A stretch of 64,000 bases of DNA from Escherichia coli (GTDB lineage Bacteria; Pseudomonadota; Gammaproteobacteria; Enterobacterales; Enterobacteriaceae). The notes below the pieces were generated by a model. That model had not been told where the DNA came from. It searched no databases and was given only the letters and a program-made list of their open reading frames with translations. Location: NCBI RefSeq assembly GCF_003018255.1, contig NZ_CP027440.1; one strand, given 5' to 3'. Shown here one piece after another: positions 1 through 64,000 of this stretch. The position numbers and the translations under genes are program-made. The first letter of the stretch is position 1; every line of letters begins with the position of its first letter.

Positions 1-218
1 GTGATTTCAGTAAAATAGCGATCCGGCGGCAGGCGTTGCGAAGGGTTCAAGGGATGCGTGACCACCGTTAATAGCTCCACGGCCATTAACCGTCCGCAGG
101 TTTGATAGATCGGCTGCCAGGTGTAAGCACGCTCACACTGCAACCAAAAACGCCGTTCCTGCAAGCTCTCGATGCTTGCTTCAGGGTTGCTTATTCGCTG
201 GATAACCTGCCTTATCAT
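1..218 (-). CDS. pdeH: c-di-GMP phosphodiesterase PdeH (YhjH), N-terminal part only; the gene runs off the window start
   Basis: Reverse-complement of 1..218 translates MIRQVIQRISNPE...WQPIYQTCGRLMAVELLTVVTHPLNPSQRLPPDRYFTEIT, matching recalled YhjH N-terminus; ATG on minus strand at 216..218. Not in the ORF track because it is truncated. Confidence 0.85.
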   Translation of the reverse strand, partial: MIRQVIQRISNPEASIESLQERRFWLQCERAYTWQPIYQTCGRLMAVELLTVVTHPLNPSQRLPPDRYFTEI

Positions 219-266
219 CAAAGATGTCCTGTGTTTAAAAGTGATGCTGCCCGGACTCGACAAAGA

Positions 267-293
267 TTATCGGCGCGCAAGGGCAGAACTTTA
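267..293 (-). promoter_or_regulatory. sigma-28 (FliA) class-3 flagellar promoter upstream of pdeH
   Basis: Minus strand reads TAAAGTTC-N11-GCCGATAA, a near-perfect match to the FliA consensus TAAAGTTT-N11-GCCGATAA, about 50 nt upstream of the pdeH ATG. Confidence 0.6.
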
Positions 294-364
294 CCGCCTG
301 GTCGGGGTAAATTTCCCCACTCCACAACGGAATCTTTCAGGAATACGTTCTGGCTCAAAAAAAT

Positions 365-383
365 AATGGAACACTGTTTTAAT
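365..383 (+). promoter_or_regulatory. candidate KdgR operator upstream of kdgK
   Basis: AATGGAACACTGTTTTAAT is an imperfect palindrome resembling KdgR boxes (AATRAAACANTGTTTYATT), about 65 nt upstream of the kdgK start. Confidence 0.4.
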
Positions 384-448
384 ATGGTTGACCAGCAAAC
401 CACCACAGCGCAAACTAACGCTAATTTTTTACAGATCAGGTTCACGAC

Positions 449-1379
449 TATGTCCAAAAAGATTGCCGTGATTGGCGAATGCATGATTGAGCTTTCCGAG
501 AAAGGCGCGGACGTTAAGCGCGGTTTCGGCGGCGATACCCTGAACACTTCCGTCTATATCGCCCGTCAGGTCGATCCTGCGGCATTAACCGTTCATTACG
601 TAACGGCGCTGGGAACGGACAGTTTTAGCCAGCAGATGCTGGACGCCTGGCACGGCGAGAACGTTGATACTTCCCTGACCCAACGGATGGAAAACCGTCT
701 GCCGGGCCTTTACTACATTGAAACCGACAGCACCGGCGAACGTACGTTCTACTACTGGCGTAACGAAGCCGCCGCCAAATTCTGGCTGGAGAGTGAGCAA
801 TCCGCGGCGATTTGCGAAGAGCTGGCGAATTTCGATTATCTCTACCTGAGCGGGATTAGCCTGGCGATCTTAAGCCAGACCAGCCGCGAAAAGCTGCTTT
901 CCCTGCTGCGCGAATGCCGCGCCAACGGCGGAAAAGTGATTTTCGACAATAACTATCGTCCGCGCCTGTGGGCCAGCAAAGAAGAGACACAGCAGGTGTA
1001 CCAACAAATGCTGGAATGCACGGATATCGCCTTCCTGACGCTGGACGATGAAGACGCGCTGTGGGGTCAACAGCCGGTGGAAGACGTCATTGCGCGCACC
1101 CATAACGCGGGCGTGAAAGAAGTGGTGGTGAAACGCGGGGCGGATTCTTGCCTGGTGTCCATTGCTGGCGAAGGGTTAGTGGATGTTCCGGCGGTAAAAC
1201 TGCCGAAAGAAAAAGTGATCGATACCACCGCAGCTGGCGACTCTTTCAGTGCCGGTTATCTGGCGGTACGTTTGACGGGCGGCAGTGCGGAAGACGCAGC
1301 GAAACGCGGGCACCTGACCGCAAGTACCGTTATTCAGTATCGCGGCGCGATTATCCCGCGTGAAGCGATGCCGGCGTAA
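449..1379 (+). CDS. kdgK: 2-dehydro-3-deoxygluconokinase
   Basis: ORF 102..1379 contains MSKKIAVIGECMIELSEKGADVKRGFGGDTLNTSVYIARQ...; internal ATG at 449 gives 309 aa. The upstream extension overlaps pdeH and its promoter, so it is rejected. Confidence 0.93.
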
Positions 1380-1392
1380 AAGCAGCATATGC

Positions 1393-1426
1393 AAAAGGCT
1401 GGATAGAGTGTTACCCCCCTATCCAG
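1393..1426 (-). terminator. candidate intrinsic terminator downstream of yhjJ
   Basis: Inverted repeat CTGGATAG...CTATCCAG followed on the minus strand by CCTTTT; sits between the convergent kdgK and yhjJ genes. Confidence 0.45.
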
Positions 1427-1474
1427 CTCATCCATAAATACCTGATGGTTGTGCTAACTCATCACCATCAGGCA

Positions 1475-2971
1475 TTACTGTACAGGTGGAATATCCGTCA
1501 CTTCAGGATGTACGTCATCCGTGACAACAGATGTGGCGGCAGCCGCAGTCGATGGGGTCATGATTTGATCCCAGGCCGCCTGCAACGCTTTCATGTTAAA
1601 TTCCGGCTCGCCTTTCGGCTGCAGCAGTATTAACGCCATATCATTCGACAACTGCTGACGCAAATCCTGATTTAACATCTCCACCGTCAGGCTGTTAAGG
1701 AAATCCTGACGCAGTTTCTGATATTGCTCCGGCGCGATATCGACGACCTGATTTTGCAACGAACGCATCCGCTGACCCATCAAAATATCGGTATCAGCTC
1801 GCGCATAGGCGGCAAACAGTTTCTGCAGCTCCAGTTTCTTTTGCGCCACTAACGCATTGAACTCTTCTTCCGGCAGACCTTTATCGCGAACCTTCGCCAG
1901 TTCACGCGCCACCAGATTAAGGTTGCTGTTCAGCTTGTCGTTTGGTGATTCGATGTTGATGGCACACTGCGCACGCAGATACAGCACACGGCAGTCAAAT
2001 CCAAGACCGATGTCTTTGCTGTTACTGGCGCTTAACGCTTGCTGAACATGCCAGAACAGCGCCTCACGGGCCAGGTCCGCACGCCAGTAGCGCAGCAGTG
2101 CGGCTGATTCACGAATCGGCTGCCACGGCGTATCCCACATGATTGATAACCGGTCCTGACGCACCGCGTCAGTCATAATACTCACCGCTTCCGCACGCAG
2201 CGGAGAAAGCGTCGGCACCGGAGCCGGTGTTTCACGTTTGCCTTTCAGTTCGCCAAACGTTTTATTGATTTGGTCGACGACCGAGCGCGCATCCACGTTT
2301 CCCACCACCAGCAGCGTCATTGCATCCGGGGTGTACCATTTCTGATAGAAATCTTTAATCTTTTCCGCTTCAACGGGTTGTTTCAGCGGATCGGCAGGAT
2401 CGTGACCTAACAAGGTTGATCCTTTCAGACGATAGCGCCACCAGCCCTCTTTAGTATCGGCAGGCCAGGTTGCCACCATGTCCTGACTTTGCAGCGCGTG
2501 GTTGATGGTTTCTGGTGTGATGGTCAGTTTGCCAGTGGCATTTGCCAGATAAGAGAGCGCTTCTTTCAGCAAGTCGTTACGGTTATTGGGCAAACTCAGA
2601 TTAAACAGCGTGGTGTCATAAGAGACAATTACTGGCGGCATCGGGCGTTTAGGGTCGATCCCCTGCTGCCACAATGAACGCGCCTGTGCTGCTTCAAGGC
2701 CACCGCTTTGCGTTAACGCAATACGAGGGATGGCGTGGCTGTAACCGCTCTGTTGTGTACTTTCGGCGAGCGAACCGGTATTAACCAGCAGGCGAATTTC
2801 AACACGATCGCTAGGACGCTGGGGCGTGGTCAGCACTTGCCACTGTAAACCGTTGGAAAGCGTCCCCTGTTGCCATGCTGGATCAGGCTGGAGCGCATCT
2901 GCCTGCACATAGCCAGCAGTGGCCATCATCAGCAAACCGCCCGCTAAAAGTCGAATTTTTGTGCCCTGCAT
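1475..2971 (-). CDS. yhjJ: periplasmic M16-family zinc peptidase-like protein YhjJ
   Basis: 498-aa ORF with an N-terminal signal-like segment (MQGTKIRLLAGGLLMMATAGYVQA); length and sequence match recalled YhjJ. Confidence 0.9.
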   Translation of the reverse strand: MQGTKIRLLAGGLLMMATAGYVQADALQPDPAWQQGTLSNGLQWQVLTTPQRPSDRVEIRLLVNTGSLAESTQQSGYSHAIPRIALTQSGGLEAAQARSLWQQGIDPKRPMPPVIVSYDTTLFNLSLPNNRNDLLKEALSYLANATGKLTITPETINHALQSQDMVATWPADTKEGWWRYRLKGSTLLGHDPADPLKQPVEAEKIKDFYQKWYTPDAMTLLVVGNVDARSVVDQINKTFGELKGKRETPAPVPTLSPLRAEAVSIMTDAVRQDRLSIMWDTPWQPIRESAALLRYWRADLAREALFWHVQQALSASNSKDIGLGFDCRVLYLRAQCAINIESPNDKLNSNLNLVARELAKVRDKGLPEEEFNALVAQKKLELQKLFAAYARADTDILMGQRMRSLQNQVVDIAPEQYQKLRQDFLNSLTVEMLNQDLRQQLSNDMALILLQPKGEPEFNMKALQAAWDQIMTPSTAAAATSVVTDDVHPEVTDIPPVQ

Positions 2972-3150
2972 GTGAACCCCTGATCAACTATCCTGGTAAT
3001 AAAAAAACTGCCCGTTGTCGGTCAGTCTAAATGACGTTAAAAACACTTCGTGTTAGACCGCAAGAACATGAAAATGTCACGGAAGAAGTGAAATAAACCT
3101 GAACTCACCCAGGTGGTAAGTTCAGGCACAGGGGTCAATTATGCGCAAAC

Positions 3151-3178
3151 ACCCGCACTCGGGGAAGGGAGTGCGGGC
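3151..3178 (-). terminator. candidate terminator downstream of dctA
   Basis: GC-rich inverted repeat CCCGCACTC...GAGTGCGGG directly 3' of the dctA stop on the minus strand; the T-tract is weak. Confidence 0.35.
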
Positions 3179-3191
3179 ATAAGTGATGAGA

Positions 3192-4514
<1,323 letters not shown>

Positions 4515-4660
4515 TTATGGGGTACCTGCGGCCCTAAAATAACACCCAGACAACATCACAGAAATGTACCTGGATCATAATTGAAACAAAAAGGTTAAAA
4601 AGTTTGAGCTGGCTCGCACAAACCAGCACTTTTTAAAGTTTTGTAATCAGTTTGGGGTAG

Positions 4661-6649
4661 CTACTTTTCTTCCAGGTAACTCTCTTCGAAGATTTCAATA
4701 GGGAGTGGGCGAGCAAAAAGGAAGCCCTGGGCAATACCAACGCCCGCTTTTGCCAGCCAGTCGCGTTGTGCTTCAGTCTCCACGCCTTCGGCAATCATTT
4801 GTAAGTTCAGGCTTTGCGCCAACATGATAATTGCAGCAATCATGCTGCTATCTTCCGGCAAGCCTTCAACAAACATTTTGTCGATTTTCAGTACGTCGAT
4901 TGGCAACGATTTCATATGCTGCAGCTGACGCAGCCCTGCGTAGCCCATGCCGAAATCATCCAGCGCCACCCGAACTCCGGCATTGCGCAGCGGACGGAGG
5001 ATTGCCACCGCAGCATGAGGGTCGTCAATACGTCGGCTTTCTGTCACTTCCAGAATCAGTGTTCCCGGCTGAATGCGATAGCGGGTTAACAGTTCCAGCA
5101 TATCCGCTACCATATTCGGGTGCATCAGTTGTAGCGCTGAGAGGTTTACCGACAAGGGCAGCATAATGCCGCGCTCTTGCCAGGCAGCAAGCAGTCGACA
5201 AGACTCTTCCAGCACCCAGTGACCAACGGTAACCATCAGCCCACAGCACTCAATGCGATCGATTAAGCCATCCGGCAGATCCCAACTGCCATCCGGTTGC
5301 TGGATACGCAGTAACACTTCCGCACTGACCAGTTTACCGCTGGTCATCTCGACCTGTGGCTGTAACCAAATCGCAAATTGATGATTTTCCAGTGCATTAA
5401 GGATATCGCTCTCTTCCGTCAACCGCTGCTGGGCGGCTTCCATCTGCTGCGGATCAAAGAACTGAATCTGATTTTTGCCTTTATGGCGAGCGGTAAATGC
5501 CGCAGAAATAGCGCGACTGTAAAGCTGTTCGGCGGTGAGATCGCCGTAGAACATCGCCACGCCAATGCTACAGTGCGGACGGAGTTGAATACGTTCAATC
5601 GGCAGGCGCTCGCTCATGATAGTGAGCACTTGCTGACCTAATGTGATAGCGTGCCACGGTTCCTGTACACCGTTGGCAATGACAGCAAAGTCATAACCGC
5701 TAATCTGCGCGAGGATCATGCGTGGCGACAGTACCGATTTGAGTTTTTCCACCAGCGTCAGCAGCAGAATTTCTCGTTGCGCCTCTTTCAGCACGCCCGC
5801 AGTATCACGCAGGGTTTCACAGGTGATGATCATCAGCGCGGTGGTTTGTTTACGCGCGACAACCTGCTCCAGCATCTCCATCAGCAAGGCTTTGTTCGGC
5901 AAATCCGACACCGGGAAGCGCATCGCGTTTTCGTTCTGTTCTTCATAATGGCGCTGCAGCAATTGCTGGTTGAGGTTGTAACTGCGCACCAGCATACCGA
6001 TTTCATCGTCCTGATGCAGACGTGGTAATGCCAGTTGGTGACCAACAAGCTCCTGGGCTGGGATGGCGTTAAGTTCGCGAGCAATATTGCGTAACGGATG
6101 TAAAATCAGTCGATTAATACACCAGCTGATGGCGACGGTCAGGATAAGCGACAAAAGTAAGTAAATGGTCACTAACGTTGAGAGGGTGCTCATCACGAAC
6201 TTATACATACGGAAGGAATCCGCCTGTAGCACCAGATAGGCAATTGGCTGCGGATTTGCCGGACGTTCGAGCGAGTAGACGCCCAGCGAGATTTGAACCG
6301 GTAGCTCAAACAGGCGAGTAACCATTACCGGCACCGGACGCTCTGGAATAAAACTTTTACGCAGCGCCTGGAACTGGTTGGGCAGCACCACATCGGCACG
6401 GCTGACCACGCCTGCCGGTTTAATGCTGGCAAGAATAGCTTCCGCTTCGGGAATATCGCCTTTCAAAATAGCTGAAGATAAGGGTTCGCGGACAGAGCGA
6501 GCAATGCTTTCCAGTTGCGTAGCCGTGTTATAGCGATTCTGCTGGACCAGATGGAACAGCAAAACGGTGCAAAAAATAAAAACGAACACCAGGACAACGG
6601 CTGCCACCATTGCCATCTGCTTGATTGTTAACGAGCGACTTACGCGCAA
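4661..6649 (-). CDS. pdeK: c-di-GMP phosphodiesterase PdeK (YhjK), HAMP-GGDEF-EAL membrane protein
   Basis: 662-aa ORF with an N-terminal TM segment, a degenerate GGDEF region and a C-terminal EAL domain (EVTE...[10 protein letters not shown]...KIDKMFV). Confidence 0.9.
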
Positions 6650-6730
6650 ATTGTCTCCCCCCGGAAATCCCAGATTGCCGCCCGAGTATACCCGATCGCA
6701 GCGGCATTAAGAGAGGCGCTATCTGAAAAC

Positions 6731-9700
6731 TTACCAGTCGGCGTAAGGTATCAGCGGCTGCGGCGGTAAATCCATGTCACCCTGCCATCCGGCGGCGGAA
6801 TAACGTACGTAGAGCAGGAAATGGCTGGGTGCGTAATCTTTCGCCTGCTGGATATCAATTGCCGTGCCGACAAACCAGTTGGAAGTAACACGTCGTTCAA
6901 GTAATGCCCGCGCCGTATAGCCGAAGCCCTGACTGCTGCCGCCATCGTTGGATTGCCGCGCAGCTTCTTCCTGCCAGTCGGTCGGGATCAGATTCATCAG
7001 CGGATAACGCGGCATGGTTTTGGTGCGTGAATGCGACCACGAGCCAGACGCCCCCAGCTCCCACGACCAGTTTTCCGTGCGCTCCCGCCACATCACCGGT
7101 ATGGCAAACGACAGGTATTCCTGCGGGCTGTAGTAACCGCCCTGACCGAGTGAGTAGCCACTCAGGTCTTTGTCGTAATGCCAGATCATGTTGTTCAGGC
7201 CGATTGTGACGCGGCGATTGTTCTGGTTAATGACCTTATAGTAATAGCCCGTCATCCAGCGCACACGCCAGTTATCTTCGACATTTTTACCGGTTAACTG
7301 GTCGCCACTAAGCGATGCCCAGACGCCGTTTGCTTCACCTTTATCGTAGCTCAGGCTTAGCCCCACGCCGTCGGCACGCACGCCGCCCCATTTTTTCCCG
7401 GTATTGCTCGGGGAGTCTTTTTGCCCACCAAAGGCCAGCAAAGAACTGGAGATGGGCCGACGGTGGGCGTTAACGGTGTAACCCAGCGGCCCGATATCAT
7501 CGCTGTAACTGATGCCGCCGACCACATCCACCACGTTGAAGCCCATCGGCGTGGTGCCGATATCCCAGCTCCAGGTGTCGTTGCGCCAACCGACCGCCAC
7601 GCTGGCACCGGAATCCGACTGGCTGCGGTTGCCGCTACAGTCCTGTAATGTACAGGTGCCCCAGTTGTCATCCCATTTACCATCGGCATTAGTGGAGAAA
7701 CTGCCGACGTTCATATTGACGAAATCACTGCGAAAGAACATCCGCCCGTCAGAATACGGCGCATCCACCTGCAACATGGTAGTGTGCGCTTTCAGATCGG
7801 AGTAACCACCGGTGCCGCTCGAACCCCAGTAATCATGCTCAAGGGTGACGTTAAGATCCTGCTGGCGATAGAGGTCCGCCGCATCGCTGCGCACGCCGCG
7901 TTTCAGCCAGTCATCTTTCTCGTCATTGCGGGTCAGTCGGGTAAAGGTGTCGTTATCCAGCGGACGCGTCGTGGTCACACCGGATGCAACCATCGCGTCT
8001 TTGTAGGTTTCCAGCGCCTGCGTTGGATCGCCCGCCTGCGCTTCAAACTTCGCACCATCACGCAGTACCATCGCACTTTCCATCGACGGCGGCTGAGATT
8101 TTGCCAGCGGGATCAACTTATTAAACGTCTGCTGCGCCGCTGCGGTATCGCCAAGCTGCGCCTGTGCCAGCGCCACGCGCCGCTGAGTGTTCAGCGAGGC
8201 GTTATCGGTGGCAGGCAGCTTCGCCAGCTGGCTACGTGCCGCCGCTTTGTCACCGGCAGCAATATCCACTTCCGTCAGACCAAGAATGGCATCGGCGTTA
8301 GTTGGCTCCCGCGTCAGGACATTCTGATATGCAGCGCGAGCGGCGGTGTAATCACGTCGTTGTTGCGCCCAGTCAGCCAGCGTGAGGTCTATGCGCGTGG
8401 AAGGTGGTTGCTGGCGCAGCATCGCTTCCGCTTCAGCTTCTTTGCCGCTTTCTCGCAGGCGATTAGCGGTTTCCAACACCTGATCGCTTTGCAGTCGATT
8501 AACCAGCTCCTGAATATTGCTGCTCCACTGCGCGCGCGGCAGGCTGTTGATATGCGCCAGCGCCGCTCTGTCCTGGTCATGACCAGAGAGATACAGCCCG
8601 TAAGCGTAAACCTGCTCCGGGTCGTTCGGCTTCTGCTGCGCCAGATTACGCATTAACGTATCGGCCTGGCTGCGTTGTCCGGCCTGGCTGCGTTGTCCGG
8701 CCTGCCAGAGATCCTGTGAAAGTCGGTAAGTAATCCATACACTGCCGGGGTCCAGCGCCAGTCGTTGCCGCTGAAGTGCTGCCGCCTGCGCCCATTTCCC
8801 CTGGTTTTCCAGTGCCTCTGCCTGCTGTGCCAGACGGTCGTTTTGCAGGCTGCGTTCGATATCATCAATGCTGCGCCGCTGACTGGCAGAGAGCGAGGCG
8901 ATAAACGCTTCGGCTTTTTCTGGCGACTGCTGGCGGTAAATATTTGCCAGCCCGCGCACGGCGTTAGTGTTGCTACTGTCCATACGCAGCGTCTGCTGGT
9001 AATAGCGTTCAGCGGCGGGGTAATCTTTGCGTGCCATCGCCACATCGCCCAGCCCCAGCACCGCATAGCTGTCGGTGTTATCGACATTACGTGCCTGCTG
9101 GAACAACCGTTCCGCCCGGTCAGGATTATTGGCTTTCAGCGCAGCATCGCCCTGCTGGATTGCCAGCCAGTAGCGGTTTACTTTCAGCAGACTGTTCCAT
9201 TTGTCGTTGTTGCTGCTGTGCGGGTCCAGGGCGAGGGCTTTTTCCAGATTCGCCACCGCATTGGCGCGATCGCCTTTCTGAGAATACGCCTGGCCCAGCG
9301 CCCCCAGAGTCTCACTGTCTTTCGGGTTCGCCCGCACCGCCTGTTGTAGTTCGGGAATGGCTTTACCCGCCATACCAGAGTCCACCGCCGCTAAACCTTG
9401 CGCACGAGCGCGGAAAGCAGGGTCGGCCAGCTGTTTTTGCTGTTCTGCCAGTTGCGATTGTGCAGCCGCCACGCTATCGCCATCGCTAAAGATCGAGAGA
9501 TATTTTTTCAGCGCCGACACGCTGGCATCGCTGACGGGCATGTCTTTAATCTGCCCGTACCAGATTTTAGAGGCCCCCTCGCGCCCGGCGTTTGATTTCG
9601 CCATCTGTTCCAGGACAGCAAAACCTTCGTCACGGCGATCGCTACTAAACAGCAATAGCGCCAGATTGTTTTGCAGGCCCGTATTGCCCGGCGTATCCGC

Positions 9701-10222
9701 ATTAATGCGTTTTAGCTGATTAATCGCTTCGCCACGGCGAGCTGGAATTTTCGCCACCGTACTCCAGTACTCGACGGCAATGTCACCTTCCGGCGGCGCA
9801 CCGTTGAACAGTTTGTTGTAACTCGCCACAGCTTCTTCTGCATGACCGGTCGTCGCCTGCAATCTTGCCTGTTGCAGTGCCTGACGACCATCCGGCGTGG
9901 AAAGCAACATTGTGGTCCGCGACGATTTATACGCATTTGAACTCGGCGCTAACTGCGACAGCCGATCGAGCTGTTTTTGCGCGCCATCAATATCGCCCTG
10001 ACGTAACAGAGAACGGAAACGGGCGGCAACGACGTCCGGGTTATTCGGATCAATAAGTTCCAGACGATACAACGACTGTTGCACCAGGTCTTCACGATGG
10101 GTCGCTTCGCCTAACCGAACTTGCTCCAGCAACTGTTGCTGAGCGGTTGGTGCTGCCTCGACCATCGGCATGACGGCCAGACCGAGGGAAAGCGTGAATA
10201 TGTTTAGTGTGAATTTGCGCAT
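6731..10222 (-). CDS. bcsC: cellulose synthase outer-membrane subunit BcsC (TPR repeats plus C-terminal beta-barrel)
   Basis: 1163-aa ORF with signal peptide, multiple TPR-like repeats and a C-terminal beta-barrel-like region; matches recalled BcsC except for a 6-aa QAGQRS duplication. Confidence 0.93.
8662..8697. repeat. perfect 18-bp tandem duplication (2 copies) inside bcsC
   Basis: CGGCCTGGCTGCGTTGTC occurs twice back to back, followed by a partial third copy CGGCCTG; on the coding strand this gives [12 protein letters not shown] in frame. Confidence 0.9.
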
Positions 10223-11310
10223 TCCTGGCCCCAGTCAGGTAATAACTCACCTTTTGTCGAGAAGCGGAAACGGTGTTGATCCCAGCCTTGTCCAAACAGG
10301 GTCAGCACATAGTTGTAATAGGCATCGCTGCCAGGAAAGTTATCGGCCACGCGCTGGCGCTGAACGGCCTGCGCATCGCGGTTTTGTAAAAAGGGCAGCA
10401 TGGCGGCAGAAAAACCGACCGGTCCTTTACCCTGCGCTTTCCCCGTAGCCACATCCACTTTTTCCGGCGGATAACCGTTTTTCTCAGTGAATGTCGCCAT
10501 CGGTTTAAACCGGTTGAGCATCCGCGCTTTTTGCGGATCGCTGTCAGGCATCATGCCTACCCACATGTAAACGCGGATAGCGTCGTAGCTGCTGATCAAT
10601 GTTTTTTCGGCTTTTAGCTGCCAGCCTTTGTCTTTCTCATAGCGCACCCAGTCTGGCGAAAAGCCTTTCGGGGCGGTTTCCAGCAATAAACGTTGATTGG
10701 TTTCGCGCAGCGTGGTCCACGGCGCGCCAAAGCGGGTGAAATACTGCGCCAGCGTCGGCGGCAGGTAGCTGGGGTTAAAACGCCAGCTGTTATCCTCAGC
10801 AAACCCCACTTTGCCCGGTAACAACATGGAGCCCAGCCCAGGCACCGTCACCACTTCCTCCCGCGCGATACGTTTTAGCAATGCGCTGCCGATGTCGGTA
10901 TAACGCTGCTCTTTCCACAAACGCCCCGCCTCCAGCAACGCCCAGGCCATCCAGACATCACCATCGGAGGCCGAATTGCTGTCCAGCACTTCCCACTTAC
11001 TGTTCTCTTTCTTGCCCCACAGCCAGGCGGGCAAATGTTCTGTTAAAGAACCCTGAGCGAGATTGTTCTGCGTCCAGTCGAGAAGATTATCGAAAGCTGC
11101 ACGGTCGTTAGCCGCCAGGGCAAAGAACATGCCGTAACTTTGCCCTTCGGAGGTGGTGATTTTGCGCGCGTCGCTGGGGTCGATGACGCGCCCTTCCTGA
11201 CTGATGTAATCCTTTTTAAACTGCTCCCAGGCAGGCCAGGTACAGGCTGCCTGAACACTAAAGGCAGCCAGCAGCAGCATCGTCACGAGTCCACTACGCA
11301 ACACATTCAT
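10204..11310 (-). CDS. bcsZ: endo-1,4-beta-glucanase (GH8) BcsZ
   Basis: ORF 10204..11316 begins at TTG; the ATG at 11308..11310 gives [21 protein letters not shown]... (368 aa), matching recalled BcsZ. Overlaps the bcsC start by 19 nt. Confidence 0.9.
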
Positions 11311-11316
11311 CTTCAA

Positions 11317-13656
11317 TTACTCGTTATCCGGGTTAAGACGACGACGACTAATAATACGCAGCAGACGCCACAGTACCCACGCCAGCAATATCACACTGAT
11401 AGCCGCCAGCACCGCCAGCAGAATCGGATGGTTTGCCAGCGCATACCACAAGCGCTCGAACCACGGCAGATGACCTACGTAATAAACATCGCCAACACGT
11501 AGGCTGTTGATACCGGACTCGCGGATCACCGCGACCGAACCGAACATGGTGGCGCGTTTGCCGCTATCGTTCACCGCATCGTTAAGCATTTCATAACCGC
11601 GTGGGCTATCTGCCAGCAGCGCAATCACGCTGCGCTGGTCGTTATACGGCGACTGGAAGCCAATCACCGCCGCCATCGCACCGGAAGAGGTCAGCGTTGA
11701 CTGGGTTTCTGCCGCGCGATCGCTCTCGTCCGGCACAATACCGGGGAACGGGGTCTGGCGCATCGGCGTTTTTACCCAGCTTTCGGTAGCCTGCACCAAC
11801 AGGTCGATCTGCTTGTCATCTTTCAGTTTGTCCGGGATACCACCGACGATCATGATGTCGGCATCTTTGCCCTGAATGGTGCTGCCATCATCGGTCACCG
11901 TCAGGTTAATCGCCGGGAAGCCCGTCTGCGCACCGATAAAGCCAACGGTATTCAGCAAGGTTTCCATCTGTGCTTCGTTTGGCGTTTTCGGCATCACGGT
12001 GATGGTTTGCGACAAATCCGCCATCCGGCTGAACGGGAAGCCCGCGTTAGCAAAGGCGCGTAGATCCGGCATCGGGATGAAGTGGTAATACTTCGAGAAG
12101 TCGATGGTGGAATCATCACCAATCACCACATGATTCTGCACCGGCTGGAAGGTAATGCAGTTATCCACCGAACCGCCCGGCATCGGGTTCATATACTCAA
12201 AGTCAAAGCGCAGCTGGTTGGTCGCGCCCAGTTTCAGCGCCGGAATAGAGACATCCGTTTTGCCATCCAGCAAACCTTGTAATACCGGAATACGCAGCAG
12301 CAGGCGGTTCGCCTCCTGTTTACTGCTCAGGTTGAAGGATTGCAGGAACTGGTTATTCAGGCTGATATCCATCCGTGAGCTGTCTTTCACTGGCGGCATG
12401 GTGTAGCGATAATTAATATCCATATCAATGCCGGTACTGCGCATCAGGTAGAGATCCGGTGGCAGGTTTAGCGAAACGTTAATCGCTGCTGGCTCAAGAC
12501 CGCTGGATTGTAACTGTTCTTCATAGGTTTTCAGTTCACCAAAGGTAACCGGACGATCGGTACGCACCCAGTTCGGCGCATCGTACGGCTTACGCGGTAG
12601 CAGCGGTTTCACTTCATTCACTACCACGCTTTCACCACGGAACAGAATGTTACCCTGAGCGATACCTTTCGCTGCCTGCAACAGGTCTTTGTCGTCACGA
12701 CCAAACACCACCAGCAGTTTGACATAAGGATTCTGCGGATGGTTGATCATTTCAATCACCGGGGCTTTTACCGCCGGATGATCGCGCAGGAAGTCCGGGC
12801 GTTTGTCATTGGTGGCAAAAACGATGGCATTGCGATCCGGCAATTGGTTATAGAGCACCGGGAAGTTCTGCCCACGCCAGCCAGAACGCGAACCAAACCA
12901 CGAGGCAACAATGGCAGATGCTTGTTGCAGCCCAACATCCGGCGCACCCGCAAAGACCATCGGCAAGGTGTTGGTGCGGTTATCACGCGGGTCAAAGAAT
13001 GGCACCGGGAAGTGTGACAGGTCATTCTTCACATTCAGGGTCTGATAGGTCAGATCCAGTCCACTGCTCCGCCCAACATCCAGCCAAAGCGTGGTGCTGG
13101 CCGGGTTTTCGCACACGTCCTGATAATGACCGACAAACTCCAGCCGCACACGGTTGAAGTCGGTAATAAACAGTGGGTTAATGGGCATTTGTGCCAGCGT
13201 TTTTTTACCCAACTGTTCTTTGGTCACTGGCAGCACGCCCATCAGTTCATCATTGAGATAAACCTTTAACTGCGACTGGACAGGCAGTAACGATGGCGAT
13301 GGCGTGTATTCGAGATTGAGCATCGCCTTCGTCACCACTTCATCGCTGCGCATACCAAACTCAATGCTGCCGTTCGGGTTAATGCCACGTAGCACCATGC
13401 TGCCCGGCGGCGGCGCAATTTGCGCAAAGGTCAGCTTCACATCACGCGAAGGACCGTTCTGCGCCACGACTGGCGCATCAGCGCCCTGCACGCCCGGCAT
13501 CACTTGCCCCACCTGCGGATTTTGTTCCGTCTGGGCGGCTACAGCTGGCTCAGCATTGATCAGTGGTTGCGTTGCTGGCGTCGCCTGCGTCATGAAAGAG
13601 GGGAACGCACTCATCCCCATAGCCACTGCACAAATCCAGAATAGTTTTCTTTTCAT
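11317..13656 (-). CDS. bcsB: cellulose synthase periplasmic subunit BcsB
   Basis: 808-aa ORF; the internal start MKRKLFWICAVAMGMSAFPSF (ATG at 13654..13656) gives 779 aa and matches recalled BcsB. C-terminal TM anchor present. Confidence 0.9.
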   Translation of the reverse strand: MKRKLFWICAVAMGMSAFPSFMTQATPATQPLINAEPAVAAQTEQNPQVGQVMPGVQGADAPVVAQNGPSRDVKLTFAQIAPPPGSMVLRGINPNGSIEFGMRSDEVVTKAMLNLEYTPSPSLLPVQSQLKVYLNDELMGVLPVTKEQLGKKTLAQMPINPLFITDFNRVRLEFVGHYQDVCENPASTTLWLDVGRSSGLDLTYQTLNVKNDLSHFPVPFFDPRDNRTNTLPMVFAGAPDVGLQQASAIVASWFGSRSGWRGQNFPVLYNQLPDRNAIVFATNDKRPDFLRDHPAVKAPVIEMINHPQNPYVKLLVVFGRDDKDLLQAAKGIAQGNILFRGESVVVNEVKPLLPRKPYDAPNWVRTDRPVTFGELKTYEEQLQSSGLEPAAINVSLNLPPDLYLMRSTGIDMDINYRYTMPPVKDSSRMDISLNNQFLQSFNLSSKQEANRLLLRIPVLQGLLDGKTDVSIPALKLGATNQLRFDFEYMNPMPGGSVDNCITFQPVQNHVVIGDDSTIDFSKYYHFIPMPDLRAFANAGFPFSRMADLSQTITVMPKTPNEAQMETLLNTVGFIGAQTGFPAINLTVTDDGSTIQGKDADIMIVGGIPDKLKDDKQIDLLVQATESWVKTPMRQTPFPGIVPDESDRAAETQSTLTSSGAMAAVIGFQSPYNDQRSVIALLADSPRGYEMLNDAVNDSGKRATMFGSVAVIRESGINSLRVGDVYYVGHLPWFERLWYALANHPILLAVLAAISVILLAWVLWRLLRIISRRRLNPDNE

Positions 13657-13666
13657 CGCGTTATCA

Positions 13667-16285
13667 TCATTGTTGAGCCAAAGCCTGATCCGATGGTTGT
13701 GCCGTTTCGCTCCGCTCCGGGCGGCGCGGAATAAACGATACAACCCAGGAAACCAGAGAAGTCAGCACACGGAATATGCCCTTCACCGAAGAAGGCGCAA
13801 ACTCCGCCAGATGGCGGTAGCCACGGAAGCCGAGCTTCAGAATATCCAGCAGACTTTCCAGCGGCTTATCTTCCGGATAGCTGTCCTGCCAGAGCGCCCA
13901 TGTATCCGCACGGGCAAACGTACACTGCACAAAATCGATATGTTGCTGGGTGGTGAGCGGCATTAATTTCAACCCAACTTCATTACCCATCACGCGCGCC
14001 ACCTGGGTCGGGAAGACGTATTCCTGCTGACCGCGTTTAAGCAACAGATTCACTTTCTGCCCTTCCAGAATCTGCGCCTGACCGTTGATCTTGATCCCCA
14101 AACCACCGTCGGAGAAATCCTGAACGGTACACGAGAAGAGGTGACCATCTTCGCGGGCAATTGCTGCGGGCATCGTCATCTCCACGCGGTGCGATCGGCG
14201 TACCTGTTTGCTTTCTACCGATACTGCGACTGCGCCGCCGAGAATAATCAGGTTGTAGAATACCCACACCATACTGACGACCACGGTGAGCATCTCAGTT
14301 GGCGGACCATAGAAGTAGCGCCAGATCCCAACCGCTACGCCCACCAGGTTGAGCAGAACAAGGAAGATGTAGGGCCGCGAGATCACCCAGTCGACGTACT
14401 CTTCTTCCACCAGTCCACCTTTGGCGGTGACGTTAAATTTGCCTTTGTGCGGGTTAATCAGCGCCACCAGCGTCGGTGGTGCGATATACCACGCCAGCAC
14501 TGTTTCGTAGATTTCACTCCAGAAAGAGTGGCGATATTTGCCCTGGATCTTCGAGTTAGTCAGGCTGGCATGGATCATATGCGGTAGCACGAACAGGGCG
14601 ATCATCAACGCTGGCGCGTAGATGATGTAGGCATGAAACAGCAGGAACGCCAGCGGCGCAGTCAGGAAGATCAGCCGTGGAATGCCCGACAAGAAATGGA
14701 ACATGGCGTTGACATAGCACAGCCGCTGAGCAAACTTCAGCCCTTTACCGGTGAGTGGGTTATCGAGACGGAAGATTTGCACCATCCCGCGCGCCCAGCG
14801 AATACGCTGACCGATATGCGCCGAGAGACTTTCGGTCGCCAGCCCCGCTGCCTGCGGAATACGCATATACGCTGAGGTGTAGCCACGACGGTGCAGACGC
14901 AGAGAAGTGTGCGCATCTTCGGTTACCGTTTCGACAGCAATTCCGCCAATCTCATCCAGCGGCTTACGGCGAATCACCGCACATGAACCGCAGAAGAAAG
15001 TGGCATCCCACATATCATTGCCGTCCTGCACCAGACCATAAAACAGCGTGCCTTCGTTCGGCGTTTTACGAAAACGCCCCAGGTTGCGTTCAAACGGATC
15101 CGGCGAGAAGAAGTGGTGCGGCGTCTGCATCATCGCCAGCTGTTTCTCTTTCAGGAACCAGCCCATGGTCATTTGCAGGAACGATCGCGTTGGTACGTGG
15201 TCGCAGTCGAATATCGACACGAACTCGCCTTTGGCATATTTCAGCGCATTGTTGATGTTGCCCGCTTTCGCATGTTCATGAGTGGTACGGGCGATATATT
15301 TCACCCCCACGTTTTGCGCAAACTGGCGAAACTCTTCCCTGCCGCCGTCATCGAGGATCCAGATGTTCAGCTTGTCTTTCGGCCAGTCGATACCCAGCGA
15401 AGCGTAAATGGTATTTTTCACCACGTTGAGATCTTCGTTGTAAGTCGGGACAAAGATATCCACCGACGGCCACAGCGACATATCTTTCGGCAATGGCACC
15501 GGCTGACGATTCAGAGGCCATACGACCTGGAAATAGCCGAGCACCAGCACAATCCACGCGTACGTTTCGGCGAACAGCAGAATAAGCCCGCACACCAGGC
15601 TGACCGGATCGTCCCAGTTCAGCGTAGAGGTGTAGCGCCACCAGATATAACGGCAAGAAACGGTCAGCGACAGCACAATCAACATTAGCGCCGAGAAGCG
15701 CCCCGGCATCCGCCGTACGATCAGCGCTACACCCCACAGCAGCATCAGGAAAATAAACTGCGCCAGCGGGTTAAACGGCTGGGTAACGCAGATTAACGCC
15801 AGAATCAGCGAGAAGGTGACGATGATACCGAGGATCAACCGCCGCGCCCCGGCGCTCAAATGGCCGAGTTCTTTTTTCTCATCGAGATGCTGTGTTTTAT
15901 GGCTAACGCGCTCAGGCAGCTCGTTCATCCATTGATGGTAACGTCCACGAATATTTTGTAGACCTGAAAATGCCCGCCTGCGCGGTTTCGGCGTTTCTTT
16001 GCGCGATGCACCGATCAGTAACCAGCATGTTTGAATAAGATAACGGACCGGGTCCAGCGGACGCGGACGCGAGGCGTTGATATGCGGATACAGGTTTTTA
16101 TGTTCTGCGCGAATACGCTGCCAGCGCGGGTGCTCCAGCGGAATAAAAATCCAGGCCAGGATCATCCAGAAACAGCCAAGCGTCGCGCTGAAAGCCGACG
16201 CGCCGTGACGACGATAATCGCGATAACGCCCAATAAGCCGTGCGTTGACCGGCGGGATAAGCAACCACCGGGTCAGGATACTCAT
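13667..16285 (-). CDS. bcsA: cellulose synthase catalytic subunit BcsA (GT2 plus PilZ)
   Basis: Internal start MSILTRWLLIPPVNARL (ATG at 16283..16285) gives 872 aa; contains the GT2 motifs (DDG, FFCGS, QRIRW) and a C-terminal PilZ region. The ATG overlaps the bcsQ stop (ATGA). Confidence 0.95.
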   Translation of the reverse strand: MSILTRWLLIPPVNARLIGRYRDYRRHGASAFSATLGCFWMILAWIFIPLEHPRWQRIRAEHKNLYPHINASRPRPLDPVRYLIQTCWLLIGASRKETPKPRRRAFSGLQNIRGRYHQWMNELPERVSHKTQHLDEKKELGHLSAGARRLILGIIVTFSLILALICVTQPFNPLAQFIFLMLLWGVALIVRRMPGRFSALMLIVLSLTVSCRYIWWRYTSTLNWDDPVSLVCGLILLFAETYAWIVLVLGYFQVVWPLNRQPVPLPKDMSLWPSVDIFVPTYNEDLNVVKNTIYASLGIDWPKDKLNIWILDDGGREEFRQFAQNVGVKYIARTTHEHAKAGNINNALKYAKGEFVSIFDCDHVPTRSFLQMTMGWFLKEKQLAMMQTPHHFFSPDPFERNLGRFRKTPNEGTLFYGLVQDGNDMWDATFFCGSCAVIRRKPLDEIGGIAVETVTEDAHTSLRLHRRGYTSAYMRIPQAAGLATESLSAHIGQRIRWARGMVQIFRLDNPLTGKGLKFAQRLCYVNAMFHFLSGIPRLIFLTAPLAFLLFHAYIIYAPALMIALFVLPHMIHASLTNSKIQGKYRHSFWSEIYETVLAWYIAPPTLVALINPHKGKFNVTAKGGLVEEEYVDWVISRPYIFLVLLNLVGVAVGIWRYFYGPPTEMLTVVVSMVWVFYNLIILGGAVAVSVESKQVRRSHRVEMTMPAAIAREDGHLFSCTVQDFSDGGLGIKINGQAQILEGQKVNLLLKRGQQEYVFPTQVARVMGNEVGLKLMPLTTQQHIDFVQCTFARADTWALWQDSYPEDKPLESLLDILKLGFRGYRHLAEFAPSSVKGIFRVLTSLVSWVVSFIPRRPERSETAQPSDQALAQQ

Positions 16286-17034
16286 GATGCACTCCCGACT
16301 GGCGTTTTCAGCCCGGAATAGTTCAACAGGCACCAGTTCGCCAGCGTCAGTATTTCTTCAGCCGCCAGCGCATCACTGCGAAATTCACCGACTGGTTGCT
16401 TAGCTGCCAGACATTCAGCCATCGCTTCATCACGATGAATGAGCATCGGCAGCAATCGGCGCTGGCTTTGCAACCAAAGCTGGTAAATATCGTCCTGAAC
16501 CTGGCTGCCAATACGGAAGTCATTAATCAAAATATGTGCACCATCCGGCAGCGCTTGCTGATGCAGTCGGATATGGCAGTTGGCATCCACATTGACGATT
16601 GCCAGCGAGTGATCGCACAAACTCAGCAGCTGGTGGGTTATCTGCGAGGCATCACGCGGTAAGTCAATTAAAATCCACTGGTAACGCCCGCTGGCTTTTA
16701 GTTGCTGTAAGCCGGTGCAAATATCGCTCAGCCGGGTTTGCCAGTGCTGTGGATTTTCTTGTTCTTCAATGGATAACTGACCAAAAGGCAGCAAATCGAG
16801 CTGCGAGGTATAGCGCAACCCGGCGTCACGCCAGTCCTGGCCATCCAGCATAGCTCTGGCCCAACCCTGACGGTGGGTAAAATCAACGTTAAATGACAGG
16901 CGCAACAAGTTGTCCGGGCAGGCATCGACCACCAGGACATTTTCTCCCAACATTTGTAATGACCAGGCTAATGCGGCGGTGATGGTTGTTGTCCCCACGC
17001 CTCCCCGAACCCCCTGCAATCCCAGTACGGCCAT
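16282..17034 (-). CDS. bcsQ: cellulose biosynthesis ParA/MinD-like ATPase BcsQ, intact
   Basis: 250-aa ORF MAVLGLQGVRGGVGTTTITAALAW...; codon 6 is TTG (Leu), so the reading frame is uninterrupted. Confidence 0.9.
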   Translation of the reverse strand: MAVLGLQGVRGGVGTTTITAALAWSLQMLGENVLVVDACPDNLLRLSFNVDFTHRQGWARAMLDGQDWRDAGLRYTSQLDLLPFGQLSIEEQENPQHWQTRLSDICTGLQQLKASGRYQWILIDLPRDASQITHQLLSLCDHSLAIVNVDANCHIRLHQQALPDGAHILINDFRIGSQVQDDIYQLWLQSQRRLLPMLIHRDEAMAECLAAKQPVGEFRSDALAAEEILTLANWCLLNYSGLKTPVGSAS

Positions 17035-17045
17035 TCACCAATCCC

Positions 17046-17234
17046 CTACTTTTGTTGCGCAAACTCTGCCAGCAACGGCCAGCGTTTTAATGCCGCGGCC
17101 AACTGTTCGCGTTGGGAAATATCGGCATAATCAATATCAGGCAGTGAAAATGCCTGCTTTAACGCCAAAATATCATTCTGGAAGATATAGCCTATCGCGG
17201 GATCAGGCAGAGTATCTGGTTCATTGTTATTCAT
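17046..17234 (-). CDS. bcsR: cellulose biosynthesis protein BcsR (YhjR)
   Basis: 62-aa ORF MNNNEPDTLPDPAIGYIFQNDILALKQAF... immediately upstream of bcsQ; matches recalled YhjR. Confidence 0.85.
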   Translation of the reverse strand: MNNNEPDTLPDPAIGYIFQNDILALKQAFSLPDIDYADISQREQLAAALKRWPLLAEFAQQK

Positions 17235-17506
17235 TTTTCTTGATCCCTATGAAATAACCGTACCGTTCATGAGACAATTCTAACTGTGAGCATTTCGTCG
17301 GTTTATTGTTTACGGCGAGACGGGAATGTGCTCACTTTTTGACTTTCCGTTACGCAACAGAAAAAGTTAAAAACGAAAAGACTAAAATCACATGTCTTGT
17401 GACCTGCTAAATTGATTCACATGCTAAATCTGATAAGTTTTAATTTCAATGGTAGGTTTATTTCTTAGCTTTCGCTAGTAAACTGATAATCAGACAAAAT
17501 GTTGAC
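17235..17506. promoter_or_regulatory. divergent bcsRQABZC / bcsEFG promoter region
   Basis: 272-bp AT-rich intergenic region between the divergently oriented bcsR and bcsE starts; individual promoter elements not resolved. Confidence 0.5.
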
Positions 17507-19078
17507 ATGAGGGACATTGTGGACCCTGTATTCTCTATCGGTATCTCATCATTATGGGATGAGCTGCGACATATGCCAGCAGGCGGCGTCTGGTGGTTTA
17601 ACGTCGATCGCCATGAAGATGCTATCAGTCTGGCGAATCAAACAATTGCATCCCAGGCTGAAACCGCACACGTCGCGGTCATTAGCATGGACAGCGATCC
17701 AGCGAAAATCTTTCAATTAGATGATTCTCAAGGGCCGGGAAAAATAACATTATTTTCAATGCTAAATCATGAAAAAGGTCTATACTATTTGGCCCGTGAT
17801 TTGCAGTGTTCTATTGATCCCCATAATTACCTTTTTATTCTTGTTTGCGCAAATAACGCATGGCAAAACATTCCTGCCGAGCGGCTTCGCTCATGGTTGG
17901 ATAAAATGAATAAATGGAGCCGGCTAAACCATTGTTCGCTTTTGGTAATTAATTCCGGAAATAATAACGATAAACAATTTTCATTGTTACTTGAGGAATA
18001 CCGTTCACTTTTTGGTCTTGCCAGTTTGCGTTTTCAGGGCGACCAACATTTGCTGGATATTGCTTTCTGGTGCAACGAAAAAGGGGTCAGCGCCCGTCAG
18101 CAGCTTAGCGTTCAGCAACAAAATGGTTGCTGGACATTAGTTCAACACCAGGAGGCGGAAATCCAACCACGCAGCGACGAAAAACGCATTCTGAGTAATG
18201 TTGCTGTACTGGAAGGTGCGCCGCCGCTATCGGAACACTGGCAACTGTTCAACAATAACGAAGTCCTGTTCAATGAAGCCCGTACCGCTCAGGCGGCGAC
18301 GGTGGTCTTTTCTTTACAGCAAAATGCACAAATCGAGCCACTGGCCCGCAGCATTCATACTCTGCGTCGCCAGCGCGGTAGTGCGATGAAAATCCTCGCA
18401 CGGGAAAATACCGCCAGCCTGCGCGCCACCGATGAACGTTTATTATTGGCCTGCGGTGCAAATATGGTTATCCCGTGGAATGCGCCACTCTCCCGCTGTC
18501 TGACGATGATCGAAAGCGTGCAAGGGCAGAAGTTTAGTCGCTATGTGCCGGAAGATATCACTACCTTGCTGTCAATGACCCAGCCGCTCAAACTGCGTGG
18601 TTTCCAGAAGTGGGATGTGTTCTGTAATGCCGTCAACAACATGATGAATAACCCTCTATTACCTGCCCACGGTAAAGGCGTTCTGGTTGCCCTACGTCCG
18701 GTACCGGGTATCCGCGTTGAGCAAGCCCTGACGCTATGTCGCCCTAACCGTACCGGCGATATCATGACCATTGGCGGTAATCGGCTGGTGCTGTTTCTCT
18801 CATTCTGTCGGATTAACGATCTGGATACCGCGTTGAATCATATTTTCCCATTGCCTACTGGCGACATTTTCTCAAACCGAATGGTCTGGTTTGAAGATGA
18901 TCAAATCAGTGCCGAGCTGGTGCAGATGCGCCTGCTTGCCCCAGAACAATGGGGCATGCCGCTGCCTTTAGCGCAAAGTTCTAAACCGGTCATCAATGCC
19001 GAGCACGATGGTCGCCACTGGCGACGAATACCAGAACCAATGCGACTGTTAGATGATGCTGTGGAGCGCTCATCATGA
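17507..19078 (+). CDS. bcsE: c-di-GMP-binding cellulose biosynthesis protein BcsE (GIL domain)
   Basis: 523-aa [41 protein letters not shown]..., matching recalled BcsE. Confidence 0.9.
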
Positions 19079-19266
19079 TGACCATCAGCGATATCATTGA
19101 AATTATTGTCGTTTGCGCACTGATATTTTTCCCGCTGGGCTATCTGGCGCGGCACTCTTTGCGACGCATTCGCGACACCTTACGTTTGTTCTTTGCTAAA
19201 CCTCGTTATGTTAAACCGGCCGGGACGTTACGCCGCACGGAAAAAGCCAGGGCAACCAAAAAATGA
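19075..19266 (+). CDS. bcsF: small membrane protein BcsF
   Basis: 63-aa [38 protein letters not shown]... with a single TM helix; 4-nt overlaps with bcsE and bcsG. Confidence 0.85.
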
Positions 19267-20943
19267 CTCAATTTACGCAAAATACCGCCATGCCTTCTTC
19301 CCTCTGGCAATACTGGCGCGGCCTTTCCGGCTGGAACTTCTATTTTCTGGTTAAGTTCGGCCTGTTGTGGGCGGGATATCTTAACTTCCATCCGCTCCTC
19401 AATCTGGTGTTTGCCGCGTTTCTGCTGATGCCCATTCCGCGCTACAGCCTGCATCGCTTGCGCCACTGGATTGCCCTGCCGATCGGCTTTGCTTTGTTCT
19501 GGCATGACACCTGGTTGCCTGGCCCGGAAAGCATAATGAGCCAGGGTTCGCAGGTGGCGGGGTTCAGTACCGATTATTTAATCGATCTTGTCACACGCTT
19601 TATTAACTGGCAGATGATTGGGGCCATTTTTGTTTTATTCGTGGCCTGGTTATTCCTGTCACAATGGATTCGCATTACCGTTTTTGTGGTTGCCATTCTG
19701 CTATGGCTGAACGTACTTACCCTGGCGGGACCAAGTTTCTCCTTGTGGCCAGCCGGTCAACCGACGACCACTGTAACAACGACGGGTGGTAACGCAGCGG
19801 CAACCGTTGCGGCGACGGGTGGCGCACCGGTAGTGGGTGATATACCCGCACAAACTGCACCGCCAACAACAGCAAACCTTAACGCCTGGCTGAATAATTT
19901 CTATAACGCGGAGGCGAAACGTAAATCGATCTTCCCGTCTTCGCTGCCCGCTGATGCTCAGCCATTTGAACTACTGGTGATTAATATCTGTTCGCTTTCC
20001 TGGTCGGATATTGAAGCCGCCGGATTAGATGTCGCATCCACTGTGGTCGCATTTCGATATTGAGTTCAAGAACTTTAACTCCGCCACCTCCTACAGTGGC
20101 CCGGCGGCGATCCGTTTACTGCGCGCCAGCTGCGGGCAGACTTCGCACACTAATCTGTATCAACCGGCAAATAACGACTGCTATCTGTTTGATAACCTGT
20201 CGAAACTGGGCTTTACCCAGCACCTGATGATGGGACATAACGGCCAGTTCGGTGGTTTTTTGAAGGAAGTTCGCGAAAATGGCGGCATGCAGAGCGAATT
20301 GATGGATCAAACAAATCTGCCGGTTATTTTGCTGGGCTTTGATGGTTCGCCGGTTTATGACGATACCGCCGTGCTTAACCGTTGGCTGGACGTTACCGAA
20401 AAAGATAAAAACAGCCGTAGTGCCACGTTCTACAACACGCTTCCACTGCATGACGGCAACCATTATCCGGGCGTCAGCAAAACAGCGGATTACAAAGCGC
20501 GGGCGCAAAAATTCTTTGATGAACTGGACGCCTTCTTTACTGAACTGGAGAAATCGGGTCGTAAAGTGATGGTGGTCGTGGTGCCGGAACACGGCGGCGC
20601 GCTGAAGGGCGACAGAATGCAGGTATCTGGCCTACGTGATATCCCTAGCCCGTCTATCACAGACGTCCCCGTTGGGGTGAAATTCTTCGGCATGAAGGCA
20701 CCACATCAGGGGGCACCGATTGTCATCGACCAACCGAGCAGCTTCCTGGCTATCTCCGATCTGGTGGTTCGCGTTCTTGATGGCAAGATTTTCTCCGAAG
20801 ACAATGTTGACTGGAAAAAACTCACCAGTGGGTTGCCACAAACAGCACCGGTCTCCGAGAACTCAAATGCAGTAGTTATTCAATACCAGGATAAACCGTA
20901 CGTTCGCCTGAACGGCGGCGACTGGGTGCCTTACCCGCAATAA
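19263..20943 (+). pseudogene. bcsG: bcsG (cellulose phosphoethanolamine transferase) disrupted by a +1 frameshift
   Basis: Two out-of-frame overlapping ORFs, 19263..20063 (266 aa, membrane domain) and 20029..20943 (304 aa, catalytic domain), total 559 codons after removing the 35-nt overlap. The junction reads GGATTAGATGTCG where an intact frame needs GGATTAATGTCG (extra G near 20028). Confidence 0.75.
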
Positions 20944-21029
20944 GAACGAAAAAGGCCGCAGAGTTTCACCCCTGCGGCCTGATCCGGGCGCAAATTGCCA
21001 TTACGGCAGCCTGACGCCCGCATGACACG

Positions 21030-21137
21030 TTACTTCCGCTTGTTCAGCCAGTTCACGATCATGCTGGCAAGAATGCCAGCAATGATCGGAGCCGCTAAAT
21101 CATGCCAGAAGGCCATGCCCAGTTCTGCGAGCGTCAT
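21030..21137 (-). CDS. ldr: Ldr-family type I toxin, copy 1 (35 aa)
   Basis: MTLAELGMAFWHDLAAPIIAGILASMIVNWLNKRK, the C-terminal 35 aa of the 80-aa track ORF; LdrD-like single-TM peptide. Terminator hairpin AGGCCGCAG...CTGCGGCCT with T-tract just 3' at about 20950..20985. Confidence 0.8.
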   Translation of the reverse strand: MTLAELGMAFWHDLAAPIIAGILASMIVNWLNKRK

Positions 21138-21184
21138 ATAGCCGCCTGTGTTGTAATGACAACGTTTCGCGGCTATTCTTGAGT

Positions 21185-21250
21185 TGTTTGGGTTCAAGAA
21201 TGGCCCCCGTGGTGTTGTCAGGTGCATACCTGCAACGTGCGGGGGTTTTC
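21185..21250 (+). ncRNA. rdl: Rdl-like antisense RNA, copy 1 (boundaries approximate)
   Basis: Plus-strand hairpin GCCCCCG...CGGGGG followed by TTTTCTCT (21203..21249), antisense to the ldr leader; 5' end estimated from the roughly 66-nt Rdl length. Confidence 0.45.
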
Positions 21251-21512
21251 TCTCTCCAGCAAACAATGCCACCAGGGATTAAGCCCCCGCAACATTGCGC
21301 CTCACCGGAACCTTTCCGGCTTGCCGCTGATTCTACGACTGTTTTTCTGCTCCGGAATCCGTCACGTCTTCACTCTGTGCTGCGCATTCCGCAGAATATT
21401 ATCCGCTTGCAACCGTTGCATTTTTCTTACGAAAAAGGCCGCAGAGTTTTATCCCTGCGGCCTGATCCGGGCGCAACTTGCCATTACGGCAGCCTGACGC
21501 CCGTCTGACACG

Positions 21513-21620
21513 TTACTTCCGCTTATTCAGCCAGTTCACGATCATGCTGGCAAGAATGCCAGCAATGACCGGAGCCGCTAAATCATGCCAGAAGGCCATG
21601 CCCAGCTCTGCGAGCGTCAT
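21513..21620 (-). CDS. ldr: Ldr-family type I toxin, copy 2 (35 aa)
   Basis: MTLAELGMAFWHDLAAPVIAGILASMIVNWLNKRK; I18V relative to copy 1. Confidence 0.8.
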   Translation of the reverse strand: MTLAELGMAFWHDLAAPVIAGILASMIVNWLNKRK

Positions 21621-21667
21621 ATAGCCGCCTGAGTTGTAATGACAACGTTTCGCGGCTATTCTTGAAT

Positions 21668-21733
21668 GGTCTAGATGCAAGAATGGCCCCCGTGGTGTTG
21701 TCAGGTGCATACCTGCAACGTGCGGGGGTTTTC
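21668..21733 (+). ncRNA. rdl: Rdl-like antisense RNA, copy 2 (boundaries approximate)
   Basis: Same hairpin and T-tract 483 bp downstream of copy 1. Confidence 0.4.
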
Positions 21734-21995
21734 TCTCTCCAGCAACCAATGCCACCAGGGATTAAGCCCCCGCAACATTGCGCCTCACCGGAACCTTTCC
21801 GGCTTGCCGCTGATTCTACGACTGTTTTTCTGTTCCGGAATCCATCACTTCTTCACTCTGTGCTGCGCATTCCGCAGAATATTATCCGCTTGCAACCGTT
21901 GCATTTTTCTTACGAAAAAGGCCGCAGAGTTTTATCCCTGCGGCCTGGTCCGGGCGCAAATTGCCATTACGGCAGCCTGACGCCCGTCTGACACG

Positions 21996-22103
21996 TTACT
22001 TCCGCTTATTCAGCCAGTTCACGATCATGCTGGCAAGAATGCCAGCAATGACCGGAGCCGCTAAATCATGCCAGAAGGCCATGCCCAGCTCTGCGAGCGT
22101 CAT
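21996..22103 (-). CDS. ldr: Ldr-family type I toxin, copy 3 (35 aa)
   Basis: MTLAELGMAFWHDLAAPVIAGILASMIVNWLNKRK; identical in protein to copy 2. Confidence 0.8.
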   Translation of the reverse strand: MTLAELGMAFWHDLAAPVIAGILASMIVNWLNKRK

Positions 22104-22150
22104 ATAGCCGCCTGAGTTGTAATGACAACGTTTCGCGGCTATTCTTGAGT

Positions 22151-22216
22151 TGTGTAGGTTCAAGAATGGCCCCCGTGATGTTGTCAGGTGCATACCTGCA
22201 ATATGCGGGGGTTTTC
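22151..22216 (+). ncRNA. rdl: Rdl-like antisense RNA, copy 3 (boundaries approximate)
   Basis: Same hairpin and T-tract in the third unit. Confidence 0.4.
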
Positions 22217-22478
22217 TCTCTCCAGCAACCAATGCCACCAGGGATTAAGCCCCCGCAACATTGCGCCTCACCGGAACCTTTCCGGCTTGCCGCTGATTCT
22301 ACGACTGTTTTTCAGCTCCGAAATCCGTCACTTCTTCACTCTGTGCTGTGCATTCCGCAGAATATTATCCGCTTGCAACCGTTGCATTTTTCTTACGAAA
22401 AAGGCCGCAGAGTTTTATCCCTGCGGCCTGATCCGGGCGCAAATTGCCATTACGGCAGCCTGACGCCCGTCTGACACG

Positions 22479-22586
22479 TTACTTCCGCTTGTTCAGCCAG
22501 TTCACGATCAGACTGGCAAGAATGCCAGCTATGACCGGAGCCGCTAAATCATGCCAGAAGGCCATGCCCAGTTCTGCGAGCGTCAT
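22479..22586 (-). CDS. ldr: Ldr-family type I toxin, copy 4 (35 aa)
   Basis: MTLAELGMAFWHDLAAPVIAGILASLIVNWLNKRK; M26L relative to copies 2 and 3. Confidence 0.8.
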   Translation of the reverse strand: MTLAELGMAFWHDLAAPVIAGILASLIVNWLNKRK

Positions 22587-22633
22587 ATAGCCGCCTGTGT
22601 TGTAATGACAACGTTTCGCGGCTATTCTTGAGT

Positions 22634-22699
22634 GGTCTAGGTTCAAGATTAGCCCCCGTGATGTTGTCAGGTGCATACCTGCAACGTGCGGGGGTTTTC
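22634..22699 (+). ncRNA. rdl: Rdl-like antisense RNA, copy 4 (boundaries approximate)
   Basis: Same hairpin and T-tract in the fourth unit. Confidence 0.4.
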
Positions 22700-23061
22700 T
22701 CTCTCCAGCAACCAATGCCACCAGGGATTAAGCCCCCGCAACATTGCGCCTCACCGGAACCTTTCCGGCTTGCCGCTGATTTTACGATTGCTTTTTACCG
22801 TCAGCACCCGGCAATCTTCCTCATTGCGTGATGCCTTCCAGCTTAATTTCTTTATTTGCATTAGTTGCAGTTCATATCCGGGCTGACTCCAGACTGGTAG
22901 TGAAATGCGCAATTTTGTAGAATTGCGCCTCCTCGCGACCTCCCCAGTGAATCTGTTGCCTCATTTTTTACATACTGCGTATTCGACTTCTCCACCTGTT
23001 GCGCAAGAGAAACTGGGTTTATTCATTTTTGCGAGGCCGACTTCTTTCTGGACAGGACTTT

Positions 23062-24333
23062 ATGCAGCACAACACACTACCGAAACACGATCAGAAAATG
23101 CCGTTTACACGCTACGACTTCGGCTGGGTTTTATTATGCATAGGCATGGCGATTGGTGCCGGAACCGTGCTGATGCCAGTACAAATTGGCTTGAAGGGAA
23201 TTTGGGTATTTATTACCGCAGCGATCATTGCTTATCCTGCCACCTGGGTAGTGCAGGACATTTATTTAAAAACCCTTTCTGAAAGCGATTCCTGTAATGA
23301 CTACACCGATATTATCAGTCATTACCTGGGGAAGAACTGGGGAATTTTCCTCGGGGTTATCTACTTTTTGATGATTATCCACGGGATTTTTATCTACTCT
23401 CTCTCCGTGGTTTTCGACAGCGCCTCGTACCTGAAAACCTTCGGTTTAACCGATGCCGATCTTTCACAATCTCTACTTTATAAAGTCGCCATTTTCGCCG
23501 TACTGGTGGCAATTGCGTCTGGTGGTGAACGATTACTGTTTAAGATTTCCGGGCCAATGGTGGTGGTCAAAGTAGGGATTATTGTCGTCTTCGGTTTTGC
23601 GATGATCCCGCACTGGAATTTCGCCAATATAACCGCCTTCCCGCAAGCCTCCGTCTTCTTCCGCGACGTCCTGCTTACTATTCCTTTTTGCTTCTTTTCT
23701 GCGGTATTTATTCAGGTGCTAAACCCGATGAATATTGCCTACCGCAAACGGGAAGCGGATAAAGTACTGGCAACCCGGCTCGCGCTGCGTACCCACCGAA
23801 TTAGTTATGTCACGCTCATCGCGGTGATCCTATTTTTTGCCTTTTCGTTTACCTTCTCAATTAGCCACGAAGAAGCCGTTTCTGCCTTTGAACAAAATAT
23901 CTCGGCACTGGCACTGGCCGCGCAGGTGATCCCTGGGCATATCATTCATATCACCTCGACGGTGCTGAATATCTTTGCCGTACTGACCGCATTCTTTGGC
24001 ATTTATCTCGGTTTCCACGAGGCCATTAAAGGCATTATTCTCAATCTGTTAAGCCGAATTATTGATACCAAGAAAATTAACTCACGCATGCTGACTCTGG
24101 CGATCTGCGCTTTTATCGTCATTACGTTGACGATTTGGGTCTCGTTTCGTGTATCGGTGCTGGTGTTCTTTCAGTTGGGAAGCCCGTTATATGGCATTGT
24201 GTCGTGCCTCATTCCATTTTTCCTGATCTATAAAGTCGCACAACTGGAAAAACTTCGCGGGTTTAAAGCCTGGCTGATTCTGCTTTACGGCATTTTGCTA
24301 TGCTTGTCGCCACTGTTGAAGCTGATTGAGTAA
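23062..24333 (+). CDS. yhjV: HAAAP-family (serine/aromatic amino acid-type) transporter YhjV
   Basis: ORF 22999..24333; internal ATG at 23062 gives [34 protein letters not shown]..., a multi-TM permease matching recalled YhjV. Confidence 0.88.
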
Positions 24334-24362
24334 ACCGGAGCGCACGGCCCCGGTTTTGTGAG

Positions 24363-25367
24363 TTAACGCTGCGGATTTTCATCCTGATCAACAGCAAAAC
24401 AAGCTACCAGTTGACCGCCGTAGTCTTTTAGCTGCGGCTGCAACTGGGTGCAGGGGCCGAAGCGCCGACGACAGCGGGCGTTAAACGCGCAGCCCGGCGG
24501 TGGATTGAGCGGGCTTGGCAGTTCACCGGTGAGCTTGATGCGCTCGCGGCGATCGTCCGGGTTCAGGCGCGGCGTCGCGGAGAGTAGCGCCTGAGTGTAC
24601 GGATGACGCGGGTTATTGAAGATTTGGTCCTTCGTTCCCTTCTCCACGCAGCGGCCCAGGTACATCACCATCACTTCATCAGCAATGTGCTCTACCACCG
24701 ACAGGTCGTGCGAGATAAAGACATAAGACAGCCCCAACTCCTGCTGCAAATCCATCATCAGATTCAGCACCTGCGCGCGCACTGAGACGTCCAGCGCGGA
24801 AACCGGCTCATCGGCAATCACCACATCCGGGTCGAGCATCAGACCTCGGGCAATGGCGATACGCTGACGCTGACCGCCGGAGAACATATGCGGATAGCGG
24901 TCATAATGTTCGGTTTTCAGGCCGACTTTCGCCATCATCGACAGGGCTTTTTCCCGACGCTGTTCTTTGCTTAAGCTGGTATTAATCAGCAGCGGCTCCT
25001 CAAGAATTTGCCCGACTTTTTTACGTGGATTCAGCGAACCGTAAGGGTTCTGGAAGACAATCTGGATTTTCTGCCGACGCAGCTTCTGCGCCTGCGGATC
25101 GTGCTTGAGCAGATCCTGCCCTTGGTAATACAGTTCACCACCGGTGGGCGTTTCGATCATCGTCAGCAACCGACCGAGGGTCGATTTACCGCAGCCAGAT
25201 TCCCCTACTACCGCCAGCGTTTTGCCGCGTTCAAGGTTAAACGAAACGCCGTCCAGCGCTTTAACCAAACGTTCCGGCGCGAACATACCTTTCTTCACCG
25301 GATAATGTTTTTTCAGGTCGATAGCCTGCAACAGCGGTTGTTGCGAGGTGGCCTCTTGCGTACTCAT
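24363..25367 (-). CDS. dppF: dipeptide ABC transporter ATP-binding protein DppF
   Basis: 334-aa ORF with Walker [13 protein letters not shown] signature LSGGQRQR and Walker B; 4-nt overlap with dppD. Confidence 0.95.
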
Positions 25368-26347
25368 AGTGTCGGCCTCCCGGCATCATCAAGTGGGTAA
25401 TGGCATTTGGACTGACGCCCGTCAGCAAGCATATTCAGCGCCGGTTCTTCAGCGCGACATCTGTCAGTGGCATAGGGGCAGCGCGGGTTAAGCAGGCAGC
25501 CGTTCGGGCGGTCATACTTGCCGGGAACAACACCTGGCAACGACGCCAGACGTTCTTTATCCTGAGCAAATTCTGGCAGCGCACGCAGCAATGCCTGAGT
25601 ATACGGGTGACGCGGCGCATGGAAGATGGCGTGCGCATCGCCCGTTTCCACCACCTGACCGGCATACATCACGATGATTTTATGTGCCGCTTCCGCCACC
25701 AGCGCCAGGTCATGGGTAATTAACACCAGCGCCATGTTCTCTTTCTGCTGTAGCTCCAGCAGTAGTTCAATGATTTGCGCCTGAATGGTCACGTCCAGCG
25801 CAGTGGTTGGTTCATCGGCAATCAGCAGTTTTGGCCGACAGGCAATCGCCATGGCAATCATCACGCGCTGGCTCATGCCGCCGGAAAGCTGATGCGGGTA
25901 AACATCCAGACGCGAAGCCGGATCGGGAATACCGACCTGATTCAACAAGTCAATCGCCCGCTGACGACGAGTGCTCTTATTACCGCCCTGATGCACCTTA
26001 ATCGCTTCCATAATCTGGAAACCCACGGTGTAGCACGGGTTAAGGCTGGTCATCGGGTCCTGGAAGATCATCGCCACTTCGGCACCCACAAGGTTGCGGC
26101 GCTCTTTTTCCGAGATACGCTGCAAATCCTGACCGTTAAACTCCAGCTTTTCCGCCATTACGCGGCCCGGATAATCAATCAGCCCCATAATCGCCAGCGA
26201 ACTGACCGATTTACCAGAGCCGGACTCACCCACAATCCCGACCACTTCGCCCTGTTTTACGCTGTAGCTGATGCGGTCTACGGCGCGGAACGGTGCGCTT
26301 TCGTCGCCGAAATGCACCGATAATTTATCTACATTTAATAACGCCAT
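25364..26347 (-). CDS. dppD: dipeptide ABC transporter ATP-binding protein DppD
   Basis: 327-aa ORF with Walker A GESGSGKS and signature LSGGMSQR. Confidence 0.95.
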
Positions 26348-26357
26348 CTCGAACCTC

Positions 26358-27260
26358 TTACTGCTTCAGTTTGGGATCGAGCGCGTCACGCAGACCGTCA
26401 CCCATCAGGTTAAATGCCAGCACCGTCAGCAGGATCGCCAGACCCGGGAAGGTCACGACCCACCAGGCGCTTTGCGCGAACTGCAACACGTCGGAGAGCA
26501 TGGTGCCCCACTCCGGCGTTGGCGGCTGCGCCCCCATGCCGAGGAAACCAAGAGCAGCCATATCGAGAATGGCGTTAGAGAAACCGAGCGACGCCTGAAC
26601 AATCAGAGGCGCAAGGCAGTTCGGGAAGATGTTAATAAACATCTGACGCATCGCCCCGGCACCTGCCACGCGAGACGCGGTAACGTAATCGCGGTTAACT
26701 TCCACCAGCACGGCGGCGCGGGTTAAGCGCACATAGTGCGGCAGGGCAACAAAGGTCAGCGCCAGCGCGGCGTTACCAATCGACGGGCCGAAAATCGCCA
26801 CCAGCACCAGTGCCAACAGCAGACTTGGCAGCGCCAGCATGATATCGACCACGCGCATGATGATGTTATCGACCAGGCCGCCGAAGTAACCGGCGATCAG
26901 GCCGAGAATAACGCCCATAATCAGCGATAACACAACTACCAGACAGCCAACCAGCAGTGACAATCGCGCACCGTACATCAGACGCGACAGCACATCACGG
27001 CCTACGTCATCGGTGCCCAGCAAGTGCGCCATGCTGCCGCCTTCCTGCCAGGCTGGCGGGGCGAGCAGTGCATCGCGGAACTGTTCCGCCGGGTTATAGG
27101 GTGCAATCCAGTTGGCAAAGATCGCGATAAACAGCACGATGACGACGTAAACCAGCCCGACGACCGCGCCTTTGTTGCGTTTAAAATAGTGCCAGAACTC
27201 CTGTAACGGGGTCATCGGCACCGGTGCGCTAATCACTTTATTTTCAGTAACCTGTGACAT
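26358..27260 (-). CDS. dppC: dipeptide ABC transporter permease DppC
   Basis: 300-aa multi-TM ORF, permease-like. Confidence 0.93.
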
Positions 27261-27269
27261 GATGTCCCC

Positions 27270-28289
27270 TTACTTCTTATGACGAATACGCGGGTTCACC
27301 ACGCCGTACAGCAGATCGACCAGCAAGTTGACGAGGATAATCATCGTCGCCACCAGCAATACGCCGCCCTGCACTACCGGATAGTCGCGGCGTTGCAGTG
27401 CGTCAATCAACCAGCGCCCCAGACCGGGCCACGAGAAGATGGTTTCGGTCAGAATCGCCCCCGCCAGCAACGTTCCCACCTGCAGGCCGATAACGGTCAC
27501 CACCGGCAGCATCGCGTTACGCAGCGCATGGACGATAATCACCCTAAGGCGGGTCAACCCTTTGGCGCGCGCGGTGCGGATGTAATCTTCACCCAGCACT
27601 TCCAGCATCGAGGAGCGTGTCATACGCACAATGACCGCCAGCGGGATAGTACCCAGCACAATGGCGGGCAAGATCATATGGGCGACGGCATCGATAAAGT
27701 TACCGTCTTCACCCCAGATGGCGGTGTCGATCAGCATAAAACCGGTTAACGGATTGGAATCATCGAGGAACACCATGTCGCTCACGCGACCGGAGACGGG
27801 CGTCAGGTTCCAGTGCACCGAAACCAGCATGATCAGCATCATGCCCCACCAGAAGATAGGCATTGAATAACCTGTCAGCGCCAGGCCAACCGCCGTGTGA
27901 TCGAAAATGGAACCGCGTTTAACCGCAGCCAGCACACCAACCGGAATACCGACTGCCGTAGCAAAAATCATCGCGCAGACGCCAAGTTCCAGCGTGGCCT
28001 GGAAGCGCGGCACGAACTCTTCCCATACCGGGATGCGGCTTTTCATCGAAATGCCTAAATCGCCGTGCATTACGCCCCAAATGTAATGGAGATACTGCTG
28101 CCACATCGGTTTATCTAAGCCGAGTTCAGCCAGCAGCTGCGCGTGACGCTCTGGGGAGATCCCACGCTCGCCCGCCATGATCATCACCGGATCGCCCGGG
28201 ATCATGTGGACAAAGGCAAATGTGAGAAGGGTAATACCGATAAACGTGGGGATGACGAGTCCCAAACGTCGGAGAATAAACTGCAACAT
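27270..28289 (-). CDS. dppB: dipeptide ABC transporter permease DppB
   Basis: 339-aa multi-TM ORF, permease-like. Confidence 0.93.
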   Translation of the reverse strand: MLQFILRRLGLVIPTFIGITLLTFAFVHMIPGDPVMIMAGERGISPERHAQLLAELGLDKPMWQQYLHYIWGVMHGDLGISMKSRIPVWEEFVPRFQATLELGVCAMIFATAVGIPVGVLAAVKRGSIFDHTAVGLALTGYSMPIFWWGMMLIMLVSVHWNLTPVSGRVSDMVFLDDSNPLTGFMLIDTAIWGEDGNFIDAVAHMILPAIVLGTIPLAVIVRMTRSSMLEVLGEDYIRTARAKGLTRLRVIIVHALRNAMLPVVTVIGLQVGTLLAGAILTETIFSWPGLGRWLIDALQRRDYPVVQGGVLLVATMIILVNLLVDLLYGVVNPRIRHKK

Positions 28290-28384
28290 AACCCGGATTC
28301 TCTATAATGACCCGCAGCCTGGAACTGCGTGTCTGTATTGCTCACAAATCAATTCCCGCCCTTGTGGAACAGGGAATGAAGTAT

Positions 28385-28562
28385 TGCTGCCGGATGGCGC
28401 TGCACGCAGAGGCACAGCGCCACCGGGTATGCAGATTGTTGACAAAGAGCGCTTTGTTTATGCCGGATGCGGCGCAAACGCCTTATCCGACCTACAAAAT
28501 CGTGCAAACTCAATACATTGCAGAGTTTTCGTAGGCCTGATAAGCGGAGCGCATCAGGCAGT
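28385..28562. repeat. REP/BIME cluster in the dppB-dppA intergenic region
   Basis: Several REP-like palindromes: TGCCGGATGGCGCTGCACGC..., GCCGGATGCGGCGCAAACGCCTTATCCGACCTACA, GTAGGCCTGATAAGCGGAGCGCATCAGGCA. Confidence 0.7.
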
Positions 28563-28596
28563 TTTGCCTTTGCCATCAGTCTTGTATGGCTTTTAA

Positions 28597-30204
28597 TTAT
28601 TCGATAGAGACGTTTTCGAAGTGATGTTTGCCTAATGGATCAACCACATAGCCTTTAACTTCTTTGCGTACCGGTTCAAACACGGTGGAGTGAGCGATGA
28701 TCAGTGCCGGAGCCTGATCGTGCATCACCACCTGCGCTTGCTTGTACAGTTCAACGCGTTTGTTATGGTCGTCGGTAGCACGCGCCGGTTGAATCAGATC
28801 TTCAAACGGTTTGTAGCACCATTTTGAGTAGTTGGAGCCTTGTTCAGAGGCGGCGCAGCTGAACAGGGTGGCGAAGAAGTTATCCGGATCCCCATTATCG
28901 CCAGTCCAGCCCATCATTACCGTCTGGTGCTCGCCATCTTTCGCACGCTTGAGGTACTCACCCCATTCGTAGGTGACAATTTTGGCCTGCACGCCGACTT
29001 TCGCCCAGTCTGCCTGAATCATCTCCGCCATGCGGCGAGCGTTCGGGTTATACGGACGTTGTACCGGCATCGCCCACAGGTCGATGGAGAAACCTTTTTC
29101 CAGACCCGCTTCTTTCAGCAAGGCTTTCGCTTTTTCAGGATCGTAGGTGTAGTCCTGAACGTCGTCGTTATAGCCCCACATGGTTGGCGGGATCAGGTTT
29201 TTCGCTGATACGCCCGCGCCCTGATAAACCGCTTTGATGATCGCGTCTTTGTTCACCGCGTAGGTCAGAGCCTGGCGAACTTTCACGTCATCGAGTGGTT
29301 TTTTCTGCACGTTATACGAGAGATAACCGACGTTCAGCCCCGGCATTTCCATCAGGTTGATGGATTTATCCTGCTTCATGCGGGCGATATCTGCCGGGTT
29401 CGGGTACGGCATCACCTGGCATTCGTTCTTCTGCAATTTCGCATAACGCACGGAAGCGTCAGGAGTAATAGAGAAGACCAGCGTATCGATCTTCGGTTTG
29501 GTGCCCCAGTAGCCATCAAACGCTTTATAGCGAATACGGGAATCTTTCTGGTACTGCTGTAACTGGAACGGGCCGGTACCGATTGGGTTGAGGTCTAGTT
29601 TTTCTGGTGTACCGGCTTTCATCATCGCGTCAGCATATTCTTTTGACAGAATAGAGGCGAAGTCCATTGCCAGGTCAGCGAGGAACGGCGCTTCCGGGCG
29701 AGTCAGCACAAACTGAACGGTGTTATCGTCCACCTTTTTCACTTCGCTGATCAGCTCTGGTAAGCCCATGCCTTCGAAGTATTCGTAGCTGCCGCCAGAG
29801 ACTTTATGGTACGGGTTTTGCGCGTTTTTCTGACGATCGAACGAGAACACTACGTCATCGGCATTCAGTTCGCGCGTCGGTTTGAATTCTTTATTGTCGT
29901 GCCACTTCACACCTTTACGCAGATGGAAGGTATAGGTTTTACCGTCTTCGCTGACTTCCCACTTTTCAGCGAGGCCCGGGATCACTTCAGTGGTGCCGAT
30001 TTTAAATTCAACCAGACGGTTATAAAGCGGTACGGAAGAGGCGTCATAGGTGGTGCCGGAGGTAAACAGCTGCGGGTTAAACCCTTCCGGAGATCCTTCT
30101 GAGCAATAAACCAGAGTTTTAGCCTGAACACTTGCTGCGACGGTCATAGCCACCAGGCTGAGACCAAGCTTCAGCATCCCTGACTTTTTCAAGGAAATAC
30201 GCAT
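28597..30204 (-). CDS. dppA: periplasmic dipeptide-binding protein DppA
   Basis: 535-aa ORF MRISLKKSGMLKLGLSLVAMTVAASVQAKTLVYCSEGSPEGFNP... with signal peptide and family-5 SBP features. Confidence 0.95.
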   Translation of the reverse strand: MRISLKKSGMLKLGLSLVAMTVAASVQAKTLVYCSEGSPEGFNPQLFTSGTTYDASSVPLYNRLVEFKIGTTEVIPGLAEKWEVSEDGKTYTFHLRKGVKWHDNKEFKPTRELNADDVVFSFDRQKNAQNPYHKVSGGSYEYFEGMGLPELISEVKKVDDNTVQFVLTRPEAPFLADLAMDFASILSKEYADAMMKAGTPEKLDLNPIGTGPFQLQQYQKDSRIRYKAFDGYWGTKPKIDTLVFSITPDASVRYAKLQKNECQVMPYPNPADIARMKQDKSINLMEMPGLNVGYLSYNVQKKPLDDVKVRQALTYAVNKDAIIKAVYQGAGVSAKNLIPPTMWGYNDDVQDYTYDPEKAKALLKEAGLEKGFSIDLWAMPVQRPYNPNARRMAEMIQADWAKVGVQAKIVTYEWGEYLKRAKDGEHQTVMMGWTGDNGDPDNFFATLFSCAASEQGSNYSKWCYKPFEDLIQPARATDDHNKRVELYKQAQVVMHDQAPALIIAHSTVFEPVRKEVKGYVVDPLGKHHFENVSIE

Positions 30205-30520
30205 TATTCTGCTCCAATTGTGATGTTTGTTGTTTTAACCCTTTGCAGTGGGTTGTCGCTGCCTGACCTTTTTTGTTTTTTGCCCGGTCGGGTCAACGTT
30301 ATGAGGTGGGGATGCCGTACTAATTAACATCAGTGTAACAGTGCGGATCCTCCATAAAATGCCCCTCGTGACCTACAATCTGTCAACAGAATGTGAAAAC
30401 GTCAATACAGCCAACCGGGATTTACACCAACGGTGAGAATCCACAAACAAAGATTAAAAAAACTTCAAACAGCTATTTGCAGCAGAGAAATTTGTGCTAC
30501 GCCAACACAACCAGAACAAT
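30205..30520 (-). promoter_or_regulatory. dppA promoter and long 5' leader (approximate)
   Basis: AT-rich region directly upstream of dppA; dppA is known to carry a long leader targeted by GcvB sRNA. Exact promoter elements not resolved. Confidence 0.35.
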
Positions 30521-30767
30521 CAGCTTAATATTTAGCAACATTTGGTGATTAAGTTTTATGCATTTAATGAAAAAAATCTGAGGAAAAGGTGGATATCTGA
30601 GCAATTAATACCATGAACGCTAAAACGCACAGCGGAAAATGCCAGCGCCAGCCATAAGTAACGCAAAAAAAGATTTAAGCAAATATAAAAAAAGACAATG
30701 GTTTCTGTCACAAATCCGTTAATGGATAGTGAGATATGGGGCGCAAATTTGACAGGGAAATGTGTGG

Positions 30768-30858
30768 TGTGTAGATCGAATAAGGCGTTCACGCCGCATC
30801 CGACAATAAGTGCGGTGCCGTTGCCTGATGCGACGCTGGCGCGTCTTATCAGACCTAC
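30768..30858. repeat. REP element pair
   Basis: GTAGATCGAATAAGGCGTTCACGCCGCATCCGACA and TGCCTGATGCGACGCTGGCGCGTCTTATCAGACCTAC are canonical REP-type palindromes. Confidence 0.65.
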
Positions 30859-30966
30859 GTCGAGTCGAACCTCCCCGCCCCCGGGGGTTCTCTTCCTCAT
30901 GAGCTACAGATGCAAAAAAGCCTGCTCGTTGAGCAGGCTTTTCGAATTTGGTCGGTGATAGAGGAT
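30859..30966. repeat. 108-bp direct repeat, distal copy (hairpin-terminator plus 19-nt tRNA-Pro 3'-end fragment)
   Basis: Near-identical to 31027..31134 at an offset of 168 bp; contains GCAAAAAAGCCTGCTCGTTGAGCAGGCTTTT and TGGTCGGTGATAGAGGATT, then diverges from the tRNA body. Confidence 0.85.
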
Positions 30967-31026
30967 TACTCGCCACTTCGTGGCTCGCCCTGCGGGCCGT
31001 TGCTGGCGCAACGTTCTCTCGCTTCG

Positions 31027-31192
<166 letters not shown>

Positions 31193-31284
31193 GAATGCGG
31201 GGCGCATCTTACTGCGCAGATACGCCCTCGTCAATCCCTTAATAGCAAAATGCCTTTTGATCGGCGAGAAAGTCAGCAGGCCTC

Positions 31285-32976
31285 TTAGTTAGCCGCCGCC
31301 TCTCTTGCCTGCGGGATGTGGCACCAGTTGTTGTTTTCGTTAATTCCACCATCCGGTGAAGTATAGCCAAGACAACCCATGATGGTGTCGTACAGCTCTA
31401 CGTGACGGCGTGGCACTTTCATGTCAGCTTCTTTTTTCAGCTGCGCAAATGCCTGCGCATTGACCGGATTTTCCAGATATTTATCCGACATCCAGACCAT
31501 CATCGGCACGCGGAACTGTTCCGGCGGTGCCAGTTCACGCGGCGTGCCGTGCAGGTGCTCGCGTTCATTAATTGACTCACCATGGTCAGCTGCATAGAAC
31601 ACAATCGCTTTCTTATCGCGAACCTGATCAATCACGCTGGAAATAAAGTGATCCACATAGGTCACCGAGTTGTCGTATGAGTTGATCATCTGCGCTTTGG
31701 TACAGCCGCTATCAACACCAATACATTCCGGCTTCCACTGCGCAAAGCTGCGCGGGTAACGCTGGGTGTAGTTAAAGTGTGAGCCTTTGGTATGCAGAAT
31801 GATCAGATGCTTACCATCCGGGTTGCGCCCCAGCGATTGCTGCATTTCGTCTACCAGCAACATATCATCTACCGGTTTGCCACGGTTACGTGGCTCCGCA
31901 CCAATCTGCTCACGATAAGCAATGTTGTCCGCCATCGTATTGCTGTAGAACCACATTTCGCTTTGCATAGCGTAGAGATCAGAACTGAATCCTAACTGCT
32001 TCAATACCGCGAAAATGTTCTGTTCTTTTAATGTGCGCTGCGGATTATCTTCCGCGCCCCCCTGACGTACAAACATGCAACGCAGAGAGAGTTTGGTTGC
32101 GGTATCACAGGAGTAACCACGGAACGCCGCCAGATTTTTTTCCTGGGCCAGCTTCGGTGTGGTATTGCGTTCATAGCCGAAAATGCCCATATGATCCCAG
32201 CGCGTGGTTTCACCAATAATGAAAACGACATATGTATCATCAACGTTTTGTGGAGCCTGGTACGTAAACTTCTTCGCAGGGTTAAGGAGAGAATTGTTAT
32301 CGGAAGATTCATCGACCCGCGCCCAGGCATAAAGACCTAATGCCGAAAGCCAGTTTGATGGCAGATAAGAGTTCGCGACGACGCCGCCATAACTCGGCAA
32401 ATCAACACCTGTCGCCCTCTCCACTTTCTTCTGCTGGATATCCAGCAAACGAATCGGTGCCCAAACCATAATACCTGCCAGTACGACGACCGCCAGGCTG
32501 CGAATACGCTGCCCTGGGGTTCGCAGTTGTCGGAGCAAGGTGTAACGACAGCGGTTATTCCAGATAAGGATAAGAGGCAACGCGCTAACGGCGATTAACC
32601 AGAGAATAAAGTTCAGACCAACAACTTCTTTTGACAGGTCGATATCGGTGGTCATGACGGAAGCGATGATGCCATAACCAATGACCACATTAAGGAAGGT
32701 CATGTAATAGCTGGCACCTGCGGAAAAGAGCACCACCAGCGACGCCAGAATACGCCAGCTACGGCGGCCAAACAGCGAAAGAAGACGTAGTAAAAAGAAG
32801 GTCACCAGTACGGTGGCGGCCAGTTCAACAACAGCAGAAATGCCTTTCCAGACGGTAAAATCGTGCGCATAGCTGCCGAAGCGGCGGTAAAAAACCGCGC
32901 CATTCATAAAAAGGCCAATATAGATTGCAAGCAAAAAGCTCAGCTTCTGCTGTGTAATCGATTTGATGTATCTCAT
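31285..32976 (-). CDS. eptB: Kdo2-lipid A phosphoethanolamine transferase EptB
   Basis: ORF 31285..33009; internal start [23 protein letters not shown] (ATG at 32974..32976) gives 563 aa; N-terminal TM domain plus sulfatase-like domain. Confidence 0.9.
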
Positions 32977-33192
32977 GCAAACAAACCCTGGACAAACAGG
33001 TGATAACACCCTGCTTAGCGGCTTTTCAGGCCCGGCAGGGGAAAAGTGCGGAGGTAGTCAGATAAGTAAAATCTACACGCGCGAATAAGTAGACCACAGC
33101 AAAGGGAAAAAGTGTGGGGAAAGAGTGTGCATGAAGCACAAATTTACAAAAATGCAAGTTTGAAAAGAGACTTTAGCGTTACAAAAAGCAGT

Positions 33193-33222
33193 AAAAAGGG
33201 CCAGTTAACTGGCCCAAATTTT
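33193..33222 (-). terminator. terminator downstream of yhjX (bidirectional hairpin)
   Basis: AAAAAGGGCCAGTTAACTGGCCCAAATTTT: perfect stem flanked by A and T tracts. Confidence 0.6.
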
Positions 33223-33299
33223 ACGCGTCATTGTTTATACATTGCGTTGAAGCGTTTGATTCACACTAAGGCTAAAGCCCAGTAGCTCGCGGCAGATGA

Positions 33300-34508
33300 T
33301 TAAAGGGAGCCATGCGCCTCACGCAACATTTTCTGCTCTGGCTGACGAATCGTCGTAGAGAGCGCCAGTGACAGAATCAGCAGTGCGAAAATCACGTAGA
33401 AGGTCACATAGAAGCCGCCAAACAGTGAGGCGATAATCGACCCACAAATGCTGCCGATACCGAAACCGAGATAAATCACACCGTAGTTTTTCGCCAGGTT
33501 ATTGAGGCCGAAGAACTCACTGACCAGTGACGGGAACACCGTGATAGTGCCGCCAAAGTTAAATGCCACGCAGGCAATCGCTGCAAAGAACGTCACTGCA
33601 TTCAATGGTGCAAACAGCAGGGCCGCCATACCCACCAGCGATATCACCTGACCAATGGTGATAACACGGATACGGGCGATTTTGTCAGACAGAATGCCCA
33701 GCACCAGACGACCAGAAAGGTTGGCGATGGAAATAACCGTCACAGCATTGGCTGCGGAAATTGCATCAAGATGCGCCAGACTTTGAGCGATATCTTTCGC
33801 TACACCAATCACATACAGACCACTCATGCACGCAGTCAGGAACATAACCGCTAACATCCAGTACTGCGGTTTACGCATCGACTCTGCCAGGGTGTAGTCC
33901 TTCTCCACCACACCATTGCTGGTTTTCACTTCCTGTTTTGGTGCGTCTTTCATTAATGTTGCGCCAAAGACAATCATCACCAGCGCAATCGCTCCCCAAA
34001 TCACAAAGGTTTTTTCCAGACCCACCGTTTCCAGCAGCTGCGTGTCGATAAATTTGAAACCCAGGCTACCCAGACCATAAGAACCGATAGCGAACGCGGA
34101 GATCAGACCTTTACGCTCCGGGAACCACTTCACGCAGTTAGAGAGCGTCAGCAGGTAACCCGCGCCATCCGCCAGACCGACCAGCACACCGGCGCTTAAC
34201 CACAGCATCATCAGGTTGTCAGAATGCGCTGTCAGGAAGAAGCCTAATCCCAGCAAAATGCCGGAAGCCATAGTGACGCGTTTAACGCCAAAACGTTCCT
34301 GTAATTTCCCCGCAACAGAAGATGAAATTGCCAGCCCCAGACTTAACAAGCCGAAAGAGAAAGCGACCTGGCTTACCGGCGCATCCAGCTTGGCAGAAAG
34401 CGCGCCGTTAAACAGGCTCCAGGTATAAACCGACCCAAGGGCAAACTGGGTAATGATAGTACCGATGAGTGTCAACCAGCGGGTACGCTGATAATTTGAA
34501 GGTGTCAT
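33300..34508 (-). CDS. yhjX: MFS transporter YhjX
   Basis: ORF 33300..34553; internal start MTPSNYQRTRWLTLIGTIITQFALGSVYTWSLF (ATG at 34506..34508) gives 402 aa; 12-TM MFS-like. Confidence 0.88.
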   Translation of the reverse strand: MTPSNYQRTRWLTLIGTIITQFALGSVYTWSLFNGALSAKLDAPVSQVAFSFGLLSLGLAISSSVAGKLQERFGVKRVTMASGILLGLGFFLTAHSDNLMMLWLSAGVLVGLADGAGYLLTLSNCVKWFPERKGLISAFAIGSYGLGSLGFKFIDTQLLETVGLEKTFVIWGAIALVMIVFGATLMKDAPKQEVKTSNGVVEKDYTLAESMRKPQYWMLAVMFLTACMSGLYVIGVAKDIAQSLAHLDAISAANAVTVISIANLSGRLVLGILSDKIARIRVITIGQVISLVGMAALLFAPLNAVTFFAAIACVAFNFGGTITVFPSLVSEFFGLNNLAKNYGVIYLGFGIGSICGSIIASLFGGFYVTFYVIFALLILSLALSTTIRQPEQKMLREAHGSL

Positions 34509-34736
34509 GGCAGTATTCCTGCAGTAATAAAAAGGAAAAATCTCTGCTGACAACCATAACGAAGTGCACTTTATGCCTGGGGAAAAACGGCATGAAATGC
34601 CATCAGAACGGAATGAAATGCATTAGTTCAGGAATGAATGACTCGACAATTATTCACCAAATTTATTATTTAGTAAGTTAGCACCCACTATCGCCACATT
34701 AGTTGTTATTTATTGGTTTCAATTGTATCTATAACG

Positions 34737-35435
34737 TTAAAATCTGGCGCTAACCCCCATCGTATACAGATAGTCGCTATTGTTAGTGGTATTTTCTGCC
34801 TGAGATAGCGCAGCATAGGCAGCAATATTTTGATTGAGCAACATATCAGCGCCTACGGTGACATCCAGCCAGTTGCCGTTCTGGTTTGTCGCCGTCATCC
34901 GGCTCAGGCCTGATTGCGCCTTCCAGATATTCTCGCCAAATTGCTGGTTATAGCTGATTTGCGCCCAGGGTCGGAGATCGCCAAGCCGGGAGTCAACACG
35001 CCAGCCTAAGGTACTCACGCTGGCATGCCATAACGGATCGGCCAGCGTGGTAGTACTGTCGCCAAACTCGTTATACATCGAGGTGGTTGTGCCATCGTAA
35101 TGTAATGCCGCGACCGGGCCGGTTGTAACCTGCTCATATAAAGGAAAATTCCAGCCCATACTCATACTGCTGGTCACATCCACAGGAGTTTCTTCCGCCA
35201 GATTGACTTCCAGTCCCAGCGCCCTTTGGCTACTTTGAATACGTTGCGACAAAATATCGTTGTAATCAGGTTGATGATCGCTATCCCAGGTGTAACGCTC
35301 TGTGGAATGTCCGGGTTGCGTATCAACGATATATTCTTGTTGCCAGGCGTAAGCTGTGTTGAGAAAAAAGGCACTGATTACCACACTCGCCAGCAGGCTT
35401 AGCTGCCAGCGACCACCGCTTTTTTTTATGATCAT
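34737..35435 (-). CDS. yhjY: outer-membrane autotransporter-beta-domain-like protein YhjY
   Basis: Track ORF starts at GTG; ATG at 35433..35435 gives MIIKKSGGRWQLSLLASVVISAFFLNTAYA... (232 aa) with signal peptide and C-terminal F. Confidence 0.85.
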   Translation of the reverse strand: MIIKKSGGRWQLSLLASVVISAFFLNTAYAWQQEYIVDTQPGHSTERYTWDSDHQPDYNDILSQRIQSSQRALGLEVNLAEETPVDVTSSMSMGWNFPLYEQVTTGPVAALHYDGTTTSMYNEFGDSTTTLADPLWHASVSTLGWRVDSRLGDLRPWAQISYNQQFGENIWKAQSGLSRMTATNQNGNWLDVTVGADMLLNQNIAAYAALSQAENTTNNSDYLYTMGVSARF

Positions 35436-35592
35436 TAACACGACTCCAGGGAAGAGCCGAATTCGGCAATATTATTGTCATTGTATGAAGGATATCGGGC
35501 ATAGTAGCCCTGTATTAAATATTGACTTTTTCACCGATGCGTCAAGAAAAGCGGCTGAAATTTTTACGATCGGGTACATAGCGAGGGAAAGT

Positions 35593-36156
35593 ATGGAACG
35601 TTGCGGCTGGGTGAGTCAGGACCCGCTTTATATTGCCTACCATGATAATGAGTGGGGCGTGCCTGAAACTGACAGTAAAAAACTGTTCGAAATGATCTGC
35701 CTTGAAGGGCAGCAGGCTGGATTATCGTGGATCACCGTCCTCAAAAAACGCGAAAACTATCGCGCCAGCTTTCATCAGTTCGATCCGGTGAAGGTGGCTG
35801 CAATGCAGGAAGAGGATGTCGAAAGACTGGTACAGGACGCCGGGATTATCCGCCATCGCGGGAAAATTCAGGCAATTATTGGTAATGCGCGGGCGTACCT
35901 GCAAATGGAACAGAACGGCGAACCGTTTGCCGACTTTGTCTGGTCGTTTGTCAATCATCAACCACAGGTGACACAAGCCACAACGTTGAGCGAAATCCCC
36001 ACATCTACACCCGCCTCCGACGCCCTATCTAAGGCACTAAAAAAACGTGGTTTTAAGTTTGTCGGTACCACAATCTGTTACTCCTTTATGCAGGCATGTG
36101 GGCTGGTGAATGATCATGTGGTTGGCTGCTGTTGCCATCCGGGAAATAAACCATGA
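35593..36156 (+). CDS. tag: DNA-3-methyladenine glycosylase I
   Basis: ORF 35356..36156; internal ATG at 35593 gives MERCGWVSQDPLYIAYHDNEWGVPETDSKKLFEMICLEGQQAGLSW... (187 aa). Confidence 0.93.
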   Translation: MERCGWVSQDPLYIAYHDNEWGVPETDSKKLFEMICLEGQQAGLSWITVLKKRENYRASFHQFDPVKVAAMQEEDVERLVQDAGIIRHRGKIQAIIGNARAYLQMEQNGEPFADFVWSFVNHQPQVTQATTLSEIPTSTPASDALSKALKKRGFKFVGTTICYSFMQACGLVNDHVVGCCCHPGNKP

Positions 36157-36593
36157 TTCGGGAAGTGCAACATTCAGAACTCCCCGCGATCCTCGAACTG
36201 TGGCTGGAAAGTACAACCTGGGGGCATTCCTTTATAAAATCGAGTTACTGGCGTGACTGCATTCCGCTGGTGCGCGATGCGTATCTTGCCAACGCGCAAA
36301 ACTGGGTCTGGGAAGAAGACGGTAAGCTTCTCGGTTTTGTCAGCATTATGGAAGGCCGATTTCTGGCTGCAATGTTTGTCGCACCGAAGGCCGTCAGACG
36401 CGGTATTGGTAAGGCGCTAATGCAGTATGTGCAGCAGCGCCATCCCCATCTGATGCTGGAGGTTTATCAAAAAAATCAACCGGCGATAGATTTTTACCAG
36501 GCGCAGGGTTTTCACATTGTCGACTGCGCATGGCAGGATGAAACCCAACTACCCACCTGGATTATGAGCTGGCCGGTGGTTCAAACGCTGTAA
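36153..36593 (+). CDS. yiaC: GNAT-family N-acetyltransferase YiaC
   Basis: 146-aa [31 protein letters not shown]...; ATGA overlap with the tag stop. Confidence 0.88.
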
Positions 36594-38895
36594 GTGTCAG
36601 TTCCGGACCGTTGTATTTTTCCAGCCATGCCAGCGCCGTATTACCCGCACAGCCATTCCCCAGCCGCGAGCTGGGGAGATCTTTGGTCAGCACGTTCACT
36701 GCGCCGTTTTTACAAATACCGTCAGCGGTTAAATCCAGATCCGGCCATGCCCCTTCGTGAATGCAAATCACGCCAGGTTTAATTCCCTCGCTAATGACTG
36801 CCCCGGCAAGAATTTGCCCGCGTGCGTTCCACAGCCGAACAGTATCGCCATCTTGTATGCCGCGCGCCTGAGCATCGTCAGGATGAATGGTGACAGGCTC
36901 ACGGTTTGCCACCGCGTACAATTCGCGCAGAGAACTGTAATTCAGCTGGCTGTGCAGACGATGTGCCGGATGAGCAGAAAGTACCTGCAACTGTTCCGGT
37001 TCGGCATTGCCCTGCCATTCGTCCGGCTCCAGCCACATTGGATGCCCAGGGCAATCCGGATAAGCGTAATCGGCAATACGCTGCGAGAAGATTTCAATCT
37101 TGCCGCTGGCGGTTTTTAATGGATGCGCCTGCGGATCGCGGCGAAAATCGGCGAAGCGAATAAACCGCTCGCTGTCCGGGTTTTCCGGCATCTCAATTAA
37201 CTGGTTGGCTTGCCAGAACTCAGCAAATGGCGGCAATTCAACCTGCTGGCTTGCCCCGCGTTGCCGGGCAACGTTATAAAACGTTTCCAGCCATTGCAGC
37301 TCACTTTTTCCTTCCGTAAACCGCGCATAGCCGCCCTTCTCCCAACGTTCACTTAACTCGGCAAAAACATCAAAATCATTACGCGCTTCATAGCGTGGCG
37401 GCACCACTTGCTTCATCGGCACCAGATGCTGATTACTGTAATCGCCGGTCATGGTGAGATCATTACGCTCAAAAGAGGTGGTCGCAGGCAGAACGATATC
37501 CGCGTGTTTCGCCGCCGCCGTCCAGAAGCATTCAGAGATCACCACCAGCTCCGGTTTTTGCCAGGCACGGATCAGGCGATTGGTATCCTGATGATGAGTA
37601 AAGTTGGCACCACCCGCCCACCAGATAAAACGAATATCCGGGAAATGTCGGTCCATACCGTTATGTTGATATGCGCCACCGGGGTTTTCCAGTGCTTCAA
37701 CAATGCGGGCAACAGGGATTTTATCCACCGCATCGGTGCCGCCAGGCAAACTGCCCTGCATGGAAGAGAGCACCGCAGCGCGGCGCGTGGGGTTACCACC
37801 ATTGGCAAAATGGTAAGAAAGACCAAAACCGCCGCCGGGTGTGCCGATTTGCCCCAACATTGCCGCCAGCGTGACGAGCATCCAGTGTTTTTGCTCACCA
37901 AACTGTTGGCGCTGCATTCCCCAGCCTGCCATCAGCATGGTTGTATTTTGGTGGAAAATAGCCGCCAGCTCGCGGATTTTCGCTGCGCCAACACCACAAA
38001 TCTCTGCCGCCCATTCGGCGTTTTTCGCTATACCATCACTCTCGCCCAGCAAATAAGAGGCGAAGACGGCATAACCTGTGGTGCAACGCGCCAGAAACGC
38101 TTCGTCGTGCCAACCATTTTCCACCAGCGTATGGGCGATCCCCAGCATCAACGCAACATCGGTGCCCATGTGTGGTGCCACCCACTCCATTTTATCGCCA
38201 AAGAAATCGATGGTTTCCGATCGCATTGGATCAATGCAGATCAGCTTTTTCCCGCTGTCACGCAGTGCGGAAAAGTAAGAAAGCCCCTGCTCATCGGATG
38301 CATTCCACGCAATTTTCAGCGTATTGAGTGGGTTAGCACTCCACAGCACCATGACATCGCTATGTTCCAGCACCAGCGGCCAACTGGTTTGCTGTTGATA
38401 AACTTCGCTGCCACCCACGACATACGGCATGATCGCCTGTGCCGCGCCGGTCGAATAATCCCCCAGATGCCCAGTATAACCGCCTGCCAGCGCCATATAG
38501 CGTTGTAATAATGTCGAGGCCTTATGCAGCACGCCGTTTGAACGCCAGCCGTAGGAACCAGCAAAAATCGATGCCGGACCATAAGCCTCACGAATGCGTT
38601 TATGTTGATGGTGAATAAGCTCCAGCGCCTCATCCCAACTCACGCGAACAAATTCATCCTGCCCACGAATGCCTTGCGGATTTTCCGGTGACGCAAGAAA
38701 GCCTTTGCGCACCATTGGAAATCGCACCCGCGTATTGCTGTGAACCTGGTCGCGAACCGCGCTCTGCAAGGAGTTTTCCATTCCTGTGGCTAACGCGCCA
38801 CGCGAGCTAAACACGGTTTCGCCGTCGGTTTCAACCAGCATAGGCCCCCAGTGGGCGGCAGTCAGAACGGAATATCGTGAGGATGAGTTGGCCAA
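36562..38895 (-). CDS. bisC: biotin sulfoxide reductase (molybdopterin oxidoreductase)
   Basis: 777-aa [39 protein letters not shown]...; its 3' end overlaps the yiaC 3' end by 32 nt (convergent). Confidence 0.92.
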
Positions 38896-39047
38896 ACCGA
38901 AGACTCCTGAAAGGTTAGATGTATTGAGCAGTTAAATATTACTTACAAATTTCCGAGTATTCCCAGGAATAATCTTCATGTTCACGCGGCATAATCTCCC
39001 GCCACAGAACCCGTGGCAAAGAATAAAAAGGTTATTAAGGATTAACA

Positions 39048-39707
39048 ATGAAGAAACGTGTTTATCTTATTGCCGCCGTAGTGAGTGGCGCTCTGGCGGT
39101 ATCTGGCTGTACAACTAACCCTTACACCGGCGAACGCGAAGCAGGTAAATCTGCTATCGGCGCAGGTCTGGGCTCTCTCGTTGGCGCGGGTATTGGTGCG
39201 CTCTCTTCTTCGAAGAAAGATCGCGGTAAAGGCGCGCTCATTGGCGCAGCAGCAGGCGCAGCTCTGGGCGGCGGCGTGGGTTATTACATGGATGTGCAGG
39301 AAGCGAAGCTGCGTGACAAAATGCGCGGCACTGGTGTTAGCGTAACCCGCAGCGGGGATAACATTATCCTCAATATGCCGAACAATGTGACCTTCGACAG
39401 CAGCAGCGCAACCCTGAAACCGGCGGGCGCTAACACCCTGACCGGCGTGGCAATGGTACTGAAAGAGTATCCGAAAACGGCGGTTAACGTGATTGGTTAT
39501 ACCGACAGCACGGGTGGGCACGACCTGAACATGCGTCTCTCCCAGCAGCGTGCGGATTCCGTTGCCAGCGCGTTGATCACCCAGGGCGTGGACGCCAGCC
39601 GCATCCGTACTCAGGGCCTTGGCCCGGCTAACCCAATCGCCAGCAACAGCACTGCAGAAGGTAAGGCGCAAAACCGCCGTGTAGAAATTACCTTAAGCCC
39701 GCTGTAA
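39048..39707 (+). CDS. yiaD: OmpA-family lipoprotein YiaD
   Basis: 219-aa ORF with lipobox (LAVSGC) and a C-terminal OmpA-like domain (NMRLSQQRADSVASAL...NRRVEI). Confidence 0.9.
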   Translation: MKKRVYLIAAVVSGALAVSGCTTNPYTGEREAGKSAIGAGLGSLVGAGIGALSSSKKDRGKGALIGAAAGAALGGGVGYYMDVQEAKLRDKMRGTGVSVTRSGDNIILNMPNNVTFDSSSATLKPAGANTLTGVAMVLKEYPKTAVNVIGYTDSTGGHDLNMRLSQQRADSVASALITQGVDASRIRTQGLGPANPIASNSTAEGKAQNRRVEITLSPL

Positions 39708-39715
39708 TCCCTTTC

Positions 39716-39750
39716 ATGCCAGGTGATGCAGAAATCACCTGGCATTCTTC
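39716..39750 (+). terminator. yiaD intrinsic terminator
   Basis: ATGCCAGGTGATGCAGAAATCACCTGGCAT hairpin followed by a T-rich tail. Confidence 0.6.
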
Positions 39751-39810
39751 AGTTTTCCTTCATCATATTTCAGGCTAAGGTGATCGCCTTATCAGTGAAT
39801 GGAGAGAAGA

Positions 39811-40785
39811 ATGAAGCCGTCCGTTATCCTCTACAAAGCCTTACCTGATGATTTACTGCAACGCCTGCAAGAGCATTTCACCGTTCACCAGGTGGCAAAC
39901 CTCAGCCCACAAACCATCGAACAAAATGCAGCAATTCTTGCCGAAGCTGAAGGTTTACTGGGTTCAAACGAGAATGTTGATGCCGCATTGCTGGAAAAAA
40001 TGCCGAAACTGCGTGCCACATCAACGATCTCCGTAGGCTATGACAATTTTGATGTCGATGCGCTTACCGCCCGAAAAATTCTGCTGATGCACACGCCAAC
40101 CGTATTAACAGAAACCGTCGCCGATACGCTGATGGCGCTGGTATTGTCTACCGCTCGTCGGGTTGTGGAGGTAGCAGAACGAGTAAAAGCAGGCGAATGG
40201 ACCGCGAGCATAGGCCCGGACTGGTACGGCACTGACGTTCACCATAAAACACTGGGCATTGTCGGGATGGGACGGATCGGCATGGCGCTGGCACAACGTG
40301 CGCACTTTGGCTTCAACATGCCCATCCTCTATAACGCGCGCCGCCACCATAAAGAAGCAGAAGAACGCTTCAACGCCCGCTACTGCGATTTGGATACACT
40401 GTTACAAGAGTCAGATTTCGTTTGCCTGATCCTGCCGTTAACTGATGAAACGCATCATCTGTTTGGCGCAGAACAATTCGCCAAAATGAAATCCTCCGCC
40501 ATTTTCATTAATGCCGGACGTGGCCCGGTGGTTGATGAAAATGCACTGATTGCTGCATTGCAGAAAGGGGAAATTCACGCTGCCGGGCTGGATGTCTTCG
40601 AACAAGAGCCACTGTCAGTAGATTCGCCGTTGCTCTCAATGGCCAACGTCGTCGCAGTACCGCATATTGGATCTGCCACTCATGAGACGCGTTATGGCAT
40701 GGCCGCCTGTGCCGTGGATAACTTGATTGATGCGTTACAAGGAAAGGTTGAGAAGAACTGTGTGAATCCGCACGTCGCGGACTAA
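39811..40785 (+). CDS. ghrB: glyoxylate/hydroxypyruvate reductase B
   Basis: ORF 39799..40785; ATG at 39811 gives [28 protein letters not shown]... (324 aa); D-2-hydroxyacid dehydrogenase motif GIVGMGRIG. Confidence 0.92.
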
Positions 40786-40803
40786 GCCGCGACTGCGTGG
40801 AGT

Positions 40804-40829
40804 AAAGCCCGATAATCGCTCGGGCTTTT
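40804..40829. terminator. bidirectional terminator between ghrB and yiaF
   Basis: AAAGCCCGATAATCGCTCGGGCTTTT: stem flanked by A and T tracts. Confidence 0.55.
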
Positions 40830-40834
40830 ACTCT

Positions 40835-41545
40835 TTATTGGGTTGCAGTAACTGCTGTAGTCCAGGCCTGATTAAACGCCTGATGTTGTGCCGGTAATGG
40901 CGCAATCAGTTTGTTATATTCACTTGCCTGCTGCGAAGTCGGGAACTGGATGCCATTTGCGACAAAGCTCACCTGAGTACCTTGCTGAGCAATGTAGTCT
41001 CCAACCATCACCAGTTGTTGCGTGAAAGTTTGTGCCGCCGGAATCAACGGTTGCAACGCATCAGCTGGCGTCGTTACCACTTTGGTGAATGCCTGATCGA
41101 AGACCGGTTTCAGGTCATCGCTCTGTTTTAGCGCAGAGTGCGCAGCATCGGCCTGCAACTTCGCATTTTGCAGCTGTTGCGCCAGTACGCCCAGAGAACC
41201 GTTCATTTCACGCAGTGGGCCGCTTTGCGTAACGTAATCCTGCGGTACGCGAATTGCGTTAACGCTGTCTACAACCGGGCGCAGACCGGAATCCATCGCC
41301 TGATTCACCTGCTGAGAATAACCATACAGAATCGCGTAATCAGAGACAAAAGGACCAAACTGTTTTTTCTGATCGGCAGTCAGGGTTGGTAGACGTTCAC
41401 CGCTACGCATCACTGTATTCTGCAGGAAGTCGATAAACGCTTTACGCTGATCGCCTTCTTTATCAAAACACCCACTCAGGCTAACTACCATTAATAACGC
41501 CGCAAGAGGCGCAAACCAGCGAGAGCAGGACTTTCCTGTCGCCAT
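40835..41545 (-). CDS. yiaF: lipoprotein YiaF
   Basis: ORF 40835..41665; internal start MATGKSCSRWFAPLAALLMVVSLSGCFDKEG (ATG at 41543..41545) gives 236 aa with a lipobox. Confidence 0.85.
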   Translation of the reverse strand: MATGKSCSRWFAPLAALLMVVSLSGCFDKEGDQRKAFIDFLQNTVMRSGERLPTLTADQKKQFGPFVSDYAILYGYSQQVNQAMDSGLRPVVDSVNAIRVPQDYVTQSGPLREMNGSLGVLAQQLQNAKLQADAAHSALKQSDDLKPVFDQAFTKVVTTPADALQPLIPAAQTFTQQLVMVGDYIAQQGTQVSFVANGIQFPTSQQASEYNKLIAPLPAQHQAFNQAWTTAVTATQ

Positions 41546-41978
41546 TTTCTTACTCCTTTCACCCAAAAAAAGCGCACAACGACACACGCGTGTCTGACGT
41601 GACAAGGATAGTCCAGGACAGGCTTGCAGGATACCCTTTCTACGTAATCTTCCTGGTAAAATCATGGAGAAAATGAAACAAGGTCAATTTGTTGTTTCAT
41701 TGTTAAAAAATGATAGTGCCGTTGCTTTTTTTGTAGCCTGAGATTTACGCCTTCGCAGAACGTTAGATTTTCGAAATCTTTACAAACCGGGAGTGGTAAG
41801 AGATATATCGGCATTTATCAGATCGTTAGGTGGCTATAAGTCACGCTAAATGACTGGCTGAATCGAATCATAGCCAGAGCATGCCCTGACCACACCCCGC
41901 TATGTCTGTTTTTCCCGACTATTCTTAATGAGCTTCGATGCAATTCACGATCCCGCAGTGTGATTTGAGGAGTTTTCA

Positions 41979-42269
41979 ATGGAATATAAAGATCCAATGC
42001 ATGAGCTGTTGAGCAGCCTGGAACAGATTGTTTTTAAAGATGAAACGCAGAAAATTACCCTGACGCACAGAACAACGTCCTGTACCGAAATTGAGCAGTT
42101 ACGAAAAGGGACAGGGTTAAAAATCGATGATTTCGCCCGGGTTTTGGGCGTATCAGTCGCCATGGTAAAGGAATGGGAATCCAGACGCGTGAAGCCTTCA
42201 AGTGCCGAACTAAAATTGATGCGTTTGATTCAAGCCAACCCGGCATTAAGTAAGCAGTTGATGGAATAG
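41979..42269 (+). CDS. yiaG: XRE-family HTH transcriptional regulator YiaG
   Basis: 96-aa ORF with an HTH region (GLKIDDFARVLGVSVAMVKEWE). Confidence 0.85.
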   Translation: MEYKDPMHELLSSLEQIVFKDETQKITLTHRTTSCTEIEQLRKGTGLKIDDFARVLGVSVAMVKEWESRRVKPSSAELKLMRLIQANPALSKQLME

Positions 42270-42353
42270 ACTTTTATCCACTTTATTGCTGTTTACGGTC
42301 CTGATGACAGGACCGTTTTCCAACCGATTAATCATAAATATGAAAAATAATTG

Positions 42354-42382
42354 TTGCATCACCCGCCAATGCGTGGCTTAAT
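42354..42382 (+). promoter_or_regulatory. cspA sigma-70 promoter (-35 TTGCAT, -10 CTTAAT)
   Basis: TTGCAT at 42354..42359 and CTTAAT at 42377..42382 with a 17-bp spacer; an AT-rich UP-like element lies upstream. Confidence 0.7.
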
Positions 42383-42390
42383 GCACATCA

Positions 42391-42549
42391 ACGGTTTGAC
42401 GTACAGACCATTAAAGCAGTGTAGTAAGGCAAGTCCCTTCAAGAGTTATCGTTGATACCCCTCGTAGTGCACATTCCTTTAACGCTTCAAAATCTGTAAA
42501 GCACGCCATATCGCCGAAAGGCACACTTAATTATTAAAGGTAATATACT
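42391..42549 (+). promoter_or_regulatory. cspA 159-nt 5' UTR (cold-box / RNA thermosensor leader)
   Basis: Sequence from ACGGTTTGACGTACAGACCATTAAAG... to the ATG matches the recalled cspA leader. Confidence 0.75.
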
Positions 42550-42762
42550 ATGTCCGGTAAAATGACTGGTATCGTAAAATGGTTCAACGCTGACAAAGGC
42601 TTCGGCTTCATCACTCCTGACGATGGCTCTAAAGACGTGTTCGTACACTTCTCTGCTATCCAGAACGATGGTTACAAATCTCTGGACGAAGGTCAGAAAG
42701 TGTCCTTCACCATCGAAAGCGGCGCTAAAGGCCCGGCAGCTGGTAACGTAACCAGCCTGTAA
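42550..42762 (+). CDS. cspA: major cold shock protein CspA
   Basis: 70-aa [73 protein letters not shown] with RNP1/RNP2 motifs. Confidence 0.97.
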
Positions 42763-42791
42763 TCTCTGCTTAAAAGCACAGAATCTAAGAT

Positions 42792-42817
42792 CCCTGCCAT
42801 TTGGCGGGGATTTTTTT
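42792..42817 (+). terminator. cspA intrinsic terminator
   Basis: CCCTGCCATTTGGCGGGG hairpin followed by ATTTTTTTATTTGTTTTT. Confidence 0.7.
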
Positions 42818-42949
42818 ATTTGTTTTTCAGGAAATAAATAATCGATCGCGTAATAGAATCTAGTGTTATTTTTGTGAAGAATAAATTTGGGTGCAATGAG
42901 AATGCGCAACGCCGTAAGAAAGGCGGGAATAACTTCCCGCCAAAGTCTC

Positions 42950-43102
42950 TTACTCTTTCAAATTGCAGGCTAAAAATGCCGCCAGCTCATAACTTCCCTG
43001 TTTAATATGCAATTCACACAGTGAATCTCTTACCATCCAGGTAAAAAATAAAAGCGTGAAACAAATCACTATTAAAGAAAGCAATCTATATTTCTGCGGC
43101 AT
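42950..43102 (-). CDS. hokA: Hok-family type I toxin HokA (50 aa)
   Basis: MPQKYRLLSLIVICFTLLFFTWMVRDSLCELHIKQGSYELAAFLACNLKE, a single-TM Hok/Gef-family peptide; ATG at 43100..43102. Confidence 0.8.
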   Translation of the reverse strand: MPQKYRLLSLIVICFTLLFFTWMVRDSLCELHIKQGSYELAAFLACNLKE

Positions 43103-43162
43103 TCCCAGCCTCCTGTGTTGATTTCCAACGAGTAAGAGGCTAACCTTATGGTGTTCAGGCAT
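42950..43162 (-). CDS. mokA: MokA, the N-terminally extended reading frame of the hok locus
   Basis: 70-aa ORF in the same frame as, and ending with, the Hok peptide; analogous to the mok/hok arrangement. Confidence 0.55.
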   Translation of the reverse strand: MPEHHKVSLLLVGNQHRRLGMPQKYRLLSLIVICFTLLFFTWMVRDSLCELHIKQGSYELAAFLACNLKE

Positions 43163-43380
43163 AGGGTAGCCTCACTTTGATTTATAGTCAGGTGGGGCTT
43201 TTCTCTGTCTGCCTTTCGGTGAATACCTGAGACAAACAGTCTCAAGCACCCACAGCTATTCTAGCTTAATAAGTTCGTTTCTTCTCCTTGATATAATCCT
43301 AAAAAAATCTCATAAAATTAATATATGAGACAATCTTTATTCAGCAGAAGATTATTAAAGGTTGCTCTATTATTTAGCGA

Positions 43381-43410
43381 TAAAAAAGCCTGCCAGATGG
43401 CAGGCTTTTT
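43381..43410 (-). terminator. glyQS operon terminator (bidirectional hairpin)
   Basis: AAAAAAGCCTGCCAGATGGCAGGCTTTTT immediately 3' of the glyS stop. Confidence 0.65.
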
Positions 43411-43423
43411 AATAACGGCGTTA

Positions 43424-45493
43424 TTACTGTAACAGCGAAATATCCGCAACGCGCAGGAATAATTCGCGCAGTTTCTCCAGCATGGTAAGACGGTTGATTC
43501 GCAATTCTTTGTCATCAACCATGACCATCACTTTATCGAAGAAGGCATCAACCGGTTCACGCAATTCAGCCAGTTCGACCAGCGCGTCCTGGTAACGACC
43601 TTCAGCGAAGTACGGCTCCAGCTTGTCGCGCAGCACCACAACTTGCATCGCCAGTTTAATTTCTTCCGGCTCTTTCAGAGTAGAAGCATTCACGCGATCG
43701 CTCAGCACTTCGTCAGACTTCGCCAGAATGTTAGATACACGCTTGTTTGCCGCCGCCAGTGACGCTGCCGCATCCAGAGTACGGAAGTGCGATACCGCCT
43801 TCATACGGGCATCGAAATCTGCCGGACGAGTCGGACGACGCGCCAGTACCGCCTGGATGGTATCAACGGTGTAACCTTCGTCCTGATACCAGGCGCGGAA
43901 GCGACCGAGCATAAAGTCGATAACATCATCAACTACGTTGGTATTAGTCAGCTTATCGCCATACAGACGCACCGCTTCTTCGGTCAGCGTTTGCAGATCA
44001 AGGTTGAGGTTCTTCTCAACGATAATACGCAGCACGCCAAGTGCGGCACGACGCAACGCAAACGGGTCTTTGTCGCCTTTCGGATGCTGGCCGATACCGA
44101 AGATACCCGCCAGAGTATCCATCTTGTCAGCAATCGCCAGCGCACAGGCTACCGGGTTAGACGGCAGGTCATCACCGGCAAAGCGCGGCTGATACTGCTC
44201 GTTCAGCGCCACGGCAACATCTTCCGCTTCGCCATCGTGACGCGCGTAGTGCATCCCCATAACGCCCTGGGTGTCGGTGAACTCGAAGACCATGTTGGTC
44301 ATCAGGTCGCACTTGGACAGCAGGCCCGCACGGGTAGCGTGGTTAACGTCAGCGCCAATCTGTTCAGCAATCCAGCCAGCCAGCGCCTGGATGCGGTCAG
44401 TCTTGTCACGCAGCGTACCCAGCTGTTGCTGGAACAGCACGGTTTGCAGGCGCGGCAGGTTATCTTCCAGACGTTTTTTACGGTCGGTGTTGAAGAAGAA
44501 CTCGGCATCCGCCAGACGTGGACGAACGACTTTCTCGTTACCAGAGATAATTTGCTGCGGATCTTTCGATTCGATGTTGGCAACGAAGATAAAGTTCGGC
44601 AGCAGTTTGCCGTCGTTCGCATACACCGGGAAGTATTTCTGGTCACCTTTCATGGTGTAAACCAGCGCTTCAGACGGCACCGCGAGGAATTTCTCTTCGA
44701 ATTTTGCGGTCAGCACAACCGGCCATTCCACCAGCGAAGCGACTTCTTCCAACAGGCTTTCGCTTAAGTCAGCGTTACCGCCAATCTTACGCGCCGCTTC
44801 TTCGGCATCGGCTTTAATCTTCGCCTTACGTTCTTCGTAATCGGCGATGACTTTCCCGCGCTCACGCAGAATTTCCGGATACTGATCAGCATTGTCGATA
44901 GTGAATTCCGGCTCGCCCATAAAGCGGTGGCCGCGAATCACGCGATCGGACTGAATGCCCAGAATGGTAGCCGGAATAACTTTGTCGCCCAGCAGCAGGG
45001 TCACGGTGTGCACCGGACGCACGAAGTGCACGTCGCTTGCACCCCAACGCATCAGTTTCGGGATCGGCAGTTTCGCCAGCGAAGTCGCAACCATATTCGG
45101 CAGCAGTGCTTCAGTGCTTTCGCCCTTCACGTGGGCGCGATACAGCAGCCATTCGCCTTTATCGGTAGTCAGACGCTCAGCCTGGTCAACGGTAATACCG
45201 CAACCACGCGCCCAGCCTTCTGCCGCTTTGCTCGGTTTGCCTTCAGCGTCGAACGCCTGGGCAATCGCCGGGCCGCGTTTTTCGATTTCACGATCCGGTT
45301 GCGCTTCCGCCAGGTTAGCTACTTTAAGCGCCAGACGACGCGGAGCAGCAAACCATTGAACGGTGCCGTGTGCGAGGCCAGCGTTATCCAGCTCCGCAGT
45401 AAAGTTCGCAGCAAAGGACTCAGCCAGGCTGCGCAGTGCTTTTGGTGGCAGCTCTTCAGTGCCGATTTCCACCAGAAAAGTTTTCTCAGACAT
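43424..45493 (-). CDS. glyS: glycine--tRNA ligase beta subunit
   Basis: 689-aa [34 protein letters not shown]..., matching recalled GlyS. Confidence 0.96.
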
Positions 45494-45502
45494 AGCCGCC
45501 TC

Positions 45503-46414
45503 TTACTTATCTTTGTTGCACATCGGGAAGCCGAGGGCTTCACGGGAAGCGTAGTATGCTTCTGCCACTGCTTTGGTCAGGGTGCGAATGCGCAGAATAT
45601 AGCGCTGACGCTCGGTGACGGAGATGGCTTTACGCGCATCCAGCAGGTTGAAGCTGTGGGCGGCTTTCAGAATACGCTCGTAGGCTGGCAGCGGCAGCGG
45701 ATTTTCCAGCGCCAGCAGCTGCTGCGCTTCTTTCTCGTACTGCTCAAAGCAGGTGAACAGGAAGTCCACATCCGCGTATTCGAAGTTGTAAGTGGACTGC
45801 TCCACTTCGTTCTGATGGAACACGTCGCCATAGGTGGTTTTACCCAGCGGGCCGTCGCTCCAGACCAGGTCGTAAACGCTGTCTACGCCCTGAATGTACA
45901 TTGCCAGACGTTCCAGACCGTAGGTGATCTCGCCGGTAACCGGTTTACACTCCAGACCACCAACCTGCTGGAAGTAAGTGAACTGCGTCACTTCCATGCC
46001 GTTCAGCCACACTTCCCAGCCCAGCCCCCAGGCACCCAGCGTCGGGTTTTCCCAGTTATCTTCCACGAAACGGATGTCGTGGATGGTCGGGTCCATGCCC
46101 AGCTCTTTCAGAGAACCAAGGTACAGCTCCTGAATATTGTCCGGCGATGGCTTAATGACCACCTGGAACTGATAGTAGTGCTGTAAACGGTTGGGGTTTT
46201 CGCCGTAGCGACCATCGGTCGGGCGACGAGAAGGCTGAACATAAGCAGCCGCCATCGGTTCTGGCCCCAGCGCGCGCAGACAGGTCATTGGGTGAGAGGT
46301 TCCCGCGCCGACTTCCATGTCCAATGGTTGAACAATGGTGCAGCCCTGGCGAGCCCAGTAATCCTGTAAGGTCAGGATCAAGCCCTGGAAGGTCCTGGTA
46401 TCAAACTTTTGCAT
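45503..46414 (-). CDS. glyQ: glycine--tRNA ligase alpha subunit
   Basis: 303-aa [47 protein letters not shown]..., matching recalled GlyQ. Confidence 0.96.
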
Positions 46415-46508
46415 ATTATTTCGTGCTGGATACGTGTGGATTTAAAGGAAGGGATCAGTATACCCGCTGGATGGAAGATATACAGTACGAAACGGGAAAA
46501 AGCAGGGC

Positions 46509-46817
46509 TTAACGCATGGAAAGATGCAAAAAATGGCCATCTGCGTCAAAAGAACAGACAAACTGCTCTTTACGGAAGGTATAACCGCGCATTTCGTAGC
46601 TTCCCTGGAACTGTTCAAATGCGGTGACGTCGATTTTTTGCTCGCCGGTGTTATAACGTTTCGCCGCCTGATCCTTGCATAACGCTTCCATATTCAACGA
46701 ACGCAGAGGATCAACCTTTACCCGTTGTGCTTTCTGCACGGGTGGCGGTGTAGAACAACCCACTAGCGCCATAAGCACCATAAGCGCCATTGCCGGAAAG
46801 AAAGAGTTCATCATCAT
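46509..46817 (-). CDS. ysaB: lipoprotein YsaB
   Basis: ORF about 100 aa with signal peptide and lipobox (MALVGCS); exact start among the MMM codons uncertain. Confidence 0.8.
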   Translation of the reverse strand: MMMNSFFPAMALMVLMALVGCSTPPPVQKAQRVKVDPLRSLNMEALCKDQAAKRYNTGEQKIDVTAFEQFQGSYEMRGYTFRKEQFVCSFDADGHFLHLSMR

Positions 46818-46990
46818 TAAATTACCGTCTGGTTTGCAGGTGAGTCTTATTATTTATATCGGTATAGTGGCTGATATCTTACGAATTTCCTTAAGCCTCT
46901 ATAAGCTGTAGTGATAAAACTCAGATTATTCCAGTGCGCCAACCGAATGATTTATCGGTCAGACTTTTTTAACCAGATACAGAGACACAG

Positions 46991-47986
46991 ATGCAGCCCA
47001 AAATTTACTGGATTGATAACCTGCGAGGGATAGCGTGTTTAATGGTGGTGATGATTCACACCACTACCTGGTATGTGACCAATGCTCATAGTGTTAGCCC
47101 CGTCACCTGGGATATCGCCAATGTTCTGAATTCTGCCTCTCGTGTCAGCGTGCCGCTATTTTTCATGATTTCCGGCTATCTCTTTTTTGGCGAACGCAGC
47201 GCCCAGCCGCGCCATTTCTTGCGTATCGGCTTATGTCTGCTTTTTTATAGCGCAATCGCACTGCTCTACATTGCGCTGTTTACCTCCATCAATGTGGAGT
47301 TAGCGCTGAAAAACCTGCTGCAAAAGCCAGTGTTTTACCACTTATGGTTTTTCTTCGCGATTGCGGTGATTTATCTGGTTTCACCGCTGATTCAGGTGAA
47401 GAACGTCGGCGGAAAAATGTTGCTGGTGCTAATGGTGGTGATTGGTATTATCGCTAACCCAAACACAGTGCCGCAGAAAATTGACGGTTTTGAATGGCTG
47501 CCAATTAACTTATATATCAATGGCGATACTTTTTACTACATCCTGTATGGCATGTTGGGCCGCGCTATAGGGATGATGGACACACAGCATAAAGCACTGT
47601 CGTGGGTGTGCGCAGCACTGTTTGCGACGGGGGTTTTTATTATCTCTCGCGGGACATTATATGAATTGCAGTGGCGCGGAAATTTTGCCGATACCTGGTA
47701 TCTTTACTGTGGGCCGATGGTTTTTATCTGCGCAATCACGCTATTGACTCTGGTTAAAAACACGCTTGATACGCGTACCGTTCGCGGACTTGGCTTAATC
47801 TCCCGCCATTCGTTGGGCATATACGGGTTCCACGCCTTGATTATCCATGCACTGCGCACCCGGGGGATTGAGCTTAAAAACTGGCCAATACTCGATATTA
47901 TTTGGATCTTTTGCGCGACGTTGGCAGCGAGTTTGTTACTTTCTATGCTGGTACAACGAATCGACAGAAACAGACTAGTGAGTTAA
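46991..47986 (+). CDS. wecH: enterobacterial common antigen O-acetyltransferase WecH (YiaH)
   Basis: 331-aa multi-TM acyltransferase-3-family [28 protein letters not shown].... Confidence 0.88.
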
Positions 47987-47990
47987 GTAA

Positions 47991-48020
47991 AAGCCCGGTC
48001 ACATTGGACTGACCGGGCTT
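47991..48020. terminator. bidirectional terminator between wecH and yiaA
   Basis: AAGCCCGGTCACATTGGACTGACCGGGCTT perfect inverted repeat. Confidence 0.55.
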
Positions 48021-48027
48021 ATGTGAA

Positions 48028-48468
48028 TTATTCGCTGTATTCTTCCTGGGTAACCTGTGTTTCTTTTGGTGGGTTTATTCCGGCATCACGAATATTCTTC
48101 TGCACCGCTACTGCACCAAACAAGCTTAAGAAGAAAGCCAGTCCATAAAAACCTTTCTCGCTGAGTAATAACGTTGCATTCCACAGACCTACCATCAGTA
48201 ACGCAACAGAGATAATAAAGACAGTCAGGCAGGTCATATAATAAATGGAGGTGGTCGGTATGCCTTCATACTTGTCCCGAACGGTCTTTTGATAAGACGC
48301 CGCAGAAAACAGTCCTAATACCAGTACGGCAAAATAATATCCTTTTTCATTTAACTGCATCTCTGCATTCCATAGCCCTAACAGATAGGTAACGATACCA
48401 CCAACGAGAGCTATCCATGACACAATACTGAATGCCGGAGAATAGGTTGATATTTTGTTGTCCATCAC
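48028..48468 (-). CDS. yiaA: inner membrane protein YiaA
   Basis: 146-aa ORF with 4 predicted TM helices; paralogous to the adjacent yiaB. Confidence 0.85.
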
Positions 48469-48509
48469 AGTATTCCTTCATTCCTGAATGTGTAAGAGCT
48501 TTATGTTGC

Positions 48510-48851
48510 TCATGCCGAGCGAAACAAACGCATTTGACCAAACAAGCAGACAAAAAAGGCGATAGGGTAGATCACCATTTCATAAGCATTGATAGGTGCG
48601 TTTAAAACACCGATAAACAAGAGACCGATAGTGATTAACGCAACTAACTGGCAGATATGGGTAAAAAAATTATCCAGTTGCCCGAGTTTTTCTGCGCGAA
48701 GATATGCATAGTTGCCAAAAGTTGCTGTCATTAATATGCCAAGAAAATAGCCTTTTCCACTTAACAATGGGCATGAGATCCATAGCCCAACCAGATAAAC
48801 CAGCGCCCCGACAACAAATAATAGTTTTGCCACAGTCTTTGAGGTTTTCAT
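48510..48851 (-). CDS. yiaB: inner membrane protein YiaB
   Basis: ORF 48510..48893; internal start MKTSKTVAKLLFVVGALVYLVGLW (ATG at 48849..48851) gives 113 aa. Confidence 0.82.
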   Translation of the reverse strand: MKTSKTVAKLLFVVGALVYLVGLWISCPLLSGKGYFLGILMTATFGNYAYLRAEKLGQLDNFFTHICQLVALITIGLLFIGVLNAPINAYEMVIYPIAFFVCLFGQMRLFRSA

Positions 48852-49019
48852 AACGATCTCCATATCTACCAGCGATACATTACGAGTAACCAACGAAAGA
48901 CAAAACTGAAAAATGCCATTAACAAATGATTTTCAGAATAAATTCATACTAAATATTAATTAATTACTGAGATATATAGATGTGAATTATCCCCCACCCG
49001 GTCAGGCAGAGGATAACGT

Positions 49020-50474
49020 TTACGCCATTAATGGCAGAAGTTGCTGATAGAGGCGACGGAACGTTTCTCGTCGTGGCTGATAAGCGGCATAACGCTGCGC
49101 ATCTGGTAGATGCGACTGTTCTAACGGTAACTGCGGCAACAACTCAATGAGCGATTTCTCTGGATTCGCCGCAATCTGCGCCAGCCTTGCTGCGCCCAGT
49201 GCTGGCCCCACATCCCCCCCCGTACGGTAATCGAGCTGCTGACCGCTGATATCCGCCAGCATTTGACGCCAGTACTCACTACGCGCCCCGCCACCAATCA
49301 ACGTAACACTTTGCGGTTTAATGCCGCAGGCATGCACGACATCCATGCCATCTGCCAGCGCATAACCCACGCCTTCCAGCACTGCTCGCGCCAGTTCATT
49401 GGGGCCATGTTGATGAGTCAAACCAAAGAAAACCCCCTTCGCCTGGGGATTATTGTGTGGCGTACGCTCGCCGGAAAGATAAGGCAGAAACCAAACTGGC
49501 TCGGCACTTTCATCAGCCTGTTGAGCTGCAGCGATTAAAGCTGGGACATTGCTCAGGCCGGTTAATTTCGCGGCCCAATCCAGACACGACGCTGCACTCA
49601 GCATTACAGACATTAAATGCCAACGCTGCGGTAGCGCATGGCAAAAGCTGTGTACGGCGCTTTCTGGCTTGCTTAAAAACCCTTCGCTGACAGCAAAATA
49701 GACCCCCGACGTCCCCAGCGATAACATTGCCTGATTAGCATCAACCATTCCTACACCAACCGCACCAGCTGCATTATCACCACCGCCTGCGACAACTGGC
49801 ACCGCCGCCATACTCCACGCTTTCGCAACTTCAGGTAGCAAAGCACCAGTAATTTCGCTGCCTTCGTATAATGCGGGCATCTGGTCACGAGATAAGTGGC
49901 AAGCCTGCAGCATGTCGTCACTCCAGTCACGCTTTGCGACATCCAGCCACATGGTGCCAGCTGCGTCAGACATATCGCTGGCAAACTCCCCCGTCATACG
50001 CAGACGCAAGTAATCTTTCGGTAATAATACTTTGTCGATTTGACGGAATATCTCCGGCTCATGCCGCTGAACCCATAGCAATTTAGGCGCAGTAAATCCG
50101 GGCATCATCAGGTTACCGGTAATCACCCGTGATTGCGGAACTCGCGCTTCCAGCAAAGTGCACTCTTGCGCACAGCGCCCGTCGTTCCACAAAATGGCAG
50201 GGCGTAATACCCGTTGCTGGGCATCCAGTAAGGTTGCACCGTGCATCTGGCCGGCAATACCCAATGCTTTAACGTCCTGCAGAGAATGCTGATCGCCCAG
50301 AGCTTTCATTGCGCGGTCAGTTGCCTGCCACCACTGTTCCGGGTCTTGTTCCGACCAGAGTGGATGCGGGCGCGAAACGGTCAGCTTTTCCGTTTGCGAA
50401 GCAACCACCTCACCCTGCTCGTTGAGCAAAATAACTTTTACGCCCGAGGTGCCAAGATCTATCCCGATATACAT
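49020..50474 (-). CDS. xylB: xylulokinase
   Basis: 484-aa ORF MYIGIDLGTSGVKVILLNEQGEVVASQTEKLTVSRPHPLWSEQDP... (FGGY kinase). Confidence 0.95.
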   Translation of the reverse strand: MYIGIDLGTSGVKVILLNEQGEVVASQTEKLTVSRPHPLWSEQDPEQWWQATDRAMKALGDQHSLQDVKALGIAGQMHGATLLDAQQRVLRPAILWNDGRCAQECTLLEARVPQSRVITGNLMMPGFTAPKLLWVQRHEPEIFRQIDKVLLPKDYLRLRMTGEFASDMSDAAGTMWLDVAKRDWSDDMLQACHLSRDQMPALYEGSEITGALLPEVAKAWSMAAVPVVAGGGDNAAGAVGVGMVDANQAMLSLGTSGVYFAVSEGFLSKPESAVHSFCHALPQRWHLMSVMLSAASCLDWAAKLTGLSNVPALIAAAQQADESAEPVWFLPYLSGERTPHNNPQAKGVFFGLTHQHGPNELARAVLEGVGYALADGMDVVHACGIKPQSVTLIGGGARSEYWRQMLADISGQQLDYRTGGDVGPALGAARLAQIAANPEKSLIELLPQLPLEQSHLPDAQRYAAYQPRRETFRRLYQQLLPLMA

Positions 50475-50545
50475 ATCGATCGTTCCTTAAAAAAATGCCC
50501 GGTATCGCTACCGATAACCGGGCCAACGGACTGCACAGTTAGCCG

Positions 50546-51868
50546 TTATTTGTCGAACAGATAATGATTTACCAGATTTTCCAGTTGCTCCTGGCGACCA
50601 CTCTGATGCACCGGAGACAAATTGTGTTCCTGAGCATATTTGGCTAAATCTGCCAGTGACATTTGGCCTTTCAGGATTTGCTGGCCTAATTCGCTATTCC
50701 AGCCGGAATAACGCTGCGCGATGCGTTTATCCAGCTCGCCATCTTCAATCATGCGTGCTGCAATTTTCAGCGCCAACGCCATCGTATCCATCGCGCCGAT
50801 ATGACCGTAAAACAGATCATATTTATCAGTACTTTGACGACGTACTTTGGCATCGAAGTTCAGACCGCCAGTGGTGAAACCGCCTGCTTTGAGAATTTCA
50901 TACATCACCAGCGCATTCTCTTCCACACTGTTCGGGAACTGGTCGGTGTCCCAGCCCAGTTGTGCATCGCCACGGTTGGCGTCGACAGAACCGAACAGGC
51001 CAAGCGCAATGGCGGTGGCTATTTCATGATGGAAAGAGTGACCTGCCAGCGTCGCGTGGTTAGCTTCAATATTCAGTTTAATCTCTTTTTCCAGACCAAA
51101 CTGTTTCAGGAAGCCATAGACCGTCGCAGCATCGTAATCATATTGATGTTTGGTCGGTTCTTGCGGTTTCGGTTCGATAAGCAACGTGCCCTGGAAACCG
51201 ATTTTATGTTTATGCTCAACCACCATCTGCATAAAGCGGCCCAGCTGTTCACGCTCCTGGCGCAAGTCGGTATTTAACAGCGTTTCGTAACCTTCACGAC
51301 CACCCCACAGGACATAGTTTTCACCGCCCAATTTATGGGTTGCTTCCATCGCTGTAACAACTTGCGTTGCCGCCCAACTGAAGACTTCAGGATCTGGGTT
51401 CGTCGCCGCACCCGCGCCATAGCGAGGGTTTGTAAAGCAGTTAGCAGTTCCCCACAGCAGCTTCACGCCGCTCTCTTCTTGCTTGCCTGCCAGGACATCA
51501 ACCATTTGCGCAAAATTATTGATGTACTCTTTTAACGACGCGCCCTCAGGGGAAACATCCACATCGTGGAAGCAATAAAATGGCACATGTAACTTGTGGA
51601 AAAACTCAAATGCGACATCTGCTTTACGCTTCGCCAACGCCAGTGCCTCACCAGGCTGCTGCCACGGACGATTAAACGCTCCCACACCAAACATATCCGC
51701 CCCGTTCCAGCAGAAGGTGTGCCAGTAGCAGGCGGCAAAACGCAAGTGCTCTTCCATACGCTTGCCCAACACCAGTTCGTCGGGATTGTAGTGACGGAAT
51801 GCTAACGGGTTTGAGGATTTTGAGCCTTCATAACGAACGCGATCGAGCTGGTCAAAATAGGCTTGCAT
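50546..51868 (-). CDS. xylA: xylose isomerase
   Basis: ORF 50546..51880; ATG at 51866..51868 gives [28 protein letters not shown]... (440 aa). Confidence 0.95.
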
Positions 51869-52233
51869 ATTGAACTCCATAATCAGGTAATGCCGCGGGT
51901 GATGGATGATGTCGTAATATTGGGCACTCCCTTTCAGTTGCTCAATTATGTTATTTCACACTGCTATTGAGATAATTCACAAGTGTGCGCTCGCTCGCAA
52001 AATAAAATGGGATGATGAAACTGGGTAATTCCTCGAAGAGAAAAATGCAATAAGTACAATTGCGCAACAAAAGTAAGATCTCGGTCATAAATCAAGAAAT
52101 AAACCAAAAATCGTAATCGAAAGATAAAAATCTGTAATTGTTTTCCCCTGTTTAGTTGCTAAAAATTGGTTACGTTTATCGCGGTGATTGTTACTTATTA
52201 AAGCTGTCCTCTAACTACAGAAGGCCCTACACC
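51869..52233. promoter_or_regulatory. divergent xylAB / xylFGH control region (XylR and CRP dependent)
   Basis: 365-bp AT-rich intergenic region between the divergent xylA and xylF starts; individual sites not resolved. Confidence 0.55.
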
Positions 52234-53226
52234 ATGAAAATAAAGAACATTCTACTCACCCTTTGCACCTCACTTCTGCTTACCAACGTTGCGGCACACG
52301 CCAAAGAAGTCAAAATAGGTATGGCGATTGATGATCTCCGTCTTGAACGCTGGCAAAAAGATCGAGATATTTTTGTGAAAAAAGCAGAATCTCTCGGCGC
52401 GAAAGTATTTGTACAGTCTGCAAATGGCAATGAAGAAACACAAATGTCGCAGATTGAAAACATGATTAACCGGGGTGTCGATGTTCTTGTCATTATTCCT
52501 TATAACGGTCAGGTATTAAGTAACGTTGTAAAAGAAGCCAAACAAGAAGGTATTAAAGTATTAGCTTACGACCGTATGATTAACGATGCGGATATCGATT
52601 TTTATATTTCTTTCGATAACGAAAAAGTCGGTGAACTGCAGGCAAAAGCCCTGGTCGATATTGTTCCGCAAGGTAATTACTTCCTGATGGGCGGCTCGCC
52701 GGTAGATAACAACGCTAAGCTGTTCCGCGCCGGACAAATGAAAGTGTTAAAACCTTACGTTGATTCTGGAAAAATTAAAGTCGTTGGTGACCAATGGGTT
52801 GATGGCTGGTTACCGGAAAACGCATTGAAAATTATGGAAAACGCGCTAACCGCCAATAATAACAAAATTGATGCTGTAGTTGCCTCAAACGATGCCACCG
52901 CAGGTGGGGCAATTCAGGCATTAAGCGCGCAAGGTTTATCAGGGAAAGTAGCAATTTCCGGCCAGGATGCGGATCTCGCAGGTATTAAACGTATTGCTGC
53001 CGGTACGCAAACTATGACGGTGTATAAACCTATTACGTTGTTGGCAAATACTGCCGCAGAAATTGCCGTTGAGTTGGGCAATGGTCAGGAACCAAAAGCA
53101 GATACCACACTGAATAATGGCCTGAAAGATGTTCCCTCCCGCCTGCTGACACCGATCGATGTGAATAAAAACAACATCAAAGACACGGTAGTTAAAGACG
53201 GATTCCACAAAGAGAGCGAGCTGTAA
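52234..53226 (+). CDS. xylF: D-xylose ABC transporter periplasmic binding protein
   Basis: ORF 52156..53226; ATG at 52234 gives MKIKNILLTLCTSLLLTNVAAHAKEVKIGMAIDD... (330 aa). Confidence 0.94.
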   Translation: MKIKNILLTLCTSLLLTNVAAHAKEVKIGMAIDDLRLERWQKDRDIFVKKAESLGAKVFVQSANGNEETQMSQIENMINRGVDVLVIIPYNGQVLSNVVKEAKQEGIKVLAYDRMINDADIDFYISFDNEKVGELQAKALVDIVPQGNYFLMGGSPVDNNAKLFRAGQMKVLKPYVDSGKIKVVGDQWVDGWLPENALKIMENALTANNNKIDAVVASNDATAGGAIQALSAQGLSGKVAISGQDADLAGIKRIAAGTQTMTVYKPITLLANTAAEIAVELGNGQEPKADTTLNNGLKDVPSRLLTPIDVNKNNIKDTVVKDGFHKESEL

Positions 53227-53303
53227 GCGTTACGCCCCGGCGAGGAGCGGGGGCGTGATTTCTCTCCATGCCGTGTGAATTAATTGGCTTAGGTGGAGTC
53301 GTT

Positions 53304-54845
53304 ATGCCTTATCTACTTGAAATGAAGAACATTACCAAAACCTTCGGCAGTGTGAAGGCGATTGATAACGTCAGCTTGCGGTTGAATGCTGGCGAAATCG
53401 TCTCACTCTGTGGGGAAAATGGGTCTGGTAAATCAACGCTGATGAAAGTGCTGTGTGGTATTTATCCCCATGGTTCCTACGAAGGCGAAATTATTTTTGC
53501 GGGAGAAGAGATTCAGGCGAGTCACATCCGCGATACCGAACGCAAAGGTATCGCCATCATTCACCAGGAATTGGCCCTGGTGAAAGAATTGACCGTGCTG
53601 GAAAATATCTTCCTGGGTAACGAAATAACCCATAATGGCATTATGGATTATGATCTGATGACGCTACGCTGTCAGAAGCTGCTCGCACAGGTCAGTTTAT
53701 CCATTTCACCTGATACCCGCGTTGGCGATTTAGGACTTGGGCAACAACAACTGGTTGAAATTGCCAAGGCACTTAATAAACAGGTGCGTTTGTTAATTCT
53801 CGATGAGCCGACAGCCTCATTAACTGAGCAGGAAACGTCGGTTTTACTGGATATTATTCGCGATCTACAACAGCACGGTATCGCCTGTATTTATATTTCG
53901 CACAAACTCAACGAAGTCAAAGCGATTTCCGATACGATTTGCGTTATTCGCGACGGTCAGCACATTGGCACGCGTGATGCTGCTGGAATGAGTGAAGACG
54001 ATATTATCACCATGATGGTCGGACGAGAGTTAACCGCGCTTTACCCTAATGAACCACATACCACCGGAGATGAAATATTACGTATTGAACATCTGACGGC
54101 ATGGCATCCGGTTAATCGTCATATTAAACGAGTTAATGATGTCTCGTTTTCCCTGAAACGTGGCGAAATACTGGGTATCGCCGGACTCGTTGGTGCCGGA
54201 CGTACCGAGACTATTCAGTGCCTGTTTGGTGTGTGGCCCGGACAATGGGAAGGGAAAATTTATATTGATGGCAAACAGGTAGATATTCGTAACTGTCAGC
54301 AAGCCATCGCCCAGGGGATTGCGATGGTACCCGAAGACAGAAAGCGCGACGGCATCGTTCCGGTAATGGCGGTTGGTAAAAATATTACCCTCGCCGCACT
54401 CAAAAAATTTACCGGTGGCATTAGCCAGCTTGATGACGCGGCAGAGCAAAAATGTATTCTGGAATCAATCCAGCAACTCAAAGTTAAAACGTCGTCCCCC
54501 GACCTTGCTATTGGACGTTTGAGCGGCGGCAATCAGCAAAAAGCGATCCTCGCTCGCTGTCTGTTACTTAACCCGCGCATTCTCATTCTTGATGAACCCA
54601 CCAGGGGTATCGATATTGGCGCGAAATACGAGATCTACAAATTAATTAACCAACTCGTCCAGCAGGGTATTGCCGTTATTGTCATCTCTTCCGAATTACC
54701 TGAAGTGCTCGGCCTTAGCGATCGTGTACTGGTGATGCATGAAGGGAAACTAAAAGCCAACCTGATAAATCATAACCTGACTCAGGAGCAGGTGATGGAA
54801 GCCGCATTGAGGAGCGAACATCATGTCGAAAAGCAATCCGTCTGA
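53304..54845 (+). CDS. xylG: D-xylose ABC transporter ATP-binding protein (duplicated ABC domains)
   Basis: ORF 53268..54845; ATG at 53304 gives [25 protein letters not shown]... (513 aa); two Walker A motifs. Confidence 0.94.
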
Positions 54846-56004
54846 AGTGAAATTAGCCGTACCGACATCCGGTGGCTTTTCCGGGCTGAAATCACTGAAT
54901 TTGCAGGTCTTCGTGATGATTGCAGCTATCATCGCAATCATGCTGTTCTTTACCTGGACCACCGATGGTGCCTACTTAAGCGCCCGTAACGTCTCCAACC
55001 TGTTACGCCAAACCGCGATTACCGGCATCCTCGCGGTAGGAATGGTGTTCGTCATAATTTCTGCTGAAATCGACCTTTCCGTCGGCTCAATGATGGGGCT
55101 GTTAGGTGGCGTCGCGGCGATTTGTGACGTCTGGCTAGGCTGGCCTTTGCCACTTACCATCATTGTAACGCTGGTTCTGGGATTGCTTCTCGGTGCCTGG
55201 AACGGATGGTGGGTCGCGTACCGCAAAGTCCCTTCATTTATTGTCACCCTCGCGGGCATGTTGGCATTTCGCGGCATACTCATTGGCATCACCAACGGCA
55301 CGACCGTATCCCCCACCAGCGCCGCGATGTCACAAATTGGGCAAAGCTATCTACCTGCCAGCACTGGCTTCATCATTGGCGCGCTTGGCTTAATGGCTTT
55401 TGTTGGCTGGCAATGGCGCGGAAGAATGCGCCGTCAGGCTTTGGGTTTGCAATCTCCCGCCTCTACCGCAGTAGTTGGTCGCCAGGCTTTAACCGCTATC
55501 ATCGTATTAGGCGCAATCTGGCTGTTGAATGATTACCGTGGCGTTCCCACTCCTGTTCTGCTGCTGACGTTGCTGTTACTCGGCGGAATGTTTATGGCAA
55601 CGCGGACAGCATTTGGACGACGCATTTATGCCATCGGCGGCAATCTGGAAGCGGCACGTCTCTCCGGGATTAACGTTGAACGCACCAAACTTGCCGTGTT
55701 CGCGATTAACGGATTAATGGTAGCCATCGCCGGATTAATCCTCAGTTCTCGACTTGGCGCTGGTTCACCTTCTGCGGGGAATATCGCCGAGCTGGACGCA
55801 ATTGCAGCATGTGTGATTGGCGGCACCAGTCTGGCAGGCGGCGTCGGGAGCGTGGCTGGAGCGGTAATGGGGGCATTCATCATGGCTTCACTGGATAACG
55901 GCATGAGTATGATGGATGTACCGACCTTCTGGCAGTATATCGTTAAAGGTGCGATTCTGTTGCTGGCTGTATGGATGGACTCCGCAACCAAACGCCGTTC
56001 TTGA
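54823..56004 (+). CDS. xylH: D-xylose ABC transporter permease
   Basis: 393-aa multi-[41 protein letters not shown]...; overlaps the xylG 3' end by 23 nt. Confidence 0.93.
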
Positions 56005-56081
56005 TTTTGATAAAAATTTTCTCAAAGCCGGTAACGTATTACCGGTTTTGAGTTTTTGCATGATTCAGCAGGAAAAGAACC

Positions 56082-57260
56082 ATGTTTACTAAACGTCACC
56101 GCATCACATTACTGTTCAATGCCAATAAAGCCTATGACCGGCAGGTAGTAGAAGGCGTAGGGGAATATTTACAGGCGTCACAATCGGAATGGGATATTTT
56201 CATTGAAGAAGATTTCCGCGCCCGCATTGATAAAATCAAGGACTGGTTAGGAGATGGCGTCATTGCCGACTTCGACGACAAACAAATCGAGCAAGCGCTG
56301 GCTGATGTCGACGTCCCCATTGTTGGGGTTGGTGGCTCGTATCACCTTGCCGAAAGTTACCCACCCGTTCATTACATTGCCACCGATAACTATGCGCTGG
56401 TTGAAAGCGCATTTTTGCATTTAAAAGAGAAAGGCGTTAACCGCTTTGCTTTTTATGGTCTTCCGGAATCAAGCGGTAAACGTTGGGCCACTGAACGCGA
56501 ATATGCATTTCGTCAGCTTGTCGCCGAAGAAAAGTATCGCGGAGTGGTTTATCAGGGGTTAGAAACCGCGCCAGAGAACTGGCAACACGCGCAAAATCGG
56601 CTGGCAGACTGGCTACAAACGCTGCCACCGCAAACCGGGATTATTGCCGTTACTGACGCCCGGGCGCGGCATATTCTGCAAGTATGTGAACATCTACATA
56701 TTCCCGTACCGGAAAAATTATGCGTGATTGGCATCGATAACGAAGAACTGACCCGCTATCTGTCGCGTGTCGCCCTTTCTTCGGTCGCTCAGGGCGCGCG
56801 GCAAATGGGCTATCAGGCGGCAAAACTGTTGCATCGATTATTAGATAAAGAAGAAATGCCGCTACAGCGGATTTTGGTCCCGCCAGTTCGCGTCATTGAA
56901 CGGCGCTCAACAGATTACCGCTCGCTGACCGATCCCGCCGTTATTCAGGCCATGCATTACATTCGTAATCACGCCTGTAAAGGGATTAAAGTGGATCAGG
57001 TACTGGATGCGGTCGGGATCTCGCGCTCCAATCTTGAGAAGCGTTTTAAAGAAGAGGTGGGTGAAACCATCCATGCCATGATTCATGCCGAGAAGCTGGA
57101 GAAAGCGCGCAGTCTGCTGATTTCAACCACCTTGTCGATCAATGAGATATCGCAAATGTGCGGTTATCCATCGCTGCAATATTTCTACTCTGTTTTTAAA
57201 AAAGCATATGACACGACGCCAAAAGAGTATCGCGATGTAAATAGCGAGGTCATGTTGTAG
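56082..57260 (+). CDS. xylR: xylose operon transcriptional activator XylR (AraC-family C-terminus)
   Basis: 392-aa ORF MFTKRHRITLLFNANKAYDRQVVEGVGEYLQASQSEWDIF... with a C-terminal AraC-type HTH. Confidence 0.94.
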   Translation: MFTKRHRITLLFNANKAYDRQVVEGVGEYLQASQSEWDIFIEEDFRARIDKIKDWLGDGVIADFDDKQIEQALADVDVPIVGVGGSYHLAESYPPVHYIATDNYALVESAFLHLKEKGVNRFAFYGLPESSGKRWATEREYAFRQLVAEEKYRGVVYQGLETAPENWQHAQNRLADWLQTLPPQTGIIAVTDARARHILQVCEHLHIPVPEKLCVIGIDNEELTRYLSRVALSSVAQGARQMGYQAAKLLHRLLDKEEMPLQRILVPPVRVIERRSTDYRSLTDPAVIQAMHYIRNHACKGIKVDQVLDAVGISRSNLEKRFKEEVGETIHAMIHAEKLEKARSLLISTTLSINEISQMCGYPSLQYFYSVFKKAYDTTPKEYRDVNSEVML

Positions 57261-57273
57261 CGATGATGAGAAT

Positions 57274-57355
57274 TGTCGGCGTCGCATCAGGTAACTCAGC
57301 ACAACCACCTGATGCAAGCAAAAGCCTTATCCGACTGACAAGTCGGATAAGGCTC
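57274..57355. repeat. REP-like palindromic elements / terminator between xylR and bax
   Basis: TGTCGGCGTCGCATCAGGT...ACCTGATGCAAGCA and the perfect palindrome GCCTTATCCGACTGACAAGTCGGATAAGGC. Confidence 0.5.
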
Positions 57356-57367
57356 GAGGAAATGCAA

Positions 57368-58192
57368 TTACATATGCGCCGCGATTAACCGTTGGTTATC
57401 CTGGTACATTGCGAACAGGTAGTTGTTATAACTCTTCCCTTTAGTCGAGTAGCCCTTCAGCTTGTGAATCATCGCTGTGGCAGTCACTTCCTGATCCGCT
57501 TTACGCAGCTGTGCACGCGATTTACGGAACGAAGAGTAAGCCGGATGAGTATTCAGGTTAGTGACATAGGCGCTCACCGATTCTTTGACAGAACTAAACT
57601 GTGAGTACCCTTTCACTTTACCCGGCGCATTGGTACAACGTCCTTTCATGCATTTCATGCCGAACAGATTGTTGTTGTTGCGCGCCAGCTTTGACGTTCC
57701 CCAACCGCTTTCTGCTGCAGCCATCGTCGCCACCATACTGGTAGGGATAATGTCTACGCGTTCAAGCAAGGTATTCCACGGGATTTTTCGCGTATTACCA
57801 GACCACTTCACCTTGTAGCGTTTGGCGATGTCTTTCAGACGCGCACGCTCAGCAGGTGACCATTGGCCCTGATACTGTTTTGAAATCAGCCAGTTACGTT
57901 CCGCAGTAATGGCCGCATTTTGGCTGGTAATGTAAGGCATTACAGTCCGGAGAAACGCCTTTTTCCTTGGTGTTCCGGAAGGGTATTTTCGCAAATCAGG
58001 AAGTGAACTACTCTTTGCACTATTGCGAGAATACTCTTGTTTACTGCTTACCTGTTTATTACTAGCTTTAGTTAAGTGGGACTTTTGACTCGCTGTTGTT
58101 GTGTGCGTCTTCGCTAACACCTCACTCGAAAACACCAGAGTGAGTAACATAAGAATCATCGCCCCATATCGTCGTATGGGAGTCAAAATCAT
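57368..58192 (-). CDS. bax: Bax protein (putative glucosaminidase-domain protein)
   Basis: 274-aa ORF MILTPIRRYGAMILMLLTLVFSSEVLA... with an N-terminal signal/TM segment. Confidence 0.88.
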   Translation of the reverse strand: MILTPIRRYGAMILMLLTLVFSSEVLAKTHTTTASQKSHLTKASNKQVSSKQEYSRNSAKSSSLPDLRKYPSGTPRKKAFLRTVMPYITSQNAAITAERNWLISKQYQGQWSPAERARLKDIAKRYKVKWSGNTRKIPWNTLLERVDIIPTSMVATMAAAESGWGTSKLARNNNNLFGMKCMKGRCTNAPGKVKGYSQFSSVKESVSAYVTNLNTHPAYSSFRKSRAQLRKADQEVTATAMIHKLKGYSTKGKSYNNYLFAMYQDNQRLIAAHM

Positions 58193-58511
58193 CAGGTCTC
58201 CTGGTCGGATTTAATCATTCCAACACCTTATATTTTTCACAAATTTGAGAGTTGGATCTCAAATCATATCAAAAATAGCTGTCAAGAGCACCCCAAGGAA
58301 TAGTCCAAATCTGAAACTATGTCACGAGTTAACGATTCAGATTGGCGCTAAATCGCAGAAAATGTGGGGTTTATCGCAAAATTCAGCCGTTTTTTGTGCG
58401 CGATCGCTCACCCTTGCTTCTCATCCTGTGGACTTACCGCTCAGGGATGAGTTTTGTCTGGCTTATCGCTGGCAAACTGTCTGAAATCGCAGCAATAAGG
58501 ACTCATCCGCC
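58193..58511 (+). promoter_or_regulatory. malS promoter region (MalT/CRP-dependent, per established maltose regulon knowledge)
   Basis: 319-bp intergenic region upstream of malS; MalT boxes not precisely mapped. Confidence 0.35.
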
Positions 58512-60539
58512 ATGAAACTCGCCGCCTGTTTTCTGACACTCCTTCCTGGCTTCGCCGTTGCCGCCAGCTGGACTTCTCCGGGGTTTCCCACCTTTAGCGA
58601 ACAGGGGACGGGAACATTTGTCAGCCACGCGCAGTTGCCCAAAGGTACGCGTCCACTAACGCTAAATTTTGACCAACAGTGCTGGCAGCCTGCGGATGCG
58701 ATAAAACTCAATCAGATGCTTTCCCTGCAACCTTGTAGCAACACGCCGCCTCAATGGCGATTGTTCAGGGACGGCGAATATACGCTGCAACTAGACACCC
58801 GCTCCGGTACACCAACATTGATGATTTCCATCCAGAACGCCGTCGAACCGGTAGCAAGCCTGGTCCGTGAATGCCCGAAATGGGATGGATTACCGCTCAC
58901 ACTGGATGTCAGCGCCACTTTTCCGGAGGGAGCCGCCGTCCGGGATTATTACAGCCAGCAAATTGCGATAGTGAAGAACGGTCAAATAACGTTACAACCC
59001 GCTGCCACCAGCAACGGTTTACTCCTGCTGGAACGGGCAGAAACTGACGCCCCTGCCCCTTTCGACTGGCATAACGCCACGGTTTACTTTGTGCTGACAG
59101 ATCGTTTCGAAAACGGCGATCCCAGTAATGACCAGAGTTACGGACGTCATAAAGACGGTATGGCAGAAATTGGCACTTTTCACGGCGGCGATTTACGCGG
59201 CCTGACCAACAAACTGGATTACCTCCAGCAGCTGGGCGTCAATGCTTTATGGATAAGTGCCCCATTTGAGCAAATTCACGGCTGGGTCGGCGGCGGTACA
59301 AAAGGCGATTTCCCGCATTATGCCTACCACGGTTATTACACACAGGACTGGACGAATCTTGATGCCAATATGGGCAGTGAAGCCGATCTACGGACACTGG
59401 TTGATAGCGCGCATCAGCGCGGTATTCGTATTCTCTTTGATGTCGTGATGAACCACACCGGCTATGCCACACTGGCGGATATGCAGGAGTATCAGTTTGG
59501 CGCGTTATATCTTTCTGGTGACGAAGTGAAAAAAACGTTGGGTGAACGCTGGAGCGACTGGAAACCTGCCGCCGGGCAAACCTGGCATAGCTTTAACGAT
59601 TACATTAATTTCAGCGACAAAACAGGCTGGGATAAATGGTGGGGAAAAAACTGGATCAGAACCGATATCGGCGATTACGACAATCCTGGATTTGACGATC
59701 TCACTATGTCGCTGGCCTTTTTGCCGGATATCAAAACCGAATCAACGACCGCTTCTGGTCTGCCGGTGTTCTATAAAAACAAAACGGATACCCACGCTAA
59801 AGTCATCGACGGCTTTACCCCTCGCGATTACTTAACCCACTGGTTAAGTCAGTGGGTTCGCGACTATGGGATTGATGGTTTTCGGGTCGACACCGCCAAA
59901 CATGTTGAGTTGCCCGCCTGGCAGCAACTGAAAACCGAAGCCAGCGCCGCGCTTGTCGAATGGAAAAAAGCGAATCCCGATAAAGCGTTAGATGACAAAC
60001 CGTTCTGGATGACCGGTGAAGCCTGGGGCCACGGCGTGATGCAAAGTGACTACTATCGCCACGGCTTCGATGCGATGATCAATTTCGATTATCAGGAGCA
60101 GGCGGCTAAAGCAGTCGATTGTCTGGCGCAGATGGATACGACCTGGCAGCAAATGGCGGAGAAATTGCAGGATTTCAACGTGTTGAGCTACCTCTCGTCG
60201 CATGATACCCGCCTGTTCCGTGAAGGGGGCGACAAAGCAGCAGAGTTATTATTAGCGCCAGGCGCGGTACAAATCTTTTATGGTGATGAATCCTCGCGTC
60301 CGTTCGGCCCCACCGGTTCGGATCCACTGCAAGGCACGCGTTCGGATATGAACTGGCAGGATGTTAGCGGCAAATCTGCCGCCAGCGTCGCGCACTGGCA
60401 GAAAATCAGCCAGTTCCGCGCCCGCCATCCCGCAATTGGCGCGGGCAAACAAACGACACTTTCGCTGAAGCAGGGCTACGGCTTTGTTCGTGAGCATGGC
60501 GACGATAAAGTGCTGGTCATCTGGGCTGGGCAACAGTAA
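58512..60539 (+). CDS. malS: periplasmic alpha-amylase
   Basis: 675-aa ORF MKLAACFLTLLPGFAVAASWTSPGFP... with signal peptide and GH13 motifs (DVVMNH, GFRVDTAKH). Confidence 0.94.
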   Translation: MKLAACFLTLLPGFAVAASWTSPGFPTFSEQGTGTFVSHAQLPKGTRPLTLNFDQQCWQPADAIKLNQMLSLQPCSNTPPQWRLFRDGEYTLQLDTRSGTPTLMISIQNAVEPVASLVRECPKWDGLPLTLDVSATFPEGAAVRDYYSQQIAIVKNGQITLQPAATSNGLLLLERAETDAPAPFDWHNATVYFVLTDRFENGDPSNDQSYGRHKDGMAEIGTFHGGDLRGLTNKLDYLQQLGVNALWISAPFEQIHGWVGGGTKGDFPHYAYHGYYTQDWTNLDANMGSEADLRTLVDSAHQRGIRILFDVVMNHTGYATLADMQEYQFGALYLSGDEVKKTLGERWSDWKPAAGQTWHSFNDYINFSDKTGWDKWWGKNWIRTDIGDYDNPGFDDLTMSLAFLPDIKTESTTASGLPVFYKNKTDTHAKVIDGFTPRDYLTHWLSQWVRDYGIDGFRVDTAKHVELPAWQQLKTEASAALVEWKKANPDKALDDKPFWMTGEAWGHGVMQSDYYRHGFDAMINFDYQEQAAKAVDCLAQMDTTWQQMAEKLQDFNVLSYLSSHDTRLFREGGDKAAELLLAPGAVQIFYGDESSRPFGPTGSDPLQGTRSDMNWQDVSGKSAASVAHWQKISQFRARHPAIGAGKQTTLSLKQGYGFVREHGDDKVLVIWAGQQ

Positions 60540-60716
60540 CTTTTCCGGCTTCCCGTTCGTCAGTACCTCGGGAAGCCGCCAACCAGGATAAAATGTCAGA
60601 CCTAATCAGCGTTGCAGGATAAAGCACCGCTCCCTCTTCAACAGAGCGATTTGCACCCCAGCAAATGTAGCGTTATTGTTACCTTCCTTGCTACAGAGTT
60701 CGACAGATATCCCGCT

Positions 60717-61970
60717 ATGACATTCTCCCTTTTTGGTGACAAATTTACCCGCCACTCCGGCATTACGCTGCTGATGGAAGATCTGAACGACGGTTTACGC
60801 ACGCCTGGCGCGATTATGCTCGGCGGCGGTAATCCAGCGCAGATCCCGGAAATGCAGGACTACTTCCAGACGCTACTGACCGACATGCTGGAAAGTGGCA
60901 AAGCGACTGATGCACTGTGCAATTACGACGGTCCACAGGGGAAAACGGAGCTACTCACACTGCTTGCCGGAATGCTACGCGAGAAGTTGGGTTGGGATAT
61001 CGAACCACAGAATATTGCACTAACAAACGGCAGCCAGAGCGCGTTTTTCTACTTATTTAATCTGTTCGCCGGACGCCGTGCCGATGGTCGGATCAAAAAA
61101 GTGCTGTTTCCGCTGGCACCGGAATACATTGGCTACGCTGACGCCGGACTGGAAGAAGATCTGTTTGTCTCTGCGCGTCCGAATATTGAGCTGCTGCCGG
61201 AAGGCCAGTTTAAATACCACGTCGATTTTGAGCATCTGCATATTGGCGAAGAAACCGGGATGATTTGCGTCTCCCGGCCGACGAACCCAACAGGCAATGT
61301 GATTACTGACGAAGAGTTGCTGAAGCTTGACGCGCTGGCGAATCAACACGGCATTCCGCTGGTGATTGATAACGCTTATGGCGTCCCGTTCCCGGGTATC
61401 ATCTTCAGCGAAGCGCGCCCGCTGTGGAATCCGAATATCGTACTGTGCATGAGTCTTTCCAAGCTGGGTCTACCAGGCTCCCGCTGCGGCATTATCATCG
61501 CCAATGAAAAAATCATCACCGCCATCACCAATATGAACGGCATTATCAGCCTGGCACCTGGCGGTATTGGTCCGGCGATGATGAGTGAAATGATTAAGCG
61601 TAACGATCTGCTGCGCCTGTCTGAAACAGTCATCAAACCGTTTTACTACCAGCGTGTTCAGGAAACTATCGCTATCATTCGCCGCTATTTACCGGAAGAT
61701 CGCTGCCTGATTCATAAACCGGAAGGAGCCATTTTCCTCTGGCTATGGTTTAAGGATTTGCCCATTACGACCGAGCAGCTCTACCAGCGCCTGAAAGCAC
61801 GGGGCGTGCTGATGGTGCCGGGGCACAACTTCTTCCCAGGGCTGGATAAACCGTGGCCACATACACATCAATGTATGCGCATGAACTACGTGCCGGAGCC
61901 GGAGAAAATTGAGGCGGGTGTGAAGATTCTGGCAGAAGAGATAGAAAGAGCCTGGGCTGAAAGTCACTAA
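60717..61970 (+). CDS. avtA: valine--pyruvate aminotransferase
   Basis: ORF 60612..61970; ATG at 60717 gives MTFSLFGDKFTRHSGITLLMEDLNDGLRTPGAIMLGGGNPAQIP... (417 aa). Confidence 0.93.
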   Translation: MTFSLFGDKFTRHSGITLLMEDLNDGLRTPGAIMLGGGNPAQIPEMQDYFQTLLTDMLESGKATDALCNYDGPQGKTELLTLLAGMLREKLGWDIEPQNIALTNGSQSAFFYLFNLFAGRRADGRIKKVLFPLAPEYIGYADAGLEEDLFVSARPNIELLPEGQFKYHVDFEHLHIGEETGMICVSRPTNPTGNVITDEELLKLDALANQHGIPLVIDNAYGVPFPGIIFSEARPLWNPNIVLCMSLSKLGLPGSRCGIIIANEKIITAITNMNGIISLAPGGIGPAMMSEMIKRNDLLRLSETVIKPFYYQRVQETIAIIRRYLPEDRCLIHKPEGAIFLWLWFKDLPITTEQLYQRLKARGVLMVPGHNFFPGLDKPWPHTHQCMRMNYVPEPEKIEAGVKILAEEIERAWAESH

Positions 61971-61974
61971 AAAT

Positions 61975-62076
61975 TGCCTGATGCGCTACGCTTATCAGGC
62001 CTACATGATTTCTGCAATATATTGAATTTGGTAGAATTTGTAGGCCGGATAAGGCGTTTTAGCCGCATCCGGCATA
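61975..62076. repeat. REP elements between avtA and ysaA
   Basis: GCCTGATGCGCTACGCTTATCAGGCCTACA and GTAGGCCGGATAAGGCGTTTTAGCCGCATCCGGCA are canonical REP palindromes. Confidence 0.7.
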
Positions 62077-62121
62077 AACAAAGCGCACTATCCCTGCGTT
62101 GAGAAACGCCGGAAAAACGTT

Positions 62122-62595
62122 TCAAACAGGCTGCTGCCGTAGCCGATGTCGCTGCACTTTCTCGACATCCATGCACTGCAACGCCTTTGTCGGGCAGGCT
62201 TCAACACAGGCCGGTCCCGTCGCCCGATGCCAGCACAGATCGCACTTAATCGCCCTCGCCTTTTTGCGCGAAGAAACGACCTCCATCGCACCAAACGGGC
62301 AAGCCAGCATACAGCTTTTACAGCCAATGCAACGTGATTGTTCAACGAAAATATGCCCATGTTCGCGGCTTATCGCGTCAACAGGGCAGACATTCGCGCA
62401 CGGTGCATCTTCACACTGATGGCAGGCTACAGCCGTGGTCCATGTGTGGTCTTTAATGACACGAATACGGGAAATAAACTCGTCTGGTGACAACGCAGCG
62501 CAATCCTGATTCTCCTGATGCGACACTGCGCAAGCCACTTCACAGGTACGGCAACCGATACATTTCGTCGCATCCGCAATAATAAACCGGTTCAT
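62122..62595 (-). CDS. ysaA: 4Fe-4S ferredoxin-type protein YsaA
   Basis: ATG at 62593..62595 gives MNRFIIADATKCIGCRTCEVACA... (157 aa) with multiple CxxCxxCxxxCP motifs. Confidence 0.88.
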   Translation of the reverse strand: MNRFIIADATKCIGCRTCEVACAVSHQENQDCAALSPDEFISRIRVIKDHTWTTAVACHQCEDAPCANVCPVDAISREHGHIFVEQSRCIGCKSCMLACPFGAMEVVSSRKKARAIKCDLCWHRATGPACVEACPTKALQCMDVEKVQRHRLRQQPV

Positions 62596-62696
62596 GATCA
62601 CTCCTTTGCACTAAAACAGCAGAGTGCCAGAGAGCGCGTCTCTACTGCTTTGATCCAACGAAGGAAATGTTAAAGTTTTGGCACTTGTCCAAAGCG

Positions 62697-63545
62697 TTAT
62701 GTGATCGCGCCCTGGTCGTCCCTGACAGTAAATCCCAGTTCATTAGAAATAGCCTGCGCGGTTTCACGCAGTGGTTTCAGGAGATTTTTCTCCCCCACCT
62801 GTTTCAGACGTGATGTCGAAAGCGAAATCGACACGGCGTACGGCACCCGCCCATGAATATCAAACACCGGAACAGCAATACAGGAGACGCCGAGTTCGTT
62901 TTCTTCTCTGTCCATCGCCGCTCCGCTTTCACGAATGTGCGCCAGTTCGTCGAACATCGCGGGCAGCTCGGTAATGGTATTGCGGGTTAACGGCTGGATC
63001 TCATGCTGATGGCTTTCCCAGTATGACTTCACGTAGTCCGGGTGGCCAAACGCCATGTAGATCTTGCCCATTGCGGAACAGTAGAGCGGCATATGCTGGC
63101 CAATATAGGCACGGGTTCGCAGCATCCCGGTTGTGGGTTCCAGCTTATAAATCAAAATAGCGTGATCGTCTTCGCGGCTGGAGAAGTTAATAGTTTCACC
63201 AGTGGCGATGTTCAGTGCCTCAAGATGCGGAGCGGCGATATGAATGATATTCAGCGAAGACAGCGCCTTCTGCCCGACGGCAATAAATTTGGTGGTCAGG
63301 CGATAACTCCCTGCGGCGGGCGCGGTGGTCACATAGCCGCAGGATTGTAATCCCTGCAATAAGCGATGGACGGTACTCTTATTTAAACCAGCCAGCTCCG
63401 AAAGATGCGCCAACGGACAACCGTTTGGATAGTTGCTCAAAATCTCAATCAGCATCAACCCGCGAAACAGACTCTGGCTTCCGGCTGGACGCTCTTTTTC
63501 CTGCGCCATCTCGTTCTCTTTTTTTCCCATCACTTCTTTCCCCAT
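62697..63545 (-). CDS. yiaJ: IclR-family transcriptional repressor YiaJ
   Basis: 282-aa ORF with an N-terminal HTH (LSELAGLNKSTVHRLLQGL) and an IclR effector domain. Confidence 0.9.
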   Translation of the reverse strand: MGKEVMGKKENEMAQEKERPAGSQSLFRGLMLIEILSNYPNGCPLAHLSELAGLNKSTVHRLLQGLQSCGYVTTAPAAGSYRLTTKFIAVGQKALSSLNIIHIAAPHLEALNIATGETINFSSREDDHAILIYKLEPTTGMLRTRAYIGQHMPLYCSAMGKIYMAFGHPDYVKSYWESHQHEIQPLTRNTITELPAMFDELAHIRESGAAMDREENELGVSCIAVPVFDIHGRVPYAVSISLSTSRLKQVGEKNLLKPLRETAQAISNELGFTVRDDQGAIT

Positions 63546-63745
63546 TTTGTCGCGTCAAGATGGTAGCGCAAAGTGTGTCGTAGTTCACGATCTCGACAGA
63601 TAATTTATAACCACTTGATTTTTAAGTTTTTTGAAATTCATCAATCAGATTGCTTTGTTAAAAAGCGATCGATATATTTGAAATCAGATTTCGCATATTG
63701 AAATTTTAAGCCAAAAAAGCGATCAAAAAAACAAGGAAGCCAGGG

Positions 63746-64000
63746 ATGAAAGTGACATTTGAGCAGTTAAAAGCAGCCTTTAATCGAGTCTTAATTTCAC
63801 GCGACGTTGACAGCGAAACGGCTGATGCCTGTGCCGAAATGTTCGCCCGCACCACCGAATCCGGCGTTTATTCTCACGGCGTCAACCGTTTCCCTCGTTT
63901 CATTCAACAACTGGAAAACGGAGATATCATTCCTGATGCCCAACCCAAACGTATAACCAGCCTCGGCGCAATTGAACAGTGGGACGCCCAGCGTTCGATC
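63746..64000 (+). CDS. yiaK: 2,3-diketo-L-gulonate reductase YiaK, N-terminal part (runs off window end)
   Basis: ATG at 63746 followed by [60 protein letters not shown]...; divergent from yiaJ. Confidence 0.85.

Follow-up and report, generated by a model that had tools for sequence, protein, structure and literature searches.

Between cspA and glyS, this Escherichia coli very probably carries the chromosomal hokA/mokA/sokA type I toxin-antitoxin locus as a complete allele free of IS elements, and its predicted regulation resembles that of plasmid R1 hok/sok. This reading draws on homology and predicted folding within the window, the whole 64,000-nucleotide stretch of DNA analysed here (contig NZ_CP027440.1, assembly GCF_003018255.1), whose coordinates are used throughout. 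IS-free hokA/sokA is already known, and this locus is an ordinary representative of the hok/sok family. The open reading frames, family matches, complementarities, and predicted alternative folds come directly from the DNA; from these we infer transcript ends, promoter activity, processing, and killing.

Reading frames and chromosomal setting

The protein-coding features of the region are as follows.

42550-42762, plus strand: cspA, one of the two genes that flank the hokA spacer
42950-43162, minus strand: mokA ORF, 70 aa, ATG start (Pfam PF01848 Hok/Gef, E=6e-23)
42950-43102, minus strand: hokA ORF, 50 aa, ATG at 43102 (PF01848, E=2.4e-23)
43109-43114, minus strand: hokA Shine-Dalgarno (SD) sequence AGGAGG, read in the sequence
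43424-45493, minus strand: glyS, 689 aa, ending at 43424

The hokA and mokA ORFs occupy one frame and end at a common stop, and the 70-aa/50-aa mok/hok frame described in an earlier, sequence-only reading of this DNA is indeed intact. Both products match PF01848 over its whole length; HokA does so (1-42 of 42) at 81.9 bits (cut-off 22), and contains both Cys29 and Cys46. HokA is toxic upon overexpression, and these two cysteines have been linked to toxicity (bioRxiv 10.1101/2025.08.07.668861). Between the mokA ATG and the glyS stop lie 261 bp (43163-43423), in agreement with the earlier estimate of about 260 bp.

The 661-bp cspA-glyS spacer is continuous, and is 100% identical to that of E. 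coli strain 104 (chicken, China; NZ_CP029164). The RefSeq annotation of strain 104 reads cspA(E)-hokA-glyS, with hokA as WP_001135743.1 and with no transposase between cspA(E) and glyS in this identical DNA, which bears out the proposed absence of an IS element. Proper annotation here would comprise hokA, mokA, and sokA, all intact, where RefSeq gives hokA only (strain 104). On the cspA side, the Rfam cspA thermoregulator matches 42390-42817 with 498 bits. The locus is longer than the interval 42950-43423: its 3' UTR reaches to about 42889 and carries two essential RNA elements.

A 23-aa ORF (42902-42973, plus strand), antisense to the hokA 3' end, is the equivalent of K-12 ysaE (b4793). It is intact here, with 5 of its 23 residues unlike those of K-12, and is unannotated in the identical strain 104.

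Leader, antisense gene, and predicted RNA switch

The RNA elements, in order of coordinate, are these.

42889-42901, minus strand: fbi, the fold-back inhibition box, 13 nt, UCUCAUUGCACCC, complementary to tac
42889-43251, minus strand: inferred full-length hokA mRNA, about 363 nt, its 5' end placed by homology and its 3' end from the fbi position
42922-42941, minus strand: GC-rich stem-loop at a terminator-like site, the would-be 3' end of the trimmed, translatable mRNA
43118-43146, plus strand: predicted sokA promoter, by homology; -35 TTGATT (43118-43123), 17-nt spacer, -10 TAACCT (43141-43146)
43136-43173, minus strand: SDmok/dcb hairpin, GAGGCTAACC...GGTAGCCTC, from an Rfam helix, alignment, and local folding
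43140-43136, minus strand: dcb, GCCUC within TAGCCTCTTAC, an invariant arm
43162-43160, minus strand: mok AUG, within the SDmok/dcb hairpin
43173-43169, minus strand: SDmok, GAGGC, an invariant arm
about 43153-43208, plus strand: predicted SokA RNA, about 55 nt, from its fold and the MG1655 sokA remnant, with a putative 5' end
43194-43200, minus strand: ucb (anti-SD box), AAGCCCC, of which AGCCCC is invariant in the alignment
43228-43244, minus strand: candidate metastable hairpin, UGAGAC-UGUUU-GUCUCA, read in the sequence
43241-43251, minus strand: tac, the mRNA 5' end, GGGUGCUUGAG / GGGTGCTTGAG, predicted to pair with fbi (full-length RNA) or ucb (trimmed RNA)
43258-43263, minus strand: predicted hokA promoter -10 box, TAGAAT

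Rfam model RF01794 ('sok') fits the minus strand from 43251 to 43100 at 124 bits (E=2e-29, with a gathering score of 59), over model positions 1-157 of 157. The match starts with GGGUGCUUGAG and stops at the hokA AUG; these bounds and the strand imply that what the model depicts is the leader of the hok mRNA rather than the antisense strand. Eight plasmid hok loci score 79-112 bits with the same model, including 87 bits for an R1-type locus, so that the leader is a very typical family member. The R1-type locus is so called because its Hok is 100% identical to what we take to be the R1 Hok sequence. In an alignment of the window with this locus and two other plasmid hok loci, the named RNA boxes are invariant, and tac is nearly so.

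The window and R1 hok/sok (parB) have the same elements in the same succession: tac, metastable hairpin, ucb, SDmok, mok AUG, dcb, hok SD, hok, 3' stem-loop, and fbi. Fold-back and antisense elements, for which the sequence-only reading advised an alignment to R1 hok/sok, are conserved: tac, ucb, SDmok, dcb, and the 3' stem-loop align with the R1-type locus, and fbi has its counterpart there at a like distance past the stop. The antisense promoter of R1 and the one predicted for hokA both lie opposite dcb, and the predicted refolding between full-length and trimmed RNA is the same. The two differ in location (R1 hok/sok on a plasmid, hokA on the chromosome), in toxin length (50 aa for HokA versus 52 aa for R1), and in the leader, which is about 20 nt shorter in hokA. 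The candidate metastable hairpin is placed as is GAGGC-UUUCU-GCCUC in R1, for which a role in the nascent transcript has been described (PMC9841398).

The hokA -10 box aligns with TATGAT of R1 hok, and is accompanied by a poor -35 region. In R1 hok the last T of the -10 box is at position -7 (PMC9841398); this spacing would put the hokA +1 at 43251, the start of the Rfam match. A consensus promoter scan did not call the hokA promoter, with its weak -35, and the predicted sokA promoter, with TAACCT as its -10, stayed below threshold; both promoters are therefore assigned by homology only. The predicted sokA promoter corresponds position for position to TTGCGC-17-TATCCT in the R1-type locus, and the Sok promoter mutation lies within dcb (PMC9841398).

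We set aside the sole match of the promoter scan (43396-43369, minus strand), which falls within the glyS terminator region. Matches to Rfam STnc370 (a Salmonella sRNA) and several leader families at 43350-43464 are sub-threshold and equate to the glyS terminator hairpin. The STnc370 match (46 bits against a cut-off of 54; 43350-43416, plus strand, and 43377-43464, minus strand) probably reflects shared terminator shape only.

The SDmok/dcb hairpin consists of seven perfect pairs plus two across a 1-nt bulge, and encloses the mokA AUG, with an SD (GAGG) 8 nt upstream. Its minus-strand fold (-15.1 kcal/mol, z=-2.7) is matched by 4 of 200 shuffles, so that the predicted hairpin taken alone is only modestly better than chance. 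A fold that beats its shuffles only modestly might belong to an unrelated terminator or repeat-type palindrome, present by chance in the cspA-glyS spacer. That explanation is scarcely credible: no T-run follows the hairpin, and the terminator scan is silent here; the arms, GAGGC and TAGCCTCTTAC, are invariant in three hok loci from different plasmids; the hairpin is a helix of the RF01794 covariance model; and both the SD and the AUG of mokA lie within it. Alignment and predicted structure support its identification as the conserved SDmok/dcb stem, the Sok target. The sequence-only reading had pointed to a hairpin at the mok start as the place of a Sok-like antisense RNA or of the mRNA fold-back. 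The hairpin is real and holds the mok AUG, and at 43136-43173 it extends one base further than first described. It is the Sok target, with the predicted sokA -10 box and start opposite it, whereas the fold-back element is fbi and lies elsewhere.

In E. coli the loop of this target (43145-43168) exists as two alleles: TACCCTATGCCTGAAC is that of the window, and CCCTCTATGCATAGAC that of loci L007, L009, and L011. These alleles would shift the specificity of the SokA 5' tail along with the target.

In the predicted SokA, an unpaired 5' tail precedes a stem (43169-43198), which is followed by the U-rich tail UUUUCUCU; the RNA folds with -18.7 kcal/mol (z=-2.9). Its 3' part coincides with the annotated sokA remnant of K-12: the 35-nt MG1655 pseudogene b4614, directly after IS150, maps to 43174-43208.

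At the other end of the transcript, fbi lies 48-62 nt past the hokA stop; in 6 of 7 plasmid hok loci the best site is 48-59 nt past the stop. The tac/fbi duplex (-18.9 kcal/mol; RNAduplex, mRNA nt 1-13 versus the 170 nt past the stop) was matched by 1 of 300 shuffles. The two elements covary, with U:A in hokA versus C:G in R1: the pair is GGGUGC/GCACCC in the window versus GGCGCUU/AAGCGCC in R1 and the R1-type locus, and is GGGUGCUCUUGGC/GCCAUAGAGCACCC in Photobacterium and GGGUGCCUGGA/UCCCGGCACCC in Serratia. The stem-loop at 42922-42941 (-17.6 kcal/mol, z=-4.8) aligns with GGCGGGCGCAGGCCCGCC of R1, and a role for this 3' stem-loop in R1 mRNA trimming has been described (PMC9841398). The terminator scan found no intrinsic terminator downstream of fbi, unlike in R1 and in plasmid loci L005 and L013, so that the 3' end given for the full-length mRNA is putative.

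Folding of the full-length RNA (366 nt; -137.9 kcal/mol, z=-7.2) pairs nt 1-12 with the 3' end (tac/fbi) and pairs ucb with SDmok. In RNA trimmed just past 42941-42922, GGG.UGCUU pairs with AAGCCCC (tac/ucb; local fold -26.7 kcal/mol, frequency 0.71), and the SDmok region is released. The SDmok/dcb hairpin is absent from the global minimum-free-energy fold of the trimmed RNA and forms only when folded locally. This predicted folding matches the switch scheme for R1 (PMC9841398). Structure prediction, which the sequence-only reading had named as a check, accordingly has the full-length fold sequestering SDmok and the trimmed RNA freeing it.

These elements suggest a mechanism. A weak promoter (-10 TAGAAT) would direct a minus-strand mRNA of about 363 nt from 43251. 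In the full-length RNA, tac would pair with fbi near the 3' end and ucb would mask the mok SD, allowing neither translation nor antisense binding. Slow 3' trimming to the 42941-42922 stem-loop would remove fbi; tac would then pair with ucb, and the mok SD would enter the SDmok/dcb hairpin (43173-43136). This hairpin could be bound by plus-strand SokA (about 43153-43208), leading to cleavage of the duplex, or else be translated where SokA is absent. Translation of mokA would be coupled to that of the 50-aa membrane toxin HokA.

Since mokA is in frame with hokA and uses its stop, a ribosome that starts at the mok AUG must make a 70-aa protein that contains Hok, and the R1-type locus has a like in-frame arrangement. 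The 70-aa ORF might thus encode a real product, an N-terminally extended Hok isoform, and not a purely regulatory frame. We consider this improbable, because the 20-aa extension is variable (MPEHH, MHRHH, MYRHH) and is frameshifted in an allele that keeps hokA (L010, below), and because the internal hokA AUG has a strong SD (AGGAGG) in front of it. The literature also treats mok as a coupling frame (PMC9841398; bioRxiv 10.1101/2025.08.07.668861).

IS150 and allelic variation

One further feature concerns insertion.

43175-43177: unoccupied IS150 target CTT, filled in many other E. coli

In K-12 MG1655, hokA (b4455), mokA' (b4647), IS150, and sokA' (b4614) likewise lie between cspA and glyS; relative to the window, the hokA ORF is identical at 47 of 50 residues, and the flanks are about 96% identical. 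The annotation places IS150 (1443 bp) between the pseudogenes of mokA and sokA. In MG1655 and a K-12-like laboratory strain, IS150 comes after window position 43134, and on its far side the window sequence is taken up again at 43174. K-12 therefore lacks 39 bp (43135-43173), namely the hairpin 43136-43173 plus one base, and with them SDmok, the mok AUG, dcb, and the sokA -10 and start. No target duplication is present at the K-12 IS150 junctions. The junction sequences point to an IS-mediated deletion, or to recombination between two IS copies. (MG1655 has one extra A between IS150 and the sokA remnant; locus L018, 1133/1134 and 2577.) According to the sequence-only reading, a K-12 IS150 copy disrupts the hokA regulatory region; the element is annotated there in MG1655, but the allele is not a simple insertion, since 39 bp are also lost. 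Alignment with K-12, the check proposed at the time, finds the window without the K-12 junction and retaining 43135-43173. Unlike hokA in the window, K-12 hokA is cut off from its promoter and leader by IS150 and the deletion, and K-12 is an atypical, damaged reference for this locus.

Locus L003 contains IS150 in the opposite orientation, flanked by a duplication of the CTT at 43175-43177. Altogether, three distinct IS150 junctions occupy equivalent places in hok leaders, immediately 5' of SDmok. Two belong to hokA, have opposite orientations, and are at most 4 bp apart (L003, 3914/3915; L002, 3871/3872 and 5315/5316), where the window has an empty site (43174-43177); the third belongs to the hokC leader next to nhaA (L015, about 792). 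Their recurrence suggests an IS150 hot spot or repeated selection; hok/sok loci are listed among mobile-element insertion hot spots in the literature. In H96 (NZ_CP157110.1), the stretch that matches the hokA leader carries the annotation of an IS481-family transposase: a different IS at the same locus.

The locus is present in 5425 of 5426 complete E. coli genomes. The spacer is in one piece in 2830 of the 5426 and the leader (43095-43260) in 2800, making the IS-free form the majority state (about half) and no rarity. The K-12-type junction occurs in 1663 of the 5426 genomes, and the second (L003-type) IS150 junction in up to about 1000 (query count 1047; at most about 960 by subtraction). 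These counts overshoot (2800 + 1663 + 1047 = 5510, versus 5426 genomes), and the second-junction query probably also catches junctions of IS150 with the leader of the paralogous hokC (369 records, 80-90% identity). Identity to the window is at least 99% over the leader in 1061 genomes, and over the whole spacer in only 76 of 5425.

Alleles also differ by point changes. The hok SD is AGGAGG here and in K-12, and AGGGGG in most other intact alleles sampled; HokA residues differ as well, with Val24 here only, and Ile in the other alleles sampled. The IS-free allele L010 (NZ_CP184048.1) carries an A-to-G change in the -10 box (TAGAAT to TGGAAT, at window 43262), a 1-bp deletion (about 43103) that shifts mokA out of the hokA frame, and a G-to-A change in fbi (42894). 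These three changes are likely inactivating; the window allele has no defects of this type. In L012 (NZ_CM135146.1, 154-525), about 390 bp carrying a yidD-like gene are inserted between the cspA terminator and the hokA 3' UTR, just downstream of fbi.

Activity, known relatives, and other RNA features

Pedersen & Gerdes (1999, Mol Microbiol 32:1090, as represented in later accounts) described a hokA/sokA locus of E. coli C that has no IS. It serves as a standard example in other papers, its SokA being encoded in cis and its antisense target spanning about 52 nt. IS-free hokA has also been reported in AIEC strain NRG857c; strains W and Crooks have no chromosomal IS150, so IS-free hokA is implied there. 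The E. coli C locus and that of the window, likened here by description, are the same chromosomal locus without IS150. The window allele is marked by HokA Val24 and by TGT replacing CAC between the -10 box and +1.

Whether such an allele acts is a separate matter. As relayed by a 2026 preprint (bioRxiv 10.1101/2025.08.07.668861), Pedersen & Gerdes 1999 observed neither post-segregational killing nor rifampicin activation with E. coli C hokA, and considered the chromosomal hok loci inactive; the same account extends the two negative results to hokB and hokC. Plasmid stabilisation and rifampicin killing are reported for R1 and reported absent for hokA. The sequence-only reading had suggested that leader and antisense region may be functional. 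All elements are indeed kept in sequence and predicted structure, but the reported failure of E. coli C hokA to kill tempers that suggestion.

The locus could thus be intact in sequence yet physiologically silent, a relic kept by drift and decaying, a reading to which we give somewhat less than an even chance. Besides the reported inactivity of hokA, hokB, and hokC, it would account for weak predicted promoters, the lack of a terminator after fbi in our scan, the tolerance of IS150 disruption in about half of E. coli genomes, and the point-mutational decay in L010 (-10, mok/hok frameshift, fbi). Decay sits less easily with the retention of every RNA element, with at least 99% identity over the leader in those 1061 genomes, and with a preserved fold z-score (-7) and tac/fbi complementarity. 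The HokA peptide is moreover toxic upon overexpression, and repeated independent IS insertions at one site also fit selection against an active toxin. In a converse view, the IS-free allele is a live toxin-antitoxin module and its repeated knockouts arise from selection against a killer or from structure-specific targeting by IS150. The consensus hokA SD (AGGAGG), both cysteines, and the complete set of RNA switch elements speak for a live module, which we nonetheless hold to be unlikely. For R1 hok placed on the chromosome, inactivation of a sokA-type promoter is lethal or selects for suppressors (PMC9841398).

A strain with the IS-free allele would be the right background in which to ask whether chromosomal hok loci act. 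The same background would suit the question of why IS150 keeps landing at one spot in the hok leader.

Elsewhere in the window, four tandem matches to the Rfam rdlD antitoxin (80-90 bits, 483 bp apart) occupy 21186-22700 on the plus strand; by these matches the segment is a four-copy ldr/rdl type I toxin-antitoxin array. K-12 presumably has a single ldrD/rdlD at the corresponding locus. The other above-threshold Rfam matches (30774-31193, 28496-28538, and 61997-62039) are RtT RNA adjoining tRNA, naRNA4, and two ES036 repeats.
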